Assembly (NCBI RefSeq): GCF_002087085.1
Contig: NZ_MWQY01000004.1
Span: 1 to 64,000 of the forward strand
Length of the DNA stretch: 64,000 bases
Reading direction: 5' to 3'
Position numbers and translations under genes: made by a program. Below the pieces are notes generated by a model. That model was not told the DNA's origin, did not search any database, and saw only the letters and a list, made by a program, of their open reading frames with translations. Shown here piece by piece: positions 1 to 64,000 of this stretch; position 1 is the stretch's first letter, and the number at the start of each line of letters is the position of its first letter.

Positions 1-169
1 ATAACATCCAATTGAGCTGTGTGGCGTTAAGCTGGCATGTGTTTGTGCTGCAACTCTTATACATTCTACTACGATTTCTACCCGGAATCACATGAAATAT
101 TCAGTCACCTGGTTTACCTACTGCACAAACCATGACAGTAGCCACATCTGCTCCAATTGCTGGTTATGT
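1..169 (-). repeat. attC site of cassette 3 (left end cut by the window edge)
   Basis: R'' ACATAAC at 169-163, L'' ATTGGAGC, L' GCTCAAT, R' GTTAT at 5-1. Only 4 differences from the copy at 1176-1344. Confidence 0.93.
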
Positions 170-182
170 TCTACATCACATC

Positions 183-812
183 CTATAATTTTTTCCATTC
201 AGCAAACTTTTCCCGTGGATCATTGCTTAGCGCATAAACTTTTACACCTTTAAACTGTTTTAATTGGTGATGATCTAATGGGATATCTGAAAAATAGTTT
301 AAATAAAGATCCAGCATGTTATTTTCTTTAAGTATACCTACTGCACTTATGTAAGTTCCATGGTTTTCTGTGAGTCGTCTATCAGAACCAAATCGTTTTA
401 TTATGTTCCCAGTTTTATCAAGAGTTCGGTGTTCGATACCATACATTCCTGTTTTTATTTCATATTCGCTTAGAATACTAACTTGAGAGGAACGATTATC
501 GTGGATGATGATAATTGATGGATATTTATTTGCACAATATTTCCTTAACTGAACGCTGCCTTCCTTTATCTTTTGACGAATTCTATTCCCAGGTTTTGAA
601 TTCCCCCAGACTGCAAAGTCATTTTCAGATAATTCATTTATTGCACTTTTCTCATCTGGATTTGTCTCTAGATCTTTTATCTCAATGTATATCAAATTAT
701 CATTCAAATATATTAAAAAGTCAGGAGACTTATCTTTTCCTTCAACTATTCTTTCATATCGAATATTTAAAATCGAGCATAAGTTAATGAATTCATACTC
801 TCCATTAGTCAT
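183..812 (-). CDS. hypothetical protein with PD-(D/E)xK nuclease-like motif
   Basis: 209 aa, motif SPDFLI...IYIEIK; ends just before the attC; ATGA overlap with the upstream gene. Confidence 0.7.
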   Translation of the reverse strand: MTNGEYEFINLCSILNIRYERIVEGKDKSPDFLIYLNDNLIYIEIKDLETNPDEKSAINELSENDFAVWGNSKPGNRIRQKIKEGSVQLRKYCANKYPSIIIIHDNRSSQVSILSEYEIKTGMYGIEHRTLDKTGNIIKRFGSDRRLTENHGTYISAVGILKENNMLDLYLNYFSDIPLDHHQLKQFKGVKVYALSNDPREKFAEWKKL

Positions 813-1126
813 TTTCTTTTTAATTTCTCTAATCTTTCAATTAATTGATTTGGTTTTTTACCTGGTGAATGTCTTTGCTTTGAAAATCTTTCTAGAATCT
901 CAATTTCTTTGTCGATCATTTTTTGCTTCTTAAATACCGTTGCTAATTTTTCATAATACCAAGGTGCCACACCAAATTTCTCTATTTTATCTTCAGATTC
1001 AGTTGCTTCAACTAAATTCCATAGTAGCTTCTCCGCATCGTCAAGTCTATTTTCAGCGATCATTTGTTTTACATCATCTGCATATTCAGTGTAATGTTTC
1101 CCTTTAAAAATACCCGGCTTTTTCAT
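809..1126 (-). CDS. small helical, TPR-like hypothetical protein
   Basis: 105 aa with paired-helix pattern (DDAEKLL...PWYYEKLATVF...EIEILERF); AGGA SD upstream; first gene of the cassette. Confidence 0.7.
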   Translation of the reverse strand: MKKPGIFKGKHYTEYADDVKQMIAENRLDDAEKLLWNLVEATESEDKIEKFGVAPWYYEKLATVFKKQKMIDKEIEILERFSKQRHSPGKKPNQLIERLEKLKRK

Positions 1127-1173
1127 TTAACCATCCTATAATTCATAATTTTAATCAAATTTATTTTGTATGA

Positions 1174-1344
1174 ACATAACATCCAATTGAGCTGTGTGGC
1201 GTTAAGCTGGCATGTGTTTGTGCTGCAACTCTTATACATTCTACTACGATTTCTACCCGGAATAACCTGAAATATTCAGTCACCTGGTTTACCTACTGCT
1301 CAAACCATGACAGTAGCCACATCTGCTCCAATTGCTGGTTATAT
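1174..1344 (-). repeat. attC site of cassette 2 (171 bp)
   Basis: R'' ATATAAC contains the TAA stop of ORF 1339-1650; 5-bp spacer; L'' ATTGGAGC has one extra base versus L' GCTCAAT; R' GTTATGT; long imperfect inverted repeat. Confidence 0.95.
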
Positions 1345-1650
1345 TGCCCTCTCTTCCTTCAGCAGCCTGAACGACTTAATGATCTCATCCTTCTCAAATA
1401 GCTGATTTGTAATGTATTTATGAAGCACCGTTGTAATAAGCGTTTGGTACGGTAACCCTTCCTGTTCTGCCTTCTCTTTTAGTTTTTCTAAATCATAATT
1501 TGAAATTCTTAGGCTTATCGCCTTATTTTTCTTGGCTCCAGCTATTATGGATTCGACCTTCTTTCTCTTTTCACCTGTGACGGATCGATAGGTGTCAATT
1601 TCATTTTCTATTTTCTTCTCTTCAGCAGTAAGGTTATATCTTCGTTTCAT
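1339..1650 (-). CDS. antitoxin, CopG/RHH (BrnA-like)
   Basis: KNKAISLRISNYDLEKLKEKAEQEGLPYQTLITTVLHKY ribbon-helix-helix pattern; directly after the toxin gene. Confidence 0.85.
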   Translation of the reverse strand: MKRRYNLTAEEKKIENEIDTYRSVTGEKRKKVESIIAGAKKNKAISLRISNYDLEKLKEKAEQEGLPYQTLITTVLHKYITNQLFEKDEIIKSFRLLKEERAI

Positions 1651-1651
1651 A

Positions 1652-1918
1652 TCATTTCCTTCGATATTTCTTGTGGTATTTTCGACTCTGATAGGCAGTC
1701 TTCAATACGATATTATCATCCTCATCTATTATGAATGGGACAATCCACGTATAGTCTTGTATTTCCATCACAAAATACATCTGCCCCTCACGTACTGGAT
1801 TCTCAATAATATCCATGTACATTCCATCCATAATCATCTGACTTATTTCATCAAAAGAGATATTTCTCTCTAAAATGAGTTTTTCATTTTTTTCTTTATC
1901 CCAGATGATGGAATTCAT
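1652..1918 (-). CDS. BrnT-like ribonuclease toxin
   Basis: WDKEKNEKLILERNISFDE N-terminus and LKTAYQSRK C-terminus, typical of BrnT-like toxins. Confidence 0.82.
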   Translation of the reverse strand: MNSIIWDKEKNEKLILERNISFDEISQMIMDGMYMDIIENPVREGQMYFVMEIQDYTWIVPFIIDEDDNIVLKTAYQSRKYHKKYRRK

Positions 1919-1923
1919 ATCTA

Positions 1924-1952
1924 ATAATACTTTATCGTATATACATTGTCAA
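1924..1952 (-). promoter_or_regulatory. sigma70 promoter of the TA operon with a palindromic operator
   Basis: TTGACA (1952-1947), 17 bp, TATTAT (1929-1924); GTATATAC palindrome at 1937-1944 in the spacer; ATG 5 bp after the -10. Confidence 0.85.
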
Positions 1953-2245
1953 CCTTATTCAAACACACATGCAACGTCTTTATACATCGAAAACAGCTAT
2001 GCAGGTGCTTTTTAATACTCAGAATCATACAGCGTCTTTACACCATTTTTACCTGGTTGAAGGTGTTAAATTCTTATTCTTCTTTTCAATATGCATTTTT
2101 TTAAGATGTATCGTTTCAAGTTATCACATCTGTGATTCATCAACACCGTTAACCGGCCTTCTTCAATTCTTCTTTTTATTTCTCTAAGTGTAAGCATTGT
2201 TCCTGTGCATTTGTCTTTGATGTCCCTAACTTCTTCCCTGGGTCA

Positions 2246-2416
2246 ATATAACACCCAGTTGAGCTGCAAACCGTTAAGCTGGCGCAGTTTGTGCCTCAAT
2301 CGTAAACAGTATAACTCCACTTATAATCAAGAACAATCGAAAACTATTGTTCCCCATTTTCACGAGCCTGCACAAACTGTGACAGTAGGTTTGTCTGCTC
2401 CAACTGCAGGTTATAC
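2246..2416 (-). repeat. attC site of cassette 1 (171 bp, diverged)
   Basis: R'' GTATAAC, L'' GTTGGAGC, L' GCTCAAC, R' GTTATAT; same length as the other full copy, with compensatory stem changes. Confidence 0.93.
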
Positions 2417-2676
2417 TGCGCTGATCCCCCAGGCAGAAGAACCATTTTTCGAACCATGAGGAGAATTTCCATCGAACACCGAAAAATAGTCTCAAAGGAA
2501 AAGTGCGTTTGGCCGTAGCGTGGCCATTAATTGCGTTGGGTTGCGTGCAGGCCTTTGCGTGGCTGCGTGGCCAGGCGTTGGCCAGCGATAGGCCTTAGTG
2601 TAATCTCGATAAACTTTCGTTATCGAATTCCCTCTTCCTTTCCTTCTTCGAAGTCCCCAAAAAAGTGTCTGTATAA
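2252..2676 (-). mobile_element. integron cassette 1, ORF-less
   Basis: Bounded by attI core GTTATAC (2677-2671) and matching R'' GTATAAC (2416-2410); no ORF of 60 aa or more lies wholly inside. Confidence 0.8.
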
Positions 2677-2710
2677 CATATTCTACCCACTACTTTTGTC
2701 CTATTTTAAC
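2671..2710 (-). other. attI site (recombination core GTTATAC)
   Basis: Core site complementary to R'' of the first cassette, ~150 bp upstream of intI; a second GTT-heptamer (GTTAAAA) at 2710-2704. Outer boundary uncertain. Confidence 0.75.
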
Positions 2711-2825
2711 CTCTTATCATCTGAATGCGCAATTATTTTACAAAAACGGCGTTCAAAGTAAAAGCATTCAACATTAGCTATGGTTTTAAACAATAGAAAC
2801 TATTGTTCTCCGGAGGTCAATATCA

Positions 2826-4070
2826 ATGGACCAGGAAGTGTACGGTCGATACATTAATTATCTCCAGAAATATCATAAGATAAAAGAGAATCACCTTTCC
2901 TGGTACCTCCATTGGGTAAAGAAATATATCAACTATTGGAATAACGATAAGAACTACCTCAAGGACGACTCAATCCGGAGATATTTTCAATTCCTTGCAG
3001 ACCGGTATGAACCATGGCAGGTAGAGCAGGCTGCCGCGGCGATTCGTCTTTTTGTTCATTACATGAACAAAATGGAAAATAGCGCAAAACTACAGAAACC
3101 GGGGAATTGGCCGGAGGTTCTGGATAAGATGAAGTCTGAGCTCAGGGTGCAGAGCAAGTCGTATAGAACAGAGAAAACCTACCTCTACTGGGTCCGCGAT
3201 TTTTCCCGATGGCGCAACCCTAAAAACCCGGATCAACTTGGATCTGACGATGTCCGCGCTTACCTCACCCATCTTTCAATCAACCGTAACATATCCTTTG
3301 CAACTCAGAAACAGGCTTTTATCGCTTTACTGTTTTTATTCCGTCATGTTTTAAATATAGAGATAAATGGCCTCGAATCAGTGGTCCGAGCCAGAGTAAA
3401 TAGAAAACTCCCTGTCGTTCTTTCTCCATCCGAGATATCAGGGATCTTACAATATGTGCCTGAAGAATACCGTCTGATGTGCCGCATTATCTATGGGGGC
3501 GGACTTCGACTTTCAGAATGTCTGGAATTAAGAGTAAAAGATGTCGATATCGACGGCGGATCAATCATTATCCGTTCTGGTAAAGGTAATAAAGATCGCC
3601 TGACCTTACTCTCACGGTCGGTGATTCCGGATTTACAGAAGCACATTGTAAAAGTCAGACAGTTATACGAGTCTGATCGCCTTGAAAAATTGCCAGGTGT
3701 ACCTCTGCCTTTTGCATTGCAAAAGAAGTACCCTCAGGCATCTACGGAATGGAACTGGTTCTGGATCTTCCCTTCCCCCCGGTTTTCGGTGTGTCCGCGG
3801 ACCAATCAGCCAGGCAGGTTCCATGTGTTTCCATCAACTCTGCAGCACGCCTTTCATGAAGCGCTGAGAAAATCCGGAATCCCAAAGAAAGCAGGCATCC
3901 ATACCCTGCGACATAGTTTTGCGACACACCTGATAGAGGCAGGTTATGATATAAGAACAGTACAGGAACTGCTCGGCCATTCGAACCTAAGTACAACAAT
4001 GATCTATACCCACGTAGCCACAAAGAATAAGCTCAGTGTAATCAGTCCCATGGACAAAATGGACATCTGA
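2826..4070 (+). CDS. intI: integron integrase (long form)
   Basis: Tyrosine recombinase motifs GLRLSE, HTLRHSFATH, LGH...TTMIYTHV plus the IntI-specific insert GVPLPFALQKKYPQA...WFWIFPS; GGAGG SD. Confidence 0.97.
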   Translation: MDQEVYGRYINYLQKYHKIKENHLSWYLHWVKKYINYWNNDKNYLKDDSIRRYFQFLADRYEPWQVEQAAAAIRLFVHYMNKMENSAKLQKPGNWPEVLDKMKSELRVQSKSYRTEKTYLYWVRDFSRWRNPKNPDQLGSDDVRAYLTHLSINRNISFATQKQAFIALLFLFRHVLNIEINGLESVVRARVNRKLPVVLSPSEISGILQYVPEEYRLMCRIIYGGGLRLSECLELRVKDVDIDGGSIIIRSGKGNKDRLTLLSRSVIPDLQKHIVKVRQLYESDRLEKLPGVPLPFALQKKYPQASTEWNWFWIFPSPRFSVCPRTNQPGRFHVFPSTLQHAFHEALRKSGIPKKAGIHTLRHSFATHLIEAGYDIRTVQELLGHSNLSTTMIYTHVATKNKLSVISPMDKMDI

Positions 4071-4150
4071 CCTTTGAATAGAAGAATCACCCTTGACCTA
4101 TTGGAGCCTCAGGGAAAAGCTCGCCAGAACTTTAATCTTTCAGCTATCCT

Positions 4151-4213
4151 GCTCAATATAAAAGCATTGTTCCCCATTTATTGACCAGAACAATGCGGGG
4201 CTATTGTTCTGCC
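4151..4213. repeat. tandem GAACAAT-N8-ATTGTTC-like palindromes, copy A
   Basis: GCTCAAT-N8-ATTGTTC at 4151 and GAACAAT-N8-ATTGTTC at 4188; aligns with 8873-8937. Confidence 0.55.
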
Positions 4214-4220
4214 ATTCCGT

Positions 4221-5942
4221 TTACACGTACTCGGCCAGCGGCAGGGAAACAAAGAAAACTGTTTCTCCCGGTTTTGACTCTACCCAGATTTTCCCCTGGG
4301 ATGATTCTATGATCCTCCTGCAGATATCGAGGCCAAGGCCCATTCCCTGCATAGTGTTTTTGGTAGTAAAGAAGGGTTCAAATATCCGATCCTGGATTTC
4401 AGGAGGTATTCCGGGGCCGTTGTCTTTAACCGAGATAATCCCCCGGCCGTCCTGCTCCTGTGTCGTGATTACGATTTCGCCGGAACCATTCAACACCTGA
4501 ACAGCATTTCGTATCAGGTTCATCCAGACATTGGATAAGGTATCCGCCCTGGCTTGAACAAGCAGTCCGGAGAACTCTGTTTTGACGCTGATTCCGTGTT
4601 TCAGCAGGTTATGCATAAGGGTCAGCACCTTTTTTATATCCGTTTCCACATCGATTATCTTTGTTGTATCGAAAACAGTTGTTGTAAGGTATGACCGGAG
4701 CGCTTCGATAACATTCGACGCTTTTGCAGAAGATTCTGTAATAACCTCGATCATCCGTCTGATTATTACCGTATCCGAAACCTCCGCCAGGATTTCCCGA
4801 TTCCTGTTTATTGCAAGGTACGGTAAAAGATCATCGAGTTTGTTCAACAGCCCCATATCAGCAAGGCATGCGGTAACTTCAGGACTGTTTGGAATGTTCT
4901 GCTGTTCCAGCAGAGCCTCGATTTCTTTCGTCTCCCGCCGGGAGGGAAGATAAATATCCAGCGTTTTATTGCTTTCTAAACCCAGAACAACAGTTTTCGT
5001 GTATAAGTTCTGTTCCTGATCGGACAGGGAAGAGAAAAAGGCCGGCTGTTCAGGGAGCTTTTTGTCAAATGAATTGACCATCGATGAGACGGCGGATTGT
5101 ATCGCTCCCAGCGGTGTGTTCAGTTCATGGGCTATACCGGCGGAAAGCTGTCCCAGAGCGGAAAGTTTCCCGGATTCAATGAGCCGTTCCTGCATGCGCC
5201 GTAATTCAACGAGAGAGTCTTCCAGTTCCGCCGTCCGCTCGGCAACCCGTTGTTCAAGGGATACATTTATCTCCACCAGTTCGGCATTTTTTCCCTGGAT
5301 TCTTCTGGTCATTTCATTCAGCAGGTTTATTATTGCATCTATATCTTCGTAATCCGTCTCGGGGATCGTATACGCATAGTTTCCGGCTCCGATTTCGCTG
5401 ATTCCCTCGGATAATGCTGAAAAGACCCTTTGTGTCCGCTTTTGAATAAGCACCCGTGTGGCGATTAAATACACTGTCAAAATCGCGATTACCGCAACAA
5501 CCATGGCAAACAGAAAACGCTTGATTGTTAACAGCAGCTCGTTATCACTGAACTGCAGTTCTATTGTTCCGAGAAAAAAATCGTTATAGTTGACTTCTCT
5601 GATCCGCGGCTTGATCCATCGGGACTGGACTGGGGCCGGCTTGTTTACAACAATTCCTGTTGCAGAGGTATCAATAACGATACCGGAGATCCGACCGGAA
5701 GAAAGCAGTGCATCGGCAATCCTGCTAATCTGGCTGTCGTCCACATTATACAGGGGTTCGGTCAGGATATAGACTGTTTCGTCCGCTGCATTTTCTGCTT
5801 TGTTATTCAAATCGAGGATAATAAAGACGGATATGGCAAAAATAGAAACAATCTGAACAATAAATATGGTACCTATTGATATGACAAGAGAAAGAACCTG
5901 GGTTCCTTCTATAAGCCTTTTCGCCGGGTTTTTACCAGCCAT
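4221..5942 (-). CDS. membrane sensor histidine kinase
   Basis: Two TM segments, HAMP, H-box GIAHELNTPL, N/G1/F/G2 boxes. Confidence 0.93.
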   Translation of the reverse strand: MAGKNPAKRLIEGTQVLSLVISIGTIFIVQIVSIFAISVFIILDLNNKAENAADETVYILTEPLYNVDDSQISRIADALLSSGRISGIVIDTSATGIVVNKPAPVQSRWIKPRIREVNYNDFFLGTIELQFSDNELLLTIKRFLFAMVVAVIAILTVYLIATRVLIQKRTQRVFSALSEGISEIGAGNYAYTIPETDYEDIDAIINLLNEMTRRIQGKNAELVEINVSLEQRVAERTAELEDSLVELRRMQERLIESGKLSALGQLSAGIAHELNTPLGAIQSAVSSMVNSFDKKLPEQPAFFSSLSDQEQNLYTKTVVLGLESNKTLDIYLPSRRETKEIEALLEQQNIPNSPEVTACLADMGLLNKLDDLLPYLAINRNREILAEVSDTVIIRRMIEVITESSAKASNVIEALRSYLTTTVFDTTKIIDVETDIKKVLTLMHNLLKHGISVKTEFSGLLVQARADTLSNVWMNLIRNAVQVLNGSGEIVITTQEQDGRGIISVKDNGPGIPPEIQDRIFEPFFTTKNTMQGMGLGLDICRRIIESSQGKIWVESKPGETVFFVSLPLAEYV

Positions 5943-5945
5943 TTT

Positions 5946-6725
5946 CTATTGATTCCCTTCAGCGACAAAAGACCTGACCATTTTTTCAAAAATCCCCTGT
6001 TCCAGGCCTTTCGCATTCACATTGTCGTAGCGGTTACGAAGATCCCTTCCTTTTTCGGTGTTCCGGAATACTGTATACACATGTACCGCTTCCGTCGGCA
6101 AAGGTATTACCTTTACCCGCTCCCTGTATCCCTTCTGATTCAGATAATAGATCATGGATATATAGTTAATATCGAGAACACCGTCCAGTCTCCCCGCCCA
6201 GAGTTTATTCAGATTGATCTGCCGGTAATCCTGATGCTGAACCAGTTCCAGCTTTATCCTTTCGTCAATGAACATGGGAGGTATATACGCAGCGTCCAGG
6301 AACCCTATTGTCATACCGAAAAGATCCGCCGGCTTGGTTATCGAAGAAACAGGACTGTCCGGTCGGACTATCAGACAACTGTCTATCTTTGCAAGTATCG
6401 TTTCCGGAAACAGAAATTTTTCTTCCCGTTCAGGAATCTTTGTCATATTTGGGATAATGTCGATCTCTCCCGATTCAAGAAGCGCAAGAGCCCTGACAAT
6501 CGGGAATACCCCCAAAACATCAAGCTCAACCCCCATACGCGGGGCGATATATTGTCGCCAGTATTCCACCGCGATTCCGGTAACGCCTCCTGAATCGTCG
6601 TACATCATGAAAGGTTCAAGTCGAAAAACAGCCATTTTTACCGTTTCCGCATAAAGATCATCGGAAAAAACAGCGAAGCAGAGAAAAATAGCGGCCATTA
6701 TAAGAGATATCTTTTGTATAACCAT
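5946..6725 (-). CDS. extracellular solute-binding protein (family 3-like)
   Basis: Signal peptide, EPFMM, KIPEREEKFLF, GRLDG motifs; start moved to ATG 6725 (uncertain). Confidence 0.8.
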   Translation of the reverse strand: MVIQKISLIMAAIFLCFAVFSDDLYAETVKMAVFRLEPFMMYDDSGGVTGIAVEYWRQYIAPRMGVELDVLGVFPIVRALALLESGEIDIIPNMTKIPEREEKFLFPETILAKIDSCLIVRPDSPVSSITKPADLFGMTIGFLDAAYIPPMFIDERIKLELVQHQDYRQINLNKLWAGRLDGVLDINYISMIYYLNQKGYRERVKVIPLPTEAVHVYTVFRNTEKGRDLRNRYDNVNAKGLEQGIFEKMVRSFVAEGNQ

Positions 6726-6837
6726 CACCGCCCGCCCTGACAGGCTTGATGCTGCAGAAACAGCCTGAGTCACAGGTATAAGTCTAGTCAAATTATCCTG
6801 AAAATCAAGAATCGCAACAGATGTTTTATTGGCCGGG

Positions 6838-7257
6838 TCAGAGACACGTGGAACAAGTGGAACGGACGGTATGTATCAGTTCTTCAGCCCGCCACGGCTT
6901 CTTGAGTACTGCGGCTACCGATGAGATGCTGCTGACCCGTTCAATTGCCGCTTTATCCGCCTGTCCGGTTATCATTATTACCTTTATTTCCGGATACGTC
7001 TGTTTGACAATCTCGATGAACTCGTCTCCCTTCATTCCTGGCATAAGCCAGTCGGAGATTATCAGAATGACATGGATCCCGTCTTTACTCAGTTCATCGA
7101 GAATACGCAGGGCATCTTCGGCGCTCTTTGCCCGTTCATAGATAAACTGGTTCCCCAGGTTTCTTTTCAGCTCCTGCTGCAGCGCAAGCAGGATAATCGC
7201 TTCATCATCGACGCATAAGATCGCTTTATCAGAAATGGATTGAGCGGACTCGGACAT
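6838..7257 (-). CDS. single-domain response regulator
   Basis: ILCVDDE, ISDWLMPGMKG, MITG, KPW; SD before ATG 7257. Confidence 0.92.
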   Translation of the reverse strand: MSESAQSISDKAILCVDDEAIILLALQQELKRNLGNQFIYERAKSAEDALRILDELSKDGIHVILIISDWLMPGMKGDEFIEIVKQTYPEIKVIMITGQADKAAIERVSSISSVAAVLKKPWRAEELIHTVRSTCSTCL

Positions 7258-7462
7258 GCATTTCCCCTTGGTTATCCTTACTGATAATCTTATGGTCTTC
7301 AAGAGAGATTATCAATATAAAATGATAAGGGCATATCCGGGAAAAAACAAGACTGACAACAGATCCCCTGCATCCGCTTTTTCACGAATCCGCATGCCAT
7401 CGATTCCGTTAAAGCAGGAAAATACCCTTGCTATCGACGCCCCTGTATCTATACTTGGTAGT

Positions 7463-8224
7463 ATGAGAGGACGGTTTTTTCGTCTCGAAGTAATCCTCTG
7501 TCTGCTTATACTGATCCCCGGTACGGCAATGTCTCAGGCAGTACACTATGTGTTTCAGGAATATAAACCCGCCAACTACCTGGATGAGTCGGGACAGCCC
7601 GCCGGTTTTTTCGTTGATATTATCCGTGAAGCAGTAGAAAATCGCCTTGGTCTGGATCTGCGAATAAGCGTCTTTCCCTGGGTGCGCTGCCAGGCTTTAG
7701 TCAGACAGGGCGAAGCGGACCTTATGACTACCATCCCGACTCCGGGCCGTTTGGAATACGCCGACCTCGTGAACGTACCGATCTGGATCAAGCAATATCG
7801 ATTATATACCTACCGGGATCACCCTCGCATTCCCGAGATGCATGGTATCCGCAGCCTTGAGGAAATACGCAAGGTCCGGTTTACAGTGATCTCCTACATC
7901 GGCAACAACTGGGCAAAGACAAACCTGGAGGATATTGGCGTCCCGGTTCTGAATGCCACCTCTGTTGAAGGTATGTATCGAATGCTGATTGCCCGCCGTG
8001 GAGACATCATCGTTGACGATCCGATTCTGGTTAGAGACAATCTGAATTCTGCCGGATTGGAAAACAGGATAGTCCTTACCGAGGGCCTCGTGGAAAGTTC
8101 CGCATTCTATCCCATGATCAGCAAACAGTCCGATCTTTCCGCCAGGACCGATGAGTTTGCCGCTGCTGTGCAGGCGATGTGGGATGATGGCAGTATTGCA
8201 TCTATTATGGAGCGTTATCAGTGA
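7463..8224 (+). CDS. extracellular solute-binding protein (family 3-like)
   Basis: Signal peptide, GFFVDI, PWVRC, GEAD, RGD motifs; start moved to ATG 7463. Confidence 0.82.
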   Translation: MRGRFFRLEVILCLLILIPGTAMSQAVHYVFQEYKPANYLDESGQPAGFFVDIIREAVENRLGLDLRISVFPWVRCQALVRQGEADLMTTIPTPGRLEYADLVNVPIWIKQYRLYTYRDHPRIPEMHGIRSLEEIRKVRFTVISYIGNNWAKTNLEDIGVPVLNATSVEGMYRMLIARRGDIIVDDPILVRDNLNSAGLENRIVLTEGLVESSAFYPMISKQSDLSARTDEFAAAVQAMWDDGSIASIMERYQ

Positions 8225-8268
8225 TGCAATGTTCTATTACAGCTGCCTGTACTCCTTATGCGTAAGGA

Positions 8269-8838
8269 CTATGCCTTTAATTCCCGGTACCTGAAGCAAT
8301 CGGTGGTATGGGAGTTTATCAGGCCGATGGCCTGAATATAGGCATAAATTATTGTCGGTCCCACAAAACTCATTCCCCGCTTTTTGAGGTCTCTTGAGAT
8401 CCTCTCTGACAATTCGTCTTTGGTCGGAATCTCATCTAAGACGGCGAAGTGTCTGTCTATCGGATTTCCATCCACAAATTTCCAGATAAAGGTATCGAAG
8501 CTGCCGTACTGGTGCTGGATTTCACGAAAAACCCGGGCATTCTTTACGGCGGATTGAATCTTCAATCTGTTCCGAACTATCCCATTATCCTGAAGCAGTT
8601 CCCGGATTTTCTCTTCAGAAAAAGCTGCGACTTTGACGGGATCGAACTTTTCAAAAGCCTCGCGGTAGTTCCTGCGCTTTTTCAGTATGGTGTCCCAGGA
8701 CAGTCCGGCCTGCGCCCCCTCAAGGATCAACATTTCGAACAGTCTGATATCATCGTGAACCGGCACCCCCCATTCAGTGTCATGATACTCCCTCATCAGG
8801 CTGTTCTCCGGGTTAACCCATGCACAGTGCTTTTTCAT
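8269..8838 (-). CDS. tag: DNA-3-methyladenine glycosylase I
   Basis: CAW...YHDTEWG, LEGAQAGLSW, IVRNRLKI, FVGPT, H...C. Confidence 0.96.
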   Translation of the reverse strand: MKKHCAWVNPENSLMREYHDTEWGVPVHDDIRLFEMLILEGAQAGLSWDTILKKRRNYREAFEKFDPVKVAAFSEEKIRELLQDNGIVRNRLKIQSAVKNARVFREIQHQYGSFDTFIWKFVDGNPIDRHFAVLDEIPTKDELSERISRDLKKRGMSFVGPTIIYAYIQAIGLINSHTTDCFRYRELKA

Positions 8839-8872
8839 TTCCGGTTCCCCTTTTTACAGGCAGGTTGATTAT

Positions 8873-8937
8873 GCTTCAATATAAAACTATTGTTCCATGA
8901 TTATTATCCATGAACAACCGTTTTGCATTGTTTTGCC
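8873..8937. repeat. tandem GAACAAT-N8-ATTGTTC-like palindromes, copy B
   Basis: CTTCAAT-N8-ATTGTTC at 8874 and GAACAAC-N8-ATTGTTT at 8912, upstream of tag. Confidence 0.55.
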
Positions 8938-9103
8938 CCCTTTTCACCACTTTTATGCGTACAGTTATCCGGTTCCGGAGCTTTTCCCAACTCCCCGGGG
9001 TATCCGGCAGGAGGGGACTGCAAAAATTACTCATCCCTCTGGAGAAATCCGTCAAATCAGTGTTTAAAAACCCTTTCTCTGCGGTTATACTTTTTCTTAC
9101 AAT

Positions 9104-10819
9104 ATGAAAAAGAACCTGATTTTGCTTCCTGTCCTGTTGAGTATTGTAGCCCTGTTTCTCGAACAGCAGGTCACCATGACGGTCTTCTGGCTTGTCATAA
9201 TAAACGCCCTGGATATTACGGTCCTGATTATCCTTGTAACAGAGGTTGTAACTGCCTTTAAGGCTGCGCCGTACAAATATATCTATATACGGCAGAATAT
9301 ATTCGCCCTGATCTTTACTGCCACCTTCGTGCTTCTCTTTGCCTACTCAAAGGTGCAGACCTTCCAGGTTCATTTTTCCCCCGAGAAGGTGGATCCCTCC
9401 CTTACTGCCGCGGTTCTGAAGAATACCTTCCTGGTGCTCAAAGTCCTGACCAGGTTTCGAAAGCTCAATACCCTCCTTGAATCCATCAGTCTCAAGCCTG
9501 CCCAGACTATGGTGCTCAGTTTTCTGCTGGTAATCCTGGTCGGCGCCCTCGTCCTGATGGTTCCCTTTACCTCGTCATCGCACAAGGGACTGCCGTTTCT
9601 GGATGCTCTGTTCACCTCCACCTCGGCGGTGTGCGTTACCGGGCTTATCGTCGTCGATACCGCCACCGCCTACTCCATCTGGGGACACATAAGCATCATG
9701 CTTCTCATCCAGATTGGAGGCCTCGGTATCATGCTTCTCTCCTATTTTTCTATCTTCGTCCTGCGCCGGGGGATAAGCCGGCAGGACAAGCTCATTGCCG
9801 CCTACATGCTGAGCCAGGACGATCTGCGCTCAATAAAGAAAACTGTAGTCGCCATCATCGGCGCAACCTTCCTTTTTGAAGCCCTGGGTACGCTGTTGTT
9901 GTATCTCTCGACCCCCTCCTTTACCGGCCCCTGGGGCGGACGTCTTTTTGCCTCCCTCTTTCACGCGGTATCCGCCTTCTGTAACGCCGGATTCGCCCTT
10001 TTCACCGACAGCCTGGAGGGCTTTAACGGAAACCTGCTGTTGAACGCCACCATAGCGCTGCTTATTATTACCGGAGGATTGAGTTTCGGCGTCCACATGA
10101 ATCTGCTGGACCTTTTCAAGCGTGACGGACGCTCCGCTTCACGGGTTCGACGGCTCTCGGTTAATTCCAGGGTGGTCCTGATCATTTCGTCGGTCCTGAT
10201 AGTTACCGGAACCCTGATCTTCTACGCCCTGGAGCATGGCGGGGTACTCAGGGAGCTCGGGACGGGGAAACAGTACCTGGCCGCCTTTTTCCAGTCCGTA
10301 ACCCTGCGCACCGCCGGATTCAACACGGTTCCCCTGGGTGCACTCGGCAGTGCCACCTATCTTTTCATGTGCCTCTTCATGTTCATCGGTGGTGCGGCAG
10401 GCAGTACCGCCGGGGGAATCAAGGTTAACAATCTCGCTGCCATGGGGGCCTACTTCCGTTCTCTGCTGAGGGAAACAAAGGAGGTCACCCTTTTTCGCTC
10501 CTCCCTGGGCAGCGATATCATTCTCAAGTCCTTTACCATCGCCACCTTCGGTCTTGTTACCGTATTTCTGGGAACTTTTATCCTGATGCTGACAGAGGAT
10601 GCCCCGGCGATAAAAATACTCTTCGAGGCAGTCTCCGCTTTCGGCACTGTCGGGCTCTCTGCGGGGATTACCGGGGATCTTTCCCCGATGGGAAAAAGTG
10701 TTATTATCATCATGATGTTTCTGGGCAGAATAGGGCCCCTGACCTTCATTGCCGCCGCCGGTTCACGTCAGGGACAAAGGGAGATACACTATCCCGGGGC
10801 GAATCTTTCGATTGGATAA
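9104..10819 (+). CDS. ktrB: KtrB/TrkH-family K+ uptake membrane subunit with N-terminal TM extension
   Basis: SAVCVTGL, SAFCNAGF, RTAGFN, SAFGTVGLS pore loops; MFLGRIG. Confidence 0.92.
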   Translation: MKKNLILLPVLLSIVALFLEQQVTMTVFWLVIINALDITVLIILVTEVVTAFKAAPYKYIYIRQNIFALIFTATFVLLFAYSKVQTFQVHFSPEKVDPSLTAAVLKNTFLVLKVLTRFRKLNTLLESISLKPAQTMVLSFLLVILVGALVLMVPFTSSSHKGLPFLDALFTSTSAVCVTGLIVVDTATAYSIWGHISIMLLIQIGGLGIMLLSYFSIFVLRRGISRQDKLIAAYMLSQDDLRSIKKTVVAIIGATFLFEALGTLLLYLSTPSFTGPWGGRLFASLFHAVSAFCNAGFALFTDSLEGFNGNLLLNATIALLIITGGLSFGVHMNLLDLFKRDGRSASRVRRLSVNSRVVLIISSVLIVTGTLIFYALEHGGVLRELGTGKQYLAAFFQSVTLRTAGFNTVPLGALGSATYLFMCLFMFIGGAAGSTAGGIKVNNLAAMGAYFRSLLRETKEVTLFRSSLGSDIILKSFTIATFGLVTVFLGTFILMLTEDAPAIKILFEAVSAFGTVGLSAGITGDLSPMGKSVIIIMMFLGRIGPLTFIAAAGSRQGQREIHYPGANLSIG

Positions 10820-10832
10820 ACTGGAGCAGGAA

Positions 10833-11537
10833 ATGGCAAAAGATACAGGAAAAAACTATCTGGTTGTGGGACTCGGAAGCTTCGGCAGCCGCCTCTGCGA
10901 AGTTCTCGAAGAGAAGGGCGGTACGGTTATTGCAGTAGACGCCGACGAACTCCTGATAGAACGGATAAAAAACAGCGTGACCCAGGCAGTCCACCTCGAT
11001 TCCACCGACGAAAGCCGCATGAGCGAACTGGACCTGGAGGACGTGGATGTCGGAATCGTCGCCATCGGAAACAGCTTTGAAGCGAGTATCCTGACTACGG
11101 CCATCATGAAACGCCTCGGTGTTCCCTACATCATTGCCCGCTCTCTGACGGAACTGCATCACCAGGTGCTTCTCCAGGTCGGAGCAGACGAAATAGTCAA
11201 TGTTGAAATCGACGAGGGAACACGACTGGCCAACCGCCTTATCGCTCCGGATATCCTGGACAGGATTCCCCTCTCCGGGGAGATCAGCGTGGCGGAGGTC
11301 AGAGTACCGAAGGGCTTCGTGGAGAAACAGCTGATAGAACTCGATCTTAGAAAACGCCTCCAGATCAATGTCATCGCCATCCGGCGATACAGCTACGGCG
11401 TGGACGAAATTGGCAATCCCACCAGAAGCGAAAGCCTCATTTTTCCCGGAGGGGAGGAGGTCCTTCAGGAGGAGGATATCCTGCTTATCGTGGGACGAAA
11501 CGAAAACATCTCCTCCTTCAATGAGCTGCAGGAATAA
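10833..11537 (+). CDS. ktrA: KtrA/TrkA RCK regulatory subunit
   Basis: VVGLGSFG Rossmann motif and TrkA-C domain; start at ATG 10833. Confidence 0.92.
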   Translation: MAKDTGKNYLVVGLGSFGSRLCEVLEEKGGTVIAVDADELLIERIKNSVTQAVHLDSTDESRMSELDLEDVDVGIVAIGNSFEASILTTAIMKRLGVPYIIARSLTELHHQVLLQVGADEIVNVEIDEGTRLANRLIAPDILDRIPLSGEISVAEVRVPKGFVEKQLIELDLRKRLQINVIAIRRYSYGVDEIGNPTRSESLIFPGGEEVLQEEDILLIVGRNENISSFNELQE

Positions 11538-11539
11538 GC

Positions 11540-12328
11540 ATGGATATCAAGAGTAACCGCTGGATTGTTCTGCTGCTGATTCTCGGCGCCCTGGGTATCC
11601 TTGCGGTGGGAGTATCGGCATATCTGTTGTTGACCGGCGCCTCGCCCGGGGCTTCCGGGGATCCGGTTTTTATAGCCCAGCGTATACTGTTTATCTCGAT
11701 TGTGGTCTTTCTTGTCTTCCTTACGGCCTGGAGCATCACCGTTTTTCGCGGCATTTCCATCGAAAAACGCCTGGACCGTCTGATCAACAAGAGCAGATAC
11801 CGCCGCCTGGACAGAAAGGCTGATTTCGCAGGATTCGGTTCTCTTGGCCCGCGATTACAGGATCTCTACAGGAGTCTTACCGACGCTAACGGAAAACTCA
11901 GCCGCAAGATAGCAGCCCAGGGGACCCTCCTGGATATTATAATCTCCAACTCGCCGTCCCTGATGCTGGTAACGGACAGCACCGGCAACGTCGTTTTCGT
12001 AAGCCGGGCCCTGCTGGAAACCCTTGAGAGGGATAAGCAGGATGTAATTAAAAAACCGGTGTCCTCAGTCTGGGAGGAGCTCAGTTTCAGCGATCTGCGA
12101 ATCTCCATGGAGGAGACCTTCTCTCATGTCAACCTTAAAGTGGAGAAATACCCCCTTACGGCATATCCGGTAGTCGGCAGCGACGGCTTGATATCCTACG
12201 TGGTATTCAACGCCGAAAAGCGGCCCTTCATGTATAGTCAGAAGGTCCAGGAAACCAGGCAGAAGGAGGTATCCCTGCAGTCCCGCCTGATGGGACTCCT
12301 CCGTCGTGGTAAAGGAGGAGCAAAATGA
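11540..12328 (+). CDS. membrane protein with PAS-like domain
   Basis: Two TM helices, then LMLVTDSTGNVVFVSRA PAS-like segment. Confidence 0.6.
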   Translation: MDIKSNRWIVLLLILGALGILAVGVSAYLLLTGASPGASGDPVFIAQRILFISIVVFLVFLTAWSITVFRGISIEKRLDRLINKSRYRRLDRKADFAGFGSLGPRLQDLYRSLTDANGKLSRKIAAQGTLLDIIISNSPSLMLVTDSTGNVVFVSRALLETLERDKQDVIKKPVSSVWEELSFSDLRISMEETFSHVNLKVEKYPLTAYPVVGSDGLISYVVFNAEKRPFMYSQKVQETRQKEVSLQSRLMGLLRRGKGGAK

Positions 12329-13389
12329 AGCGTTTCATCAATCTGTTTTCCCGCAGAATAGGCACCGTCCCGGGGACAATCATCGATGTACCCTCCAATG
12401 GCAGCCGGCCGGTGGAAATGGGGCTATTCCGTTACAATGCCGATTCCGTTGAGCAGCGACAGCTGGCTGCCGATGACTCCCTCGAGAACCTTGCACAGGA
12501 AAACCAGATACTCTGGCTGGACATACCGGGGGTTCACGACTCGGTCCTGCTGAAGAAGGTCGCCCGCCGTTTCGATATTCACCCCATTGCCGCGGAGAAC
12601 ATCCAGCATACCGGACAGCGTCCCAAGGCTGATGAATACGAGGATCAGCTCTTCCTGCTCCTTCACATGCTCACCTGGAACGGGGAAGAAAAAACCGTTG
12701 AAACCGAGCAGGTCAGCATCATAGCCGGCAAGGGCTATGTCATCTCCTTTCAGGAACATCCCGGGGACGTCTTTGATCCGGTCCGGCGACGCATCTCGGA
12801 AGGTCTGGGTCGGGTACGCCGAATGGGAGCAGACTACCTGAGCTACTCCCTGGCGGACGCGGTTGTGGACAACTACTTCCTGGTTATGGAGGACCTGCAG
12901 GAGGAGTTTGAAGAGCTTGAAGAACAGGTCCTTTTCGAAGACGGACCGGACCCTTCAGCCAAGGTACACTCCCTCACCAGGGAGCTGCTCTCCCTGCGCA
13001 GGGCAGTCTGGCCCATGAGGGAGGCAGCCTCGGCCCTGATGCGGGGACAGATCCCCGCGATATCCGAGGAGGTCCAGATCTTCTTTCGGGATCTTTACGA
13101 TCATATTGTCCAGATTATCGACTGGATCGAGCTGATGCGGGACAGCCTGAAGGGTCTTATGGACTCCTACCAGAGCAGGGTCGGAAACTCCACGAATGCC
13201 ATCATGAGGGTCCTGACCATTGTGGCGACCATTTTCATCCCCCTGACCTTCATTGTCGGTATCTACGGGATGAACTTCCAGAGGATGCCGGAACTCTCCT
13301 GGCCCCTGGGCTATCCCATGGTCATGGCCCTTATGGCCCTGGTTGCCCTGGGAATGCTTTTCTACTTCAAGAAAAAGAAATGGCTCTGA
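12325..13389 (+). CDS. corA: Mg2+/Co2+ transporter CorA
   Basis: YGMNF..MPEL signature, QRPK motif. Confidence 0.96.
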   Translation: MKRFINLFSRRIGTVPGTIIDVPSNGSRPVEMGLFRYNADSVEQRQLAADDSLENLAQENQILWLDIPGVHDSVLLKKVARRFDIHPIAAENIQHTGQRPKADEYEDQLFLLLHMLTWNGEEKTVETEQVSIIAGKGYVISFQEHPGDVFDPVRRRISEGLGRVRRMGADYLSYSLADAVVDNYFLVMEDLQEEFEELEEQVLFEDGPDPSAKVHSLTRELLSLRRAVWPMREAASALMRGQIPAISEEVQIFFRDLYDHIVQIIDWIELMRDSLKGLMDSYQSRVGNSTNAIMRVLTIVATIFIPLTFIVGIYGMNFQRMPELSWPLGYPMVMALMALVALGMLFYFKKKKWL

Positions 13390-14570
13390 CGGAACATCCC
13401 GGCGGCTATACCCTCAAGGGCCTTGTCATGCCCATTTACGCTCCCGCCTTTCTCTCCTACCTCGCCCAGGGACTGACGACCTCCTTCGTCGTGCTTTATG
13501 CCCTTCAGCTCGGAGCCGGTCCCGGGGCCGCCGGGGTAATCGCGGCCCTCCAGCACCTGGGAACTCTCTTTTTTGATATACCCGCCGGTCGATTTACCGA
13601 ACGCTTCAACCTGAAACGGGTGTACATGTTCAGTACACTGTTCCTGGGGATTTTTCTTTTCCTGATCTGGTTCCTCGACTCCCTTCCCTTTCTGATTATG
13701 CTGCTCATCGGTTTCGGTGCGGCACGGACTTCCTGGTCCATAAGCCAGGTCACCGTGGTTCGCCGGCTCGTGGACCCCGGTCTGCGGGGACGGGCACTGG
13801 CAAATATGGGAGGACTGGTACGGGCAGGATCCTTTCTCGGACCGGTCATGGGGGGGTATATTGCGGATATTCTCAGCCTGGGAGCCCTCTTTCTGAGCGC
13901 CGCTCTATGTACCTTCATCTCCACAGCACTCATACTGCTTAGAACCCCGGAAACGGAAGAAGAAAACGGAGCCCCCCCCGTCTTCCGCAGAATCCCGGAA
14001 ACTTTCCGCAGATACAGCAGAATACTCCTGAGCGCCGGTACCGGGGTTGTCATACTGGGAGTTCTCAGATCCGCCCGCCCGGTCCTGCTGCCCCTCTACG
14101 GCGAAAGTCTGGGACTCAGCCTGGGGCAGATAGGCCTGGTCATGGGATTGAGCGGTCTGGCGGATTCCCTGCTGTTCTACCCCGCCGGTATTATCTACGA
14201 TCGCTGCGGCATCAAGCGCGGAGGGGTTCTCTGTCTGGGACTCTTTTCTCTGGGCCTGATTCTGCTGCCCCTTTCCGGCGGTTTTTTCAGTTTTGCCCTG
14301 GTTTCGGTTTTCATCGGTATCGGTAACGGATTCGGCTCAGGTATCAACATGGCCATGAGCGCCATACTCGCCCCCGACGGGGAAGTCGGCGAGTTCATGG
14401 GTATCTGGCGCCTCTTTACCGATGCTGGTGTGTTCTCCGGCCCCCTGGCCGTGGGGCTCATAACGGCAGCTCTCAGTCTTGCCGCCGCCCCCTTGGCCCT
14501 GGGGGCTCTGGGACTGGCCGGAGCCCTCTATTTTCAGTACTCTGTACACGAAAGCAATGAAAAGCCTTGA
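13380..14570 (+). CDS. MFS transporter
   Basis: About 12 hydrophobic helices; G.F.ERF and G..YDR.G motif-A-like segments. Confidence 0.88.
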   Translation: MALTEHPGGYTLKGLVMPIYAPAFLSYLAQGLTTSFVVLYALQLGAGPGAAGVIAALQHLGTLFFDIPAGRFTERFNLKRVYMFSTLFLGIFLFLIWFLDSLPFLIMLLIGFGAARTSWSISQVTVVRRLVDPGLRGRALANMGGLVRAGSFLGPVMGGYIADILSLGALFLSAALCTFISTALILLRTPETEEENGAPPVFRRIPETFRRYSRILLSAGTGVVILGVLRSARPVLLPLYGESLGLSLGQIGLVMGLSGLADSLLFYPAGIIYDRCGIKRGGVLCLGLFSLGLILLPLSGGFFSFALVSVFIGIGNGFGSGINMAMSAILAPDGEVGEFMGIWRLFTDAGVFSGPLAVGLITAALSLAAAPLALGALGLAGALYFQYSVHESNEKP

Positions 14571-16029
14571 AGATTATGGTCCCGACACATCACCCTACGA
14601 GCTCTTCGAGCACCTCTATAACAGGGTAATCAGCCGTTCCATCAGGAGCTTCTCAAAACTCATGGAATATGTCAGCGCCCTGCCCAGGACCGAGCCGAAC
14701 CTGCGGGTGTTCCGAAAAATTTTTCACCTCATCAAGGAACTGAACTGGGGCGTTTTTGCCCCTCTGGACGAAAAGGAGTTCCCCGGACTCTGGAAGGAAC
14801 TGGTTTTACCCTTTTCCGGAATTTCCGGCACCGGGGACCTTAAGCGGAACACCTCGATATCCACGGTCTACGCTGCAATTCTCGATATTCACGGCTACTC
14901 CGCCTTTTGCCTGAAGAACCGCCGGAACCTCTCCATGCTGATGCTGCTGGACGAGTGTATCCAGGAAGACATCCGCAGGATTTCCAAAAACTTCGGCACC
15001 TTAAGCTGGCGCAGCGAAGGGGATGCGATAATCCTGATTTCCGACGATCCCAGGGGAATCAGCTCCGCGGCGGTCAATATCGCCGACTACTTTTCCAGGC
15101 GCAGGATTGTAAAGAGCAAGAAACTGCAGGAAAGCCGTATCGTCCATAAAATCATCCTGCCGGATATGGCGGTTTCCGCCGGAATCGCCGGAGGCAGAGC
15201 CTATACCCCCCTGGTGATCACCCGGGACGGCGACATCTCCGGCGACATCATCAATACCGCTGCCAGGCTCCAGGGCTTTGCCAACACCCTTGCCCCGACG
15301 GAGACCAAGATTCTCGCCACCAACCATGTGGTTCACCAGCTGCAGAAGGAGCGCCCGGGAGCTGAATCCGATCTGCTGGACGAGGTAGGATACTTCAACC
15401 TTGGCAGGTTCCAGTTCAAGGGGATGGAAATAACGGTCTTCGAGATTCTGTTCAGGAACTCCCAGAAGGAAAAGCTGATCTACCAGGGTCATCTGCTCAA
15501 GCTCTATTCAGCCATCGAAAAGGAACGCTGGCGGGACCTGATTTTTACCTCCCTGGTAAATGTCTTTGCCAGGGTCATAAGCTCCGCCAGGCAGATAAAA
15601 ATCGGGGAGGTCTCCAGAAGCGAGCTTTTGAATAAATGTTCCCGGGCATTGAAGCTGTACAAGTCCGGCACCGATTACCACCGCCCCATCGCCATTCTGC
15701 GGGAACTGCGGGAATCCCTTGCCCATCTTCGCAATGCAGACCCCATTCTCGGAATATACACCGATCAGATTCTCGAAAAATACAGCATGATAGAACACCA
15801 GTTCCATGACTATCTGGAAGAGCATCTGCCGGAAATGATCAACAAATTCCTGGACCTTCAGCAGCGGGACCTTTTTCTGAAAGCCTCAAAAAGCAGAGAG
15901 ATTTACGATCAGCTGAAGCAGAAGGGACTCGATGAAATGATGAAGGAAAACCAGAAATATACCTGGTACCGAATCATTGACGAGGAACGGGAGACCCTGA
16001 GCAGCCGCATCCACATAGGCAAAAAATAG
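14557..16029 (+). CDS. class III nucleotide cyclase domain protein
   Basis: ILDIHGYS, SEGDA, DISGDIINTAARLQ motifs; start moved to ATG 14557. Confidence 0.8.
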   Translation: MKSLEDYGPDTSPYELFEHLYNRVISRSIRSFSKLMEYVSALPRTEPNLRVFRKIFHLIKELNWGVFAPLDEKEFPGLWKELVLPFSGISGTGDLKRNTSISTVYAAILDIHGYSAFCLKNRRNLSMLMLLDECIQEDIRRISKNFGTLSWRSEGDAIILISDDPRGISSAAVNIADYFSRRRIVKSKKLQESRIVHKIILPDMAVSAGIAGGRAYTPLVITRDGDISGDIINTAARLQGFANTLAPTETKILATNHVVHQLQKERPGAESDLLDEVGYFNLGRFQFKGMEITVFEILFRNSQKEKLIYQGHLLKLYSAIEKERWRDLIFTSLVNVFARVISSARQIKIGEVSRSELLNKCSRALKLYKSGTDYHRPIAILRELRESLAHLRNADPILGIYTDQILEKYSMIEHQFHDYLEEHLPEMINKFLDLQQRDLFLKASKSREIYDQLKQKGLDEMMKENQKYTWYRIIDEERETLSSRIHIGKK

Positions 16030-16075
16030 AAAAGCTGCCCCTTTCCTCCGCATTCCCCGGGGTGTATACTTAATC

Positions 16076-16915
16076 ATGGAGGGTACAGGGATGGCGACAA
16101 AGCACTATACCGTTGACCTGCAGAACATCGACAGCGTCTCCGAAACCCTGAAGGCGATTCAGAACCTTCTGGATCGTGCGGGGAGCGGCAACGGCCGTAC
16201 TGGGACCGAAGAAGAGCATCTCAGCCTGGTATTCGGCAGCCAGGAAAACGGGAATTTCACCGAATTCGCCCCTCCCTCCTGGCATCTTGAAACACAGAGC
16301 GGACGCCCTATACCCCTGACCAGCGAGCACACCTTTTTTCATGCCGCCGGCGGCTTCGATATTCCCGGGCAGATTGAAGAGACCCTTGAACGCATGGGGG
16401 AATCAATGCTCATGGAGTCCGACACGGCCCCCCTGGGGTCCTATGCTTTTGTCGGCCTGATAATGGCCGGTCCGGAGTGGATACGCCCCTATGCGGAGTA
16501 TCTGCAGATTCTGAAGCGCTTTGATATGTTCAGCGATACCGAAGAGACCGACGGGATTTCCGCCGCGATCCAGACCTACGGATGGACCGAGGACACCCTG
16601 GAACTTCTGGCAATCAGAATGTTCTCCTGCCAGGGACACAGCGGAGGCGAGGCCTTCCAGGTGTTCAGGGATGAATTCGGTCTGAACGACGCCCTCGAGG
16701 ATGATGAGCTCCTTGGAGCCTTTGAAGGGGCCTTACGGCGGGAGATAGAGGAACTCGAAGACGCAGACCTGGAATCATACTTCTGGTCCTGCGGCTACGA
16801 CCCCCGGGGGGGAGCCCCGGCCCAGGGCGAGGCAGGTACCCCCTGTGACGAAGTTATCTGGAACCTCATCAGGGAGTACCTGGTCCTGGACGACGAGGAT
16901 TACGAGTACTACTGA
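16076..16915 (+). CDS. acidic hypothetical protein
   Basis: 279-aa ORF filling the gap; SD GGAGGG suggests an alternative start at 16091. Confidence 0.65.
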   Translation: MEGTGMATKHYTVDLQNIDSVSETLKAIQNLLDRAGSGNGRTGTEEEHLSLVFGSQENGNFTEFAPPSWHLETQSGRPIPLTSEHTFFHAAGGFDIPGQIEETLERMGESMLMESDTAPLGSYAFVGLIMAGPEWIRPYAEYLQILKRFDMFSDTEETDGISAAIQTYGWTEDTLELLAIRMFSCQGHSGGEAFQVFRDEFGLNDALEDDELLGAFEGALRREIEELEDADLESYFWSCGYDPRGGAPAQGEAGTPCDEVIWNLIREYLVLDDEDYEYY

Positions 16916-17805
16916 TCCCCGCGTAAAAAGTCAGCCGGTGATTTAATCAGCTGATTCGCCTTGAAGGCTGCCAGACTGAAGATATAGGGGGTTTCAGAGG
17001 ATCGGGCCAGATACGGGCCCTCTTCGGTCTCCGTAAGAATCTCCACGCTTATATCCCCTCCGTCGGTTTCAAGGATTATCTGCATAATCAGTTCCCCCGT
17101 ATCCACCGCATCCTCAGGAAAATCCGCGGCGCTGAAGGCCGAGAAGTTCCGGACATACTGATCCAGCAGATCGGCATCGGCAGCTTCCCCGCTGTCGCTG
17201 GTCCAGCCCCCGTCGCTGCGGATAAATCCGCCGGGCTCCTCTCCCGTTTTGGCAAGAACAATCCGGCGAATACTCGCGGGGTCCAGGGTAAAAAGCTGTT
17301 TCTCCCGCAGGTCCCCGGCGGAAAGCTCAAAATCCCGGCGCAGGTTATCCGCAACAAGGATAACCTCCTTCTCTCCCGGAAAGCGTATATAACTCTGCCG
17401 GCCGGTGGTTCCGGCCTTGCCGATCAATACCGAACGAAGCTCTTCAGACCCCGAATAGACGGTCACCCGGATGGCCTCTTCCTCCTCGAGGCGGTAGGGG
17501 CGGAAATACCCTGAACTGCTCACCTGCTCCAGGGGCTGCAGATTGAGAATTTTTTCCGCCAGGTTTTCGATTTTATCGGCATCCCCCGGATAATTCTCAG
17601 AGCCTATCAGCCATTCTCCTCCGTTCTTCCTGAGTTCAATGTTCCTTTCGCCGTCGGCAATCGTCATGGCGCTTACGTCCGCCTCGATTGGCGCTACCTT
17701 CGGCTGTACAGATCTTCCCAGAAACTGCTGCAGCACGAGAACGGCAAGGAGCAGCGCGATCAATATCAGATAGACAGTTTTCCGTCTGCTCAAACCCTGA
17801 ATCAT
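16909..17805 (-). CDS. DUF4340-like membrane-anchored protein
   Basis: N-terminal TM, duplicated domain, LREKQLF; typical fourth gene of Gld-like ABC operons. Confidence 0.78.
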   Translation of the reverse strand: MIQGLSRRKTVYLILIALLLAVLVLQQFLGRSVQPKVAPIEADVSAMTIADGERNIELRKNGGEWLIGSENYPGDADKIENLAEKILNLQPLEQVSSSGYFRPYRLEEEEAIRVTVYSGSEELRSVLIGKAGTTGRQSYIRFPGEKEVILVADNLRRDFELSAGDLREKQLFTLDPASIRRIVLAKTGEEPGGFIRSDGGWTSDSGEAADADLLDQYVRNFSAFSAADFPEDAVDTGELIMQIILETDGGDISVEILTETEEGPYLARSSETPYIFSLAAFKANQLIKSPADFLRGDQ

Positions 17806-19838
17806 TTTTCCACCTCCCTGTTTCCTTCCCCGGTAAAGGTCCGGCGGATGTTCCTGCGCCTGGCTTCACGCAGCCGCCAGACCAGAAGACCGGCGACGAT
17901 TACCAGGAGCGGCATCCCGACCATGGCAAAACCCTTTACAAAACTCCGGTACCGGGGCGATGTATCCCCCAGGGGCATAAGGTTCAAGCCTTTGCTGCGG
18001 GTCAGGGGCAGCTCCTCGTTTCCGTTCATATAGTCAAGCATGTTCTGAATGAGAATGGCATTGGGACTTGTTCCCTGAGGGTCGACGAGCTGGGCCCCGG
18101 TAAGTTCGGAGCTTCCCGCCACAAGCAGCTTGCCCCTCCGGATTCCCCGCTCAATATGGCGGGAACCACTGATCCCCTCATCCAGGACCTCCGTTTCCAG
18201 GGGACCTTCAAAATAGCTCGGGAAGTAGCCCTCGGCAAGGATCATCAGGGGGTAGCTCTGCAGTTCCGAGTCCGCCGGGGGACTCATACCCATGGGATTC
18301 AGATCGATAGTATCCTCCATGGTCCAGGCTTCATCGGAGGAGCGGGCCAGTACCCGGAGGTCCACCTCCGCAGGCGGATTTTCCGCACCCTTCAGGCTGG
18401 AAGCTGCAAAGAACGCCACCTGTCCAAGATTCTTTGTGATGGGATGCTCCTGGTCCAGGCTCTTTTTCTCGAGAAGAGGTACGTAATAGAGGGGCATTTC
18501 GCCGAACTGCTGGCGTACAGTATAAGCATTTTTATCCAGAAGAATATTCTGCTCAAGCTCCACACCATAGCGGGAAAGCATTTTGGTAAGACCGTGGTTT
18601 ATGGGCAGGTACGATGGAGGAGCGTTCTGGGTCTGGACAATCTCGTAGGGATCCGCCAATACCATCAGGCTTCCTCCCTGCATCAGAAACTGGTCAAGGG
18701 CGTAGAGCTCCTTTTCGGGAATCGGAGATTTTGGCCCGTTGATTATCAGGGTATTGATTCCCGCGGGGATTTCATCCTGCTTCAGGTTGATTTCCCTGAA
18801 TTCATACAGATCGCTGCTCAAATTCCGAAAGACCCCGGCACCTCTCTGGCTGTCGTCCAGAGCTTTCTCGCCGTGCCCCGTCAGGTAGCCCACGGCGGGG
18901 TTATTGCTCAAGAGCCCTTCCAGGGCCCCCTCTATCCGTTCCTGTATATTCGAGAGCCCCGCCAGGGCATATCCGCCGAAGAGCTGCTGGGAAAGATCCA
19001 GAGGCAGGGTCTCAAAGCGGTCTCCCAGACGGAGAACCATGCCCACCGTGGCCTGGCGGTTCCGTCCGGGATTGTCCTGGTCCGGGTAGGATATCCGCTG
19101 AAAACCGTACTGTTCCCCCAGGGATGCCACCGCGGCATCCTGATCCACGGTTTCCACTCTCAGGTCCAGAATCCCGTTCTTTTCCGCGTTGACCGCCTGT
19201 ACAGCTTCCGTCACAAGGTCTTCCAGCTCATCGAAACCGGCAATGCGGTAGGAAGCCAGGGCGGGGCTGTAATACAGAACGGTCTCCACCTTTTCATCCA
19301 GGGCCGCTGCGGCCTCAACGGTACCCACCAGGCGGGAGATGGTGGTTGTAATCCGGTATTCCAGTCCCTCGGTGCCGGTGATCTCCTGCAGCTGGGCCAC
19401 CTCGTCGGCGTAGCTTACGGCAATACCCATGTAGGCGTTCCGGGACTGGAACTCGTCGCTCCTGACCTCCTGAACCTGAACGCTGCGGATACCGTAGGAG
19501 TCGGCGGTCTCCCGGCCCCCGTCGCTCTCCATATCCACCAGCTGATACCGGAAGTTGGGATTCCCCAGGGAATCGTATTCCGCAAGCAGGTCCCGGACAT
19601 AACGGGCCACGGTATTATAGGGTGCCGGAAGGTCCCGGGAAAAGAAGACCGAGACCGTCAGAGGCTCCCGGAGGGTGGCGATGGTCTCACGGCTGACGGA
19701 GGAGAGGGAGTAGGTATTCCCCTCTGTCAGGTCGATCCGGAAAAACCAGTCCAGGCAGACGAGATTGACCAGTACGATGACAACAAGCAGAAGCAGCCGG
19801 TTGCTGCGCTCGGAAGCAAGATATTCTTTAATTTTCAT
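17802..19838 (-). CDS. GldG-like ABC transporter auxiliary protein
   Basis: RIDLTEGNTYSLS, EYRIT, GYLTGHGE, LDQFLMQGG. Confidence 0.9.
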   Translation of the reverse strand: MKIKEYLASERSNRLLLLVVIVLVNLVCLDWFFRIDLTEGNTYSLSSVSRETIATLREPLTVSVFFSRDLPAPYNTVARYVRDLLAEYDSLGNPNFRYQLVDMESDGGRETADSYGIRSVQVQEVRSDEFQSRNAYMGIAVSYADEVAQLQEITGTEGLEYRITTTISRLVGTVEAAAALDEKVETVLYYSPALASYRIAGFDELEDLVTEAVQAVNAEKNGILDLRVETVDQDAAVASLGEQYGFQRISYPDQDNPGRNRQATVGMVLRLGDRFETLPLDLSQQLFGGYALAGLSNIQERIEGALEGLLSNNPAVGYLTGHGEKALDDSQRGAGVFRNLSSDLYEFREINLKQDEIPAGINTLIINGPKSPIPEKELYALDQFLMQGGSLMVLADPYEIVQTQNAPPSYLPINHGLTKMLSRYGVELEQNILLDKNAYTVRQQFGEMPLYYVPLLEKKSLDQEHPITKNLGQVAFFAASSLKGAENPPAEVDLRVLARSSDEAWTMEDTIDLNPMGMSPPADSELQSYPLMILAEGYFPSYFEGPLETEVLDEGISGSRHIERGIRRGKLLVAGSSELTGAQLVDPQGTSPNAILIQNMLDYMNGNEELPLTRSKGLNLMPLGDTSPRYRSFVKGFAMVGMPLLVIVAGLLVWRLREARRRNIRRTFTGEGNREVEK

Positions 19839-19841
19839 GCT

Positions 19842-20546
19842 CTACCTCCGTGCCTCTACGCCCCGGACAGCGCCGATCAGAAATACCAGACTCAAGGATA
19901 TAAAATAGACGAAGGCGCGGGAATCCAGGATCCCCCGGGAGATGGTCTCGAAGTGGTAGCCGGCGCTGAAGTATTCCAGAAAGCCCACCAGGAGCGGAGG
20001 AAGGAATACCATGAAACTGTCCATGAAGGTCAGCACCAGGCAGATGGAAAGGGCGGTAACGAAGGCCACGATCTGGTTGCCCGTTCTTGAGGAGGCATAA
20101 AGCCCCACCGCGGTGTAGGCCGCACCGAGAAAGAAGGCGCCGAGATACCCCCCGGCAACCGGACCGGGATCGATATCCCCGGCAGGGGCGATCAGCAGCA
20201 GATAGAGCAGCGTGGGCCCCAGTAAACCGCAGAGTATCCCCAGGGCTGCAAGGTATTTTCCCACAATGATCTTTTCCGCTCCCGCCGGAAGGGTTATCAG
20301 CGTCTCGATGGTGCCGCTCTTGAACTCCTCGGAGAGCATCCGCATGCTTACCGCGGGAAGAAAGAAGGAGAAAAACAGGGGAAGCAGCCGAAAGAAGCCC
20401 CGCAGTTCCGCCCGGTCGAAGATGAAAAAGGTGGGAAAAAAGAATACGGCGTTTATCAGCAGAAACAGAGCAATGACAATGTAGGCCATGGGGCTCTGAA
20501 AAAAGGAAGCAGCCTCGCGTCGGGCAATGATCAGTACCGTCTTCAT
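19842..20546 (-). CDS. GldF-like ABC-2 permease
   Basis: SPMAY, MRMLSEEFKSGTIETLITLP, GKY. Confidence 0.9.
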   Translation of the reverse strand: MKTVLIIARREAASFFQSPMAYIVIALFLLINAVFFFPTFFIFDRAELRGFFRLLPLFFSFFLPAVSMRMLSEEFKSGTIETLITLPAGAEKIIVGKYLAALGILCGLLGPTLLYLLLIAPAGDIDPGPVAGGYLGAFFLGAAYTAVGLYASSRTGNQIVAFVTALSICLVLTFMDSFMVFLPPLLVGFLEYFSAGYHFETISRGILDSRAFVYFISLSLVFLIGAVRGVEARR

Positions 20547-21493
20547 GCGGCACCCCCTTCTTCAGTTCCTTCAAGGGTTAGCCCCCGGAAGACATCCTCC
20601 AGAGAGTTCTTCTGCTGGCTCAGTTCATAGAGCTGCCAGCCCCTTTCCGCCACGCTGCGGGCAATAACAGGCCGCAGGTCCTCCTTCCCCTCCAGACTCA
20701 GCAACACCCCGGAAAGCCCGGCCTCGGCATCTCCGGCGGGATACGCATCCTTTACACCTTCAAGACTCCGCAGGCTCTGTTCAAGCTCCGCGGCGGAACA
20801 GCCGGAAACCTGAACCCGAATTGTAACGCTGCTGCCGAAACGGGCGGTCAGCTCCGTTGTGGGTGAGTCCGCCACCAGCCGTCCGTGGCTTACAATCATT
20901 ACCCTGTTGCAGAGGGTCTCAACCTCCGGAAGAATGTGGGTGGAGATTACAACCGTCTTGGTCCTGCCGATCTCCTTTATAAGCCTGCGGACTTCAATTA
21001 TCTGGTTCGGATCCAGGCCGGAGGTCGGTTCATCCAGAATAAGCACGTCCGGATCATGTATAAGGGCAAAGGCAAGGCCTACGCGCTGCTTGTAGCCCCG
21101 GGAGAGGTTTTCAACATTCTTGTGCATTACGTCTTCAAGGGCGCACATTCCGGCTACCGTTCTGATTCTCTCAATGCTGTCGATTCCATGCATGGCCGCA
21201 GCATAGCGAAGAAAATCGTAAACCATCATATCGCCGTAAAAGGGAGCCATCTCCGGAAGATACCCGATCATGTTCTTTACCTTTTCGGGTTCCGTCTGAA
21301 CATTGATATCCCCTATCCGGACCGCCCCCCTGCTTGGTTCAAGGTATCCTGTTATCATTCGCATGGTCGTGGTTTTTCCGGCGCCGTTGGGTCCCAGGAG
21401 CCCGACAATTTCTCCCTTGGGAATGGAGAAGGACAGGTCGTCCACGGCGCAGAAGTCACCGAAGTAGCGGGTCACATTGGCAACATCGATCAT
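20543..21493 (-). CDS. GldA-like ABC ATP-binding protein
   Basis: GPNGAGKTT, LSRGYKQRVG, ILDEPTSGLDPNQ. Confidence 0.93.
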   Translation of the reverse strand: MIDVANVTRYFGDFCAVDDLSFSIPKGEIVGLLGPNGAGKTTTMRMITGYLEPSRGAVRIGDINVQTEPEKVKNMIGYLPEMAPFYGDMMVYDFLRYAAAMHGIDSIERIRTVAGMCALEDVMHKNVENLSRGYKQRVGLAFALIHDPDVLILDEPTSGLDPNQIIEVRRLIKEIGRTKTVVISTHILPEVETLCNRVMIVSHGRLVADSPTTELTARFGSSVTIRVQVSGCSAAELEQSLRSLEGVKDAYPAGDAEAGLSGVLLSLEGKEDLRPVIARSVAERGWQLYELSQQKNSLEDVFRGLTLEGTEEGGAA

Positions 21494-21584
21494 TAATCGT
21501 GCCTCCTGCTATGAGAAAAATACGTTCTTCCTTCGTTTAACTGATAAAATACCGCAAAGACCCGTTTTTCTGCAAGATGTATTT

Positions 21585-22244
21585 CTATTTTGAGCCGGCA
21601 ATCTCGATCCCAAAGGGAGTTTCTTTTATGGAACAGGTTCCAAAGCGTGTCCCGCTGAAAACAGCAGTGATTTCATGTGCCGTATAAGCCGCACGAACGG
21701 AAGTTTCAAGTCCCCTTTTAACGGCCTTCCCTTTTACCATGAGCTTCATAAAAAGAAGAATCAGCACATTCATGCTACGTTTCAGATCACTGATAAAGAA
21801 TTTCCCTCCGGGTTTCAGAACACGGTAGATCTCGTCAATAACTCTGCCCGGATTCTCCCACTCATGGAGGGAGCCGTTGGAGAAAACCGCATCCACGCTC
21901 TCATTTTCCAGGGGAATATCCATAACGGTGGCGTGCAGGTATTCTGCACGTTCCTGCAGTCTGTACTCCTTCCTGTTCCTTTCGGCTACAGCGATCATGG
22001 CCGGACTGATATCCACCCCGACAAGGGAAGTATTCTCTGTCTCCTGCAGCCATTCAAGACCCAGGTATCCCGGCCCGGGACCCAGTTCAAGGACACGTCC
22101 AGACGAGATTCCTGCCTTCAGAATGCTCTTCGTCTCCATAAGCCCGCGGTCCCTGAGACCTCTCTGCATGATATCATACTGCTCCACCGTGGCTTCTTCC
22201 CGGATTCCTTCTGTTGTTTCGATCACTCTTTTCTTCTTCATCAT
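21585..22244 (-). CDS. class I SAM-dependent methyltransferase
   Basis: VLELGPGPG, VDIS, LKPGG. Confidence 0.9.
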   Translation of the reverse strand: MMKKKRVIETTEGIREEATVEQYDIMQRGLRDRGLMETKSILKAGISSGRVLELGPGPGYLGLEWLQETENTSLVGVDISPAMIAVAERNRKEYRLQERAEYLHATVMDIPLENESVDAVFSNGSLHEWENPGRVIDEIYRVLKPGGKFFISDLKRSMNVLILLFMKLMVKGKAVKRGLETSVRAAYTAHEITAVFSGTRFGTCSIKETPFGIEIAGSK

Positions 22245-22265
22245 TTTCTCCTTATATCATATTGT

Positions 22266-22283
22266 ATATACAACCTTGTATAT
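22266..22283. promoter_or_regulatory. putative PadR operator
   Basis: Palindrome ATATACAA-CC-TTGTATAT upstream of the methyltransferase; second copy upstream of padR. Confidence 0.75.
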
Positions 22284-22295
22284 TGTGACAAAAAA

Positions 22296-22832
22296 TTACA
22301 GCCGATCAAGCTCAATCCCCGCTAAAACCTCCTCAAGCCAGGCAAGTTCGGCCCTTACATGATGCCGGGTATGGGAAAAGATAGCCCCCGCAACAGGTGG
22401 AACCCTGGGATCGGAACGCATCTCCTTTTCATGCCCGCCAAGATAGTCGAGGGTCCGTCGTGTATCTTCAAGGCGTTTCCGGATAAACTTCAGCTGCTCT
22501 TCCCTGGACAACTCCTTCAGAAAGAACAGGGCAATGTCAAAGGGATAATAAACTCGGTCCTCCCTTGTCCAGGCGTCCCGCAGAAGAGAACGGAACTCAT
22601 CCTTACCATCATCGGTCAGCTCATATACCCGTCGGGAGGGTCTGCCCTTCTCCTGTTCGACAGCCAGCTCCCGGACAAGCCCCTCCTCGGTAAGCTTTCG
22701 CAGAGCAAAGTAGATTGAACCGAAGGCGATACTCGTCCAGTCGCCCATGAACTGCTCAATTATGCTCTTGAGTTCATATCCGTAAAGGGGCCTCTCCTTG
22801 AGGAGTCCGAGTATTGCCAGTCGCGTTGACAT
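22296..22832 (-). CDS. PadR-family regulator
   Basis: AILGLL...YGYEL...GSIY..L.KL...G, YELT..G; ATG at 22832. Confidence 0.92.
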   Translation of the reverse strand: MSTRLAILGLLKERPLYGYELKSIIEQFMGDWTSIAFGSIYFALRKLTEEGLVRELAVEQEKGRPSRRVYELTDDGKDEFRSLLRDAWTREDRVYYPFDIALFFLKELSREEQLKFIRKRLEDTRRTLDYLGGHEKEMRSDPRVPPVAGAIFSHTRHHVRAELAWLEEVLAGIELDRL

Positions 22833-22844
22833 TTCTTCCCTCAC

Positions 22845-22860
22845 TATACAAGCTTGTATA
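22845..22860. promoter_or_regulatory. putative PadR operator (autoregulatory)
   Basis: TATACAA-GC-TTGTATA palindrome; minus-strand TTGACA at 22888-22883. Confidence 0.75.
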
Positions 22861-22916
22861 TTATCGATTGAAATCTGCGCAGTGTCAAGCCTATCCTTCG
22901 ATGGAGAGGCCCTGAA

Positions 22917-24710
22917 TCAGACCTTGAAGCGACGGACTTCCCGGATAAGAGACTCGATACTCTCCCTGTTCTCCCGGCTTATATCGTTGACCTTGTTTAC
23001 GCTGATACTGATCTCCTCGGCTCCGGCGGCCATTTCGCTGATGCTTCCGTTTACCTCTTCGGTTATCCTGCTCAGCATTTCCGTCTCTTTCATGACCTCT
23101 CTGGTTCCGTTGAGCATTTCTTCGGCTCCCGACTGCACTTCCGTTGTTACACCGTTCAACTCTCCGATGGCACTCAGGATTTCCCGGCTGCCGGCACTCT
23201 GTTCTTCCATGGCGTTGCGGATTACCTGTTCCCGTTCAGATACGGTCTTTATTTTTCCGTCTATGTCCTCAAACTTCACCAGAACGGAAGCCGCGGCTTT
23301 ATCGATTCCATCCATGGCGTCACGGATTTTCTTCAGGGCGGCGGAGACTGTTTTGGACTGGTTTCCGGAAGATTCCGCGAGCTTTCTTATCTCGTCCGCC
23401 ACAACGGCAAAACCCTTTCCTGACTCACCGGCATGGGCCGCCTCGATAGCGGCGTTCATGGACAGAAGGTTGGTCTGACTGGCGATGTCCTCGATGACGG
23501 TGCTGATCTCCAGCAACTCCTCCGACTCCCGGGCAATTCTGCGGATGCTGGCGGAAACCTCCTTCAGATCCTCACGCCCTTCAGCAGAGGCGTCACTCAG
23601 GCGAATTACGTCTTCCGAATTGTCCGCCAGGATTTTACTTACCGAGGAAATATTCGACAGCATCTCCTCTATTGCCGAGGAGGACTGGGTAACACTGGCG
23701 GCCTGCCGTTCGATAAGGGAGTTTAAATCCCGGATATTCCCGGTGATCTGTTCAATAACGGCACTTGTTTCCGTTGCCCCGGCCGCCTGGCTTTCCGTCT
23801 GATTTCTGATGCTCTGGATATTGGCACTGATCTGGTTAATCGAAGCGGCTGTCTCCGTCATGTTGGAAGCCAGTTCAATACCAACCCTGGACAGAACCTC
23901 CGTTTGTTGCGTAATCAGGCGTATTAAATCCGAGACTTTTATGAAGGTCTTGTTCAGTACACGGGCCATGGTACCTATTTCATCAAAACTCCTGAAATCA
24001 AGCCTTCGGGTAAGGTCTGTGAGCTCCCCCTTTCTGATCTCATTGAGCATTCCCACCACCTGCCGCACGGGAGCGATGACCTGTCCGGCCAGGATCCTGA
24101 TATTGAGGGCGGCGATTACGAGAGAAACAAGCAGCACAACAGCGTTTTTCCGTATCAGCGAGGAAAGGACCAGCCCTTCCCTAAAGGAGTTGAGCACTGC
24201 GATATTGAAGATAAAAAGAAAAAACGTCGCTCCAAAAAAGGTATAGATGGTGCTGATGCCGAGCTTCCAGCGGAAGCTGACCACCGTCTCCTTGCTGTCG
24301 CTATCCTTTTCGGCAATGAACTTCTCCAGCATCCTCGTGCTTATCATGATATGGGGAACGCTGAACAGGAAGATCAGGGGTATTGAAAGAAGGTTCGACA
24401 GGATAATTTGCTGAAGGGAGATTCCATCTATCCCGAACAGTCCCGTATTCGGCCCTATGAAGCAGAACACAAAAATCGACAGAAGGTAGAAATTCGGAAT
24501 GCCGCGCCGTTTCTCCCGGCGCAGGAGCTTCCCCCGGAGAATGAAAAAAATACCTGCAATAAAAACGAGAGCATACACTCCCTGCAGCGGGTTTGTAACA
24601 ACCGTCTGAAAAGTGTCCCCGGTCAGAATACCGCTGTAATTGACAAACAGGTTCCAGACCAGAGGGGGAACAAGATATCCGGTCAGATAGATAATGAGTA
24701 GTCTCTTCAT
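22917..24710 (-). CDS. methyl-accepting chemotaxis protein with multi-TM N-terminus
   Basis: [35 protein letters not shown]; start uncertain. Confidence 0.92.
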
Positions 24711-24929
24711 AACAGGGATACTATACTTGACATTTTGGAAGCTGAGAAGGGTGGATGGAATTATCCGGAGCATGCAGGAGATTGACCTGAGGGAGAAACT
24801 CCTGCGCTATCCCGTACCGGAAGGGCTTACACCGGACGCCACAAGCCGGTATACGAAGGGTGTAAAAATCCGCCCTGAAGAACGACACTGGAGCATTTTC
24901 CGGGACCTGTGTTCTTCAGGGCATTCGGA

Positions 24930-25859
24930 TCAGCTCAGCAGGCCCTGGATAATCAGGTCCGTCGCGTCTTCCTCGTCCAGTCCCCTGGCCATAAGGGTCT
25001 GGAGCTGTTTTGAATCCACCGAACCGATGGCCGCTTCATGGGTCACGTGGGCCAGGGGATGGTTTACCGAAACGATGGGAATCGCCCTGGCCTTACCCCG
25101 GTCCTGAACAATCTCCTTGCAGTCCACATGCCCCCTGCAGCCCGGGGCATTGGCGGAAAGATCGCTGTAAATCTCCGCGGAGGCATCCCCCCGTACCGCC
25201 AGGTGGCTGACCAGGACCCCGGTGGCCCCTTCTCCGTTGAGTTCCGCAGCCTCCCTGATCTTTACCCTGTCATCTTCCCGGGCGTAGATCCTGGCAAGCA
25301 TGTCCAGCTGGCTGCGGGCTTCAGCTGTTGCAGAATAGTCCATGTCCAGAATGCCCACCCGCCCCTTTAACAGCTCGAACTCGGTTTTAAACCGGGCACC
25401 TTCCGCCAGGCGTATCACCGATTTGGGTACCACGTTAATCCCTCCGTTCTCGGCGTGTACATGGCGTTCAAAATAGGAGTACCTGGCGTTGGGGCCGACG
25501 TTCAGGCGGGCGTCCATCAGATGCTGTACATCCACGGCATTGGGAAAGCTGCAGTGGGCCAGAAAGGAGACCGCAGCGCCCTCTTCAACGTCCACGGCCA
25601 TGTCGATCTTCTGAATCCCTTCCTCAGGGAGCATGCCGAAGCAGAGGTGTACCGGCTTTTCGAAGCGGTAACCCGCCTCGACCCGAACCCGTACTATGAT
25701 GCCGTCCCCGGAAGTATCCGTCTCCAGGTAAAAACCGGGGACGGAGCCGGAACCGAGTATACGGTTTCCGTCTATCTCCAGATGGGCGGTCCCGTCAAGA
25801 TTGTGCTTGTGCATGTTGATTGAGGAGAGAAGTTTCTCCAGGGCGGGATCAGCGCTCAC
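24930..25859 (-). CDS. SufB/SufD-family protein (SmsB-like)
   Basis: GHVDCKEIV, AIP, THEAAIG, LMARGL.EEDA; GTG start with GGAGG overlapping the upstream stop. Confidence 0.88.
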   Translation of the reverse strand: MSADPALEKLLSSINMHKHNLDGTAHLEIDGNRILGSGSVPGFYLETDTSGDGIIVRVRVEAGYRFEKPVHLCFGMLPEEGIQKIDMAVDVEEGAAVSFLAHCSFPNAVDVQHLMDARLNVGPNARYSYFERHVHAENGGINVVPKSVIRLAEGARFKTEFELLKGRVGILDMDYSATAEARSQLDMLARIYAREDDRVKIREAAELNGEGATGVLVSHLAVRGDASAEIYSDLSANAPGCRGHVDCKEIVQDRGKARAIPIVSVNHPLAHVTHEAAIGSVDSKQLQTLMARGLDEEDATDLIIQGLLS

Positions 25860-26611
25860 TGAATGCCTCCTTTTCCGTCGAAAAGCTCCGTCAGTTCCGG
25901 GGCATTCTTGTGGGTGCAGGGGATGCACTTGCCGCCGAAATAGGCCAGCATTCTGGCGGTGGGACCCTTGTCCATCAGGTTTCCGTGACAGAGCAGAAAA
26001 GCATGGTCCGATCGGCGTAAGACCTCGGCACTGTGGGTTATCAAAATTATGGTGGTTCCTTTCTCCCTGAGCTGATCTATGACGCTGAAGATATAGTTGA
26101 CCGCCTCGATATCCACCCCTGAATCGGGTTCATCCATCAGCACGACCTCCGGGTCCATGACGATTATGGATGCAAGCTCTATGCGTTTCCGTTCGCCTCC
26201 GCTCAGGGTCTTGTCCACCCGTCGGCTGCGATAGCGCCCGGGAGAGAGCCCCACCAGCTCCAGGGCTGCGTCGATCTCCTGAACTGAGGCGCCGGGCTTT
26301 CCGGCTCCTATGAAGGCGCCCACCCCCAACCCCTCGAATCTGGCAGGTTCCTGCCAGGCCAGGGTAATCCCCAGCCGGGCCCTCTGGTTCACCGTCAGTC
26401 CCTTTATGGATTTACCCTTGAAGCGAATATCTCCTTCGTGGTGTTCATAGCCCGCCAGTCCCATGATCGTCATGGCCAGGGTCGATTTACCCGCACCGTT
26501 GGGCCCCACCACGGCGTGTACATGGCCTTCCCAGAAGTCGAGATCAAGGTTGTTCAATATGCGATGGCCGTCCAGTTCAAGACTGACCTTGTCAAATTCG
26601 AGAATTCCCAT
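25856..26611 (-). CDS. sufC: SufC-like ATPase (SmsC-like)
   Basis: GPNGAGKST, AWQEP, LSGGERKRIE, DEPDSG; C-terminal C..C. Confidence 0.88.
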   Translation of the reverse strand: MGILEFDKVSLELDGHRILNNLDLDFWEGHVHAVVGPNGAGKSTLAMTIMGLAGYEHHEGDIRFKGKSIKGLTVNQRARLGITLAWQEPARFEGLGVGAFIGAGKPGASVQEIDAALELVGLSPGRYRSRRVDKTLSGGERKRIELASIIVMDPEVVLMDEPDSGVDIEAVNYIFSVIDQLREKGTTIILITHSAEVLRRSDHAFLLCHGNLMDKGPTARMLAYFGGKCIPCTHKNAPELTELFDGKGGIQ

Positions 26612-26784
26612 TTTAAATCCTTGTATGATAGTCCTTCCCCCATACTACTCCTATTTCCGGGGCTTTCACAAGATTGAACGGTCCCGACGGAAGGTAATTT
26701 GCCAAATAGTTCCAGTTGTTCCAAATCATGAGGGCACTGATACTGTTGACTTCGACGGTGCCAATCGCTACTTTTAATACCAAC

Positions 26785-28650
26785 ATGCAAACACCAGATA
26801 ATGAACACAAGGGGGACTCCCCCAAAAACAACGGGAATTTTCCCTTTCCCTTCGGCAACGGTAAATTCAGATTCAATCCGTTTCTGCTCGGAATTCTGCT
26901 GCTCTTTCTTGTTCCGGGTATCGTAAACTTCATGATGCGGGACACAACGTCCAACCGGATCAGCTACAGCCGTTTCCGGGCAATGGTCCAGGAAGGAGCT
27001 GTCTCCCAGGTTACCGTAACAGACCGTACCATCGAAGGTATGAGCGATATCGGGCCCTTTGTCACCTATTATCCCTCCTTCGGGGATGAGGCCCTTATGA
27101 ACCTGCTGGAATCCAATAACGTTGTGGTGGAGACTAAACCACCCCAGGATTTTTCGATGCTCTCGATAATCCTGAACCTTCTGCCTTTGCTGCTCCTGGT
27201 ATGGATCGGCCTGCGGATGTTCCGGGGAATGAACAACCAGGGAAAAAATATCTTCAGCGTGGGTCAGAATAAAGCCAAGCTCTTCGAAAAGACCAAGGAA
27301 TCCGTCCTTTTTAAAGACGTTGCCGGCCTCGACAGCGCCAAGGAAGAGATCCAGGAGGTGGTGGATTACCTGAAATCCCCGGACCGTTACGCCTCCATGG
27401 GGGCCAAGATTCCCCGGGGAATCCTGCTTGTCGGTCCTCCCGGTACGGGCAAAACCCTGATCGCCAGAGCCATTGCCGGTGAAGCGGACGTTCCCTTTTA
27501 CCACATCAGCGGTTCCGATTTCATGGAGATGTTCGTGGGCGTCGGCGCCTCCAGGGTGCGGAACCTCTTCGCCGATGCCAAGAAGAACTCACCGTCCATC
27601 ATCTTCATCGATGAGCTCGACTCCGTGGGACGCCACAGGGGCGCAGGACTCGGCGGCGGTCACGACGAAAGGGAGCAGACCCTGAATCAGATGCTCTCGG
27701 AACTGGACGGCTTTGAAAAAAACGACTCCACCATTGTGCTGGCGGCCACCAACCGTCCGGACATCCTTGATCCTGCACTGCTGCGTCCGGGCCGTTTTGA
27801 CCGACGGATCACCATCGGGCTGCCGTCAATGAAGGACCGGATCAAGATCCTGGAGATCCACGCCAACCATAAACCCCTGGCGGATGACATAAATATGGAG
27901 AAAATCGCCCAGGGAACCCCCGGATTTTCCGGAGCGGAGCTGGAGAACCTTCTGAACGAATCGGCCATCCTGGCCACCCGCCGCAGGGTCGAAAAGATCA
28001 CCATGGAACTTATCGAAGAGGCCCGGGACAAGGTAATGATGGGACTGGAACGGAAAAACCTGACGGTTACCGAAGAAGAGAAAAGGATAATCGCCTACCA
28101 CGAGGCAGGCCATGCCGTGGCTGCCGCCGCGCTGCCGAATACCGATCCCCTCATCAAGGTTACGGTAATTCCCCGGGACTACGCCATGGGCGTGACGGTC
28201 CAGATGCCCAAGGAGGAGCAGTATATCTACAACAAGCATTATCTGACCGACCGGTTGAAGGTCCTGCTGGGCGGCCGTTCGGCGGAGATGCTGGTCTTCG
28301 GCAACGAGACCTCCGGGGCCGCCAACGACCTTAAGGAGGCATCGAAACTCGCCAGAAAAATGGTAACAGAGTGGGGCATGGGAGAGACCCTGCAGCTTTT
28401 AACTGCCAACCAGGACCACACGAACGTTTTTCTTGGGGAGCAGATCGCCCAGGGCAGAGAGTTCAGCGAAGCTACAATGCAGGAGATCGACAAGGAGATC
28501 AGAACACTGCTATCCAAGGCCTACGAGGCCACCAACGAGCTCCTGACCCGTTTCCGCGCGGCCCTCGACCAGGTTGCAGATCGTCTTTTAAAGGAAGAAC
28601 AGATCTCCGGAGACGAGGTCAACCGGATAGTCGCAGAAATCGCCGGATAG
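26785..28650 (+). CDS. ftsH: ATP-dependent zinc metalloprotease FtsH
   Basis: [33 protein letters not shown]. Confidence 0.96.
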
Positions 28651-28653
28651 AAT

Positions 28654-28689
28654 AATGGGGGGTGTCTAAAAAACAGACACCCACTCATT
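28654..28689. terminator. hairpin between convergent genes
   Basis: GGGTGTCT-loop-AGACACCC with extended flanking pairing. Confidence 0.6.
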
Positions 28690-29210
28690 CAGTTCCCCGC
28701 AAGCTGGGCCACCAGGGCGTCCACGTCGTCCTGGTGGATATCCGCCCGGCGTTCAAAAGCGAGCTCCTGGTTTGCAGCCCGGAGTTTTCGCAGCAGGCTG
28801 TAGATAATCAGCATAAGGATCTTGTTTCCCGCCCTGGGATAATCCCTGATGAACTCCATCATTTCCGGCCGCTGTATTCGCAGCAGCACTGTATCCTCCG
28901 CGGCAATCACATCGGCGGTGCGTTTGAGCTTCATGAACATGGCCGCTTCACCGAATACATCCCCCGGGCCTATGGCGCTGATAAAGACATCGCTCCCTTT
29001 CTGCTGGACGGTGACGTTGACAGTCCCCCTGATCACAATAAAAAATGACGGGTCCACGTCCCCCTCGAGGACAATCTTTTCGTTTTCGGTATAGGAGATA
29101 ATCTCCGATCGCTCGGCAAATTTGGCAATTTCATCATTATTTAATGGGCGGAACAGCAGCAGAGAACGAAGCTCGCCGCTGTATTTCTGTTTATCTGATA
29201 ATCTCTGCAT
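28689..29210 (-). CDS. cyclic nucleotide-binding domain protein
   Basis: GDVFGE..., RTADV; no HTH. Confidence 0.88.
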   Translation of the reverse strand: MQRLSDKQKYSGELRSLLLFRPLNNDEIAKFAERSEIISYTENEKIVLEGDVDPSFFIVIRGTVNVTVQQKGSDVFISAIGPGDVFGEAAMFMKLKRTADVIAAEDTVLLRIQRPEMMEFIRDYPRAGNKILMLIIYSLLRKLRAANQELAFERRADIHQDDVDALVAQLAGN

Positions 29211-29303
29211 CCGGTGTCTCCTGTTAATCAGTATAATAATAATCGCCGAATGCGCAAGGAACGGAATGATTTTTTCGATTCCAGGACATATACTGTCATC
29301 ATC

Positions 29304-30176
29304 ATGGATTCAGACAGGGAATATACGCTAAATCTTCAGGATTACCGCCGCATTGAAGCGGCCATCTCCCTTATGAAGGAGGAATACCCCAGGGGAATCG
29401 ACAGCCGGACTGTCGCCGGGCATACAGGGCTTTCGGAATTCCATTTTCGAAGGCTTTTTCGCCGCTGGGCAGGTATTCCCCCGGAGCGCTTTATCCGCTA
29501 CCTGGCGAAGGAGCATGCCCTGACGCTGATTCGCGAATCAGCTTCCTACCTGGAATCAGCCCTGGAGGCGGGGTTCTCGGGACCCGGCCGTTTTGCAGAG
29601 GCCTGCCTGAGCTTTGAAGCCATGACGCCAAGGGAACTTCGTTCCCGGGGAGCAGGCATGACCCTCCGCTGGGGTACCGGGGATACCCCCTTCGGCAGGG
29701 CGATACTGGTTACAAGCGAAAGGGGTATTACAGACCTGGCATTTCTGGAGGGAGAACTGCTGGAACATCCCCTGGGAGCCGTCCGCGGCGGTCTTGAGCG
29801 GGCGGATTACAGGGAAGACCGGGAAATGGCGTCGAGGCTTTTTCAGCGCATATTCAGTGAATCCGGCGGGGGGGATCAGGTGCTCCATCTGCGGGGTACA
29901 AATTTTCAGATAAAGGTCTGGGAAGCACTCCTGCGGCTTCCCTTCGGGGGGGCCACAGACTACGGGAGCATCGCTTCTGCCCTGGGAACTCCCGGCGCCG
30001 CCCGGGCCGTGGGCAGCGCAGTGGGGGCAAACCATGTGGCCTGGCTGATACCCTGTCACAGGGTCATTCGGCGAATGGGAGAGAGCGGAGACTACCGCTG
30101 GGGGGCCTTCCGCAAACAGTGCATGCTTGCCTGGGAGGCCTCCCGGGTAGAACAGATGCAGCGCAGGGATGACTAA
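29304..30176 (+). CDS. AraC-HTH / O6-methylguanine-DNA methyltransferase (Ada-like, no Zn domain)
   Basis: SEFHFRRLFRRWAG, GTNFQ..VW, ARAVG, IPCHRV. Confidence 0.92.
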   Translation: MDSDREYTLNLQDYRRIEAAISLMKEEYPRGIDSRTVAGHTGLSEFHFRRLFRRWAGIPPERFIRYLAKEHALTLIRESASYLESALEAGFSGPGRFAEACLSFEAMTPRELRSRGAGMTLRWGTGDTPFGRAILVTSERGITDLAFLEGELLEHPLGAVRGGLERADYREDREMASRLFQRIFSESGGGDQVLHLRGTNFQIKVWEALLRLPFGGATDYGSIASALGTPGAARAVGSAVGANHVAWLIPCHRVIRRMGESGDYRWGAFRKQCMLAWEASRVEQMQRRDD

Positions 30177-30625
30177 AGGGCGACCTTAACTACTATCTTG
30201 AGTACATCCGAGGGAGCGCCGGCAGAAAGTTTGGGAGCGTGGGCATCGTCGGGCAGAAAAACGGCGAAATCCCCCGCTTCAAGAAGCAGCCGGGAGGCTT
30301 CTTTCATCTCGAAAAAAGCGACATCCCTGTCTTCACTGTAGGGGGTCTTTACCGTCATTCCCTCTGCATAGCAATAATCGATCCGCTCCCGTCCTTTCAG
30401 AATCACCTGGATGTCCGCGTAACGCTTGTGGGTCTCCAGAGCACCCTCCGACGGGTCCTTGGTGGTGTATTTCTGCACCAGGGCATATACGGCATCCCCG
30501 TTTACGGTAATTTTACCTTCTTCGAGTTCCTCGGCCTTAACCGAGGCCAGAAATTTGAAGGCGTCGGCAAAATTTTTGCCCAGAAAGGTGTATTTTTCTC
30601 CATTGGTCAAACGGTCCTGAACCAT
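30173..30625 (-). CDS. YhcH/YjgK/YiaL-family protein
   Basis: ETHKRYADIQ, FAVFLP.DAHAP, KIVVKV. Confidence 0.9.
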   Translation of the reverse strand: MVQDRLTNGEKYTFLGKNFADAFKFLASVKAEELEEGKITVNGDAVYALVQKYTTKDPSEGALETHKRYADIQVILKGRERIDYCYAEGMTVKTPYSEDRDVAFFEMKEASRLLLEAGDFAVFLPDDAHAPKLSAGAPSDVLKIVVKVAL

Positions 30626-30699
30626 ATGAACCTCCTGTTGTTTTCTTCAGTATATACGAAACAGGCGGGGGCAGGACACTGCCCCCGGCATGAAAAAGT

Positions 30700-31668
30700 T
30701 CAGATTCCGTTAACCGAGTTCCGGGTCTTTCCGTCCAGGAAAGCCCTGACGTTCTCCACCGCCGTATTCATGAGCCGACTTCTGGCATCCAGGGTCGCCC
30801 AGGCGATGTGGGGGGTAATGCTGAGGTTCGGGACCCCGTACAGAACATTATCCTTTTCCGGGGGTTCGGTGGTCAGCACATCGAGTCCGGCTCCGGCAAT
30901 ATCACCGTTCTTCAGGGCAGCGGCCAGGTCTTCGGCGACGATCAGCGGTCCCCGGGAGACATTCACCAGGTAAGCGCTTTTCTTCATGGTTTTCAGGCTT
31001 GCACTGTTTATGAACCCCGTATTCTCCTGAGTAAGGGGGCAGTTCAGGCTGACAAAGTCGGACTCCTTCAAAAGCTCCTCTATTGAGGTAAAACGGAAGC
31101 CCTCCCAGTCAGGCGGATTCCCCTGGTAGACATCATGAGCCAGGACCTTCATACCGAAGGCGTCGGCCATTTTACCCAGGGCCCGGCCAATCCGGCCGAA
31201 ACCGATAATACCCATTGTTTTTCCCGCAAGTTCGATCAGGGGGAAATTCCAGTAGCAGAAGTCCTCTCCACCGGCCCAGTCTCCGGCCATGACTGTATCG
31301 GAGTGCTCCTTTACATGGTGGCAAAAATGCAGAATATGCGCCATGGCCATCTGGGCCACCGAAAAGGTGCCGTAGGTGGGGATATTGGTAACCGGAATAC
31401 CCTTCGAGGCGGCGGCTTCGGTATCTACCACATTATAGCCGGTAGCCAGGACACCAATGTACCTGAGACCGTCAAGGGACTCTATCGTTGCTTTGGACAG
31501 GGGGGTTTTATTGGTCAGAACAATCTCTGCGCCTTTCGCCCGTTCCAGGATAGTTTTTTCATCAAAGGGGGTACGGTCGTATACCTTTACCTCGCCCATA
31601 GCTTCAAGATTTTTCCAGCTCAGGTCACCGGGATTCAAGGTATACCCGTCAAGCACAACAATCTTCAT
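30700..31668 (-). CDS. D-2-hydroxyacid dehydrogenase (glycerate dehydrogenase-like)
   Basis: MKIVVLDGYTLNPGD, GIIGFGRIG, NVSRG, TPHIAW. Confidence 0.92.
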   Translation of the reverse strand: MKIVVLDGYTLNPGDLSWKNLEAMGEVKVYDRTPFDEKTILERAKGAEIVLTNKTPLSKATIESLDGLRYIGVLATGYNVVDTEAAASKGIPVTNIPTYGTFSVAQMAMAHILHFCHHVKEHSDTVMAGDWAGGEDFCYWNFPLIELAGKTMGIIGFGRIGRALGKMADAFGMKVLAHDVYQGNPPDWEGFRFTSIEELLKESDFVSLNCPLTQENTGFINSASLKTMKKSAYLVNVSRGPLIVAEDLAAALKNGDIAGAGLDVLTTEPPEKDNVLYGVPNLSITPHIAWATLDARSRLMNTAVENVRAFLDGKTRNSVNGI

Positions 31669-31783
31669 TACAGACTCCTCCGTTGCAGTATATGTATTCT
31701 GGATAAGCAGGGTTACTGCCGCTACAGGATTCCACAGTGAAGAAGAGCGGGTCAAGAGGTACCGGCAGTCGGGAATCGCCGAT

Positions 31784-32479
31784 TCAGATACCCCTCTTCC
31801 GGTCCGCGATCTCCGCCCGGCGCAGGCGTTCCCGCACCATGCGGACCGCGATAAACAGTAGCGGAAATACAGTCAGGGCAGACAGGGCTCCCCAGAAGGG
31901 AACCATGAACAGCAGGAAATTGTAGGTCCCATGGATAAATACCGCCAGAAAGAGGCCGCCGCTTATAAGCCGTTGTTCTTCATCGGCGGTCGGGGCAAAA
32001 CGGGCCATTCCCAGGGCGTATCCCAGGAGTGCCGAACAGACGGCATGCAGAGGAACCGCTGTAAAAGCCCTGGTCAGGGCAACGGTTATACCCCCGGATG
32101 CAACATAGATGATGTTCTCAAGGCAGGCAAACCCGAGCCCCGCGGCTACGGTATAGAGAATACCGTCCATAACCTCGTTAAAGTGGGCACGCCGGTAGAG
32201 GAAATAGCGTACAACCATCAGTTTTATGCCTTCCTCACACAAGGCGGCCACAACAAATGCCTCCAGGACCGCCAGATACAGGGGGTTGGTAAACCAGGGA
32301 CTGAAAAAGGCGTCCACCAGGATTTCAAGAACGAGTACAGGAATTGTGGAAAAGACCCCCAGAACAAAGGCCCGCAGAATCTCCCCCCGGGGTTCCGGCC
32401 GTCTGCGGTCAAAGCGCATAAACAGGAGGACCAGCACGAGAGAGGGAATAATTGCCATGATTATCGGTACAGCTGACAT
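31784..32479 (-). CDS. PrsW-family intramembrane metalloprotease
   Basis: EE..K, GFA..EN, H, HG.YN motifs. Confidence 0.92.
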   Translation of the reverse strand: MSAVPIIMAIIPSLVLVLLFMRFDRRRPEPRGEILRAFVLGVFSTIPVLVLEILVDAFFSPWFTNPLYLAVLEAFVVAALCEEGIKLMVVRYFLYRRAHFNEVMDGILYTVAAGLGFACLENIIYVASGGITVALTRAFTAVPLHAVCSALLGYALGMARFAPTADEEQRLISGGLFLAVFIHGTYNFLLFMVPFWGALSALTVFPLLFIAVRMVRERLRRAEIADRKRGI

Positions 32480-32493
32480 TGCAGGGGTCTCCT

Positions 32494-33267
32494 TTATACC
32501 ATGCTCTTCTTTTTCCGGGCAAGCTCATACAACAGGATCCCTGCGGCAACCCCGACATTCAGGGAATCAACCTGCCGGGAGATCGGGATCATGACAAAAG
32601 CATCGCAGGCCCTGCGCCAGGTTTCGCTGATACCGTGTCCTTCGTTTCCCAATACCAGAACGGTCTCTGCATCCATGAAAAGCTCCCCGGCAGAGACGGC
32701 GCCGGGACAGAGGTCCGCTCCTATAATCCGGTAAGCACTGCTCCGCAGAAGCCGGACCGTCTCTTCACAGTCGTCTTCCGCAGCCATGGAGAGGGAAAAG
32801 CACGCCGCCATGGAAGCCCGTATTCCCCGCCTGGAATACGGGTCACCGCAGTTCTTCCCCAGGAGAATCCTGCCTGTACTGAAAGCAGCTGCGCTGCGCA
32901 GTATTCCCCCCAGGTTCACCGGATCGGTAATCCCGTCCAGGACAAGGACCGGTCCGGAGCCTTCCTCGAGCAGTGCCCGAAGCGAAAGATAATCCGGCCT
33001 GCGGAAGGCCCCCAGCACCCCCCGATGAAAGGGATAGCCGGCAATCCTGCCGATCTCCGGCTGCGAGAGAACCTGCACAGGCAGGGAGCCGGGGCAGGCC
33101 TTCCGGAGTCCCTCCAGCATTCCGGGAACGGCAGCAATAACCAGGGGTTCAAGTCCTTCCGAGAGCATCCGTTCCACGACAAAACGGCCTTCGCCGACGC
33201 ATATTCCTTCTTCCGCCAGTCTGCGGTCCTTGAGATCCGCCAGCAGGGAAATATCCAGCAAACTCAT
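32494..33267 (-). CDS. TrmH/SpoU-family RNA methyltransferase
   Basis: DPVNLGGILRS, LGNEGHGI, SLNV. Confidence 0.9.
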   Translation of the reverse strand: MSLLDISLLADLKDRRLAEEGICVGEGRFVVERMLSEGLEPLVIAAVPGMLEGLRKACPGSLPVQVLSQPEIGRIAGYPFHRGVLGAFRRPDYLSLRALLEEGSGPVLVLDGITDPVNLGGILRSAAAFSTGRILLGKNCGDPYSRRGIRASMAACFSLSMAAEDDCEETVRLLRSSAYRIIGADLCPGAVSAGELFMDAETVLVLGNEGHGISETWRRACDAFVMIPISRQVDSLNVGVAAGILLYELARKKKSMV

Positions 33268-33330
33268 CTCCTGTTGTGCCTTTACTGTGATAAAAGTACC
33301 ACGTTTTTGGGAGCTGGGGTAAAAAAGAAA

Positions 33331-33359
33331 TTGACAGTTTACCATCAATACTCTACTCT
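33331..33359 (+). promoter_or_regulatory. sigma70 promoter of the RRM gene
   Basis: TTGACA-17-TACTCT. Confidence 0.7.
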
Positions 33360-33435
33360 TTTTTCGGCGTACGTCTGCAAGACGACTATCCCTTGGATAG
33401 ATGCCTATTTTTCATCATTACATGAGGGCCATTGG

Positions 33436-33702
33436 ATGTCCAACAAACTTTACGTCGGAAACTTAAGCTACCAGTCCGACGAAGACAGTCTCCGTGAACT
33501 TTTCAGCCAGTACGGTACCGTAACCTCCGTACGCATCATCACCGACCGCGAAACCCGCCGATCAAAGGGTTTTGCCTTCGTCGAGATGGAATCCCCCGAA
33601 GAGGCTTCGGCCGTTCTGTCGGCACTGGACGGCGCCGATCTCGACGGCAGACAACTGAAGGTTCGGGAAGCAATAGAAAAGGAGCGCCCCTCCAGGTTCT
33701 AA
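33436..33702 (+). CDS. RRM RNA-binding protein
   Basis: RNP2 LYVGNL and RNP1 KGFAFVEM; this is the real part of the 407-aa track ORF. Confidence 0.95.
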   Translation: MSNKLYVGNLSYQSDEDSLRELFSQYGTVTSVRIITDRETRRSKGFAFVEMESPEEASAVLSALDGADLDGRQLKVREAIEKERPSRF

Positions 33703-33711
33703 AACCTTGAT

Positions 33712-33746
33712 CCCGGAGGGCGGTATGTCGCGGCTCCGGGGTTTTT
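33712..33746 (+). terminator. intrinsic terminator
   Basis: CCCGGAG...CTCCGGG followed by a T run. Confidence 0.6.
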
Positions 33747-33765
33747 CAGCCCGGCACCTTCTACA

Positions 33766-34509
33766 ATGATCAAGAACGATGAACTCTTAACAATGCTGGC
33801 ACGGCATGTAACCGCGGCAAGGTTCAGGCGTATCGTGGAAGTCTCTTCCCTGCGCACACGGTATCTGGCTATGGTTGCAGAGGACCTCTACTACAGTCAG
33901 AACGCCAGTGCTCTCCTTCGCAGCTGCGACTGTTTCGGGATCCAGGATGTTCATATAATCGAGAACCGGAACCGTCTGCCCACCATCAATCGTCATGTTG
34001 CCCTGGGAACCTCCCGGTGGCTCACCATACGTCGCTACCGGGACAGAGCCGACAATACCCGTACTGCCCTGTCAGCCCTGAAACGGCGGGGGTATCGTAT
34101 TGTGGCGACGGTTCCAGACACCGATGCCTGCTCCATCCACGACTTCTCCCTGGATGCGGGCCCCGCTGCCCTCGTGTTCGGCAACGAACGGGACGGAATA
34201 AGCCCGGAGGTACGGGAGATGGCTGACGAGTTTCTGACCATTCCCATGTGCGGTTTTGCCGAGAGCCTGAACATTTCCGTCTCCGCGGCAATAATCCTCT
34301 CCACCCTGGGGGACCGGCTGCGAAGAGGTCAGATCTCCTGGCAGCTTCCGGAAGAGGATCTCGCCGAGTTGCGCCTCAAGTGGGTCCGCCGCTCCGCAAA
34401 GCGGGGCACGGAGATAGAAGAAGAGTATTTCCGACGCTTTCACCGGTCCATTGATCTTGTCGAAAGCGATGTTACCGAGAAGGACATCCCCGTGGGGGAC
34501 CAGGAATAA
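33766..34509 (+). CDS. trmH: tRNA G18 2'-O-methyltransferase
   Basis: NASALLRSCDCFG, VFGNERDG, IPM.GF.ESLNISV. Confidence 0.85.
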   Translation: MIKNDELLTMLARHVTAARFRRIVEVSSLRTRYLAMVAEDLYYSQNASALLRSCDCFGIQDVHIIENRNRLPTINRHVALGTSRWLTIRRYRDRADNTRTALSALKRRGYRIVATVPDTDACSIHDFSLDAGPAALVFGNERDGISPEVREMADEFLTIPMCGFAESLNISVSAAIILSTLGDRLRRGQISWQLPEEDLAELRLKWVRRSAKRGTEIEEEYFRRFHRSIDLVESDVTEKDIPVGDQE

Positions 34510-34573
34510 GACGGATCCCGGCGGAAGCATTCCGTAATTGTCTTTTCCTGCCATGGGGTGTAGGCTGAACTGC

Positions 34574-36544
34574 ATGCAGGACCGGGGAAACTACGAAGCC
34601 ATACAGAACATGAACCCGAAGATCGAGGAGCGGGTCATCCGCAATCCCCTTCTGAATATCGATACCTTCGTCATACCTTCACCCTTTATCCACAACCCGG
34701 CGGTCCAGAAGGATTACTCCCACAGCTACGTCTGGGTCGAGGAGGGTGAAATCCTCGGGTATATGCTTGTTTACTCCGATCAGGCGGGAGAGGAGTTTCT
34801 CATCTACAAGATCGTCACCAGCCCCTTCGGCCGGGGGCGGGGAATCGGCACAAGTTTTATCGAACATCTGGCCCGTAATATTCCCCGGGAAGCCTCGGTG
34901 TACATATACATCTGGGAACGCCAGGCTGATACGGTGGAGTTTTTCCGCAACAAGGGCTTTGAACCCGACAGTTCGATAGCCTACCGCAAACTGGTCTACC
35001 ACAGACTGGTCTCCTGCTGCGGGGCGATCCTCACAAAATCCGCGGAGGGGCTCAACCGCAGCCTGGCTCCGGAAGAGATCAGCAAGACCCGCCACGACGC
35101 CCGCAAGGTAGCGCGGCTGATAAACTCCATGGTCGAGGCCCTGGGTACCGAGAACAGCGATACCATCGTGGAGAGCATCAACCGCGAATCCACAACCCTG
35201 ATCAATATCCTTAACTCCTTCCGGGACAGCATGAAGATTATCCACGAGGTTGATCTTCTGGAACTGATCTTCGAACGTATCGTCCCCTATGTGCAGGGGT
35301 CCACTGTGCGCTGCGAACTGCGCCTCGACCTGGATACCGGCGCCCCCACAATACAGGGCTACCATGTAAATATCGGGAGGGCCATGGTAAATCTGGTCTC
35401 CAACGCCCTGGATACCATCGAAGAGTCGGGACGCAAAGGAATCATCGACATCGTCATGCGGGAAAAAGGAGACTTCCTGATCCTTACCATAGCGGACAAC
35501 GGAACCGGAATGCCGGAGGAGCTGCTGGTAAAGGACTCCCGGGGATATCCCCGCTTCGTGGGCCGAACCACCAAGGGCAGGAAAACCGGCGAGGGTATCG
35601 GTACCCAGCAGATCTACGCCGCCTTCGGACCCGAAAACATCGAGGTAAACAGCATAATGGGCCAGGGGACCTCCTGGACAATCCGCTTTGCCAAGCATAC
35701 CGAGACAGTCTCTACCTGGTTTGTCCGTATGAACCGTCGCTACAACGAGTTCAAGGACCTCTGGGAGGTTGCCATGGTCGGCCCCAGGACTCCCCGTCGG
35801 GAGGTTGTGGCATACATATGGCAGGTTCGCAAGATAGAAATATTCCTCTTCGACCTGATCCTCCGCTTCAGCCGCTACCATAATATCCGGGACATCTACC
35901 GTTCAATTCTGGCCTATCTGCAGGGGGTCACCAGAGAGGCTGACCTGGAACGGGAGATTGCCGGATACAAAAGCGATACGGAAAAGTACAATTTCTGGCT
36001 CCTCGATATCAGCAGGGAGATACGGCGGCGCATGAACATTCTGAAGGATTCCGTGGATATGGACAGCTACTGGGCTTCCCTCTTCCGCAGTTACGGCCAG
36101 GCCTACAGGAACGTGATAATCTTTACCGCGGACCCCGAAACGGGAAACTTTCTGGCCACGGACCGAAAACTCGCGGAGCACCTCGATTTCGTGCCCTATC
36201 TGGGAAAACCCCGGGACAGCCTTCTGCGGGGGGAGTTTCTTGGAGACCTGAATGTGGAAGAAAAACCCATACAGTTCGGAGTCTGGTCGATATCATCACG
36301 AAGCGACGCCCTGAACAAGCTCAGGCTGATCCGGCAGGGAGCCCGGACCTTCCTGCGCAAGGGCATCCATCCGGAAAAACGCCTCTCCTTCTACCATACC
36401 ACCTACATAAGCGGCGGCTTCGACATAGATATCAACAAATCCAGTACCTTCGGAGATTTTGCCCGCCTGGAGGACGCTGAGCTGGAGACATTCATTATCG
36501 GCAGGGAAGAAGAGATGAGCGGTTACCTGATGGGGAGGGAATAA
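34574..36544 (+). CDS. GNAT / histidine-kinase-like ATPase fusion protein
   Basis: GNAT motif RGRGIG, RHD H-box-like, NLVSNA, DNGTGM, TTK, GEGIG; unknown C-terminal domain. Confidence 0.78.
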   Translation: MQDRGNYEAIQNMNPKIEERVIRNPLLNIDTFVIPSPFIHNPAVQKDYSHSYVWVEEGEILGYMLVYSDQAGEEFLIYKIVTSPFGRGRGIGTSFIEHLARNIPREASVYIYIWERQADTVEFFRNKGFEPDSSIAYRKLVYHRLVSCCGAILTKSAEGLNRSLAPEEISKTRHDARKVARLINSMVEALGTENSDTIVESINRESTTLINILNSFRDSMKIIHEVDLLELIFERIVPYVQGSTVRCELRLDLDTGAPTIQGYHVNIGRAMVNLVSNALDTIEESGRKGIIDIVMREKGDFLILTIADNGTGMPEELLVKDSRGYPRFVGRTTKGRKTGEGIGTQQIYAAFGPENIEVNSIMGQGTSWTIRFAKHTETVSTWFVRMNRRYNEFKDLWEVAMVGPRTPRREVVAYIWQVRKIEIFLFDLILRFSRYHNIRDIYRSILAYLQGVTREADLEREIAGYKSDTEKYNFWLLDISREIRRRMNILKDSVDMDSYWASLFRSYGQAYRNVIIFTADPETGNFLATDRKLAEHLDFVPYLGKPRDSLLRGEFLGDLNVEEKPIQFGVWSISSRSDALNKLRLIRQGARTFLRKGIHPEKRLSFYHTTYISGGFDIDINKSSTFGDFARLEDAELETFIIGREEEMSGYLMGRE

Positions 36545-36614
36545 GAAAGCGGAACACCGGACATCGAATCATGCCAGCATTCCGCTTACATACGTTTTTC
36601 CTGTGATGTCCGTC

Positions 36615-36836
36615 TCAGCCGTCGTTGCCGATAGCTTCCACCGGACAGCTGTCCATGGCGGATTTCGCCTCAGGATCATCCGCAGGTACCTGGTGAAAAA
36701 CATAGGCCTTGTCTTCGTCGTTGGTCTTGAAGACCTCCGGAGCCTCGCTGATGCAGAGGCCGCAGCTTATGCAGTTGTTGTCGACATACCAGACACCATC
36801 GATGTTCTCGGCTACCTTATCATTTTTATCAGCCAT
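36615..36836 (-). CDS. ferredoxin
   Basis: CISCGLC...CPVEAI. Confidence 0.93.
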   Translation of the reverse strand: MADKNDKVAENIDGVWYVDNNCISCGLCISEAPEVFKTNDEDKAYVFHQVPADDPEAKSAMDSCPVEAIGNDG

Positions 36837-36911
36837 TGAGTCCTCCTTGCTACAAGATAGTAATCCTCCGGCGTAAAATCAACGCACAGGCAGCGAATCA
36901 CCCTCAGGAAT

Positions 36912-38006
36912 CTAGCGGATTACCCGGGCACTTCCGCCGCCGACGATCCGTTCCACCTCTTTCAGGGTCGCCATGGAGGTATCTCCCGGGGTGGTCATGG
37001 CCAGTGCACCGTGGGCGGCACCATACTCGACAGCCTGGGCTGCATCGTTGAAGGCCAGGAAACCGTAGATCAGTCCGGATGCGAAACTGTCGCCTCCGCC
37101 TACCCGGTCGTAGATCTCCAGCTTTTCCCGGTGCTCCGCCTCGTGAATCTCACCATCATGCCAGCAGAGGGCACCCCAGTCGTTGACGCTGGCGGAGTGT
37201 ACCGTCCGCAGGGTCGTGGCGACAACCTTGAAGTTGGGATAGGTCTTGATGGCTGTTTCAATCATCTTCTTGTAGCCTTCAATGGGAAGCACCGTAAGGT
37301 TTTCGTCCGCCCCCTCTACCTCAAATCCAAGGCTGGCGGTGAAGTCCTCTTCGTTTCCTATCATTACGTCCACGTATTTCGCGATTTCCCGGTTTACTTC
37401 CTGGGCCTTTTCTTTCCCCCCGATTCCTTTCCACAGGGAGGGCCGATAGTTCAGGTCGTAGGAGATGATGGTTCCATGCTTCTTGGCAGCTTTCATGGCT
37501 TCGATAACCACATCGGGAGTCGTTTCGGAGAGGGCTGCAAAGATACCCCCGGTGTGGAACCAGCGGGAACCCGCCTTGCCGAAAATCTCTTCCCAGTCGA
37601 TATCCCCGGCCTTCAGCTGACTGGAGGCGGTATTGCCCCGGTCGGAATTACCCAGGGCGGCCCGCAGGCCGTAGCCCTTCTCGGTAAAGTTGAGACCGTT
37701 GCGGACATTGCGGCCGATCCCGTCATAGGGGACCCATTTGATGAAGCCCGTATCCACACCGCCCTGCATGATAAAATCTTCAATAAGATGTCCAACCTCG
37801 TTGTCGGCAAAGGCGGTAACCACCGCCGTGGGAAGATTGAAGCACTTGCGCAGGCCCCTGGTTACATTGTATTCCCCGCCGCCTTCCCAGGCCTGGAAAG
37901 AACGGGCAGTCCGGACTCTGCCGTCACCGGGATCAAGGCGCAGCATGATTTCTCCAAGGGAAACACAGGCATAACGACACTCATCCTGGGGTCGAATTTT
38001 TAACAT
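36912..38006 (-). CDS. kdgK: PfkB sugar kinase, 2-keto-3-deoxygluconate kinase-like
   Basis: GEIMLRL, YDLNYRPSLW, DRVGGGDSF. Confidence 0.85.
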   Translation of the reverse strand: MLKIRPQDECRYACVSLGEIMLRLDPGDGRVRTARSFQAWEGGGEYNVTRGLRKCFNLPTAVVTAFADNEVGHLIEDFIMQGGVDTGFIKWVPYDGIGRNVRNGLNFTEKGYGLRAALGNSDRGNTASSQLKAGDIDWEEIFGKAGSRWFHTGGIFAALSETTPDVVIEAMKAAKKHGTIISYDLNYRPSLWKGIGGKEKAQEVNREIAKYVDVMIGNEEDFTASLGFEVEGADENLTVLPIEGYKKMIETAIKTYPNFKVVATTLRTVHSASVNDWGALCWHDGEIHEAEHREKLEIYDRVGGGDSFASGLIYGFLAFNDAAQAVEYGAAHGALAMTTPGDTSMATLKEVERIVGGGSARVIR

Positions 38007-38106
38007 ACAAACCTCCTGTTCAGTTTTAATCAGTATATCACTGATACCCTATTTTGGAACTCTTGCCAAGTGTTCCCTATAAGGCATGCTGTTCCATATA
38101 GGGGAT

Positions 38107-38640
38107 TCACCAGGTCTCATAATGAACGAAGGACTCCTTATACCGCGTCCTGGGAGACCTTTCTTCCCCAGGATAACCGACTGCAACAGCAGCCAGGGCT
38201 TCTACCCCCTTCGGAAGCTTCAACACATCAGCGATATGTTTCTGCCGCTCCTCTCTGGGATATATCCCGAGCCAGCAGGTTCCAAGACCGAGCTGATGGG
38301 CTGCGATGAGCATGTTTTCCAGGGCCGCCGTACAATCCTGAACCATGTAGCCTTCCAGTCCTCCGTGGGCGGCGTTCCGGTCGCCGCATACAACAATCCC
38401 CAGAGCCGCATCGGAAAGAAACCTTCCGTTGGGAAGCCCCCGGCTGAGATTGCGGAGGTTTTCCCTGTCCCGGACCAGTACAAAACGCCAGGGGTCTTTT
38501 GCTACCGCGGAGGGTGCGGCCATGGCGGCTTTGAGAAGGATTTCAATTTTTTCATCTTCCACCGGCTGCCCGGTATATTTTCGGATACTGCGCCTGCCGA
38601 ATATGCAGTCCAGGGCGGGATTATCTTCGGGTTTACTCAT
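38107..38640 (-). CDS. nitroreductase family protein
   Basis: RRSIRKY, AAPSA, GLGTCWLG. Confidence 0.92.
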   Translation of the reverse strand: MSKPEDNPALDCIFGRRSIRKYTGQPVEDEKIEILLKAAMAAPSAVAKDPWRFVLVRDRENLRNLSRGLPNGRFLSDAALGIVVCGDRNAAHGGLEGYMVQDCTAALENMLIAAHQLGLGTCWLGIYPREERQKHIADVLKLPKGVEALAAVAVGYPGEERSPRTRYKESFVHYETW

Positions 38641-38743
38641 ATCTCCTCCGTCGTTGTGCGTTTACTTCAATGCTAACGACGGAAGAGGATAGAGGTCAAG
38701 GAGATTTTAGAGATGGGGAAAATACCACGTTTTTCAAGCTGCT

Positions 38744-39349
38744 CTATTTAATCGAGCGCCACTCAAGGCCGAGTTTCCGCAGCTTCGGCTGGATAACATA
38801 GGAGCAGTATCCGGCAAAGGGGTTATTGTCGTAGTAATCCTGATGGTATTCTTCGGCCAGGTAGAAGGTCTTGAGGGGAACGATCTGGGTGACCACGGGT
38901 CTGTCGAAGTTCTTTCCCGCCGCGGCCTTCGCCTCTTCCGCAATCCGGCGCTGCTCTTCATCCGTATAGAGAATTATGGAACGGTACTGGGGCCCCACAT
39001 CCGCGCCCTGACGGTTCACCGTCGTGGGATCATGGGCGGTAAAGAAGAGATCGAGGATCTCGCGGTAGCTGATCACATTCGGATCGTAGGTCAGCTTGAC
39101 CACTTCGGCATGGCCGGTCCTTCCGGCGCTAACCTGTTCATAGCTCGGGTTCTCCACCGTTCCCCCGGCATAGCCGGAAACAGCAGATGTAATGCCGTCT
39201 ATCCGTTCGTAGACAGCCTCGACACACCAGAAACATCCGCCTCCGATAACAGCTTCGGCCTGAGGTTTATTCTCCATATCGACTCCCTGAACAACAATAC
39301 CGGCTCCCGCCACAAGCAGGAGCACCGGTATCAAGATAAATCTCCTCAT
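38744..39349 (-). CDS. msrA: peptide-methionine (S)-S-oxide reductase, possibly exported
   Basis: GCFWC, GHAE, AEEYHQDYY; signal-like N-terminus. Confidence 0.95.
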   Translation of the reverse strand: MRRFILIPVLLLVAGAGIVVQGVDMENKPQAEAVIGGGCFWCVEAVYERIDGITSAVSGYAGGTVENPSYEQVSAGRTGHAEVVKLTYDPNVISYREILDLFFTAHDPTTVNRQGADVGPQYRSIILYTDEEQRRIAEEAKAAAGKNFDRPVVTQIVPLKTFYLAEEYHQDYYDNNPFAGYCSYVIQPKLRKLGLEWRSIK

Positions 39350-39406
39350 CTTAAACTCCTTGTGCGGGCTATTTATTATTAATATACTCAAGAATAAGGC
39401 TTCAGG

Positions 39407-41305
39407 CTATGAACTCTGGAAATCGTATTCAAAAAAAACCTTGTTTCCCGAAAGCAGGGAAACCTTGTCCCCTTTACGGCTGAAACTGATGGAATCACCC
39501 TTGTCCAGGTTCTCCGGATCGGTTCCGGCATGTACAAAAAGTACGAGGAACTGGGTCTCCCGGGAACGCAGAACCGTTTCCACCCTGGGGAGCAGGAAGG
39601 AGGAGGAAAGGGTATGCCCCTCCTTGCGTCCCTCGTAGCCCTGGGAGATGGCTGCAAAGCTGTACCCCCCCAGAATCCTGACAATGGAAAACCCCCGGGG
39701 GCCTTCCACCATGGCCAGCTGCCCGCTGGCAACCGTCTCCACTGAATCATCCGCTTCCAGACCGAGGGCATAGCCGCCTTCCCGCAGGTTGACCGCCCCG
39801 CCGCCGAAACCGGCCCTGCGGATCCGGTGGATCCGGACCTGGGCTCCGGACCGGAGGGGAACAAGCAGGGTATCCACCTTCAGGGTGCCCGAAGCACCGC
39901 CATCAGAGGCTACAGGCAGATGCATGCTGGTCAGCAGAACCCGGTCGGCAACCAGCTTGAAGGAATCGATCCTGTCCCTGTGGCTCCAGCTCTTTTTATC
40001 GCCGCTGGCAGAAAGGGTATTATCGCAGCAGAAAACCCGTTCCTTCGGCCCTGCACCAGCTACAAAACCCATAATACCGGAATAGCTGAACTTGCCGTAT
40101 CGACTTATCGTATCGCCGCCCCGCTGCCGCTTGTTCCGCCGGGACCCTCCGTTAATGAGCTGGACGTGATCGCCGGATTTTGCTCCGTGGACAAGCCAGC
40201 CCGGGGAGGGAATAAAATGGACAAAGTCTCCCCTCTCTATGGGCAGTGCTTCCTCCTGTATACTCCAGAAGCTGTCCTTCTCCGGAATCATCAGGAGAAA
40301 ACCCAGGGTCTGCATGGCGCGGTAATCGGCTATAGCAGAAAAATCAGCGCTTTTTTCCCCTGCTTCCAGTCCGGACTGCAGTGCCAGCCGAACCAGTCGT
40401 TTGAGCACTCCGCTTTTCCCCGGCCAGACCCCGGCAAGATACCCCGCCACAGGGCCTGCGATTCCCGCCAGAAGCCCCGGCGATTCCTTTCCGTAGCCGG
40501 GACCCCTCCCGCTGGAATCGTAGAGATAGGGTAAATCCCGCAGGTCCTTGCGCAGTCGCGGTCCCCAGAGCTGATAGCGGGGAGACTTTTTGCCCCCCTC
40601 GACATGAAGCACGGCAGCAAGCAGGCTGAAGTATCGCCAGCTGATGGAATCATCGAAATTGTCTGCCCCTCTGCCGCCGTCGGCAAACCAGCCCTGGTCC
40701 AGATAACAGCGTTCCAGGCTTTCGAAGGCCGCATCTATCACCTTGGGATCATGTCTCAGACCCATGCCCCTGCGGGCCACATGATTCAGTGCCACCGCAA
40801 GGCTCCGGTAGCTCTTTTTCTTTACCGATACGCGTCCTTCTGTTTCGAGCCACTGCTCGAAGAGCTGAATGGAACGGTTGGAAAGCCGCCGGAACAGCAG
40901 AGAACGGCAGGACCAGGCGGCGAAAGCCACCAGGGCGGCAAACTCGGGGGACCGTTTCGTACTCCGCGGTCCAGCTCCCCAGTATCCCGGGTTTTCGGGA
41001 TTGCAGCCGTTTTCAATCGCGTTGATCATATAGCTGGAAAGAGAGAGCATCTCACCCTGGTAATCCACAACGTCGCTTCGTTCATCCCCGGACAGGTAAC
41101 CGCCCAGTGCCACCAGGGTCAGCAGGACGGGTTCCGGAGAATCGTGATTCTTCAGGTAACTCATATCCGGAGTCAGGGATCGTTTACAGAAGCTCATATA
41201 TCGGAAAAAAACACTGGTCACATGATGGAAGGTCAGTTCGTGCTTGATGGGCTGGTCCATGTGCCTGAGTATATACCCAGCACTGTGTCTGTCAAGGCGC
41301 CGCAA
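39407..41305 (-). CDS. DUF2264-like protein
   Basis: G..PENPGYWG, YL..GWFADG, YGKFSYS, DNTL motifs. Confidence 0.65.
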   Translation of the reverse strand: MRRLDRHSAGYILRHMDQPIKHELTFHHVTSVFFRYMSFCKRSLTPDMSYLKNHDSPEPVLLTLVALGGYLSGDERSDVVDYQGEMLSLSSYMINAIENGCNPENPGYWGAGPRSTKRSPEFAALVAFAAWSCRSLLFRRLSNRSIQLFEQWLETEGRVSVKKKSYRSLAVALNHVARRGMGLRHDPKVIDAAFESLERCYLDQGWFADGGRGADNFDDSISWRYFSLLAAVLHVEGGKKSPRYQLWGPRLRKDLRDLPYLYDSSGRGPGYGKESPGLLAGIAGPVAGYLAGVWPGKSGVLKRLVRLALQSGLEAGEKSADFSAIADYRAMQTLGFLLMIPEKDSFWSIQEEALPIERGDFVHFIPSPGWLVHGAKSGDHVQLINGGSRRNKRQRGGDTISRYGKFSYSGIMGFVAGAGPKERVFCCDNTLSASGDKKSWSHRDRIDSFKLVADRVLLTSMHLPVASDGGASGTLKVDTLLVPLRSGAQVRIHRIRRAGFGGGAVNLREGGYALGLEADDSVETVASGQLAMVEGPRGFSIVRILGGYSFAAISQGYEGRKEGHTLSSSFLLPRVETVLRSRETQFLVLFVHAGTDPENLDKGDSISFSRKGDKVSLLSGNKVFFEYDFQSS

Positions 41306-41314
41306 AATCCGTAA

Positions 41315-41917
41315 TCACGCCATTCCACGAACAAAAGGAACGAAGACGACCGGACACAGCCTCTCCCGTGTACAGGTTCCCCGGGAATCCTTAAGAATCC
41401 GGATCAGATACTGCATACTCCGTCCCCCCTGGGGAAACAGCATGATTCCCCCCGGTTTCAGCTGCCCGATAAGCTCCTGAGGTTCCGACCTGACAGCGGC
41501 GGTAATCATTATACGGTCAAAAGGGGCCTCCTCCGGCCAGCCCGAGAACCCGTCGCCATGACGTACCATGATATTCGAGTAGCCCAGAGTCTCGAGTCTC
41601 TCCCCGGCGCTGAGAGCAAGCTCAGCGATCCGCTCCATGCTGTAGACCCTCTTCGCCAGTACCGAGAGTACTGCCGCCTGGTACCCCGAGCCGGTACCGA
41701 TTTCCAGTATCCGGTTCTGCGGATCGATTTTCAGGGCCTCGGTCATATACGCCACGATATAGGGTTGACTGATGGTCTGTCCCTTCCCGATAGGCAGGGG
41801 CCGGTCCTCTTCCGCCTCATCGACAAGGGGGGGAGGAACAAAGCGCTCCCGCGGAACGATACGAATCGCTTCGAGGACCCGGGGATCGCGAATATCCCAG
41901 TACGAAAGAGGGAGCAT
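41315..41917 (-). CDS. pcm: protein-L-isoaspartate O-methyltransferase
   Basis: QTISQPYIVA, LEIGTGSGYQ, APFDRI, FVP. Confidence 0.95.
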   Translation of the reverse strand: MLPLSYWDIRDPRVLEAIRIVPRERFVPPPLVDEAEEDRPLPIGKGQTISQPYIVAYMTEALKIDPQNRILEIGTGSGYQAAVLSVLAKRVYSMERIAELALSAGERLETLGYSNIMVRHGDGFSGWPEEAPFDRIMITAAVRSEPQELIGQLKPGGIMLFPQGGRSMQYLIRILKDSRGTCTRERLCPVVFVPFVRGMA

Positions 41918-41986
41918 ACACTAAGAATACTCCCGGAAAGGGCGCTTTTCCAGTCCCTGTTCAGCATGATACTATGGTCAGCCTTG

Positions 41987-44746
41987 ATGAGTGACCTATT
42001 TGATGCCTTTAAACAGAGTTCAACCCTTCCCTTGCCGGCACGTCCGCCCCGGGACCTGCGCTGCGTGTTCGTTCCCCCTCCGGGAGAACCGCGGCTCAGT
42101 TTCTACTCGGGGGATGAGGAGATTGACCCTCCCGCCGCCCGGTCCTACGCCGGTCCCTGGCGGGACCTCCTTGCAGTCTGCGAGGATATTCGTCGAAGGG
42201 AAGAACTCAGCCTGGAATGGGACAATGATCGAAAAAGGGGATTCTCCCTGAGCCGGCATCCGGGGCTTATCCCCCTGGCCGCCGCAACCGGCAGCCTGAA
42301 CCTTCCGGGGGGAACTCCCCTGGAGATCCGGGAGGAACAGATCGCGGTCCGTATATCCGGTCCGGGCCCCTATTCCGCCCGCCTTGTGGACGCCGCGGAT
42401 CGGCCCCTGGGATTCCCCCAGGGGATTGCCGAAAGCTGTATCCTGGACGGAAACATACTCTACCAGATGCCCCCCATGGGACCGGGATTCCGCAGTATCC
42501 GGCATCTGGGGACCATAATCCGCGAAGAGGACCTTCACCGCTACCTGTCGCTGACGCGGACCCATTTCCCCGGACTTCCCCTGCGGTTCAGGGAGTACAG
42601 TATCCGCAGCGCCGGGGCCGTGGAGCTTTCCGAGGGGATTATCTTTTCCAAAATGGACCGGGACGGGGTTCTGCATCTGCAGTTCACCCTGACCTGGCCG
42701 GGATACCCTCCCGATTTCTTCACCGCCTACGACACTGCCCAGGTTGTCGAAATAGACCGGCAGAAGGAGTGCATAACCTTCCATCCCGCTCTTATTCCGG
42801 ACATCCGCAAGGGCATCGCCTCCCTGAGGCGGCGGATACAGCGACTTCAGAAACGTCACCAGGACTCGGACGGCTTTTTTGTAGACGATACAAAAATCAG
42901 TCTGGGCCCGAAGCTCGCCGAAGCCTTCATCGAGGAGGAGCTTCCCGGACTTTTTACCCGCTACCTCTTTTTCGGGACGGAGAACCTCTCTCATTTCCGG
43001 GTTACCCGCTCCCGGCCGAAGCTGCACCTGCGCCTGAGCGGAGGGGCCGACCTTCTGCGGGGAGAGTGCGACATCTCTGTGGAAGGCGAGTGGTTCACTC
43101 CCGGGGAACTGATGGACCTGCACCGGGAGAATGGCTTCATTCCCCTGAACAGCGGCGGCCGGGCCCTTATCGATCAGAAATTCCTGGAGCGCCTGCGCCG
43201 GGTGCTGAAAGAGATCAACCACGGCGAGGTAACCCTCTCCTTTTTCGACCTGCCCCTGGTGCAGGAGATCATAGATGAGAACCTCGAAGGTCCCGGCGCG
43301 GTGGAACCGGAACGAATCTACCGGGGCTTCAGCGAGCTTGAATCCAGACCGGTTCCCGTTCCCCGTATTCAGGGGACCCTTCGGGAGTACCAGGAACACG
43401 GTTACCGCTGGCTCTATTACCTGTACCGGACGGGTCTGAACGGCTGCCTCGCCGACGATATGGGGCTGGGAAAAACGGTACAGACCATCTCCCTTCTCTC
43501 CCTTGTACACGCGGATCCGGGATTTCCCTCCCTGGTGGTACTGCCGAAATCCCTGATCTTCAACTGGCAGGGGGAGTTCGCCCGCTTTGCCCCGCAGCTG
43601 CAGATCAGCACCTGTTACGGGCCCGGCAGGGACTGGGAATCCGCGGAGGAGTCGGACATAATCCTGACAACCTACACGGTGGTGCGGAACGATATTCAGG
43701 AACTTCGCAAACGGAAATTCCGCTACATCATCCTCGACGAGGCACAGAACATCAAGAATTTGAGCTCCCGGATAAGCAGGGCCATGCTGCTCCTCGAATC
43801 GGAACACCGGCTGGCCATCAGCGGAACCCCCATGGAAAACAACCTGATGGAACTGTATTCCCTCTTCCGCTTTCTGAACCCCGGTATGTTCGGCTCTCCC
43901 AAGGAGTTTCAGCGGGATTACGCCAATCCCATCCAGAAGGAGTCCTGCCAGGTAACCGCGGAGGACCTCCGCAAAAAGATCAGCCCCTTCCTGCTCCGGC
44001 GGCTCAAAACCGATGTTGCCCGGGACCTGCCGGAAAAGGTGGAACAGATCCTCTACGTCGAGATGGAGGAAACCCAGCGGGGACTCTACGAATCCCGGAG
44101 GGACTACTTTTACCGGAGCATCAGGGAACGCCTGGAACGGAACGGTATCGAAGAATCCCAGCTCTATATTCTGCAGGCGATCTCCGAACTGAGGCAGATA
44201 GCCACCGTTCCCGAGAGCCGCAGCTCCGGGGTAATAACCAGCCCGAAACGGGAAGTCATGAGAGAGAGCCTGGAGGACGTTTTTGCTATCCACCATAAGG
44301 CGATCGTCTTCTCCAATTTTCTCGACTCCCTGGAGACCCTCGGCTCGGACCTGGAAGAGATGGGAATCTCCTATCTTCTGCTTACCGGTGCGACCCGGGA
44401 CCGCAGGGGGGTTGTGGAACGGTTCCAGAGTGACGACACATCACAGGCCCTGCTCATGACCCTGAAAACGGGAGGAGTGGGTCTCAACCTTACGGTGGCG
44501 GATTACGTGTACCTCCTCGATCCCTGGTGGAACATCGCGGCGGAAAACCAGGCCATCGACCGCAGCCACCGCATCGGCCAGCGTAATACCGTCTTTGCCT
44601 ATCGGCTCATAACGAAAGAGACCATCGAGGAACGGATACTGGAGCTGCAGCAGCGCAAACGGGAGCTGTTCAATTCCGTCATAACCGCTGATTCCGGGAT
44701 ACCCAAAAGCCTGACCCGGGACGATGTGGAATTTATTCTGAGTTAG
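41987..44746 (+). CDS. SNF2-family helicase
   Basis: LADDMGLGKT, LDEAQ, SGTP.EN, GLNL, DPWWN, QAIDRSHRIGQ. Confidence 0.94.
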   Translation: MSDLFDAFKQSSTLPLPARPPRDLRCVFVPPPGEPRLSFYSGDEEIDPPAARSYAGPWRDLLAVCEDIRRREELSLEWDNDRKRGFSLSRHPGLIPLAAATGSLNLPGGTPLEIREEQIAVRISGPGPYSARLVDAADRPLGFPQGIAESCILDGNILYQMPPMGPGFRSIRHLGTIIREEDLHRYLSLTRTHFPGLPLRFREYSIRSAGAVELSEGIIFSKMDRDGVLHLQFTLTWPGYPPDFFTAYDTAQVVEIDRQKECITFHPALIPDIRKGIASLRRRIQRLQKRHQDSDGFFVDDTKISLGPKLAEAFIEEELPGLFTRYLFFGTENLSHFRVTRSRPKLHLRLSGGADLLRGECDISVEGEWFTPGELMDLHRENGFIPLNSGGRALIDQKFLERLRRVLKEINHGEVTLSFFDLPLVQEIIDENLEGPGAVEPERIYRGFSELESRPVPVPRIQGTLREYQEHGYRWLYYLYRTGLNGCLADDMGLGKTVQTISLLSLVHADPGFPSLVVLPKSLIFNWQGEFARFAPQLQISTCYGPGRDWESAEESDIILTTYTVVRNDIQELRKRKFRYIILDEAQNIKNLSSRISRAMLLLESEHRLAISGTPMENNLMELYSLFRFLNPGMFGSPKEFQRDYANPIQKESCQVTAEDLRKKISPFLLRRLKTDVARDLPEKVEQILYVEMEETQRGLYESRRDYFYRSIRERLERNGIEESQLYILQAISELRQIATVPESRSSGVITSPKREVMRESLEDVFAIHHKAIVFSNFLDSLETLGSDLEEMGISYLLLTGATRDRRGVVERFQSDDTSQALLMTLKTGGVGLNLTVADYVYLLDPWWNIAAENQAIDRSHRIGQRNTVFAYRLITKETIEERILELQQRKRELFNSVITADSGIPKSLTRDDVEFILS

Positions 44747-44754
44747 GAGAAGCA

Positions 44755-45939
44755 ATGTCCCAGGTTTTCAGTACAGAGGAGGAACTCCCCCACTGCGTGG
44801 CCAGCCGCTCCGCAGGGGAGATACCACAGATCTCCATGCCCCCCGGGTTTCCCGACGACCCTCAGTGGCGATCGTGGCCGGGACAGCTCTTTGCGGCACT
44901 TCTTGAGCCCGGCTGTCCGGTGGATCCCCTTCAGACGGCCCGGATAACGGCTGAAGCGATATCAGGGCAGACCGACAGCCTTGGCAGGGAACTGCTGCTT
45001 CCTCATCTGAAGCATCGTCCCCACACAAGGCGGGGAAGAGAGGGAAAGAGGAAAGCTCCGATCCTGCATCTGCTCTTTTCCATGCTGCAGCAGGAAGGCG
45101 GTTCATCCTGGAGGTCTGCCCGGGAGTATATCTCCAGGGCGACGAAAGCAGAGGAGCTTATACACTATCTGGACCCCGATTATGCAGCGGACTATGTCTA
45201 CTTCGAAACCCGGGGATACTACCGGAACTTTCTGGGGGATTCGGGTATTCACGAGGAACAGCGCTATCTGGAAACTACGGAGCTCTACAGGGAGGCATGC
45301 CTGCTTCCCCTGGTACAGAACTACCTTGGCGCTGCGTCTCTCCTCGGTATGCTGGAGGTCCGCTACGGCACATCCGAAAGCCCCTATACCCCCTGGGCCG
45401 GAATCACGAAGTTCAGACTGACCGACTGGGGTCGCTATGTTACAGGGATACAGGAGAAGGTTCCCGTATGGAAGCCTCGACGGGTGCTGGAATTCTCGGC
45501 CAGCGGAGAAATCGTCAGTCTCCGGGAATCCTCCCCTGGGGCAGAAAAGTTTCTTCGTGAGATTGCAGGCGAGATCGCCCCGGGGATTTTCCGGCTGGGC
45601 CGAAGTCAGATACTGGCGGCTGCCGCCACAGAGGCGGAGCTTGGCGATATTATTGACAGGCTTTTGACCATGGCGATTGAACCTGTTCCTGTATTCTGGA
45701 CGGAAATGTTTGAATCCCTGGATAACAGTATTGTCCGTCTGGAAGAGGCATCAGGATATCTGGTCTTTCAGGTCCCGGATCATTCCAGCATCCTCTCCCT
45801 GCTTCGGGAGGAGCCCTCCCTTGCCCGGCTGGCAAGTCCCGCCGCGGGCAGGAAAATCCTTATTCACCGGGAGGACCTGCCCGGACTTCGAAGGGAACTG
45901 AAAAAGCGGGGATTATTACTGGAGATAGGCCGAGTCTAA
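44755..45939 (+). CDS. hypothetical protein co-transcribed with the SNF2 gene
   Basis: 394-aa ORF 8 bp after SNF2 with AGGAG SD. Confidence 0.7.
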   Translation: MSQVFSTEEELPHCVASRSAGEIPQISMPPGFPDDPQWRSWPGQLFAALLEPGCPVDPLQTARITAEAISGQTDSLGRELLLPHLKHRPHTRRGREGKRKAPILHLLFSMLQQEGGSSWRSAREYISRATKAEELIHYLDPDYAADYVYFETRGYYRNFLGDSGIHEEQRYLETTELYREACLLPLVQNYLGAASLLGMLEVRYGTSESPYTPWAGITKFRLTDWGRYVTGIQEKVPVWKPRRVLEFSASGEIVSLRESSPGAEKFLREIAGEIAPGIFRLGRSQILAAAATEAELGDIIDRLLTMAIEPVPVFWTEMFESLDNSIVRLEEASGYLVFQVPDHSSILSLLREEPSLARLASPAAGRKILIHREDLPGLRRELKKRGLLLEIGRV

Positions 45940-45986
45940 GTTTGTTGGACAATACCTGAAAAACAGAATACAATGCGCTGACACCA

Positions 45987-47198
45987 ATGAACGAATACAC
46001 AAAGACCGAAGGCAGGATAATACGACTTACCATTGCAGGTCATGGCTTTACCCACTTTTTTGAAGGTGCCATCCCTCCCCTGATACCCCTTCTCATGCTG
46101 AGTTTCGGGGTGGATTACTTCCGCATAGGTATCGTGGTAACAGTATTTTCCTATGCTTATGGCCTGGGCTCCCTTCCCGCGGGGTTTATAACCGACAAAA
46201 TCGGCTCCAAGGGGCTGATTTCCCTCTTTTTCTTCGGCACCAGCATACTTTCACTGACGGTGGTGCTTGTGAATGGATACTACGCCTTTCTGATCGTCAT
46301 GGGTGCCATCGGTCTGACAGGCAGCGTCTACCATCCAACCGCCAATACCCTGATAAGCCACAGAGTACGGAACAGGGGCAGGGCCTACGGGATCCACGGG
46401 ATCTCCGGGAGTCTGAGCCTGGCCCTGACCCCGGCGATTGCGGCCCTCATGGGGGCCCGATTCGGGTGGAAATCCGCCTATCTCGCGGCGGGCCTTGTGG
46501 GAATCTTTCTGGCCTTTTACTCCCTGACCCTGCCTGAAGACCGCATTAAAAGAGAGCCCGACGGTAAACCCGATATCCGGGAGGCGGCGGAAGAAGAACT
46601 GCCCTCAAAGATGTTTCTGGTTGCATTCTTTATTTCCGCGGCATCCCTCGGCATGGCCTACAGAGGAATTATGACCTTTTTGCCGGCCTACATGGCGGAA
46701 AATTTCTCCCTGGGCAACTCAGACATCGACAAGGTCAGCGTGGGAGGGATCATTGCAACCTTAAGCCTCCTGTCCGGAACCGCAGGGCAATACATCACCG
46801 GTCGTATAATCGACCGAAGAAGCCCGGAAAAAATATATACCCTGATTTCGTTTGCCGGAGGAAGCTTTGTTCTGTTGATGTCCTTTACCAGGTCTCTGCC
46901 GCTTCTTCTATCTGCAATCTGTTTCGCCTTTTTTTACTTTTCAGCCCAGCCGGTGCAGAACTATATACTTGCCAAGCACATGCCCCCGCGGGTACGGGGC
47001 CTTGGATTCGGGGCTCATTTTTTCATGGTATTCGCCGTCGGATCTACTGCCGCCGCCATATCCGGCTTTCTTGCCGACCGCTATGGATTGAGCACCGTCT
47101 ACCTGTCCATGTCGGGATTTTTCTTCCTATCCTGGATAATGACCCTCTACCTGGTAAGGTACACCCAAAAGACCACGCTGCACAAACTGGAGACTTAA
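45987..47198 (+). CDS. MFS transporter (Fsr-like)
   Basis: G..TDKIG motif A, YHP, about 12 TM. Confidence 0.88.
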   Translation: MNEYTKTEGRIIRLTIAGHGFTHFFEGAIPPLIPLLMLSFGVDYFRIGIVVTVFSYAYGLGSLPAGFITDKIGSKGLISLFFFGTSILSLTVVLVNGYYAFLIVMGAIGLTGSVYHPTANTLISHRVRNRGRAYGIHGISGSLSLALTPAIAALMGARFGWKSAYLAAGLVGIFLAFYSLTLPEDRIKREPDGKPDIREAAEEELPSKMFLVAFFISAASLGMAYRGIMTFLPAYMAENFSLGNSDIDKVSVGGIIATLSLLSGTAGQYITGRIIDRRSPEKIYTLISFAGGSFVLLMSFTRSLPLLLSAICFAFFYFSAQPVQNYILAKHMPPRVRGLGFGAHFFMVFAVGSTAAAISGFLADRYGLSTVYLSMSGFFFLSWIMTLYLVRYTQKTTLHKLET

Positions 47199-47230
47199 AA
47201 AGAAGACTCCCCTCAACGAGGGGAGTCTTT
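47198..47230. terminator. bidirectional intrinsic terminator
   Basis: 12-bp perfect stem AAGACTCCCCTC-AAC-GAGGGGAGTCTT; stronger T tract on the minus strand. Confidence 0.85.
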
Positions 47231-47334
47231 CAACAAGAAACAGCATTTCACCTTTTTACCTGGGAACCTCTTTGTAATAAACCTTTTTAAAATTATTTAC
47301 CTTTTATGAATCAGCACTTAAAGTCTACAGAACA
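47198..47334 (-). ncRNA. candidate small RNA with five AGGU motifs
   Basis: TATAAT at 47346-47341, no ORF, ends in a terminator. Confidence 0.4.
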
Positions 47335-47576
47335 TTCTGTATTATACTATCATGAACTTTATTCACTCCAGGATACTACATGTAAATATACTTTTACTCT
47401 TTAATCTGAAAAGAAATTATCATGTTTCTATGTATCAACATATACGACCAAAGTATGAAATTTGCACTTTTTTTATACAACTTTCTTCTTAGAAACTGGT
47501 CTATTGCCAGGATATCGACACATAATACAAATTTATTGGAAATATTGAACACATAAAAATCATCCCAAATCCGCCT

Positions 47577-48287
47577 CTAATGCAGACAGTTGTGCCGCAC
47601 GGCCCATAAAACAGCCTCCGACCTGCGGCGTACTCCGATCTTCTTGTAGATGTTGTAGATATGAGTCTTTACGGTTGCTTCTCCGATACCCAGTTCTTCT
47701 GCAATATTTTTATTCCGCAGCCCTCTACCCAGGTTATGGAGAATCTGTTTCTCCCGCCTGGTAAGCAGAATATTGGGAGGTTGAAGAGAGAGTTTATCAT
47801 ACAAATCCTCCGCATCCCCCTCCTCATCCTCCAGGGGCTCAAAGAGTGCTCCCCTGGGTATCCAGAGCCCCTCGGTAAACAGCGTAAAAACTCCTTCCCC
47901 CAGGATTTCGAGACTGTCGGTTCGGTAGAAAAAGCCCTTAACCCCCAGATTGATTGCCTCACGCTCACGGCCCCAGTGGGGAAGCAGATTAAAGAAGGCC
48001 ACAAGCTGAAAATGGGGCACAATATAATCCGTCAGCTCCCGTCCGGCCAGATAGTTGTCCATATCCCGTTCAAGACAGTCGATAAGCACCAGACGGCGGC
48101 CTCCGTTCAGATTTGACGAGACCGGAAAGGCCTTTATATCCGGGCTCAGGCCGGGATACAGCTGCAGCTCGTACTGAAAAAGATCGCGCATAAGTTGATT
48201 CTGGATTGTAATTCCACCGAGAATATAAACCTGGTGATGCCTGATCAGTCGTTTCTGATCAATGCTCAAAATATGGGCTGTAGCCAT
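47577..48287 (-). CDS. LuxR-family regulator, CsgD/VpsT-like
   Basis: Degenerate receiver (GVKGFFY...GLWIPR) plus LTRRE...NKNIA..L.IGE.TVKTHIYNIYKK HTH. Confidence 0.85.
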   Translation of the reverse strand: MATAHILSIDQKRLIRHHQVYILGGITIQNQLMRDLFQYELQLYPGLSPDIKAFPVSSNLNGGRRLVLIDCLERDMDNYLAGRELTDYIVPHFQLVAFFNLLPHWGREREAINLGVKGFFYRTDSLEILGEGVFTLFTEGLWIPRGALFEPLEDEEGDAEDLYDKLSLQPPNILLTRREKQILHNLGRGLRNKNIAEELGIGEATVKTHIYNIYKKIGVRRRSEAVLWAVRHNCLH

Positions 48288-48368
48288 GGTTCATGGTAAA
48301 TCGCCGGGAAGGAACTGTCAATTAATATCCCCACTATTCAAATTTTCAATATATAGGTATTATCAACT

Positions 48369-50534
48369 ATGGCAGCAAAACGGGACACAACATCCATTAC
48401 AACCTATGTGGTAATCCTTATAAGCGCAATCTGTGCCACGGGAGTACTCATCCTGGTACTGCAGTTTCTCAATCTGCGGGAACTGGACAAACGTTTCAAC
48501 AGCCTCAACAAGCAGCTGGAACTGCGCACGAAGCTGTTTGTCCGTATACAGCAAAGCCTGGGATACGACGGAATTATTCATAACCTGAAAGACTTCGTTA
48601 TCCGCAGGGATTCCCGCTATCTGGAGGCGGCGCAGGAAAAGGTGGACTACGCCCTGGAACTGCTGGAGGAGTACCGCGGTTTGGAGGGAGTTTCCGAGGA
48701 TGAAGTATCCCGGATCGACTTTGTGGGGAACATGGTTGGAAAATACGACCAGATAACCAGATACTTTGCTTCAACGGACACATCTTCCATGAATACCCGT
48801 GAACTGGACGCCCTGACCCAGGTGGATCATACAATGGCGGTAAACTCTCTGGAGAACCTGACCCGGGACTATGAACTTTTTGCATCCCGGGGGCGGGAAG
48901 AGGTAATGCAGGTAATCCGTTTAAGCATTGTCGGCCTGCTGGCTCCCGCCCTTGTCGCAGCCCTTGCTCTTCTATTCCTTTTTCTCCTGATCGGAAGAAG
49001 ATTGCGAAACAGGATTCTCCGCATACAGAAGGCAACCCTGCGTATCGGACCCGGAGACCTGAGAGACTCAATCGCCCTGGAGAGCCGGGACTTTCTCGGG
49101 TCAATAGCCGCAAACTTCGATACCGCCATAGAGCATTTCCAGGACGCGGCTCTCAGTATACGAGCAACCCTTACGGAGAGCAGAGCAAGCGCCGGAGATC
49201 TTACACGGCAGATAGAAAGTATTCTGACAGCTACAAACAGGATCAACAGCGAAATACGAAAACTCCAGCTGGCCACCCACCGGCTCAGTTCGAATGCGGC
49301 GGAATCCAGCACCGCAACCGAAGAGATTACCGCAACCATTCGCAACCTCGCCCGGGGAATCGACAACCAGGTGAGCGCAGTTACCCAGACATCGGCTTCC
49401 ATCGAGGAGATGGCAGCATCGATACGGAGCGTAGCCTCCGTTACCGAAGCACGTATGGAATCATCCCGGGACCTGGCACGTCTGACCGAACGGGGAGAAG
49501 CGGAACTGGCGTCCACGGACGGATATATCAGCGAAATCAGCGCCTCCGTCGACGATATGCTGGAGATGATCGACGTTATTGAGCATGTGGCTGACCAGAC
49601 AGACATGCTGTCCATGAATGCCGCCATCGAGGCGGCCCACGCAGGGGAAACCGGAAAGGGCTTTGCCGTGGTAGCGGAGGAGATTCGAAAACTGGCGGAA
49701 TCCACCAGGGAAAACTCCGGCCAGATCTCCGGTCGCCTGAAAAATACCATTACAAGCATCCACAGCGCCCTGGAATCCAGCCGTTCTTCCCGGGAGGCCT
49801 TTGTCGCCCTTCAGAACAGTATATCCGGCATGCTGGACTCCTTTGCCGAAATAAGCGACAGCACCCAGGAGCTCTCCGCAGGAAGCCGTCAGATACTGTC
49901 TGCGGTTGCTTCCCTCATGAGCGTATCGGGAGAAATAAAACTCGGATCAGAAGAGATCCTGAGCGGTTCGGAGGAGATCAGCGCTTCCCTCATTTCCATG
50001 CAGAAGACGGCGGATACGGTGGGGAAGGACGTATCGGAGGTATTGCAGAGCGCAGGAGCGATCTCCGATGCGGCTGCACATATCTCTGAAGCGGGTATAC
50101 ACAACAGCGAAGGATTACAGAGGCTCGCCTCCCGGGTCAGTTTTTTCAAACTGATGGACGACGAGTCTGCCTCAGAGGAAATCGATTTTTCCACCTATAT
50201 TCTGCAGCACCACCGCTGGGTATCCAGGGTCGGGAGCGCCCTGGCGGGCAACGAGACAATCAGTCTGTCCGAGATGACCGATCATCACGGCTGCGATGTG
50301 GGCAGGTGGATTGACAGCGAGGGGGAGAACCTTTTCCGCGACAAACCCGTATTCGCGGAGCTGAAACAGAGCCATGAACAGGTACATCAACTCCTGCGGC
50401 AGATAGTACGGAACCTTCATGACGGAAAAACCGAAGAAGCCAACGATGGATTCTCGGATCTTATTGAAACATCGAACCGGCTGGTGGCACTCTTTTCACG
50501 ATTGAAGGATACTCCTGATACCAGGGAGGCCTGA
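48369..50534 (+). CDS. chemoreceptor with C-terminal CZB domain
   Basis: MCP signalling hairpin; [16 protein letters not shown] zinc ligands. Confidence 0.92.
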
Positions 50535-50630
50535 TACGGGCAGCTCCCGGGGGGCAGACCAAAAAATTCCCCCACTTTTTTTACTCTTTTTCCCGCAATG
50601 CCGCCGTCTATTGAGTATACTGACAGGAAG

Positions 50631-52751
50631 ATGAATAAACAGAATACACCCGAACATACCACCGAGCCGGGTCATCCCCTTCACTTCGGCTCATCCCTGA
50701 CCGGCCGGGGAGTCCAGTTCAACCTTTTTTCCCGAAACGCGACGGCCGTCAGCCTGCTTCTCTTCGATGAAGCGGAAGATACCGGACCGGCAGAGGTGAT
50801 TCGTCTGGATCCGGAGCAGAACCGTACCGGTGATGTCTGGCATATTCATGTATTGGGACTACGGACAGGCCAGCTCTATCTGTATCAGGTGGACGGTCCC
50901 TTCGATCCCGACAGGGGACACCGCTTTTTGCCCGACAAGTGGCTTATCGACCCCTACGCCAAGGCTCTGACCCACGACCGCCCCTGGAAGAAGTGGAAGC
51001 GCGATCTGATGCCCAGATGCGTGGTCGTGAATGATTATTTCGACTGGCAGGGGGATGTTCCCCTCAACTATCCCCTCCGGGACTGCGTAATCTACGAAAC
51101 ACACCTGGCTGGTCTCTCTGAGCACCCCTCCGCTGAGTCCGCAGCCCCGGGCACCTACCGGGGAGTTATCGAGAAAATCCCCTATTTCCGGGACCTGGGC
51201 ATAACCAGTCTCGAGTTCCTTCCCATTCAGGAGTACAATCCCCACGAGCTGCTTCAGAAGAACCCCCTGAACGGCAGGACCCTGACCAATTACTGGGGCT
51301 ACAGCACCATCAACTTCTTCTCCCCCGCCGCCCGCTACTCCTCAACCGGGAGCCGGGGACAGCAGGTAACGGAATTCAAGGAAATGGTACGGGAACTCCA
51401 TGCGGCGGGAATAGAGGTAATCCTGGACATAGTCTTCAACCACACCGCCGAAGGAAACGAGGAGGGCCCCACCATCTCCTTCCGGGGGCTGGACAACAGC
51501 ATTTACTATATACTTGATGATACCAGGAGGGGATACAAAAACTATTCAGGCTGCGGCAACACCATGAACTGCAACCACCCGATCCTGCGAAACTTTATTA
51601 TTGACTGCCTTCAGTACTGGGTCATGGAGATGCATGTCGACGGATTCCGTTTTGACCTGGGTTCCATCCTGGGAAGAGATCAGAAGGGAAGACTTTTGGA
51701 GAATCCCCCGATTATCGAGCGCATAGCGGAAGACCCTATACTGCGGGGAACCAAGCTTATTGCCGAGGCCTGGGATGCCGCCGGAGCCTACCAGGTGGGG
51801 AGTTTTCCGGGAGGCCGCTGGGCGGAATGGAACGACCGCTTCCGGGATGATATGCGGCAGTTCTGGAGAAACGATCCCCGGAAAATCTCGGCCATGGCAA
51901 TGCGGTTTTCAGGCAGCTCGGATTTGTATCTTTCGGACGGACGAAAACCCTTTCACAGCATCAATTTTATCACCTCCCATGACGGATTTACCCTGAACGA
52001 TCTTGTCAGTTACCAGGAGAAGCATAACGAAGAGAACGGCGAAGCCAACCGGGACGGCCACAATGCAAATTACTCCGCCAATTACGGGGTCGAAGGTTCA
52101 ACGGAAGACGCAGGCATCGAACAGATCCGTTCCCGGCAGATAAAGAACTTCCTTGCCAGCCTTCTTCTTTCTACCGGGACGCCGATGATTCTCGGCGGCG
52201 ACGAGTTCCGCCGTACCCAGAAGGGAAACAACAACACCTATTGCCAGGACGGCCCGATATCCTGGTATGACTGGACTTTGATTGAACGCTACCCCGTGAT
52301 CCACCGTTTTTGCAGGGAGCTGATCAAGTTTCGCCGGCGCCACCCGGCGTTTATGCGGCCCAACTTCTTCTCCGGACAGGACCTGAGTCTGAACGGACTT
52401 CCCGATATTACCTGGCTGGACGAAAAATGCGCCCCCGTGGACTGGAACCGGGAAAAAAACATCCTGGCGGCGCTCATAGACGGAAGCAAGGCGGATATCC
52501 AGGCGGACAGGGATGATAACGACTTCTTTCTTATGTTCAACGCCACCGGCGAAGAGGTACGTTTTCAGATCCCCGACCCGCCGTCCGGCAAGGTGTGGCA
52601 GCGCAAAATCGACACCTCCATGAACCCGGATATTCTGGATATAAATGTGGTGGAGGACCTGAACCGTCAGGAATATTACAGGGTTGAATCCAGGTCCTTT
52701 GTACTTCTGATTTCCGAACATTACGGGTCTGAAGCCATTCGCCTCGGATAG
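50631..52751 (+). CDS. glgX: glycogen debranching enzyme
   Basis: NYWGY, VFNHTAEG, DGFRFDL, AEAWD, HDGFTL, GNNN.Y.QD. Confidence 0.95.
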   Translation: MNKQNTPEHTTEPGHPLHFGSSLTGRGVQFNLFSRNATAVSLLLFDEAEDTGPAEVIRLDPEQNRTGDVWHIHVLGLRTGQLYLYQVDGPFDPDRGHRFLPDKWLIDPYAKALTHDRPWKKWKRDLMPRCVVVNDYFDWQGDVPLNYPLRDCVIYETHLAGLSEHPSAESAAPGTYRGVIEKIPYFRDLGITSLEFLPIQEYNPHELLQKNPLNGRTLTNYWGYSTINFFSPAARYSSTGSRGQQVTEFKEMVRELHAAGIEVILDIVFNHTAEGNEEGPTISFRGLDNSIYYILDDTRRGYKNYSGCGNTMNCNHPILRNFIIDCLQYWVMEMHVDGFRFDLGSILGRDQKGRLLENPPIIERIAEDPILRGTKLIAEAWDAAGAYQVGSFPGGRWAEWNDRFRDDMRQFWRNDPRKISAMAMRFSGSSDLYLSDGRKPFHSINFITSHDGFTLNDLVSYQEKHNEENGEANRDGHNANYSANYGVEGSTEDAGIEQIRSRQIKNFLASLLLSTGTPMILGGDEFRRTQKGNNNTYCQDGPISWYDWTLIERYPVIHRFCRELIKFRRRHPAFMRPNFFSGQDLSLNGLPDITWLDEKCAPVDWNREKNILAALIDGSKADIQADRDDNDFFLMFNATGEEVRFQIPDPPSGKVWQRKIDTSMNPDILDINVVEDLNRQEYYRVESRSFVLLISEHYGSEAIRLG

Positions 52752-52752
52752 C

Positions 52753-52828
52753 ATCCATTATATCCATTATGTTTTCTTGGATAAATTTATCCATTTAGCT
52801 TGACAAAGATCCATGAATATACTATTAT
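52753..52828 (+). promoter_or_regulatory. sigma70 promoter with ATCCAT repeats and a 16-bp palindrome
   Basis: TTGACA (52800)-17-TATTAT (52823); TGGATAAATTTATCCA at 52778-52793; ATCCAT at 52753, 52762, 52789, 52809. Confidence 0.75.
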
Positions 52829-52834
52829 GAATAT

Positions 52835-52904
52835 ATAAAGAGGCTTTCGCCAGGAAACAGCAGAAAAGGAACCGCTCCCCTCACCAGGGTTGAGCGGTTT
52901 TTTT
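52835..52904 (+). ncRNA. candidate ~70-nt small RNA
   Basis: Lies between a near-consensus promoter and a terminator; no ORF. Confidence 0.5.
52870..52904 (+). terminator. intrinsic terminator
   Basis: AACCGCTC...GAGCGGTT stem plus T7. Confidence 0.85.
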
Positions 52905-53469
52905 AAACCTTCCCGGAAACAAAAAGACTTCTGACCTGCCGGTCGTGGGCTTCCACGGGCAGTCCGAAGAGCAGCTGTTCCCTGAACAGACAGCTGACGG
53001 TATCGACGGATTCGGGCAGAGACGACAACAGGCGATCATAGAAACCGCCGCCGTAACCGATCCGGTATCCCCGACTGTCAAAGGCGAGGCCCGGCACTAT
53101 AATCAGCAGCCCTTCCGCGGCCGCCTGCTCTGCCCTTACCACAGGAGAATCGGCTTCGGGTTCCCGCATTCCGTAGGAATGGACAATCCAGGGGCCGTCA
53201 AGGTTCGGAACCTCATGAAACTGCAGGTGCTTCCTCTCGACCCTGGGAAGAGCAAGACGTTTACCCGAGGCGAGGGCTGCCCCCAGAACAGGCTCCAGGT
53301 TAAACTCATGCCCCATGGGAAGATACGCAAAAACCCAGCAACAGGTCTCCCAGGGGGGAGACTTCAGAAGGGAAGCTGTTACCTCTTTCTCCTGTCGGTG
53401 CCTCTCTTCTTCCGGCAGACCCGACAGCAGGGCCCTGATCTTTTTTCGAATTCGCACCTTTTCTTCCAT
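52903..53469 (-). CDS. 5-formyltetrahydrofolate cyclo-ligase
   Basis: IVPGLAFD..GYRIGYGGGFYDR, HD. Confidence 0.94.
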   Translation of the reverse strand: MEEKVRIRKKIRALLSGLPEEERHRQEKEVTASLLKSPPWETCCWVFAYLPMGHEFNLEPVLGAALASGKRLALPRVERKHLQFHEVPNLDGPWIVHSYGMREPEADSPVVRAEQAAAEGLLIIVPGLAFDSRGYRIGYGGGFYDRLLSSLPESVDTVSCLFREQLLFGLPVEAHDRQVRSLFVSGKV

Positions 53470-53558
53470 AGGTCCCCCGAAAAGAAAACGGCCCACCGCA
53501 CACCGAAGGTATTCCTTCTGATCACGGCAGGCCGGAATTGAGCTGAAAATGTCAGGCC

Positions 53559-53921
53559 TTATTTCGCCCTGACTTCAACCTTACCGCCCCGGCATCCTTT
53601 CAGAACCGTGGCATCACCGATGATCCGCCCGAAAACTTCGCCTTCACTGGCAATTCGGGGTTTGGAACCGGTACTGGCCGGAGTAGGACCATAGAAGATG
53701 CAGAAGGCGTTTCCCGGGGGCCAGTAGGCAAGATCTCCGACCTCCATATCGATCTGGGGCTTTTCCACCTCCGGAGATATGGGCATGGAGAAATAGAGCT
53801 CATCTCCCCAGGGGGATGCATGCCCGCTCAGGGGCAGAATGCCGGCAACCTCCCTTCCAAGGGCGGTATCGAAAAGTTCGCCTTCAAGTTCTTGTCCTGC
53901 AACAGAAATAATGATCTTCAT
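53559..53921 (-). CDS. cyclophilin-like fold protein
   Basis: WGDELYF, GDLAYWPPGNAFCIFYGPTP. Confidence 0.88.
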   Translation of the reverse strand: MKIIISVAGQELEGELFDTALGREVAGILPLSGHASPWGDELYFSMPISPEVEKPQIDMEVGDLAYWPPGNAFCIFYGPTPASTGSKPRIASEGEVFGRIIGDATVLKGCRGGKVEVRAK

Positions 53922-53932
53922 GTTTTCTCCTT

Positions 53933-55300
53933 CTATAGAGGGATTCCATAGGGGCCGTCTTTCAGATAGGCGATCCGCGGTTCGCCGGACCCCGTGTAAA
54001 GCTCTTTCAGTTTATCGATTCCGGCGGCCACCAGCTTCGGCACCAGGACCTCCGGATCTGCAGATTCAGGTATACCCGCCATTTCAGATAACCTGGAACC
54101 TGCGGTCAGCTCATACTCGGCATCGCCGAACTGGGGGCTGTAATAGTAAAAGTGATCGATGGGAATCTTTTTGAAGAGGCGGGTCCACATCTGCACCTGC
54201 CACTGCTCCGGAATAAAGGTCCAGTCCGGAGAGAGAAGAATCTTTTCCACCGCCTCGGGACCGCTGAGAGTAAGGATCTGAAGCACCGTCTTGTAGGCAA
54301 GACTCCCTATTGGATCGGTATCGGTATTGTCGGCGAGCATTATTACGTGCCCCCCGGGCTTGATGATCCTGGCAGCCACGGTTCCCGCCTTGGCAACCTG
54401 GTAATGGTTGATCCCCACAAAACCGCCGTGGCTCAGCACGATGTCGTACTGCCCCTCGTAGGGCACGGCGGTATAACTCTTAAGATGCTCCACCGCCGCC
54501 TCATGGGCAGCCTTCAGCTCTCCTGCGAATACCCCGGTTACCTTGAACTGATGGTCCAGGGTAACGTTGACGATATAGTCGGTACCGGCGGTGCTGGCGA
54601 CCTCGAAGGACTCTTCGTGGCAGGGGTTACCCTCCAGAAGCAGGTCCGTGGTGTTCGGATGCGCCATCATGGGGGCTCCGTGGAACACGAAGGTGCTCTC
54701 TTCGCCGATGAGACCGGGACAGATCGATTTTCGTCCCCCTGACGCACCGGCCATGAAGTGGCTCTCCACAAGGCCGGTGAGGATCCGTATATCGCTCTCC
54801 ATATAGAACCTGTTGATGTAGATTTCACTGCCCCGGGCAGTCGTACCCAGGTAGCTCAGGCCCTTGTCATTCTTGCAGTTGTGGTTTTTCACCTGAACCC
54901 CGGCGTCCAGTACCCGGGGATCGATCATCTTCGAGATTTCCGCCTCGGTCAGCCCCCGGTGCATACCGGTGGCCACAAGAACGGTTATTTTTCCAGCCCT
55001 GACCCCCTGTTTCAACAGGCGATCCACGAGGGGCCAGAGGATTCCCTGATCCCCGGTGTATGGAACAGGACGCGTATTATCGGAGATTACGATCACCGCC
55101 GTTGGATCATCGATCTTCTCCTTCTTTTTTCGGATTATCTCGTCGATTCCCGGGCCGCCGATGGACGAGTCCAGGGCCTCCTGAATTTTCTGAGCCGGAT
55201 TGTCCAGGGCGACAGGACTGCCCATACTCAGGATGTCTACCTCGTCTGGAAGTTCCAGAGCGATATGTCTGCTGCCGAAGGGCAGATCAGTTTTCTGCAT
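53933..55300 (-). CDS. LarA-family nickel-pincer 2-hydroxyacid racemase/epimerase
   Basis: SDNTRP, ATGMHR, HFMAGASGGRKS; start at ATG 55300. Confidence 0.9.
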   Translation of the reverse strand: MQKTDLPFGSRHIALELPDEVDILSMGSPVALDNPAQKIQEALDSSIGGPGIDEIIRKKKEKIDDPTAVIVISDNTRPVPYTGDQGILWPLVDRLLKQGVRAGKITVLVATGMHRGLTEAEISKMIDPRVLDAGVQVKNHNCKNDKGLSYLGTTARGSEIYINRFYMESDIRILTGLVESHFMAGASGGRKSICPGLIGEESTFVFHGAPMMAHPNTTDLLLEGNPCHEESFEVASTAGTDYIVNVTLDHQFKVTGVFAGELKAAHEAAVEHLKSYTAVPYEGQYDIVLSHGGFVGINHYQVAKAGTVAARIIKPGGHVIMLADNTDTDPIGSLAYKTVLQILTLSGPEAVEKILLSPDWTFIPEQWQVQMWTRLFKKIPIDHFYYYSPQFGDAEYELTAGSRLSEMAGIPESADPEVLVPKLVAAGIDKLKELYTGSGEPRIAYLKDGPYGIPL

Positions 55301-55416
55301 GTCGTTCTCCACACTCTTACAGGATAAGGCCGGGTCAAACAATTGACCTGACAACCAGAGTATACTAGTTTCAGGCAGCTGGGAAAACCCTGTCCTTCTG
55401 AACCGGTGCCCCCGGA

Positions 55417-56403
55417 TCAGCGTATCCTGCTGTCTCCCTGCCATAAATCAGCATTCGGTCCCATGGCGTTTTTCAGCTCCTGCGACTCCCGGGTAAGCCT
55501 GTCGACAACATCCGCAGGCAGGTCTTCTTCCACGTAACGCAGATTATCCGCCAGCTGCTTTTCGTTCCCCGACCCGATTATCACGCTGGATATTCCAGGC
55601 TGTGCCAGAACCCAGCCAATGCCGCAATGGGGCAGGGAGAGTCCCGCCTCGTCGGCTATTTTTTTAAGAGCAGCAATAGTCCTGAATACCAGCTCTTCAT
55701 GCCCCGCTTCGCCGTGCCGTGCGTTGGGGTTCTCAGTGGAAAAGTGCCGCGTTCGTTTGCGTCCAACCGGGAACTCCTCCGGAGAGCTGTACCTGCCGGA
55801 AAGCAGTCCCTGCATGAGGGCGCTGTAGGTCAGCACACCGAGCTTCTTTTCCCGCAGAAAGGGGAGCATTTCAAACTCGATGGCCCTGAAGAGCAGACTG
55901 TAGCCTATCTGATCGCTGATTACAGGGAGACTGCTCTCCGCCAGATTTGCAGGGCCGAAATTGCAGACCCCGAAATGGCGGATTTTACCTTCCTCCAGGA
56001 GACGGGAGATCACCCCTTCCGCCTCCGCCTGGGTAAAGGATGCATCAGTAAAAGGCCAGTGCTGCTGGTACAGATCGATGTAATCCGTTCGAAGGCGCTT
56101 GAGACTCTCTTCGAGAACAGTCCGTATATCCTCGGGGCGGGAAATTCGTTGAGGCATAAACTTGGAAGCCAGGAGGACCTTATCCCGACGTCTTTCCAGG
56201 GCTTCGCCCAGAACCGACTCACTTACCCCATCGCCGTAACCTTCGGCGGTATCGATCAGATTGATGCCCTTATCCATGGCGGCATGCACCATTCTGACGG
56301 ATTCCTTCTTTTCCCGGTCGCCCCAGATGCCGCCTCCGGCAAAAGACCAGGTGCCGAGGGTAAAGCAGGAGACTTCAAGGGGACCCAATGTATTGTAATG
56401 CAT
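55417..56403 (-). CDS. aldo/keto reductase
   Basis: IDTAEGYG, SLKRLRTDYIDLY..HWP, GKIR..GVCN. Confidence 0.93.
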   Translation of the reverse strand: MHYNTLGPLEVSCFTLGTWSFAGGGIWGDREKKESVRMVHAAMDKGINLIDTAEGYGDGVSESVLGEALERRRDKVLLASKFMPQRISRPEDIRTVLEESLKRLRTDYIDLYQQHWPFTDASFTQAEAEGVISRLLEEGKIRHFGVCNFGPANLAESSLPVISDQIGYSLLFRAIEFEMLPFLREKKLGVLTYSALMQGLLSGRYSSPEEFPVGRKRTRHFSTENPNARHGEAGHEELVFRTIAALKKIADEAGLSLPHCGIGWVLAQPGISSVIIGSGNEKQLADNLRYVEEDLPADVVDRLTRESQELKNAMGPNADLWQGDSRIR

Positions 56404-56456
56404 ATTTTCCTTCCTCTGATTATTCTGATTCTTTGTCCATTTCCATGGAAACTTTA

Positions 56457-57458
56457 TTACTCTCGAACCGTTTTTCTGATAACAAGTTCCGGGGGCAGGA
56501 TGACGTGCTGGGCATGGTTTTCTTGAACAGGATTTATTTTCTGCACAAGGATCTCCACCGCCGTCCGGCCAAGAATATACTTCGGCTGGGCCATGGTTGA
56601 TAACTCAATCTCCGGAAAGGAGGCAATCGGAATATCATCAAAGCCGATTACTCCGATTCCGGATCCCAGCCTGTCGGGGAGAGCCTTGAGGGCCCGCAGC
56701 AGATCGAGGGCGATCACATCATTGGCTGCGAAGAACGCGTCGGGGCCTTCCCCCCCCTGCAGCTTCGCCACAGCCTTCTTCAGCGCGGCACTGTTTGAGA
56801 CGGCAGGCCCGCTGAAAATCAGCTCAGCGTCATAGAGAATCCCGAAATCCTTTAAGGCTTTGTTATACCCCACCAGGCGGTCTTCATAGGTCTCGGAGGT
56901 TATTTTCCCGCCGACAATGGCGACACGTCTGAATCCCAGCTCGAGCAGATGCCTGGTGGCCAGGTAACCGCCCAGTTCGTGATCGATTGTGACAAAACTT
57001 GTGCTATCCACCGCATTCTTGGTATTGAGAATTACCGACGGGATTCCCGTATCCAGTACCTCAGTTTTCGCATTGGAAGAAACCGGCATTATGAGCAATC
57101 CGTCGACCCGGTTGGAACCAAGCCGCCTGATATACTGGCTTTCCAGTTCAGGAGAGTAGTTCGTGTCCCCAAGAATAAGAGTATAGCCGAACTCCTGGGC
57201 AGCGTTTTCCACGCCCCTGGCTACCTCGGCGGAAAAGGGGTTTGTAATGTCCGGCACCAGCAGACCGATCGTATCGGTCCGCTGCATGACAAGACCCCGG
57301 GCCAGGATATTTGGCTGGTATCCCATGCGTTTGGCCTCTTCCACTACACGTTCCCGCGTAATCGGCTTTACACCGGCTCTGTTTGTTAAAGCCCGCGAGA
57401 CTGTCGTATAGGAGACTCCCAGTTCTTTTGCAATATCCTTGATCGTTACCCTGGCCAC
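56457..57458 (-). CDS. LacI-family regulator
   Basis: TIKDIAKELGVSYTTVSRAL, YQPN, GFDD. Confidence 0.95.
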   Translation of the reverse strand: MARVTIKDIAKELGVSYTTVSRALTNRAGVKPITRERVVEEAKRMGYQPNILARGLVMQRTDTIGLLVPDITNPFSAEVARGVENAAQEFGYTLILGDTNYSPELESQYIRRLGSNRVDGLLIMPVSSNAKTEVLDTGIPSVILNTKNAVDSTSFVTIDHELGGYLATRHLLELGFRRVAIVGGKITSETYEDRLVGYNKALKDFGILYDAELIFSGPAVSNSAALKKAVAKLQGGEGPDAFFAANDVIALDLLRALKALPDRLGSGIGVIGFDDIPIASFPEIELSTMAQPKYILGRTAVEILVQKINPVQENHAQHVILPPELVIRKTVRE

Positions 57459-57534
57459 GATACCTTCCTCAACAGTGATTTATGGACATCTCTGTGGCCT
57501 TTTCTTTACCATCACGTTGTTCAGCTGCCCCTAT

Positions 57535-58824
57535 CTATTCAAACAATAAATTCGGTACAAATTCTACAACAGGCGGGAAAAAAGCGATCAGCACCAGAAC
57601 CAGTGAGATCGCGATGATGAAGGGTATCAGATCCCGCAGAAACTGCTCTACCCGCAATCCGCTTATCGCCGCTCCCACATACAGACAGGACCCCACCGGC
57701 GGTGTAATCAGACCGATGACAAAACCGAACACCATGGTTATCGTAAAGTGGACCTTGCCCATGCCGATCTGGGTGGCAATCGGCAGAAATATGGGGGTAA
57801 AGATCAGGATGGCCGGCAGGGGATCCAGGAAGGTACCGATAATAAGAAAGGTCGCGAGCATTCCCAGGGTAATAAGGATCGGATTCGTCGTTACCGAGGT
57901 TATCCAGTTACCGACGGCCATTGGAATCTGCGCGATTGCGAAGATCCAGCCCAGAACCATGGCCGCCCCCACGGCAAGCATTACCGCCCCGAGGCGCTGC
58001 ACCACCGTTAGCAGGGTTTTGTACAGAAGTGACCATGAGGGAAAACTCCGCAGCAGAAAAATGCCCACAATTACAGCGTAAAATACCGTCATGGCAGCGG
58101 CTTCGGTGGGGGTAAAAACCCCGCCCAGGATTCCGCCGAAGATAATGACGGGAATACCGATGGCCGGAATCCCGGCCCAGAATACCTGTACACGATCCTT
58201 CCAGCTCATTCGGTGAGCGGCGGGGAAGCCCTTGCGTTTAGCATAGATCAGGCTGACCACCAGCTGCCCCAGGCCGGAGAGTATCCCCGGAACAATTCCC
58301 GCCATAAAGAGGACGGCTACTGAAGAGCTGGTTGCCAGGGCCGCGACAATCATCAGATTGCTGGGGGGAATGATCACCCCTATGGTGGAGGAGCTCACGG
58401 TTACGGCCGTGGCATAACTGCGGGTATACCCGTCTTTTTCCATGGCCGGGATAAGTAGTCCGCCGACAGCAGAAGTATCCGCGGTGGCCGCGCCGGTAAT
58501 CCCGGCAAAAAACATGCTTACAACGATATTCACATGGGAGAGCCCGCCTCTTACATGACCCAGAAAAGCCCGGAAAAGCTTGATCAGCTTTTCAAACAGC
58601 GGTGTTATGGCCATCATCTCCCCGGCCAGCATAAAGAAGGGTATGCACAGCAGAATAAAGTTGTTTACCCCCGCAAAGATCCTCTGTGGTACGATGGAAA
58701 GGGGAATAGCCTCATGAAAGGTTTTAAGGGTTAATATTGCCGTAACCAGCATTGAATACCCGATGGGCATGCCCAGAATCATCAGGCCCAGAAATCCGAC
58801 CAGAATAAAAAGTGCTGTTGTCAT
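57535..58824 (-). CDS. TRAP transporter large permease (DctM)
   Basis: IPFFMLAG, IIPPS, FTPTEAA, ITPPVG. Confidence 0.95.
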   Translation of the reverse strand: MTTALFILVGFLGLMILGMPIGYSMLVTAILTLKTFHEAIPLSIVPQRIFAGVNNFILLCIPFFMLAGEMMAITPLFEKLIKLFRAFLGHVRGGLSHVNIVVSMFFAGITGAATADTSAVGGLLIPAMEKDGYTRSYATAVTVSSSTIGVIIPPSNLMIVAALATSSSVAVLFMAGIVPGILSGLGQLVVSLIYAKRKGFPAAHRMSWKDRVQVFWAGIPAIGIPVIIFGGILGGVFTPTEAAAMTVFYAVIVGIFLLRSFPSWSLLYKTLLTVVQRLGAVMLAVGAAMVLGWIFAIAQIPMAVGNWITSVTTNPILITLGMLATFLIIGTFLDPLPAILIFTPIFLPIATQIGMGKVHFTITMVFGFVIGLITPPVGSCLYVGAAISGLRVEQFLRDLIPFIIAISLVLVLIAFFPPVVEFVPNLLFE

Positions 58825-59357
58825 TTACCGTCTCCTCCTGCTCTCTTCTCCGCTGCTTCGCTCATAATGTCTCCGATTAGGGTTCGTATCTGCTTCTGGG
58901 CAGTATCGAGCCTGTTCAGAAAGGTTAGAACCATGGAAACAGGCAGGGCAATGTAAATATAATTGAGGGGCATCTCGAGGATTGTGGACAACCCGCTTTT
59001 GCCCTGGTCGTAATAAATGAGGCCCTCCTGGAACAGCACGAACAGGGCATAGAAAATCAGAAGGTTCAGGAGAACTTCAATAACAAGCCTTATCTTTGCG
59101 GGAACCATCTCGATAAAGACTTCGATCCTGAAATGGTCGCCGCTCTTTTCCGCGACAGAAAAGCCGAGGAAGACCATCCAGATAAACATGTATCTCGCCA
59201 CCTCTTCGGACCAGGCGAGGGGACTTTTAAACACGTAGCGCAGCAGTACTGAATAAAACACCACCAGGCTCACGAGTACGAGAATAACAACGGATGTCAC
59301 CTCGATTATCTTGTTCAATACGCTGAATGTTCTTCTCAGCGGATTCTCCTTCAACAT
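58821..59357 (-). CDS. TRAP transporter small permease (DctQ)
   Basis: RYVF...WSEEVARY, H..IE. Confidence 0.93.
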   Translation of the reverse strand: MLKENPLRRTFSVLNKIIEVTSVVILVLVSLVVFYSVLLRYVFKSPLAWSEEVARYMFIWMVFLGFSVAEKSGDHFRIEVFIEMVPAKIRLVIEVLLNLLIFYALFVLFQEGLIYYDQGKSGLSTILEMPLNYIYIALPVSMVLTFLNRLDTAQKQIRTLIGDIMSEAAEKRAGGDGK

Positions 59358-59386
59358 ACATGGGCCTCTTAATTCACTAGATTAGA

Positions 59387-59419
59387 GCTGCCTCCGGCGA
59401 GCAGTCGCCGGAAGACAGC
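59387..59419. other. intercistronic hairpin after dctP
   Basis: GCTG..TCCGGCGA-GCAG-TCGCCGGA..CAGC. Confidence 0.6.
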
Positions 59420-59440
59420 ATTATTCACATTTTTTTAAAC

Positions 59441-60463
59441 TTACCTGGCGTCTTTAACCATCTGCACCAGGTTCTTGCCGATCTCCTTCTCGTACTTGTC
59501 GACGATGGGGGCGACGCTCGCCCGGAACTTGTCAAGTTCCGATTCACTCAACTCGACAACCGTAATCCCTTTATCGCGGATTTTCTGCATCGAGTCTTCC
59601 CAGGCGCCCTGGATGTATTCGAACTGATAGCGAATCGCGCGCTCCGACGCCCTTAATATGGCGTCCTGCAACTCCGGATCAAAGGAATCGAACTTCGCCT
59701 TGTTCATTACCAGCACATTGGAGCTCAAGGTGTGCTTGTCCAGCATGTAGTACTTGATGACGTCGATCCATCCCCAGCTGACTACGCTGGCAGGATCATT
59801 TTCACCGGCATCCACCACGCCTGTCTGGAGGGCGGTATAGAGTTCCGATGAGGGCATGGGCGTGGGCAGCATTCCAAGACGCTTGAACATCTCGATGTAT
59901 ACCGGACTCTCCATACTGCGGATCTTGAGACCTTGGAGATCGCTATAGGAGCGGACCTCCTTCTTGGCGGTGAATATACTCCGGAAGCCAGGGATTATCT
60001 GTCCCAGCAGTATGACCCCGTCGTCGGCGCACTCGGCCTCCAGAACATCCCCTACCTCGCCGAAAACTACCCGGTCAAAATGATCCACACTGTCAAAGAG
60101 GTAGGGCAGATCGAAAATCTTGAACGAGGGGGCCCAGCCCAGAACATAGGTGGTGGCACCCATGGAAAAATCCACGCTTCCCGCCTGAGCCATCTCGAGG
60201 AGTTCCCGTTCGTTGGAACTCAGAGCCCCGGAATGATGCACGGTAAGTTCGATCCGTCCGTTGGATTCCTCTTTGAGATACTCCTTAAACTTGAATGCCA
60301 TATCTCCCATATAACCGCCCTCCGGGGGCTGGCTGGAAGCCATGGTCATCTTGATAACTTCGCTGCCTTTCCCCGCATCCGAAGCGCTCTCTCCCTGTCC
60401 TCCGGCAAAGGCGGAACCTGCCGCCAGACATACCAGAAGAAGCAACACTGCAATCCGTTTCAT
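59441..60463 (-). CDS. TRAP substrate-binding protein (DctP)
   Basis: Signal FAGGQGE, DLPYLF, GLKIR, ELYTALQTGVVD.EN. Confidence 0.95.
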   Translation of the reverse strand: MKRIAVLLLLVCLAAGSAFAGGQGESASDAGKGSEVIKMTMASSQPPEGGYMGDMAFKFKEYLKEESNGRIELTVHHSGALSSNERELLEMAQAGSVDFSMGATTYVLGWAPSFKIFDLPYLFDSVDHFDRVVFGEVGDVLEAECADDGVILLGQIIPGFRSIFTAKKEVRSYSDLQGLKIRSMESPVYIEMFKRLGMLPTPMPSSELYTALQTGVVDAGENDPASVVSWGWIDVIKYYMLDKHTLSSNVLVMNKAKFDSFDPELQDAILRASERAIRYQFEYIQGAWEDSMQKIRDKGITVVELSESELDKFRASVAPIVDKYEKEIGKNLVQMVKDAR

Positions 60464-60530
60464 ACAAACCTCCAAAAATATTTTCCTGCCTCCGCAACGC
60501 GCAGGCATTATACCCAAGCCTGTGTACTCG

Positions 60531-62894
60531 TTAACCGAAGGAAGACTGTTCCGTGCGCTGGATAATATCCTCCTGCAGGATCCGGTCTATGGAGACAAAA
60601 TAGACGCTGAATCCGGCGACCCGCACCACCAGATCGCCATACTCCTCCGGAGACTTCTGCGCCGCCCGCAGTACGTCCGCACTGACCACATTGAACTGAA
60701 CATGCTGACCCTTCATGGTGAAATAGCTTTCGATAAGCGTTATGAGATGCTGAATACCTTCGGCTGTCTCCAAAAGTGAAGGATTGAGCTTTATGTTCAA
60801 AAGGGTTCCGTTGGGGACTTTGAAGTGATCGATCTTCGCCACGGAACAGGCTATCGCCGTGGGGCCCAGCCTGTCCCTGCCCTGGGCTGGTGAGCAGCCG
60901 CCGTCGGCCAGAAGGGTCTCCATCTTTCTGCCGTCGGGGGTAGCACCCAGGGAGTTCACAAACAGGGCGTGGGCGGAGATGCTCTGGAGTCCCACAAAGA
61001 AGCAGCCCCCCCGGACATTTTTCCGTCTACGAAAGCGCTTATCAAGGAATAGTGTTATATCCCGAGCGAAGGAATCCACTTCGTCATTGTCGTTTCCGTA
61101 TTTCGGATAGTTTTTCAGAAAACGCTGACGCAGGACTTCGTTTCCATCATAATTATCCCGAAGAATTGTACGCAGGCTGCCGTAGGATACTTTTTTCTCT
61201 TTAAAGACCGCCTCTTTCAGTACCATAAGCGCGTCGGCAACGTTCGCCAGGGCTACTACATTGGGAGAGGAAAAGTTATACCGGGCACCGCCTCTGCGAA
61301 CATCCGTACCGGATTCCAGGCAATCATCTACAAAACAGGAACAGAAGGGCGTGGGAACATACCTGCCCTGCACGGAATCTATGCAGTTTATGGCATCCGC
61401 CATGAGATCGCAAAAATATCCCAGCTGGGTCAAGTAAGCTTCGTGGAAATCCGCGAAGTTGTCGAAATCCTTCCCGGTCTGAACCCCTATGCGGTTTCCG
61501 GTCAAGGGATTCGTACCATTGTTAAGGGTCAATTCCAGAACCTTGCTCAGGTTCATGAACCCCGAGGGATAATACCCCTCTGTGGTTCCCGCGGTCTGGG
61601 GCTCGACACAGCCCACCTCGGCATAATTCCGCGCTTCATCGAAGCTGTATCCCATATCGAGCATCATGGGTATGATTACTTCGTCGTTAAAGAAGGCGGG
61701 CATCCCGAAACCGCCCTTTACCACCGATGCCGCCTCCGTCATAAAACGACGGGGTGTCCCGGCATGCCAGCGAACGGAAAAGGAGGGCTGGGGAAGCTTC
61801 AAATCCCGGGTAACCTCCATGCACAGGTAGGAGAGCTCGTTGGAGGCATCCCTGCCGTATTCGTCTACCCCGCCAACGATGAGGTTCTGAAAGAGGGGGT
61901 AACCGCCGAAGGCCTTTGAGCCCGTCAGATCCCGCAGCTTGATAAGCTCGTTCATCTTTATCCAGAGGTTCTCCAGCAGCTCCCGCGCACGATCCCGGGT
62001 AAGAAGACCGGCGTCAAGGTCCCTCCGATACCAGGGATACATATACTGGTCAAACCTTCCGGGAGAAATACTGTGTCCGTTCGATTCGATCTGCAGAACG
62101 AGATGAACAAACCAGAAGGACTGCAGGGCTTCATGAAAGGTTCTGGCGGGCTCATCCGGAATCCTGGAACAAATCTCAGCTATTCCCGAGAGCTCCTTCC
62201 GGCGCTCAGGATCCGTCTCTTCTGCCGCAAGCTTCTGTGCATAGCTGCTGCATCGCCGGGCAAAGCGGATAAGGGCCTCACAGACGATCCGTAGCGCCCG
62301 GTAGAAATTCCTCTTTTCGATTGCTTCCTGTGAGTCCGTGATCAGGGCAGCTTCGAGGCGGGAAGAATCATCGATGATCCTGCGCAGACCGTAACGGATG
62401 CAGCGTTCGTAATCGACGGCGATATGTCCGACGCCGCTGGACAGGGAGGTCAGAATAAAGACCAGCTCCCGGTTGGCGGATTCGATTTCCTGCGGCAGCA
62501 ACTGCAACACCCTGTCCTGAACACACCTGCCCTCCCACCAGGGAAGAATATTCCGCAGACTCCCTTTGACGCTTTCATCGATGGTGAAAATATCCGAATC
62601 CCGCTTTTCAAAATCATCAAGCTCTTTCAGGATCCAGCGGGTTGAGAATTCCGGAAAAACCTCGGCACAGCGGGGCCGGGGCGCCTGGTTCCCGGCCAGG
62701 AGATCGTTTTCAAGAATATAGAGGGTTTTATTGTCAAGGATATCCTCCAGAGCCCTGGCACGCAGAATCAGGGGGTCCTCATGTCCATATTTCTTATAGG
62801 AACGGGTTACAATCTCCGCCCGTTCGGCGGAGATGGAAGGTGTGCAGCTGACTACCTGATCCTTCAGAGACTGACCACGCTTACTGATTCCCAT
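60531..62894 (-). CDS. glycyl radical enzyme, diol-dehydratase-like eliminase class
   Basis: Cys loop GCVEP, Gly loop RVAGF, QIESNGHS. Confidence 0.93.
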   Translation of the reverse strand: MGISKRGQSLKDQVVSCTPSISAERAEIVTRSYKKYGHEDPLILRARALEDILDNKTLYILENDLLAGNQAPRPRCAEVFPEFSTRWILKELDDFEKRDSDIFTIDESVKGSLRNILPWWEGRCVQDRVLQLLPQEIESANRELVFILTSLSSGVGHIAVDYERCIRYGLRRIIDDSSRLEAALITDSQEAIEKRNFYRALRIVCEALIRFARRCSSYAQKLAAEETDPERRKELSGIAEICSRIPDEPARTFHEALQSFWFVHLVLQIESNGHSISPGRFDQYMYPWYRRDLDAGLLTRDRARELLENLWIKMNELIKLRDLTGSKAFGGYPLFQNLIVGGVDEYGRDASNELSYLCMEVTRDLKLPQPSFSVRWHAGTPRRFMTEAASVVKGGFGMPAFFNDEVIIPMMLDMGYSFDEARNYAEVGCVEPQTAGTTEGYYPSGFMNLSKVLELTLNNGTNPLTGNRIGVQTGKDFDNFADFHEAYLTQLGYFCDLMADAINCIDSVQGRYVPTPFCSCFVDDCLESGTDVRRGGARYNFSSPNVVALANVADALMVLKEAVFKEKKVSYGSLRTILRDNYDGNEVLRQRFLKNYPKYGNDNDEVDSFARDITLFLDKRFRRRKNVRGGCFFVGLQSISAHALFVNSLGATPDGRKMETLLADGGCSPAQGRDRLGPTAIACSVAKIDHFKVPNGTLLNIKLNPSLLETAEGIQHLITLIESYFTMKGQHVQFNVVSADVLRAAQKSPEEYGDLVVRVAGFSVYFVSIDRILQEDIIQRTEQSSFG

Positions 62895-62904
62895 ACGGCT
62901 CCTC

Positions 62905-63819
62905 CTAACCTCTCAGGATTACCCTGACTCCCTTTTCTTCCACGATTCTCCTGGCCTCTTCTATCTCTCCGTCAGTGAGCCGGGGAACATCCTCGATCGC
63001 ATACGGCATGGAAAGCCGGTCATACTTGGACCTCCCAAGACGGTGATAGGGAAGCAGATGAATATCGGAAATGTGATTTTGGCGGGCAAAATCAGAGATC
63101 CCCTCCAGGGTATGCCTGTCGTTGTTGAATCCCGGAATAAGGGGGACCCGTATGATAATCTTTGAGTGCCTGTCGCTGAGGTGCGCGAAGTTCTCCAGAA
63201 TCAGGCCTGTATCCACTCCGGTAAACCGTGCATGCTTTTCGCCGTCCAGATGCTTGATATCGAAGAGAAACAGATCGCTTACCTCGGCCAGCCTGTCCAG
63301 GTCTTCACCACGGCCGTATCCGCAGGTTTCCACGGCCGTTGAATACCCCAGTTTTTTGCACTCCCTCAGGATCGCGCTGCTGAACTCCGGTTGCGACAGG
63401 GGCTCTCCTCCGGAAAGCGTAACGCCGCCGCCGGATTTTCTGTAGAAGAGTTCGTCCCTTCTCACCCGGTCGACAACTTCCACAACCCGCATCTTCCTGC
63501 CGAAGCGTTCGATGGCACCGGTGGGGCATGCATCGGCGCAGGGCTGATCCGGACATTCGGCACATACTTTTACCGCGAAGCGTCGTTGCCCCTGTTCATC
63601 AACAGAAACAGCATCAAAGGGGCAGGCCTCCATGCAGATGTTACAGGAAATGCACTTCTGCCGGTCATAGCCGATCTGCGGATAGACTGCCTGGGATTCA
63701 GGATTACAGCACCACAGGCAGGAAAGAGGACAGCCCTTCAGGAAAACCAGGGTCCGTATTCCGGGACCATCATGTAGAGAAAATCGCTGTATGTCGAAAA
63801 CCATCCCCGCAGGTTCCAT
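62905..63819 (-). CDS. glycyl radical enzyme activating enzyme (radical SAM with ferredoxin insert)
   Basis: HDGPGIRT..F.KGCPL.C.WC.NPE, extra CxxCxxC clusters, SGGEP. Confidence 0.95.
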   Translation of the reverse strand: MEPAGMVFDIQRFSLHDGPGIRTLVFLKGCPLSCLWCCNPESQAVYPQIGYDRQKCISCNICMEACPFDAVSVDEQGQRRFAVKVCAECPDQPCADACPTGAIERFGRKMRVVEVVDRVRRDELFYRKSGGGVTLSGGEPLSQPEFSSAILRECKKLGYSTAVETCGYGRGEDLDRLAEVSDLFLFDIKHLDGEKHARFTGVDTGLILENFAHLSDRHSKIIIRVPLIPGFNNDRHTLEGISDFARQNHISDIHLLPYHRLGRSKYDRLSMPYAIEDVPRLTDGEIEEARRIVEEKGVRVILRG

Positions 63820-63850
63820 AATCCATCCGGTATTAGTCTGTTATCGTATT

Positions 63851-63906
63851 GCAAACGTTTGCCATACTCCTTCTCCCAGCTTAGCAAACGTTTGCAGAGC
63901 TGTCAA
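63851..63906 (-). promoter_or_regulatory. operon promoter with two LacI-type operators
   Basis: TTGACA (63906-63901)-17-TAAGCT (63883-63878); GCAAACGTTTGC at 63851-63862 and 63884-63895. Confidence 0.85.
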
Positions 63907-64000
63907 ATTTTACCTTCTAATTTTTCTGCAAATCATCCCAGGGGGGATGACAGGCTGGTCGAAAGCGGTGTTCACTGTATTCATGGCGCTGGATAAACGT

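Follow-up and report, generated by a model that had tools for sequence, protein, structure and literature searches.

A mobile, gene-less cassette in the first slot of a spirochaete integron, member of a small repeated family

The stretch of DNA analysed here (hereafter the window, 64 000 nucleotides of contig NZ_MWQY01000004.1) contains an integron, the features of which are listed in table 1. The intI product scores well above the TIGR02249 cut-off of 265 bits and also matches the Pfam domains Phage_integrase and Phage_int_SAM_4. The reading direction of the cassettes is leftwards on the minus strand, from a crossover between G (2677) and TT (2676). This GTT is situated 149 nt upstream of the start codon of intI, and the integrase gene and the cassettes are divergently oriented, as in canonical integrons. 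The array thus adjoins both an integron integrase gene and an attI site, and its first member (cassette 1) displays G/TTRRRY crossover boxes (the slash marking the crossover) together with an attC of its own, in which R'' is complementary to R' and L'' to L'. All four boxes are present (R'' GTATAAC, L'' CTGCAGTTGGAGC, L' GCTCAACTGGGTG, R' GTTAT), and in one homologous copy (G2_d) R' and R'' covary, GTTATGT being found with ACATAAC. The same histidine-kinase gene neighbours the integron in this genome (G000) and in two congeners (G004 and G002).

Table 1. Coordinates of the integron features in the window.
Feature	Position	Strand	Remarks
Cassette 2, BrnT-like / CopG-type toxin-antitoxin pair (outside the element)	1180..2251	-	Pfam
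Cassette 1 (cargo + attC)	2676 down to 2252	-	
attC of cassette 1	2252..2416	-	R'' GTATAAC at 2416-2410, R' G at 2252; long subtype accompanying the family
Cargo of cassette 1, non-coding family body	2417..2676	-	No contained ORF >31 aa; homologues full-length, 69-98% identity
3' domain, blocks TTCGA-GGAAATTCTCCTC and ATGGTTC-N5-ATGGTTC	2417..2484	-	Mean pairwise identity 0.80-0.81
Pyrimidine tract CTTTTCCTTT	2485..2494	-	CTTTTCC invariant in 12/12 copies
C-rich GGCC/CGC core	2504..2594	-	Least conserved segment
Hairpin TCGATAAC-GAAA-GTTTATCGA	2606..2626	-	Kept in most copies
Purine tract GAAGAAGGAAAGGAAGAGGGAA	2628..2649	-	Can pair with 2485-2494
Cassette 5' end: rest of R' box (TTATAC), AGACAC, T run 2659-2664	2657..2676	-	Best conserved, mean pairwise identity 0.92
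attI and intI-attI intergenic region	2678..2825	.	Promoter-like site on minus strand
intI (integron integrase, 414 aa)	2826..4070	+	TIGR02249 403.7 bits, residues 98-412; transcribed away from cassettes

The promoter-like site of attI (TTAAAA-18-TAGAAT, 2709 to 2680) has a -10 hexamer that ends 3 nt before the crossover box, so that a transcript initiated there would begin at or very near the first nucleotide of the cassette. An equivalent site of equal geometry is found in G004 (TTAAAA-18-TAGAAT) and in G002 (TTAAAA-18-TATAAT, 10/12). Judged by its match to the consensus, it would be a sigma-70-like promoter conserved in all three genomes. A palindrome, GAACAAT-N8-ATTGTTC, is present at the tip of the attC of cassette 1 (2331-2352) and also just before and just after intI, the site at 2788-2808 lying directly 5' of the intI ribosome-binding site. 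As read from the sequence, cassette 2 carries a promoter of its own (TTGACA-17-TATTAT) and would therefore be independent of read-through from the first cassette.

Cassette 1 does not contain a gene. Indeed, the first-pass annotation had described a cassette next to attI without a contained ORF of at least 60 aa, and the list of ORFs bears this out: three ORFs of that size overlap the cargo (2205..2459 and 2531..2761 on the plus strand, 2274..2495 on the minus strand), all running into attC or attI, and the longest ones inside it reach 31 aa. In the excerpts of Boucher et al. (2006, PMC1382264) considered here, a cassette is called non-coding if its body lacks an ORF longer than 150 bp, and this holds for the present cargo, the longer ORFs all extending into attC or attI. 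Across 12 copies of the element no conserved reading frame was detected. These copies align over their full length with indels of 1-4 nt and with frames broken from one copy to the next, the 31-aa frame of the plus strand being interrupted by a stop in one copy and by a 1-nt deletion in another. We conclude that these elements very probably form a non-coding cassette family, each member consisting of a cargo of approximately 260 nt and a dedicated attC of approximately 165 nt. A remnant of a decayed gene, or a gene for a short peptide, could account for the several single-copy chance ORFs of 20-83 aa, and for a 20-aa plus-strand ORF that has a similar form in 5/12 copies and is extended in two more. 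However, indels that are not multiples of three, the stop and the frame changes among copies, a substitution pattern that is not codon-like and the lack of any Pfam match for the incidental ORFs (0/6) make such an origin highly improbable. Elsewhere in the 64-kb window, the cargo found matches of at most 18 nt.

Gene-less cassettes as a kind are already known from Vibrio; the one described here belongs to a small repeated family that, among the genomes searched, is restricted to a few related spirochaetes. This genome has four copies; in the search of 60 relatives, five were retrieved from G002 and one from G004, and 57 other relatives yielded no copy at E <=0.01, a weak 24-nt match in G021 not being a copy. 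The three pattern matches obtained in metagenomes were all true family members (3/3). A first, too loose contig pattern had given at least 112 matches; among the matches listed, 111 were owing to chance and one was the G004 copy. The profile search gave no further copies, and plasmids, phages and viral contigs gave no family match. The family thereby combines several copies per array with close homologues in relatives among the genomes searched. Its mobility, proposed in the initial reading, is confirmed, as the same cargo is found behind attI in three genomes and behind different attC sites in eight other copies, metagenome contigs included.

Within arrays, the first slot is occupied by a family member in 3/3 genomes with this type of integrase (G000, G004 and G002), and the cassette in second position differs among the three integrons. 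The divergence of these first-slot copies was compared with that of the platform. Cargo identity is 0.825 between G000 and G004 and 0.691 between G000 and G002, to be set beside 0.896 and 0.719 for all sites of intI, 0.813 and 0.704 for the attI-intI intergenic region, and 0.72 and 0.444 for the four-fold degenerate sites of intI, respectively. In the tree, the window copy groups with the G004 copy and the first-slot copy of G002 falls outside, as do the integrases. First-slot copies thus parallel intI yet change more slowly than its four-fold sites, a pattern that argues for copies held under constraint rather than newly captured. The view of the first-pass annotation that the first cassette is the most recently integrated one is not upheld, given the constant occupancy of the slot and a divergence parallel to that of intI. 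However, these species exchange cassettes. Cassette 2 has full-length copies in G002 (91.3% and 93.8% identity, where intI is at 72%), one of which immediately follows the family copy G2_a, and the pair formed by a family element and cassette 2 recurs in that genome. Moreover, some family copies of G000 and G002 form near-identical pairs. Part of the conservation could accordingly stem from transfer or gene conversion instead of purifying selection, and strict orthology among the first-slot copies is not assured.

Within the cargo, all the motif counts initially reported were recovered from the sequence. There are indeed six GGCC sites (2511, 2522, 2550, 2569, 2580 and 2591), three of the start-to-start gaps being 11, which leaves these sites 7 nt apart. 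GCG occurs eight times within 2505-2585, seven times as GCGT (ACGC on the cassette strand), and there are five TCGA (2449, 2472, 2606, 2623 and 2648); the GAAA-tetraloop hairpin is present, and the purine tract does pair with the pyrimidine tract in the minimum-energy fold. The enrichment of these motifs was assessed against 1000 dinucleotide-preserving shuffles of the 92-nt core. In the window copy, GGCC (six versus a mean of 1.3), ACGC (seven versus 1.6) and GCC-N0-3-CGC (six versus 1.0) exceed all shuffles (0/1000 reaching each count), and CGC alone is not enriched (eight versus 6.4, reached by 140/1000). Over the family, GCC-N0-3-CGC lies above shuffles in 11/12 copies (<=40/1000) and GGCC in 10/12 (<=11/1000). 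The number of ACGC motifs varies from one to seven among the 12 copies and lies above shuffles (<=5/1000) in just 3/12, in the least conserved part of the cargo. The idea that ACGC is displayed as a titration motif is thus not supported.

Indeed, the core (alignment columns 106-170) retains only 0.46-0.59 identity among first-slot copies, for which the attC stands at 0.93-0.95. Its composition is constant, with C at 0.38-0.41 and a C/G ratio of 1.29-1.70 in 12/12 copies; comparable windows make up 0.7% of the genome. At the 5' end of the cassette, a run of at least five T is found in 12/12 copies. The core is also strongly self-complementary, at about -30 kcal/mol for 94 nt. An ssoA-like TAGCGT within it was considered and discarded, as by eye it occurs only in the closer copies and is absent from G004, G2_d and G2_e.

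The proposal of a structured RNA finds little support. Over the whole cargo, the folding energy is unremarkable on the cassette strand (z = -1.73, 11/200 shuffles as good) as on the other (z = -1.13, 23/200), and the consensus folds of the two strands have unfavourable RNAalifold covariation terms (+1.82 and +1.14 kcal/mol). Among 12 related sequences, 4/48 pairs change on both sides, two of these belonging to the R'/R'' pairing of attC, and the covariation score, again for these 12 related sequences only, is 0.109 versus 0.096 in shuffles (reached by 13/500). The purine-tract helix (helix 3) is 90% paired with only one pair changed on both sides. For the tetraloop hairpin, 88.9% of cells are paired versus 85.0% in shuffles (23/500 reach it); one of its pairs takes four types (AU, GU, GC and UA), and two copies have two mismatches. 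A common core fold was rejected, the 12 individual folds having no shared architecture, as was a long minimum-energy helix between blocks of 2417-2484, which by eye is not kept in G004 or G2_d. The idea that the hairpin imitates the R-box duplex of the integrase was likewise dismissed, the AAC/GTT triplets being altered in 7/12 copies. Consistent with the earlier statement that no known family was recognised, no Rfam family matched the cargo, either in the window (E up to 10) or in seven loci with other copies (E up to 1).

What the cargo does can only be proposed, and our best guess, to which we give a probability of about 0.35, is that it would act as an untranslated RNA or leader transcribed from the conserved attI promoter and influencing expression of the array. 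A family member directly behind attI in three genomes with this integrase type would be transcribed into an untranslated RNA of approximately 260-430 nt, the sole product of the first slot. This RNA or leader might then act in cis, a long untranslated first cassette damping read-through to the cassettes behind it, whereas a new cassette inserting between promoter and element would be expressed alone. The conserved blocks outside the core could be recognition or processing elements of the RNA, and what seems to be required of the C-rich core is a composition, not a particular sequence. In the cargo and attC of the three genomes, no promoter-like site of at least 9/12 and no terminator-like site was found. 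The genome does encode Rho (707 bits, cut-off 509), and the core was compared with a rut-like site, which is C-rich, poor in G and free of structure over approximately 80 nt of untranslated RNA: C exceeds G in 12/12 copies, but G still amounts to 23-31% and folding energies of the core range from -24 to -42 kcal/mol, so that strong self-complementarity together with this G content makes it a poor fit to a Rho loading site. Other observations weigh against the leader. Internal copies without an upstream promoter keep the same blocks, and cassette 2 has its own promoter. The attI promoter overlaps attI, so that its conservation could serve recombination instead. Finally, an untranslated leader would exert polarity whatever its sequence, which leaves the conserved blocks unexplained.

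The main rival, possible but in our opinion somewhat doubtful, is a selfish, recombination-optimised cassette family, which would persist and multiply because its excision and its re-insertion at attI are more efficient than those of other cassettes, and whose conserved ends, and perhaps inner blocks, would serve recombination rather than the host. Re-insertion at attI alone would yield the first-slot position, and the family is indeed abundant, representing approximately four of approximately 20 detectable attC-bearing units in the draft of G000 and five of at least 18 units in 40 kb of the G002 array. Each first-slot copy also has a related internal copy (98% identity between the window copy and C75a; G2_d and G2_e being sisters). 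The best-conserved parts are both ends, adjoining R' and R'', together with the attC (0.92 and 0.93-0.95), and on the bottom strand the cargo ends lengthen the R''/R' stem by five pairs, one of which covaries from C-G to T-A in 4/11 copies. The family moreover has its own attC subtype, and a selfish nature is among the options named for Vibrio non-coding cassettes in the excerpts of Boucher et al. (2006, PMC1382264). However, inner blocks conserved at 60-200 nt from either end are unexplained by such behaviour. It further predicts first-slot copies resembling those of the same genome, whereas the observed pattern parallels the integrase, and the first-slot copy of G002 represents the most divergent lineage rather than the abundant one. 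Promoter cassettes are a further candidate: a promoter within the cargo, sense or antisense, would drive or interfere with neighbouring cassettes or intI. According to the parts of the two reports drawn on here, sense promoter activity was found in most of 29 gene-less Vibrio cassettes, in-silico prediction being unreliable (PMC11014356), and the first-slot ORF-less Treponema cassette TMB4 has promoter activity on both strands (PMC6557892). In the present family, by contrast, the cargo lacks a site of at least 9/12 in the three genomes. Its best alignment-conserved site (TCGATA-18-TACACT) scores 8/12 and occurs in 7/12 copies. Neither is the cargo AT-rich, its core having 61% G+C, and we regard this role as quite unlikely.

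A trans-acting small RNA or a protein-titrating RNA, whose conserved single-stranded blocks would pair with mRNAs or bind a protein, also seems unlikely. Candidate blocks do exist: CUUUUCCUUU and UUCUCCUC, which resemble anti-Shine-Dalgarno sequences, or else the GCC..CGC units enriched as described above; besides the invariant CTTTTCC, TTCTCCTC is kept in 8 of the 11 copies reaching that block. A precedent is provided by the Xanthomonas cassette encoding sRNA Xcc1 (as cited in the parts of PMC4909258 and PMC6557892 considered). Against this stand the variability of ACGC and of the repeat core as a whole, the absence of a predicted promoter or terminator of its own, the empty Rfam search and the unfavourable covariation terms. 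The sole long match elsewhere covers 18 nt in antisense orientation to an Hsp70-like ORF (E = 0.08), and the block concerned differs in the deeper-branching C75b, G2_b, G2_c and MG128 as well as in G2_d. The antitoxin variant of the original proposal, modelled on ToxI, is at odds with the lack of exact tandem units (Tandem Repeats Finder reported just an 8-nt unit present twice) and of a constant neighbour or toxin gene after the copies. Action at the level of double-stranded DNA, as a protein-binding array or restriction-site decoy made of GGCC/CGC units or TCGA, would fit the motif enrichment of the window copy and a unit spacing of 9-12 nt by eye. Yet at 10-11 nt, as at every other period tested, periodicity remains below the 95% shuffle threshold in 12/12 copies, and motif positions are not conserved. 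Nor does the genome avoid GGCC, TCGA, GCGC, TTCGAA or TGGCCA (observed/expected 0.87-1.28), the values of 0.87 for GGCC and 1.28 for TCGA speaking directly against the decoy that had been suggested; we hold any such DNA-level role to be very unlikely.

The closest known kind is the paralogous, genus-restricted non-coding cassettes of Vibrio together with the ‘promoter cassettes’. In the excerpts of Boucher et al. (2006, PMC1382264), cassettes without a gene account for 6-49% of Vibrio arrays and are considered to be either selfish or useful to the integron. Like the present family, they are ORF-less, occur in several copies per array and have close homologues, alike over their whole length, only in relatives, and their conservation is read as purifying selection or gene conversion, as it is here. 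The present family differs by its spirochaete host lineage, by a first slot held in all three integrons and diverging with the platform, and by a long attC subtype of its own with a palindrome that also flanks intI. Promoter cassettes, described in Vibrionaceae (Blanco et al. 2024, PMC11014356) and in oral Treponema (Tansirichaiya et al. 2019, PMC6557892), are, in the passages cited, ORF-less like the window cassette, the cargo of which nevertheless has no promoter-like site by consensus scan. Like TMB4, the window cassette occupies the first slot, next to the predicted attI promoter, and array regulation is the leading idea for both; the same source, in the part used here, reports first-slot ORF-less cassettes as rare (1/42 and 1/5). 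The trans-acting sRNA-Xcc1 of Xanthomonas is, in what PMC4909258 and PMC6557892 relate of it in the parts considered, a cassette with an RNA product, as is proposed here, but it has no sequence relation to the window family, which lacks a predicted promoter or terminator.

Two further systems had been invoked as models, with which the cargo shares short motifs repeated within approximately 90 nt. CsrB/RsmZ sponges repeat a single conserved protein-binding motif many times, chiefly in the loops of hairpins, and ToxI, a type III antitoxin, consists of exact tandem repeats of approximately 36 nt next to a toxin gene, with which they form one unit. In the window family, by contrast, the repeated motif is conserved neither in number, place nor sequence, and loop display with covariation is absent. 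Exact tandem units and an adjacent toxin gene are likewise lacking, the cassette being gene-free and its downstream neighbours varying.

A broader reading, which we consider unlikely, is that the whole cassette (cargo and special attC) would be a fixed regulatory module of this integron lineage, with a first slot reserved for a non-coding RNA or DNA element close to the promoter during the divergence of at least three species and a shared palindrome-binding factor coupling it to integrase control; the integrase's own extra N-terminal SAM-like domain is a candidate for this factor. In the standard integron model, the last cassette in is the best expressed. If the family is functional, integrons could set aside the slot with the best expression for a regulator instead of the most recent gene, which would modify this ‘last in, best expressed’ rule; if it is instead selfish and re-inserts, it would be a clear-cut case of an element parasitising the integron system. 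In either case, with a constant first slot, a varying second one and a slower change than at the silent sites of the integrase, the family provides a compact comparative case for the role of gene-less cassettes.

Among sequencing runs, 20 rows from 13 studies contain part of a 601-nt stretch. Of the four runs aligned, a metatranscriptome library (X20) gave a 213-nt contig of depth 4, which, coming from assembled reads with possible DNA carry-over, is no evidence of transcription, its strand or its ends; it spans 2429-2601 with 13 differences.

The cassette directly behind attI belongs to a family of paralogous integron cassettes that is constrained, mobile and non-coding, and that occupies the first slot. 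The chromosomal integron lies at the start of the window, which begins within another attC at a contig end; because of this position in a draft assembly of 79 contigs, the array is broken in this genome (G000). Starting at the crossover, the cassettes read leftwards on the minus strand; their G+C content is about 26–41%, for a genome at 53%. IntI is 414 aa long, and the integron-integrase model spans residues 98–412.

Features of the integron, of its relatives and of the palindrome sites (window positions unless a contig or locus is named)
Feature	Position	Strand	Remark
intI	2826-4070	+	TIGR02249, 403.7 bits versus cut-off 265
~97 extra N-terminal IntI residues	2826-3116		Phage_int_SAM_4 (SAM-like, DNA-binding): weak second hit at 23.8 bits, under cut-off 27
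crossover	G(2677), TT(2676)
cassette 1	2676 to 2252	-	cargo 2417-2676, attC 2252-2416 (165 nt)
core of cargo	2504-2594
GAAA hairpin	2606-2626
pairing cargo ends	2417-2424 with 2661-2670
cassette 2	1180-2251		BrnT-like/CopG-type toxin-antitoxin pair, own TTGACA-17-TATTAT promoter
cassette 2, G002 copies	L131 10348-11419; L132 7951-9023
palindrome, attC	2331-2352
palindrome, before intI	2788-2808		immediately 5' of intI ribosome-binding site
palindrome, after intI	4188-4209		about 120 nt beyond intI stop
palindromes, other G000 contigs	C41:1459; C75:196206; C75:196631; C32:420; C32:3018
palindromes, locus L135	132; 584; 1973
14-nt stretch shared with attC	4166-4179		beside palindrome
C32 island (L136)	420-3040		attC-like site about 2355-2460
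IS30-like transposase gene	L003/L134 (C41) 311-1385		HTH_38 + rve
group II intron, G002	L015 1709 onwards	as cassette strand	RF02001, 71.6 bits
leader cassettes, G005 and G003	L142 about 1140-1560; L140
18-nt match	2422-2439; C6:54033-54050		E = 0.08

Three further copies of the cargo, the gene-free body of the cassette, were found in G000 (98, 92 and 85% identity, two in tandem), and a profile HMM of the family added none in the genome. Among 60 relatives searched, the family was present only in two congeners, G002 (five copies, 90, 87, 85, 71 and 71% identical to the window cargo) and G004 (one copy, 82%). Metagenome contigs, scanned with a specific pattern, yielded three matches, all genuine members; in a looser scan of a species-genome collection, the matches listed comprised 111 by chance and at least one true member, identical to the G004 copy; plasmid, phage and viral collections yielded no match to the cargo. 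Twelve distinct copies were aligned, two records identical to the G004 copy being omitted. The first-pass annotation had called the cargo ORF-less, and indeed no ORF contained in it reaches 60 aa. Across the 12 copies no reading frame is kept on either strand: a hydrophobic-looking 31-aa plus-strand frame is broken by a stop codon in one copy and by a 1-nt deletion in a second, the core carries scattered indels of 1–4 nt, and six incidental ORFs had no Pfam match. Judged by this frame comparison and the Pfam search, the family is non-coding. One copy has its cargo split from its attC by an IS30-like transposase gene, and a group II intron interrupts the 3' domain of one G002 copy.

The genus divides by integrase type, with G000, G004 and G002 on one side (IntI 91 and 71% identical to that of the window in G004 and G002) and three distant congeners on the other (43–46%). 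All three genomes of the former group have a family member as the cassette next to attI, and their integron adjoins the same histidine-kinase gene, whereas in the distant congeners the first cassette is a different, gene-bearing one and family copies are absent. The second slot is not filled by the same cassette in G000 and G002; the G004 contig ends before it. Identities of G000 to G004 and G002, respectively, were 0.896 and 0.719 for intI, 0.813 and 0.704 for the attI-intI intergenic segment, 0.825 and 0.691 for the first-slot cargo, 0.952 and 0.929 for its attC, and 0.72 and 0.444 for four-fold degenerate sites of intI. Thus, the first-slot cargo has diverged along with the platform, at a slower rate than silent sites. 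In a maximum-likelihood tree the window copy groups with the G004 copy (support 95/98) and the G002 first-slot copy falls in an outgroup pair (97/98), an arrangement that the integrases would predict. Two G002 copies of cassette 2, one of them directly after family copy G2_a, show 91–94% identity versus 72% for intI, which points to recent interspecies exchange, whether of cassettes or of a block of two. Taken with the close G000/G002 pairs among family copies in the tree, this likeness indicates that cassettes move between species; through transfer or gene conversion, the cargo could seem more constrained than it is.

Conservation is uneven along the cargo. Mean pairwise identity over the aligned copies is 0.92 for the 5' end with its T run, 0.84 for GGCCAAACGC-CTTTTCC-GAGACT, 0.81 for both ACACTAAGGCC...CTGGCC and TTCGA-GGAAATTCTCCTC, 0.78 for the hairpin and 0.70 for the middle of the core, where the three first-slot copies share just 0.46–0.59, near the silent-site figures. 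The first-pass annotation had drawn its ncRNA-like cargo from repeats and pairings that we recovered as counted: six GGCC in the core with three start-to-start gaps of 11 nt, eight GCG including seven GCGT (CGC and ACGC on the cassette strand), five TCGA, the hairpin, and a purine tract pairing with CTTTTCCTTT in the minimum-energy fold. Among 1000 dinucleotide-preserving shuffles of the core, none reached the observed GGCC (6; mean 1.3), ACGC (7; mean 1.6) or GCC-N0-3-CGC (6; mean 1.0), and 140 reached that of CGC alone (8; mean 6.4). Core composition is constant in all 12 copies (C 0.38–0.41; C/G 1.29–1.70), with GGCC enriched in 10 (at most 11 of 1000 shuffles) and GCC-N0-3-CGC in 11 (at most 40 of 1000); ACGC counts run from 1 to 7 per copy, significant in 3 of the 12. 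Since ACGC is not kept, the headline repeat characterises the window copy and its close relatives, not the family.

The sole recurring promoter-like site, TTAAAA-18-TAGAAT, lies in attI, its −10 ending 3 nt before the crossover box, and has the same geometry in G004 and G002 (TATAAT in the latter, 10/12). Were it the cassette promoter, transcription would begin close to the first nucleotide of cassette 1 and yield the non-coding cargo. Our preferred reading, given a probability of roughly 0.35, is that the cargo is an untranslated RNA made from this putative promoter and acting on array expression. An untranslated first cassette of 430 nt would insulate the array behind it, and a newly captured cassette, lying between the promoter and this insulator, would remain expressed. 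For class 1 integrons in E. coli, PMC11511950 reports that the first cassette's identity sets expression of the next, with a larger drop for a longer untranslated length; it is from this dependence that insulation by cassette 1 would follow. Rho is encoded in the genome; with its G content and self-complementarity, the core would probably load Rho poorly. Insulation leaves the conserved blocks, and their upkeep in internal copies, unexplained.

The main rival, possible though doubtful, treats the cassette as selfish, its ends and dedicated attC promoting its own excision and its return to attI. Indeed, ends and attC are the best conserved segments, and on the recombining (bottom) strand of the circularised cassette the cargo ends can add five pairs to the R''/R' stem, one of which covaries (C-G to T-A, 4 of 11 copies). 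Vibrio non-coding cassettes are the same kind of thing: in Boucher et al. 2006 (PMC1382264), they are often paralogous, with close homologues only in other vibrios and a whole-length similarity interpreted as purifying selection or gene conversion, and the choice between selfish and integron-useful is left undecided. To that kind the present family adds occupancy of the first slot in every integron of its type, divergence in step with the platform and an attC of its own. ORF-less cassettes in the first slot are otherwise reported as rare (1/42 and 1/5; PMC6557892); saliva metagenomes hold them in first and other positions (PMC4909258). A promoter cassette is quite improbable: cargo and attC of G000, G004 and G002 contain neither promoter-like sites of at least 9/12 nor terminator-like sites, and the alignment has no conserved site better than one of 8/12, shared by 7 of 12 copies.

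An RNA that acts in trans or by titration, as in the sponge or antitoxin first suggested, is unlikely. Covariation for the RNA fold is weak, with unfavourable RNAalifold terms on either strand (+1.82 and +1.14 kcal/mol). Counted on the alignment, the consensus fold had 93.7% paired cells versus 92.8% in shuffles (reached by 6 of 500), and four pairs changed on both sides versus 2.1 expected (31 of 500), which from 12 related sequences is little proof; of the four such pairs on the cassette strand, two lie in the R'/R'' pairing general to attC. The GAAA hairpin is retained in most copies, one pair taking four pair types and two copies having two mismatches, with an undistinctive score (reached by 47 of 500 shuffles); pairing in the purine/pyrimidine helix is 90%, with hardly any informative change. 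Whole-cargo folding energy is unremarkable (z = −1.73 and −1.13), and the 12 separate folds share no core architecture. A DNA-binding array or decoy is very improbable; GGCC, TCGA and related palindromes are not avoided in the genome, contrary to the DNA decoy once proposed, and no copy examined shows A/T-spacing periodicity above shuffles. A decayed gene or peptide, given the frames, is scarcely credible.

The tip of the family attC carries GAACAAT-N8-ATTGTTC, present in every G000 family copy. Counted with an N7/8 spacer, G000 has nine such sites, versus one for the reversed control, and four are within family attC sites; G004 repeats the three window placements, around intI and in attC. In the ~60 kb of array sequence sampled, it is confined to family attC sites (9/10 of those seen). 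A factor binding all of them would couple the cassette to integrase control, a putative link that we regard as improbable. One attC stretch beside the palindrome recurs near intI (table). Away from intI, two palindromes bound a low-G+C cassette-like island on C32, which holds three ORFs and one or more attC-like sites and may be a cassette cluster without integrase. The 18-nt perfect match of the cargo to C6, antisense to an Hsp70-like ORF, is probably due to chance, since the block is altered in four deeper-branching copies and in the G002 copy G2_d. Cassettes of the distant congeners G005 and G003 share their first 13 nt, GTTATGTAGACAC, with the G002 first-slot copy, then run into an unrelated conserved leader (...CTTGGTAACTTCGGCTATTCGCG...), which in G005 precedes a BrnT-like gene.
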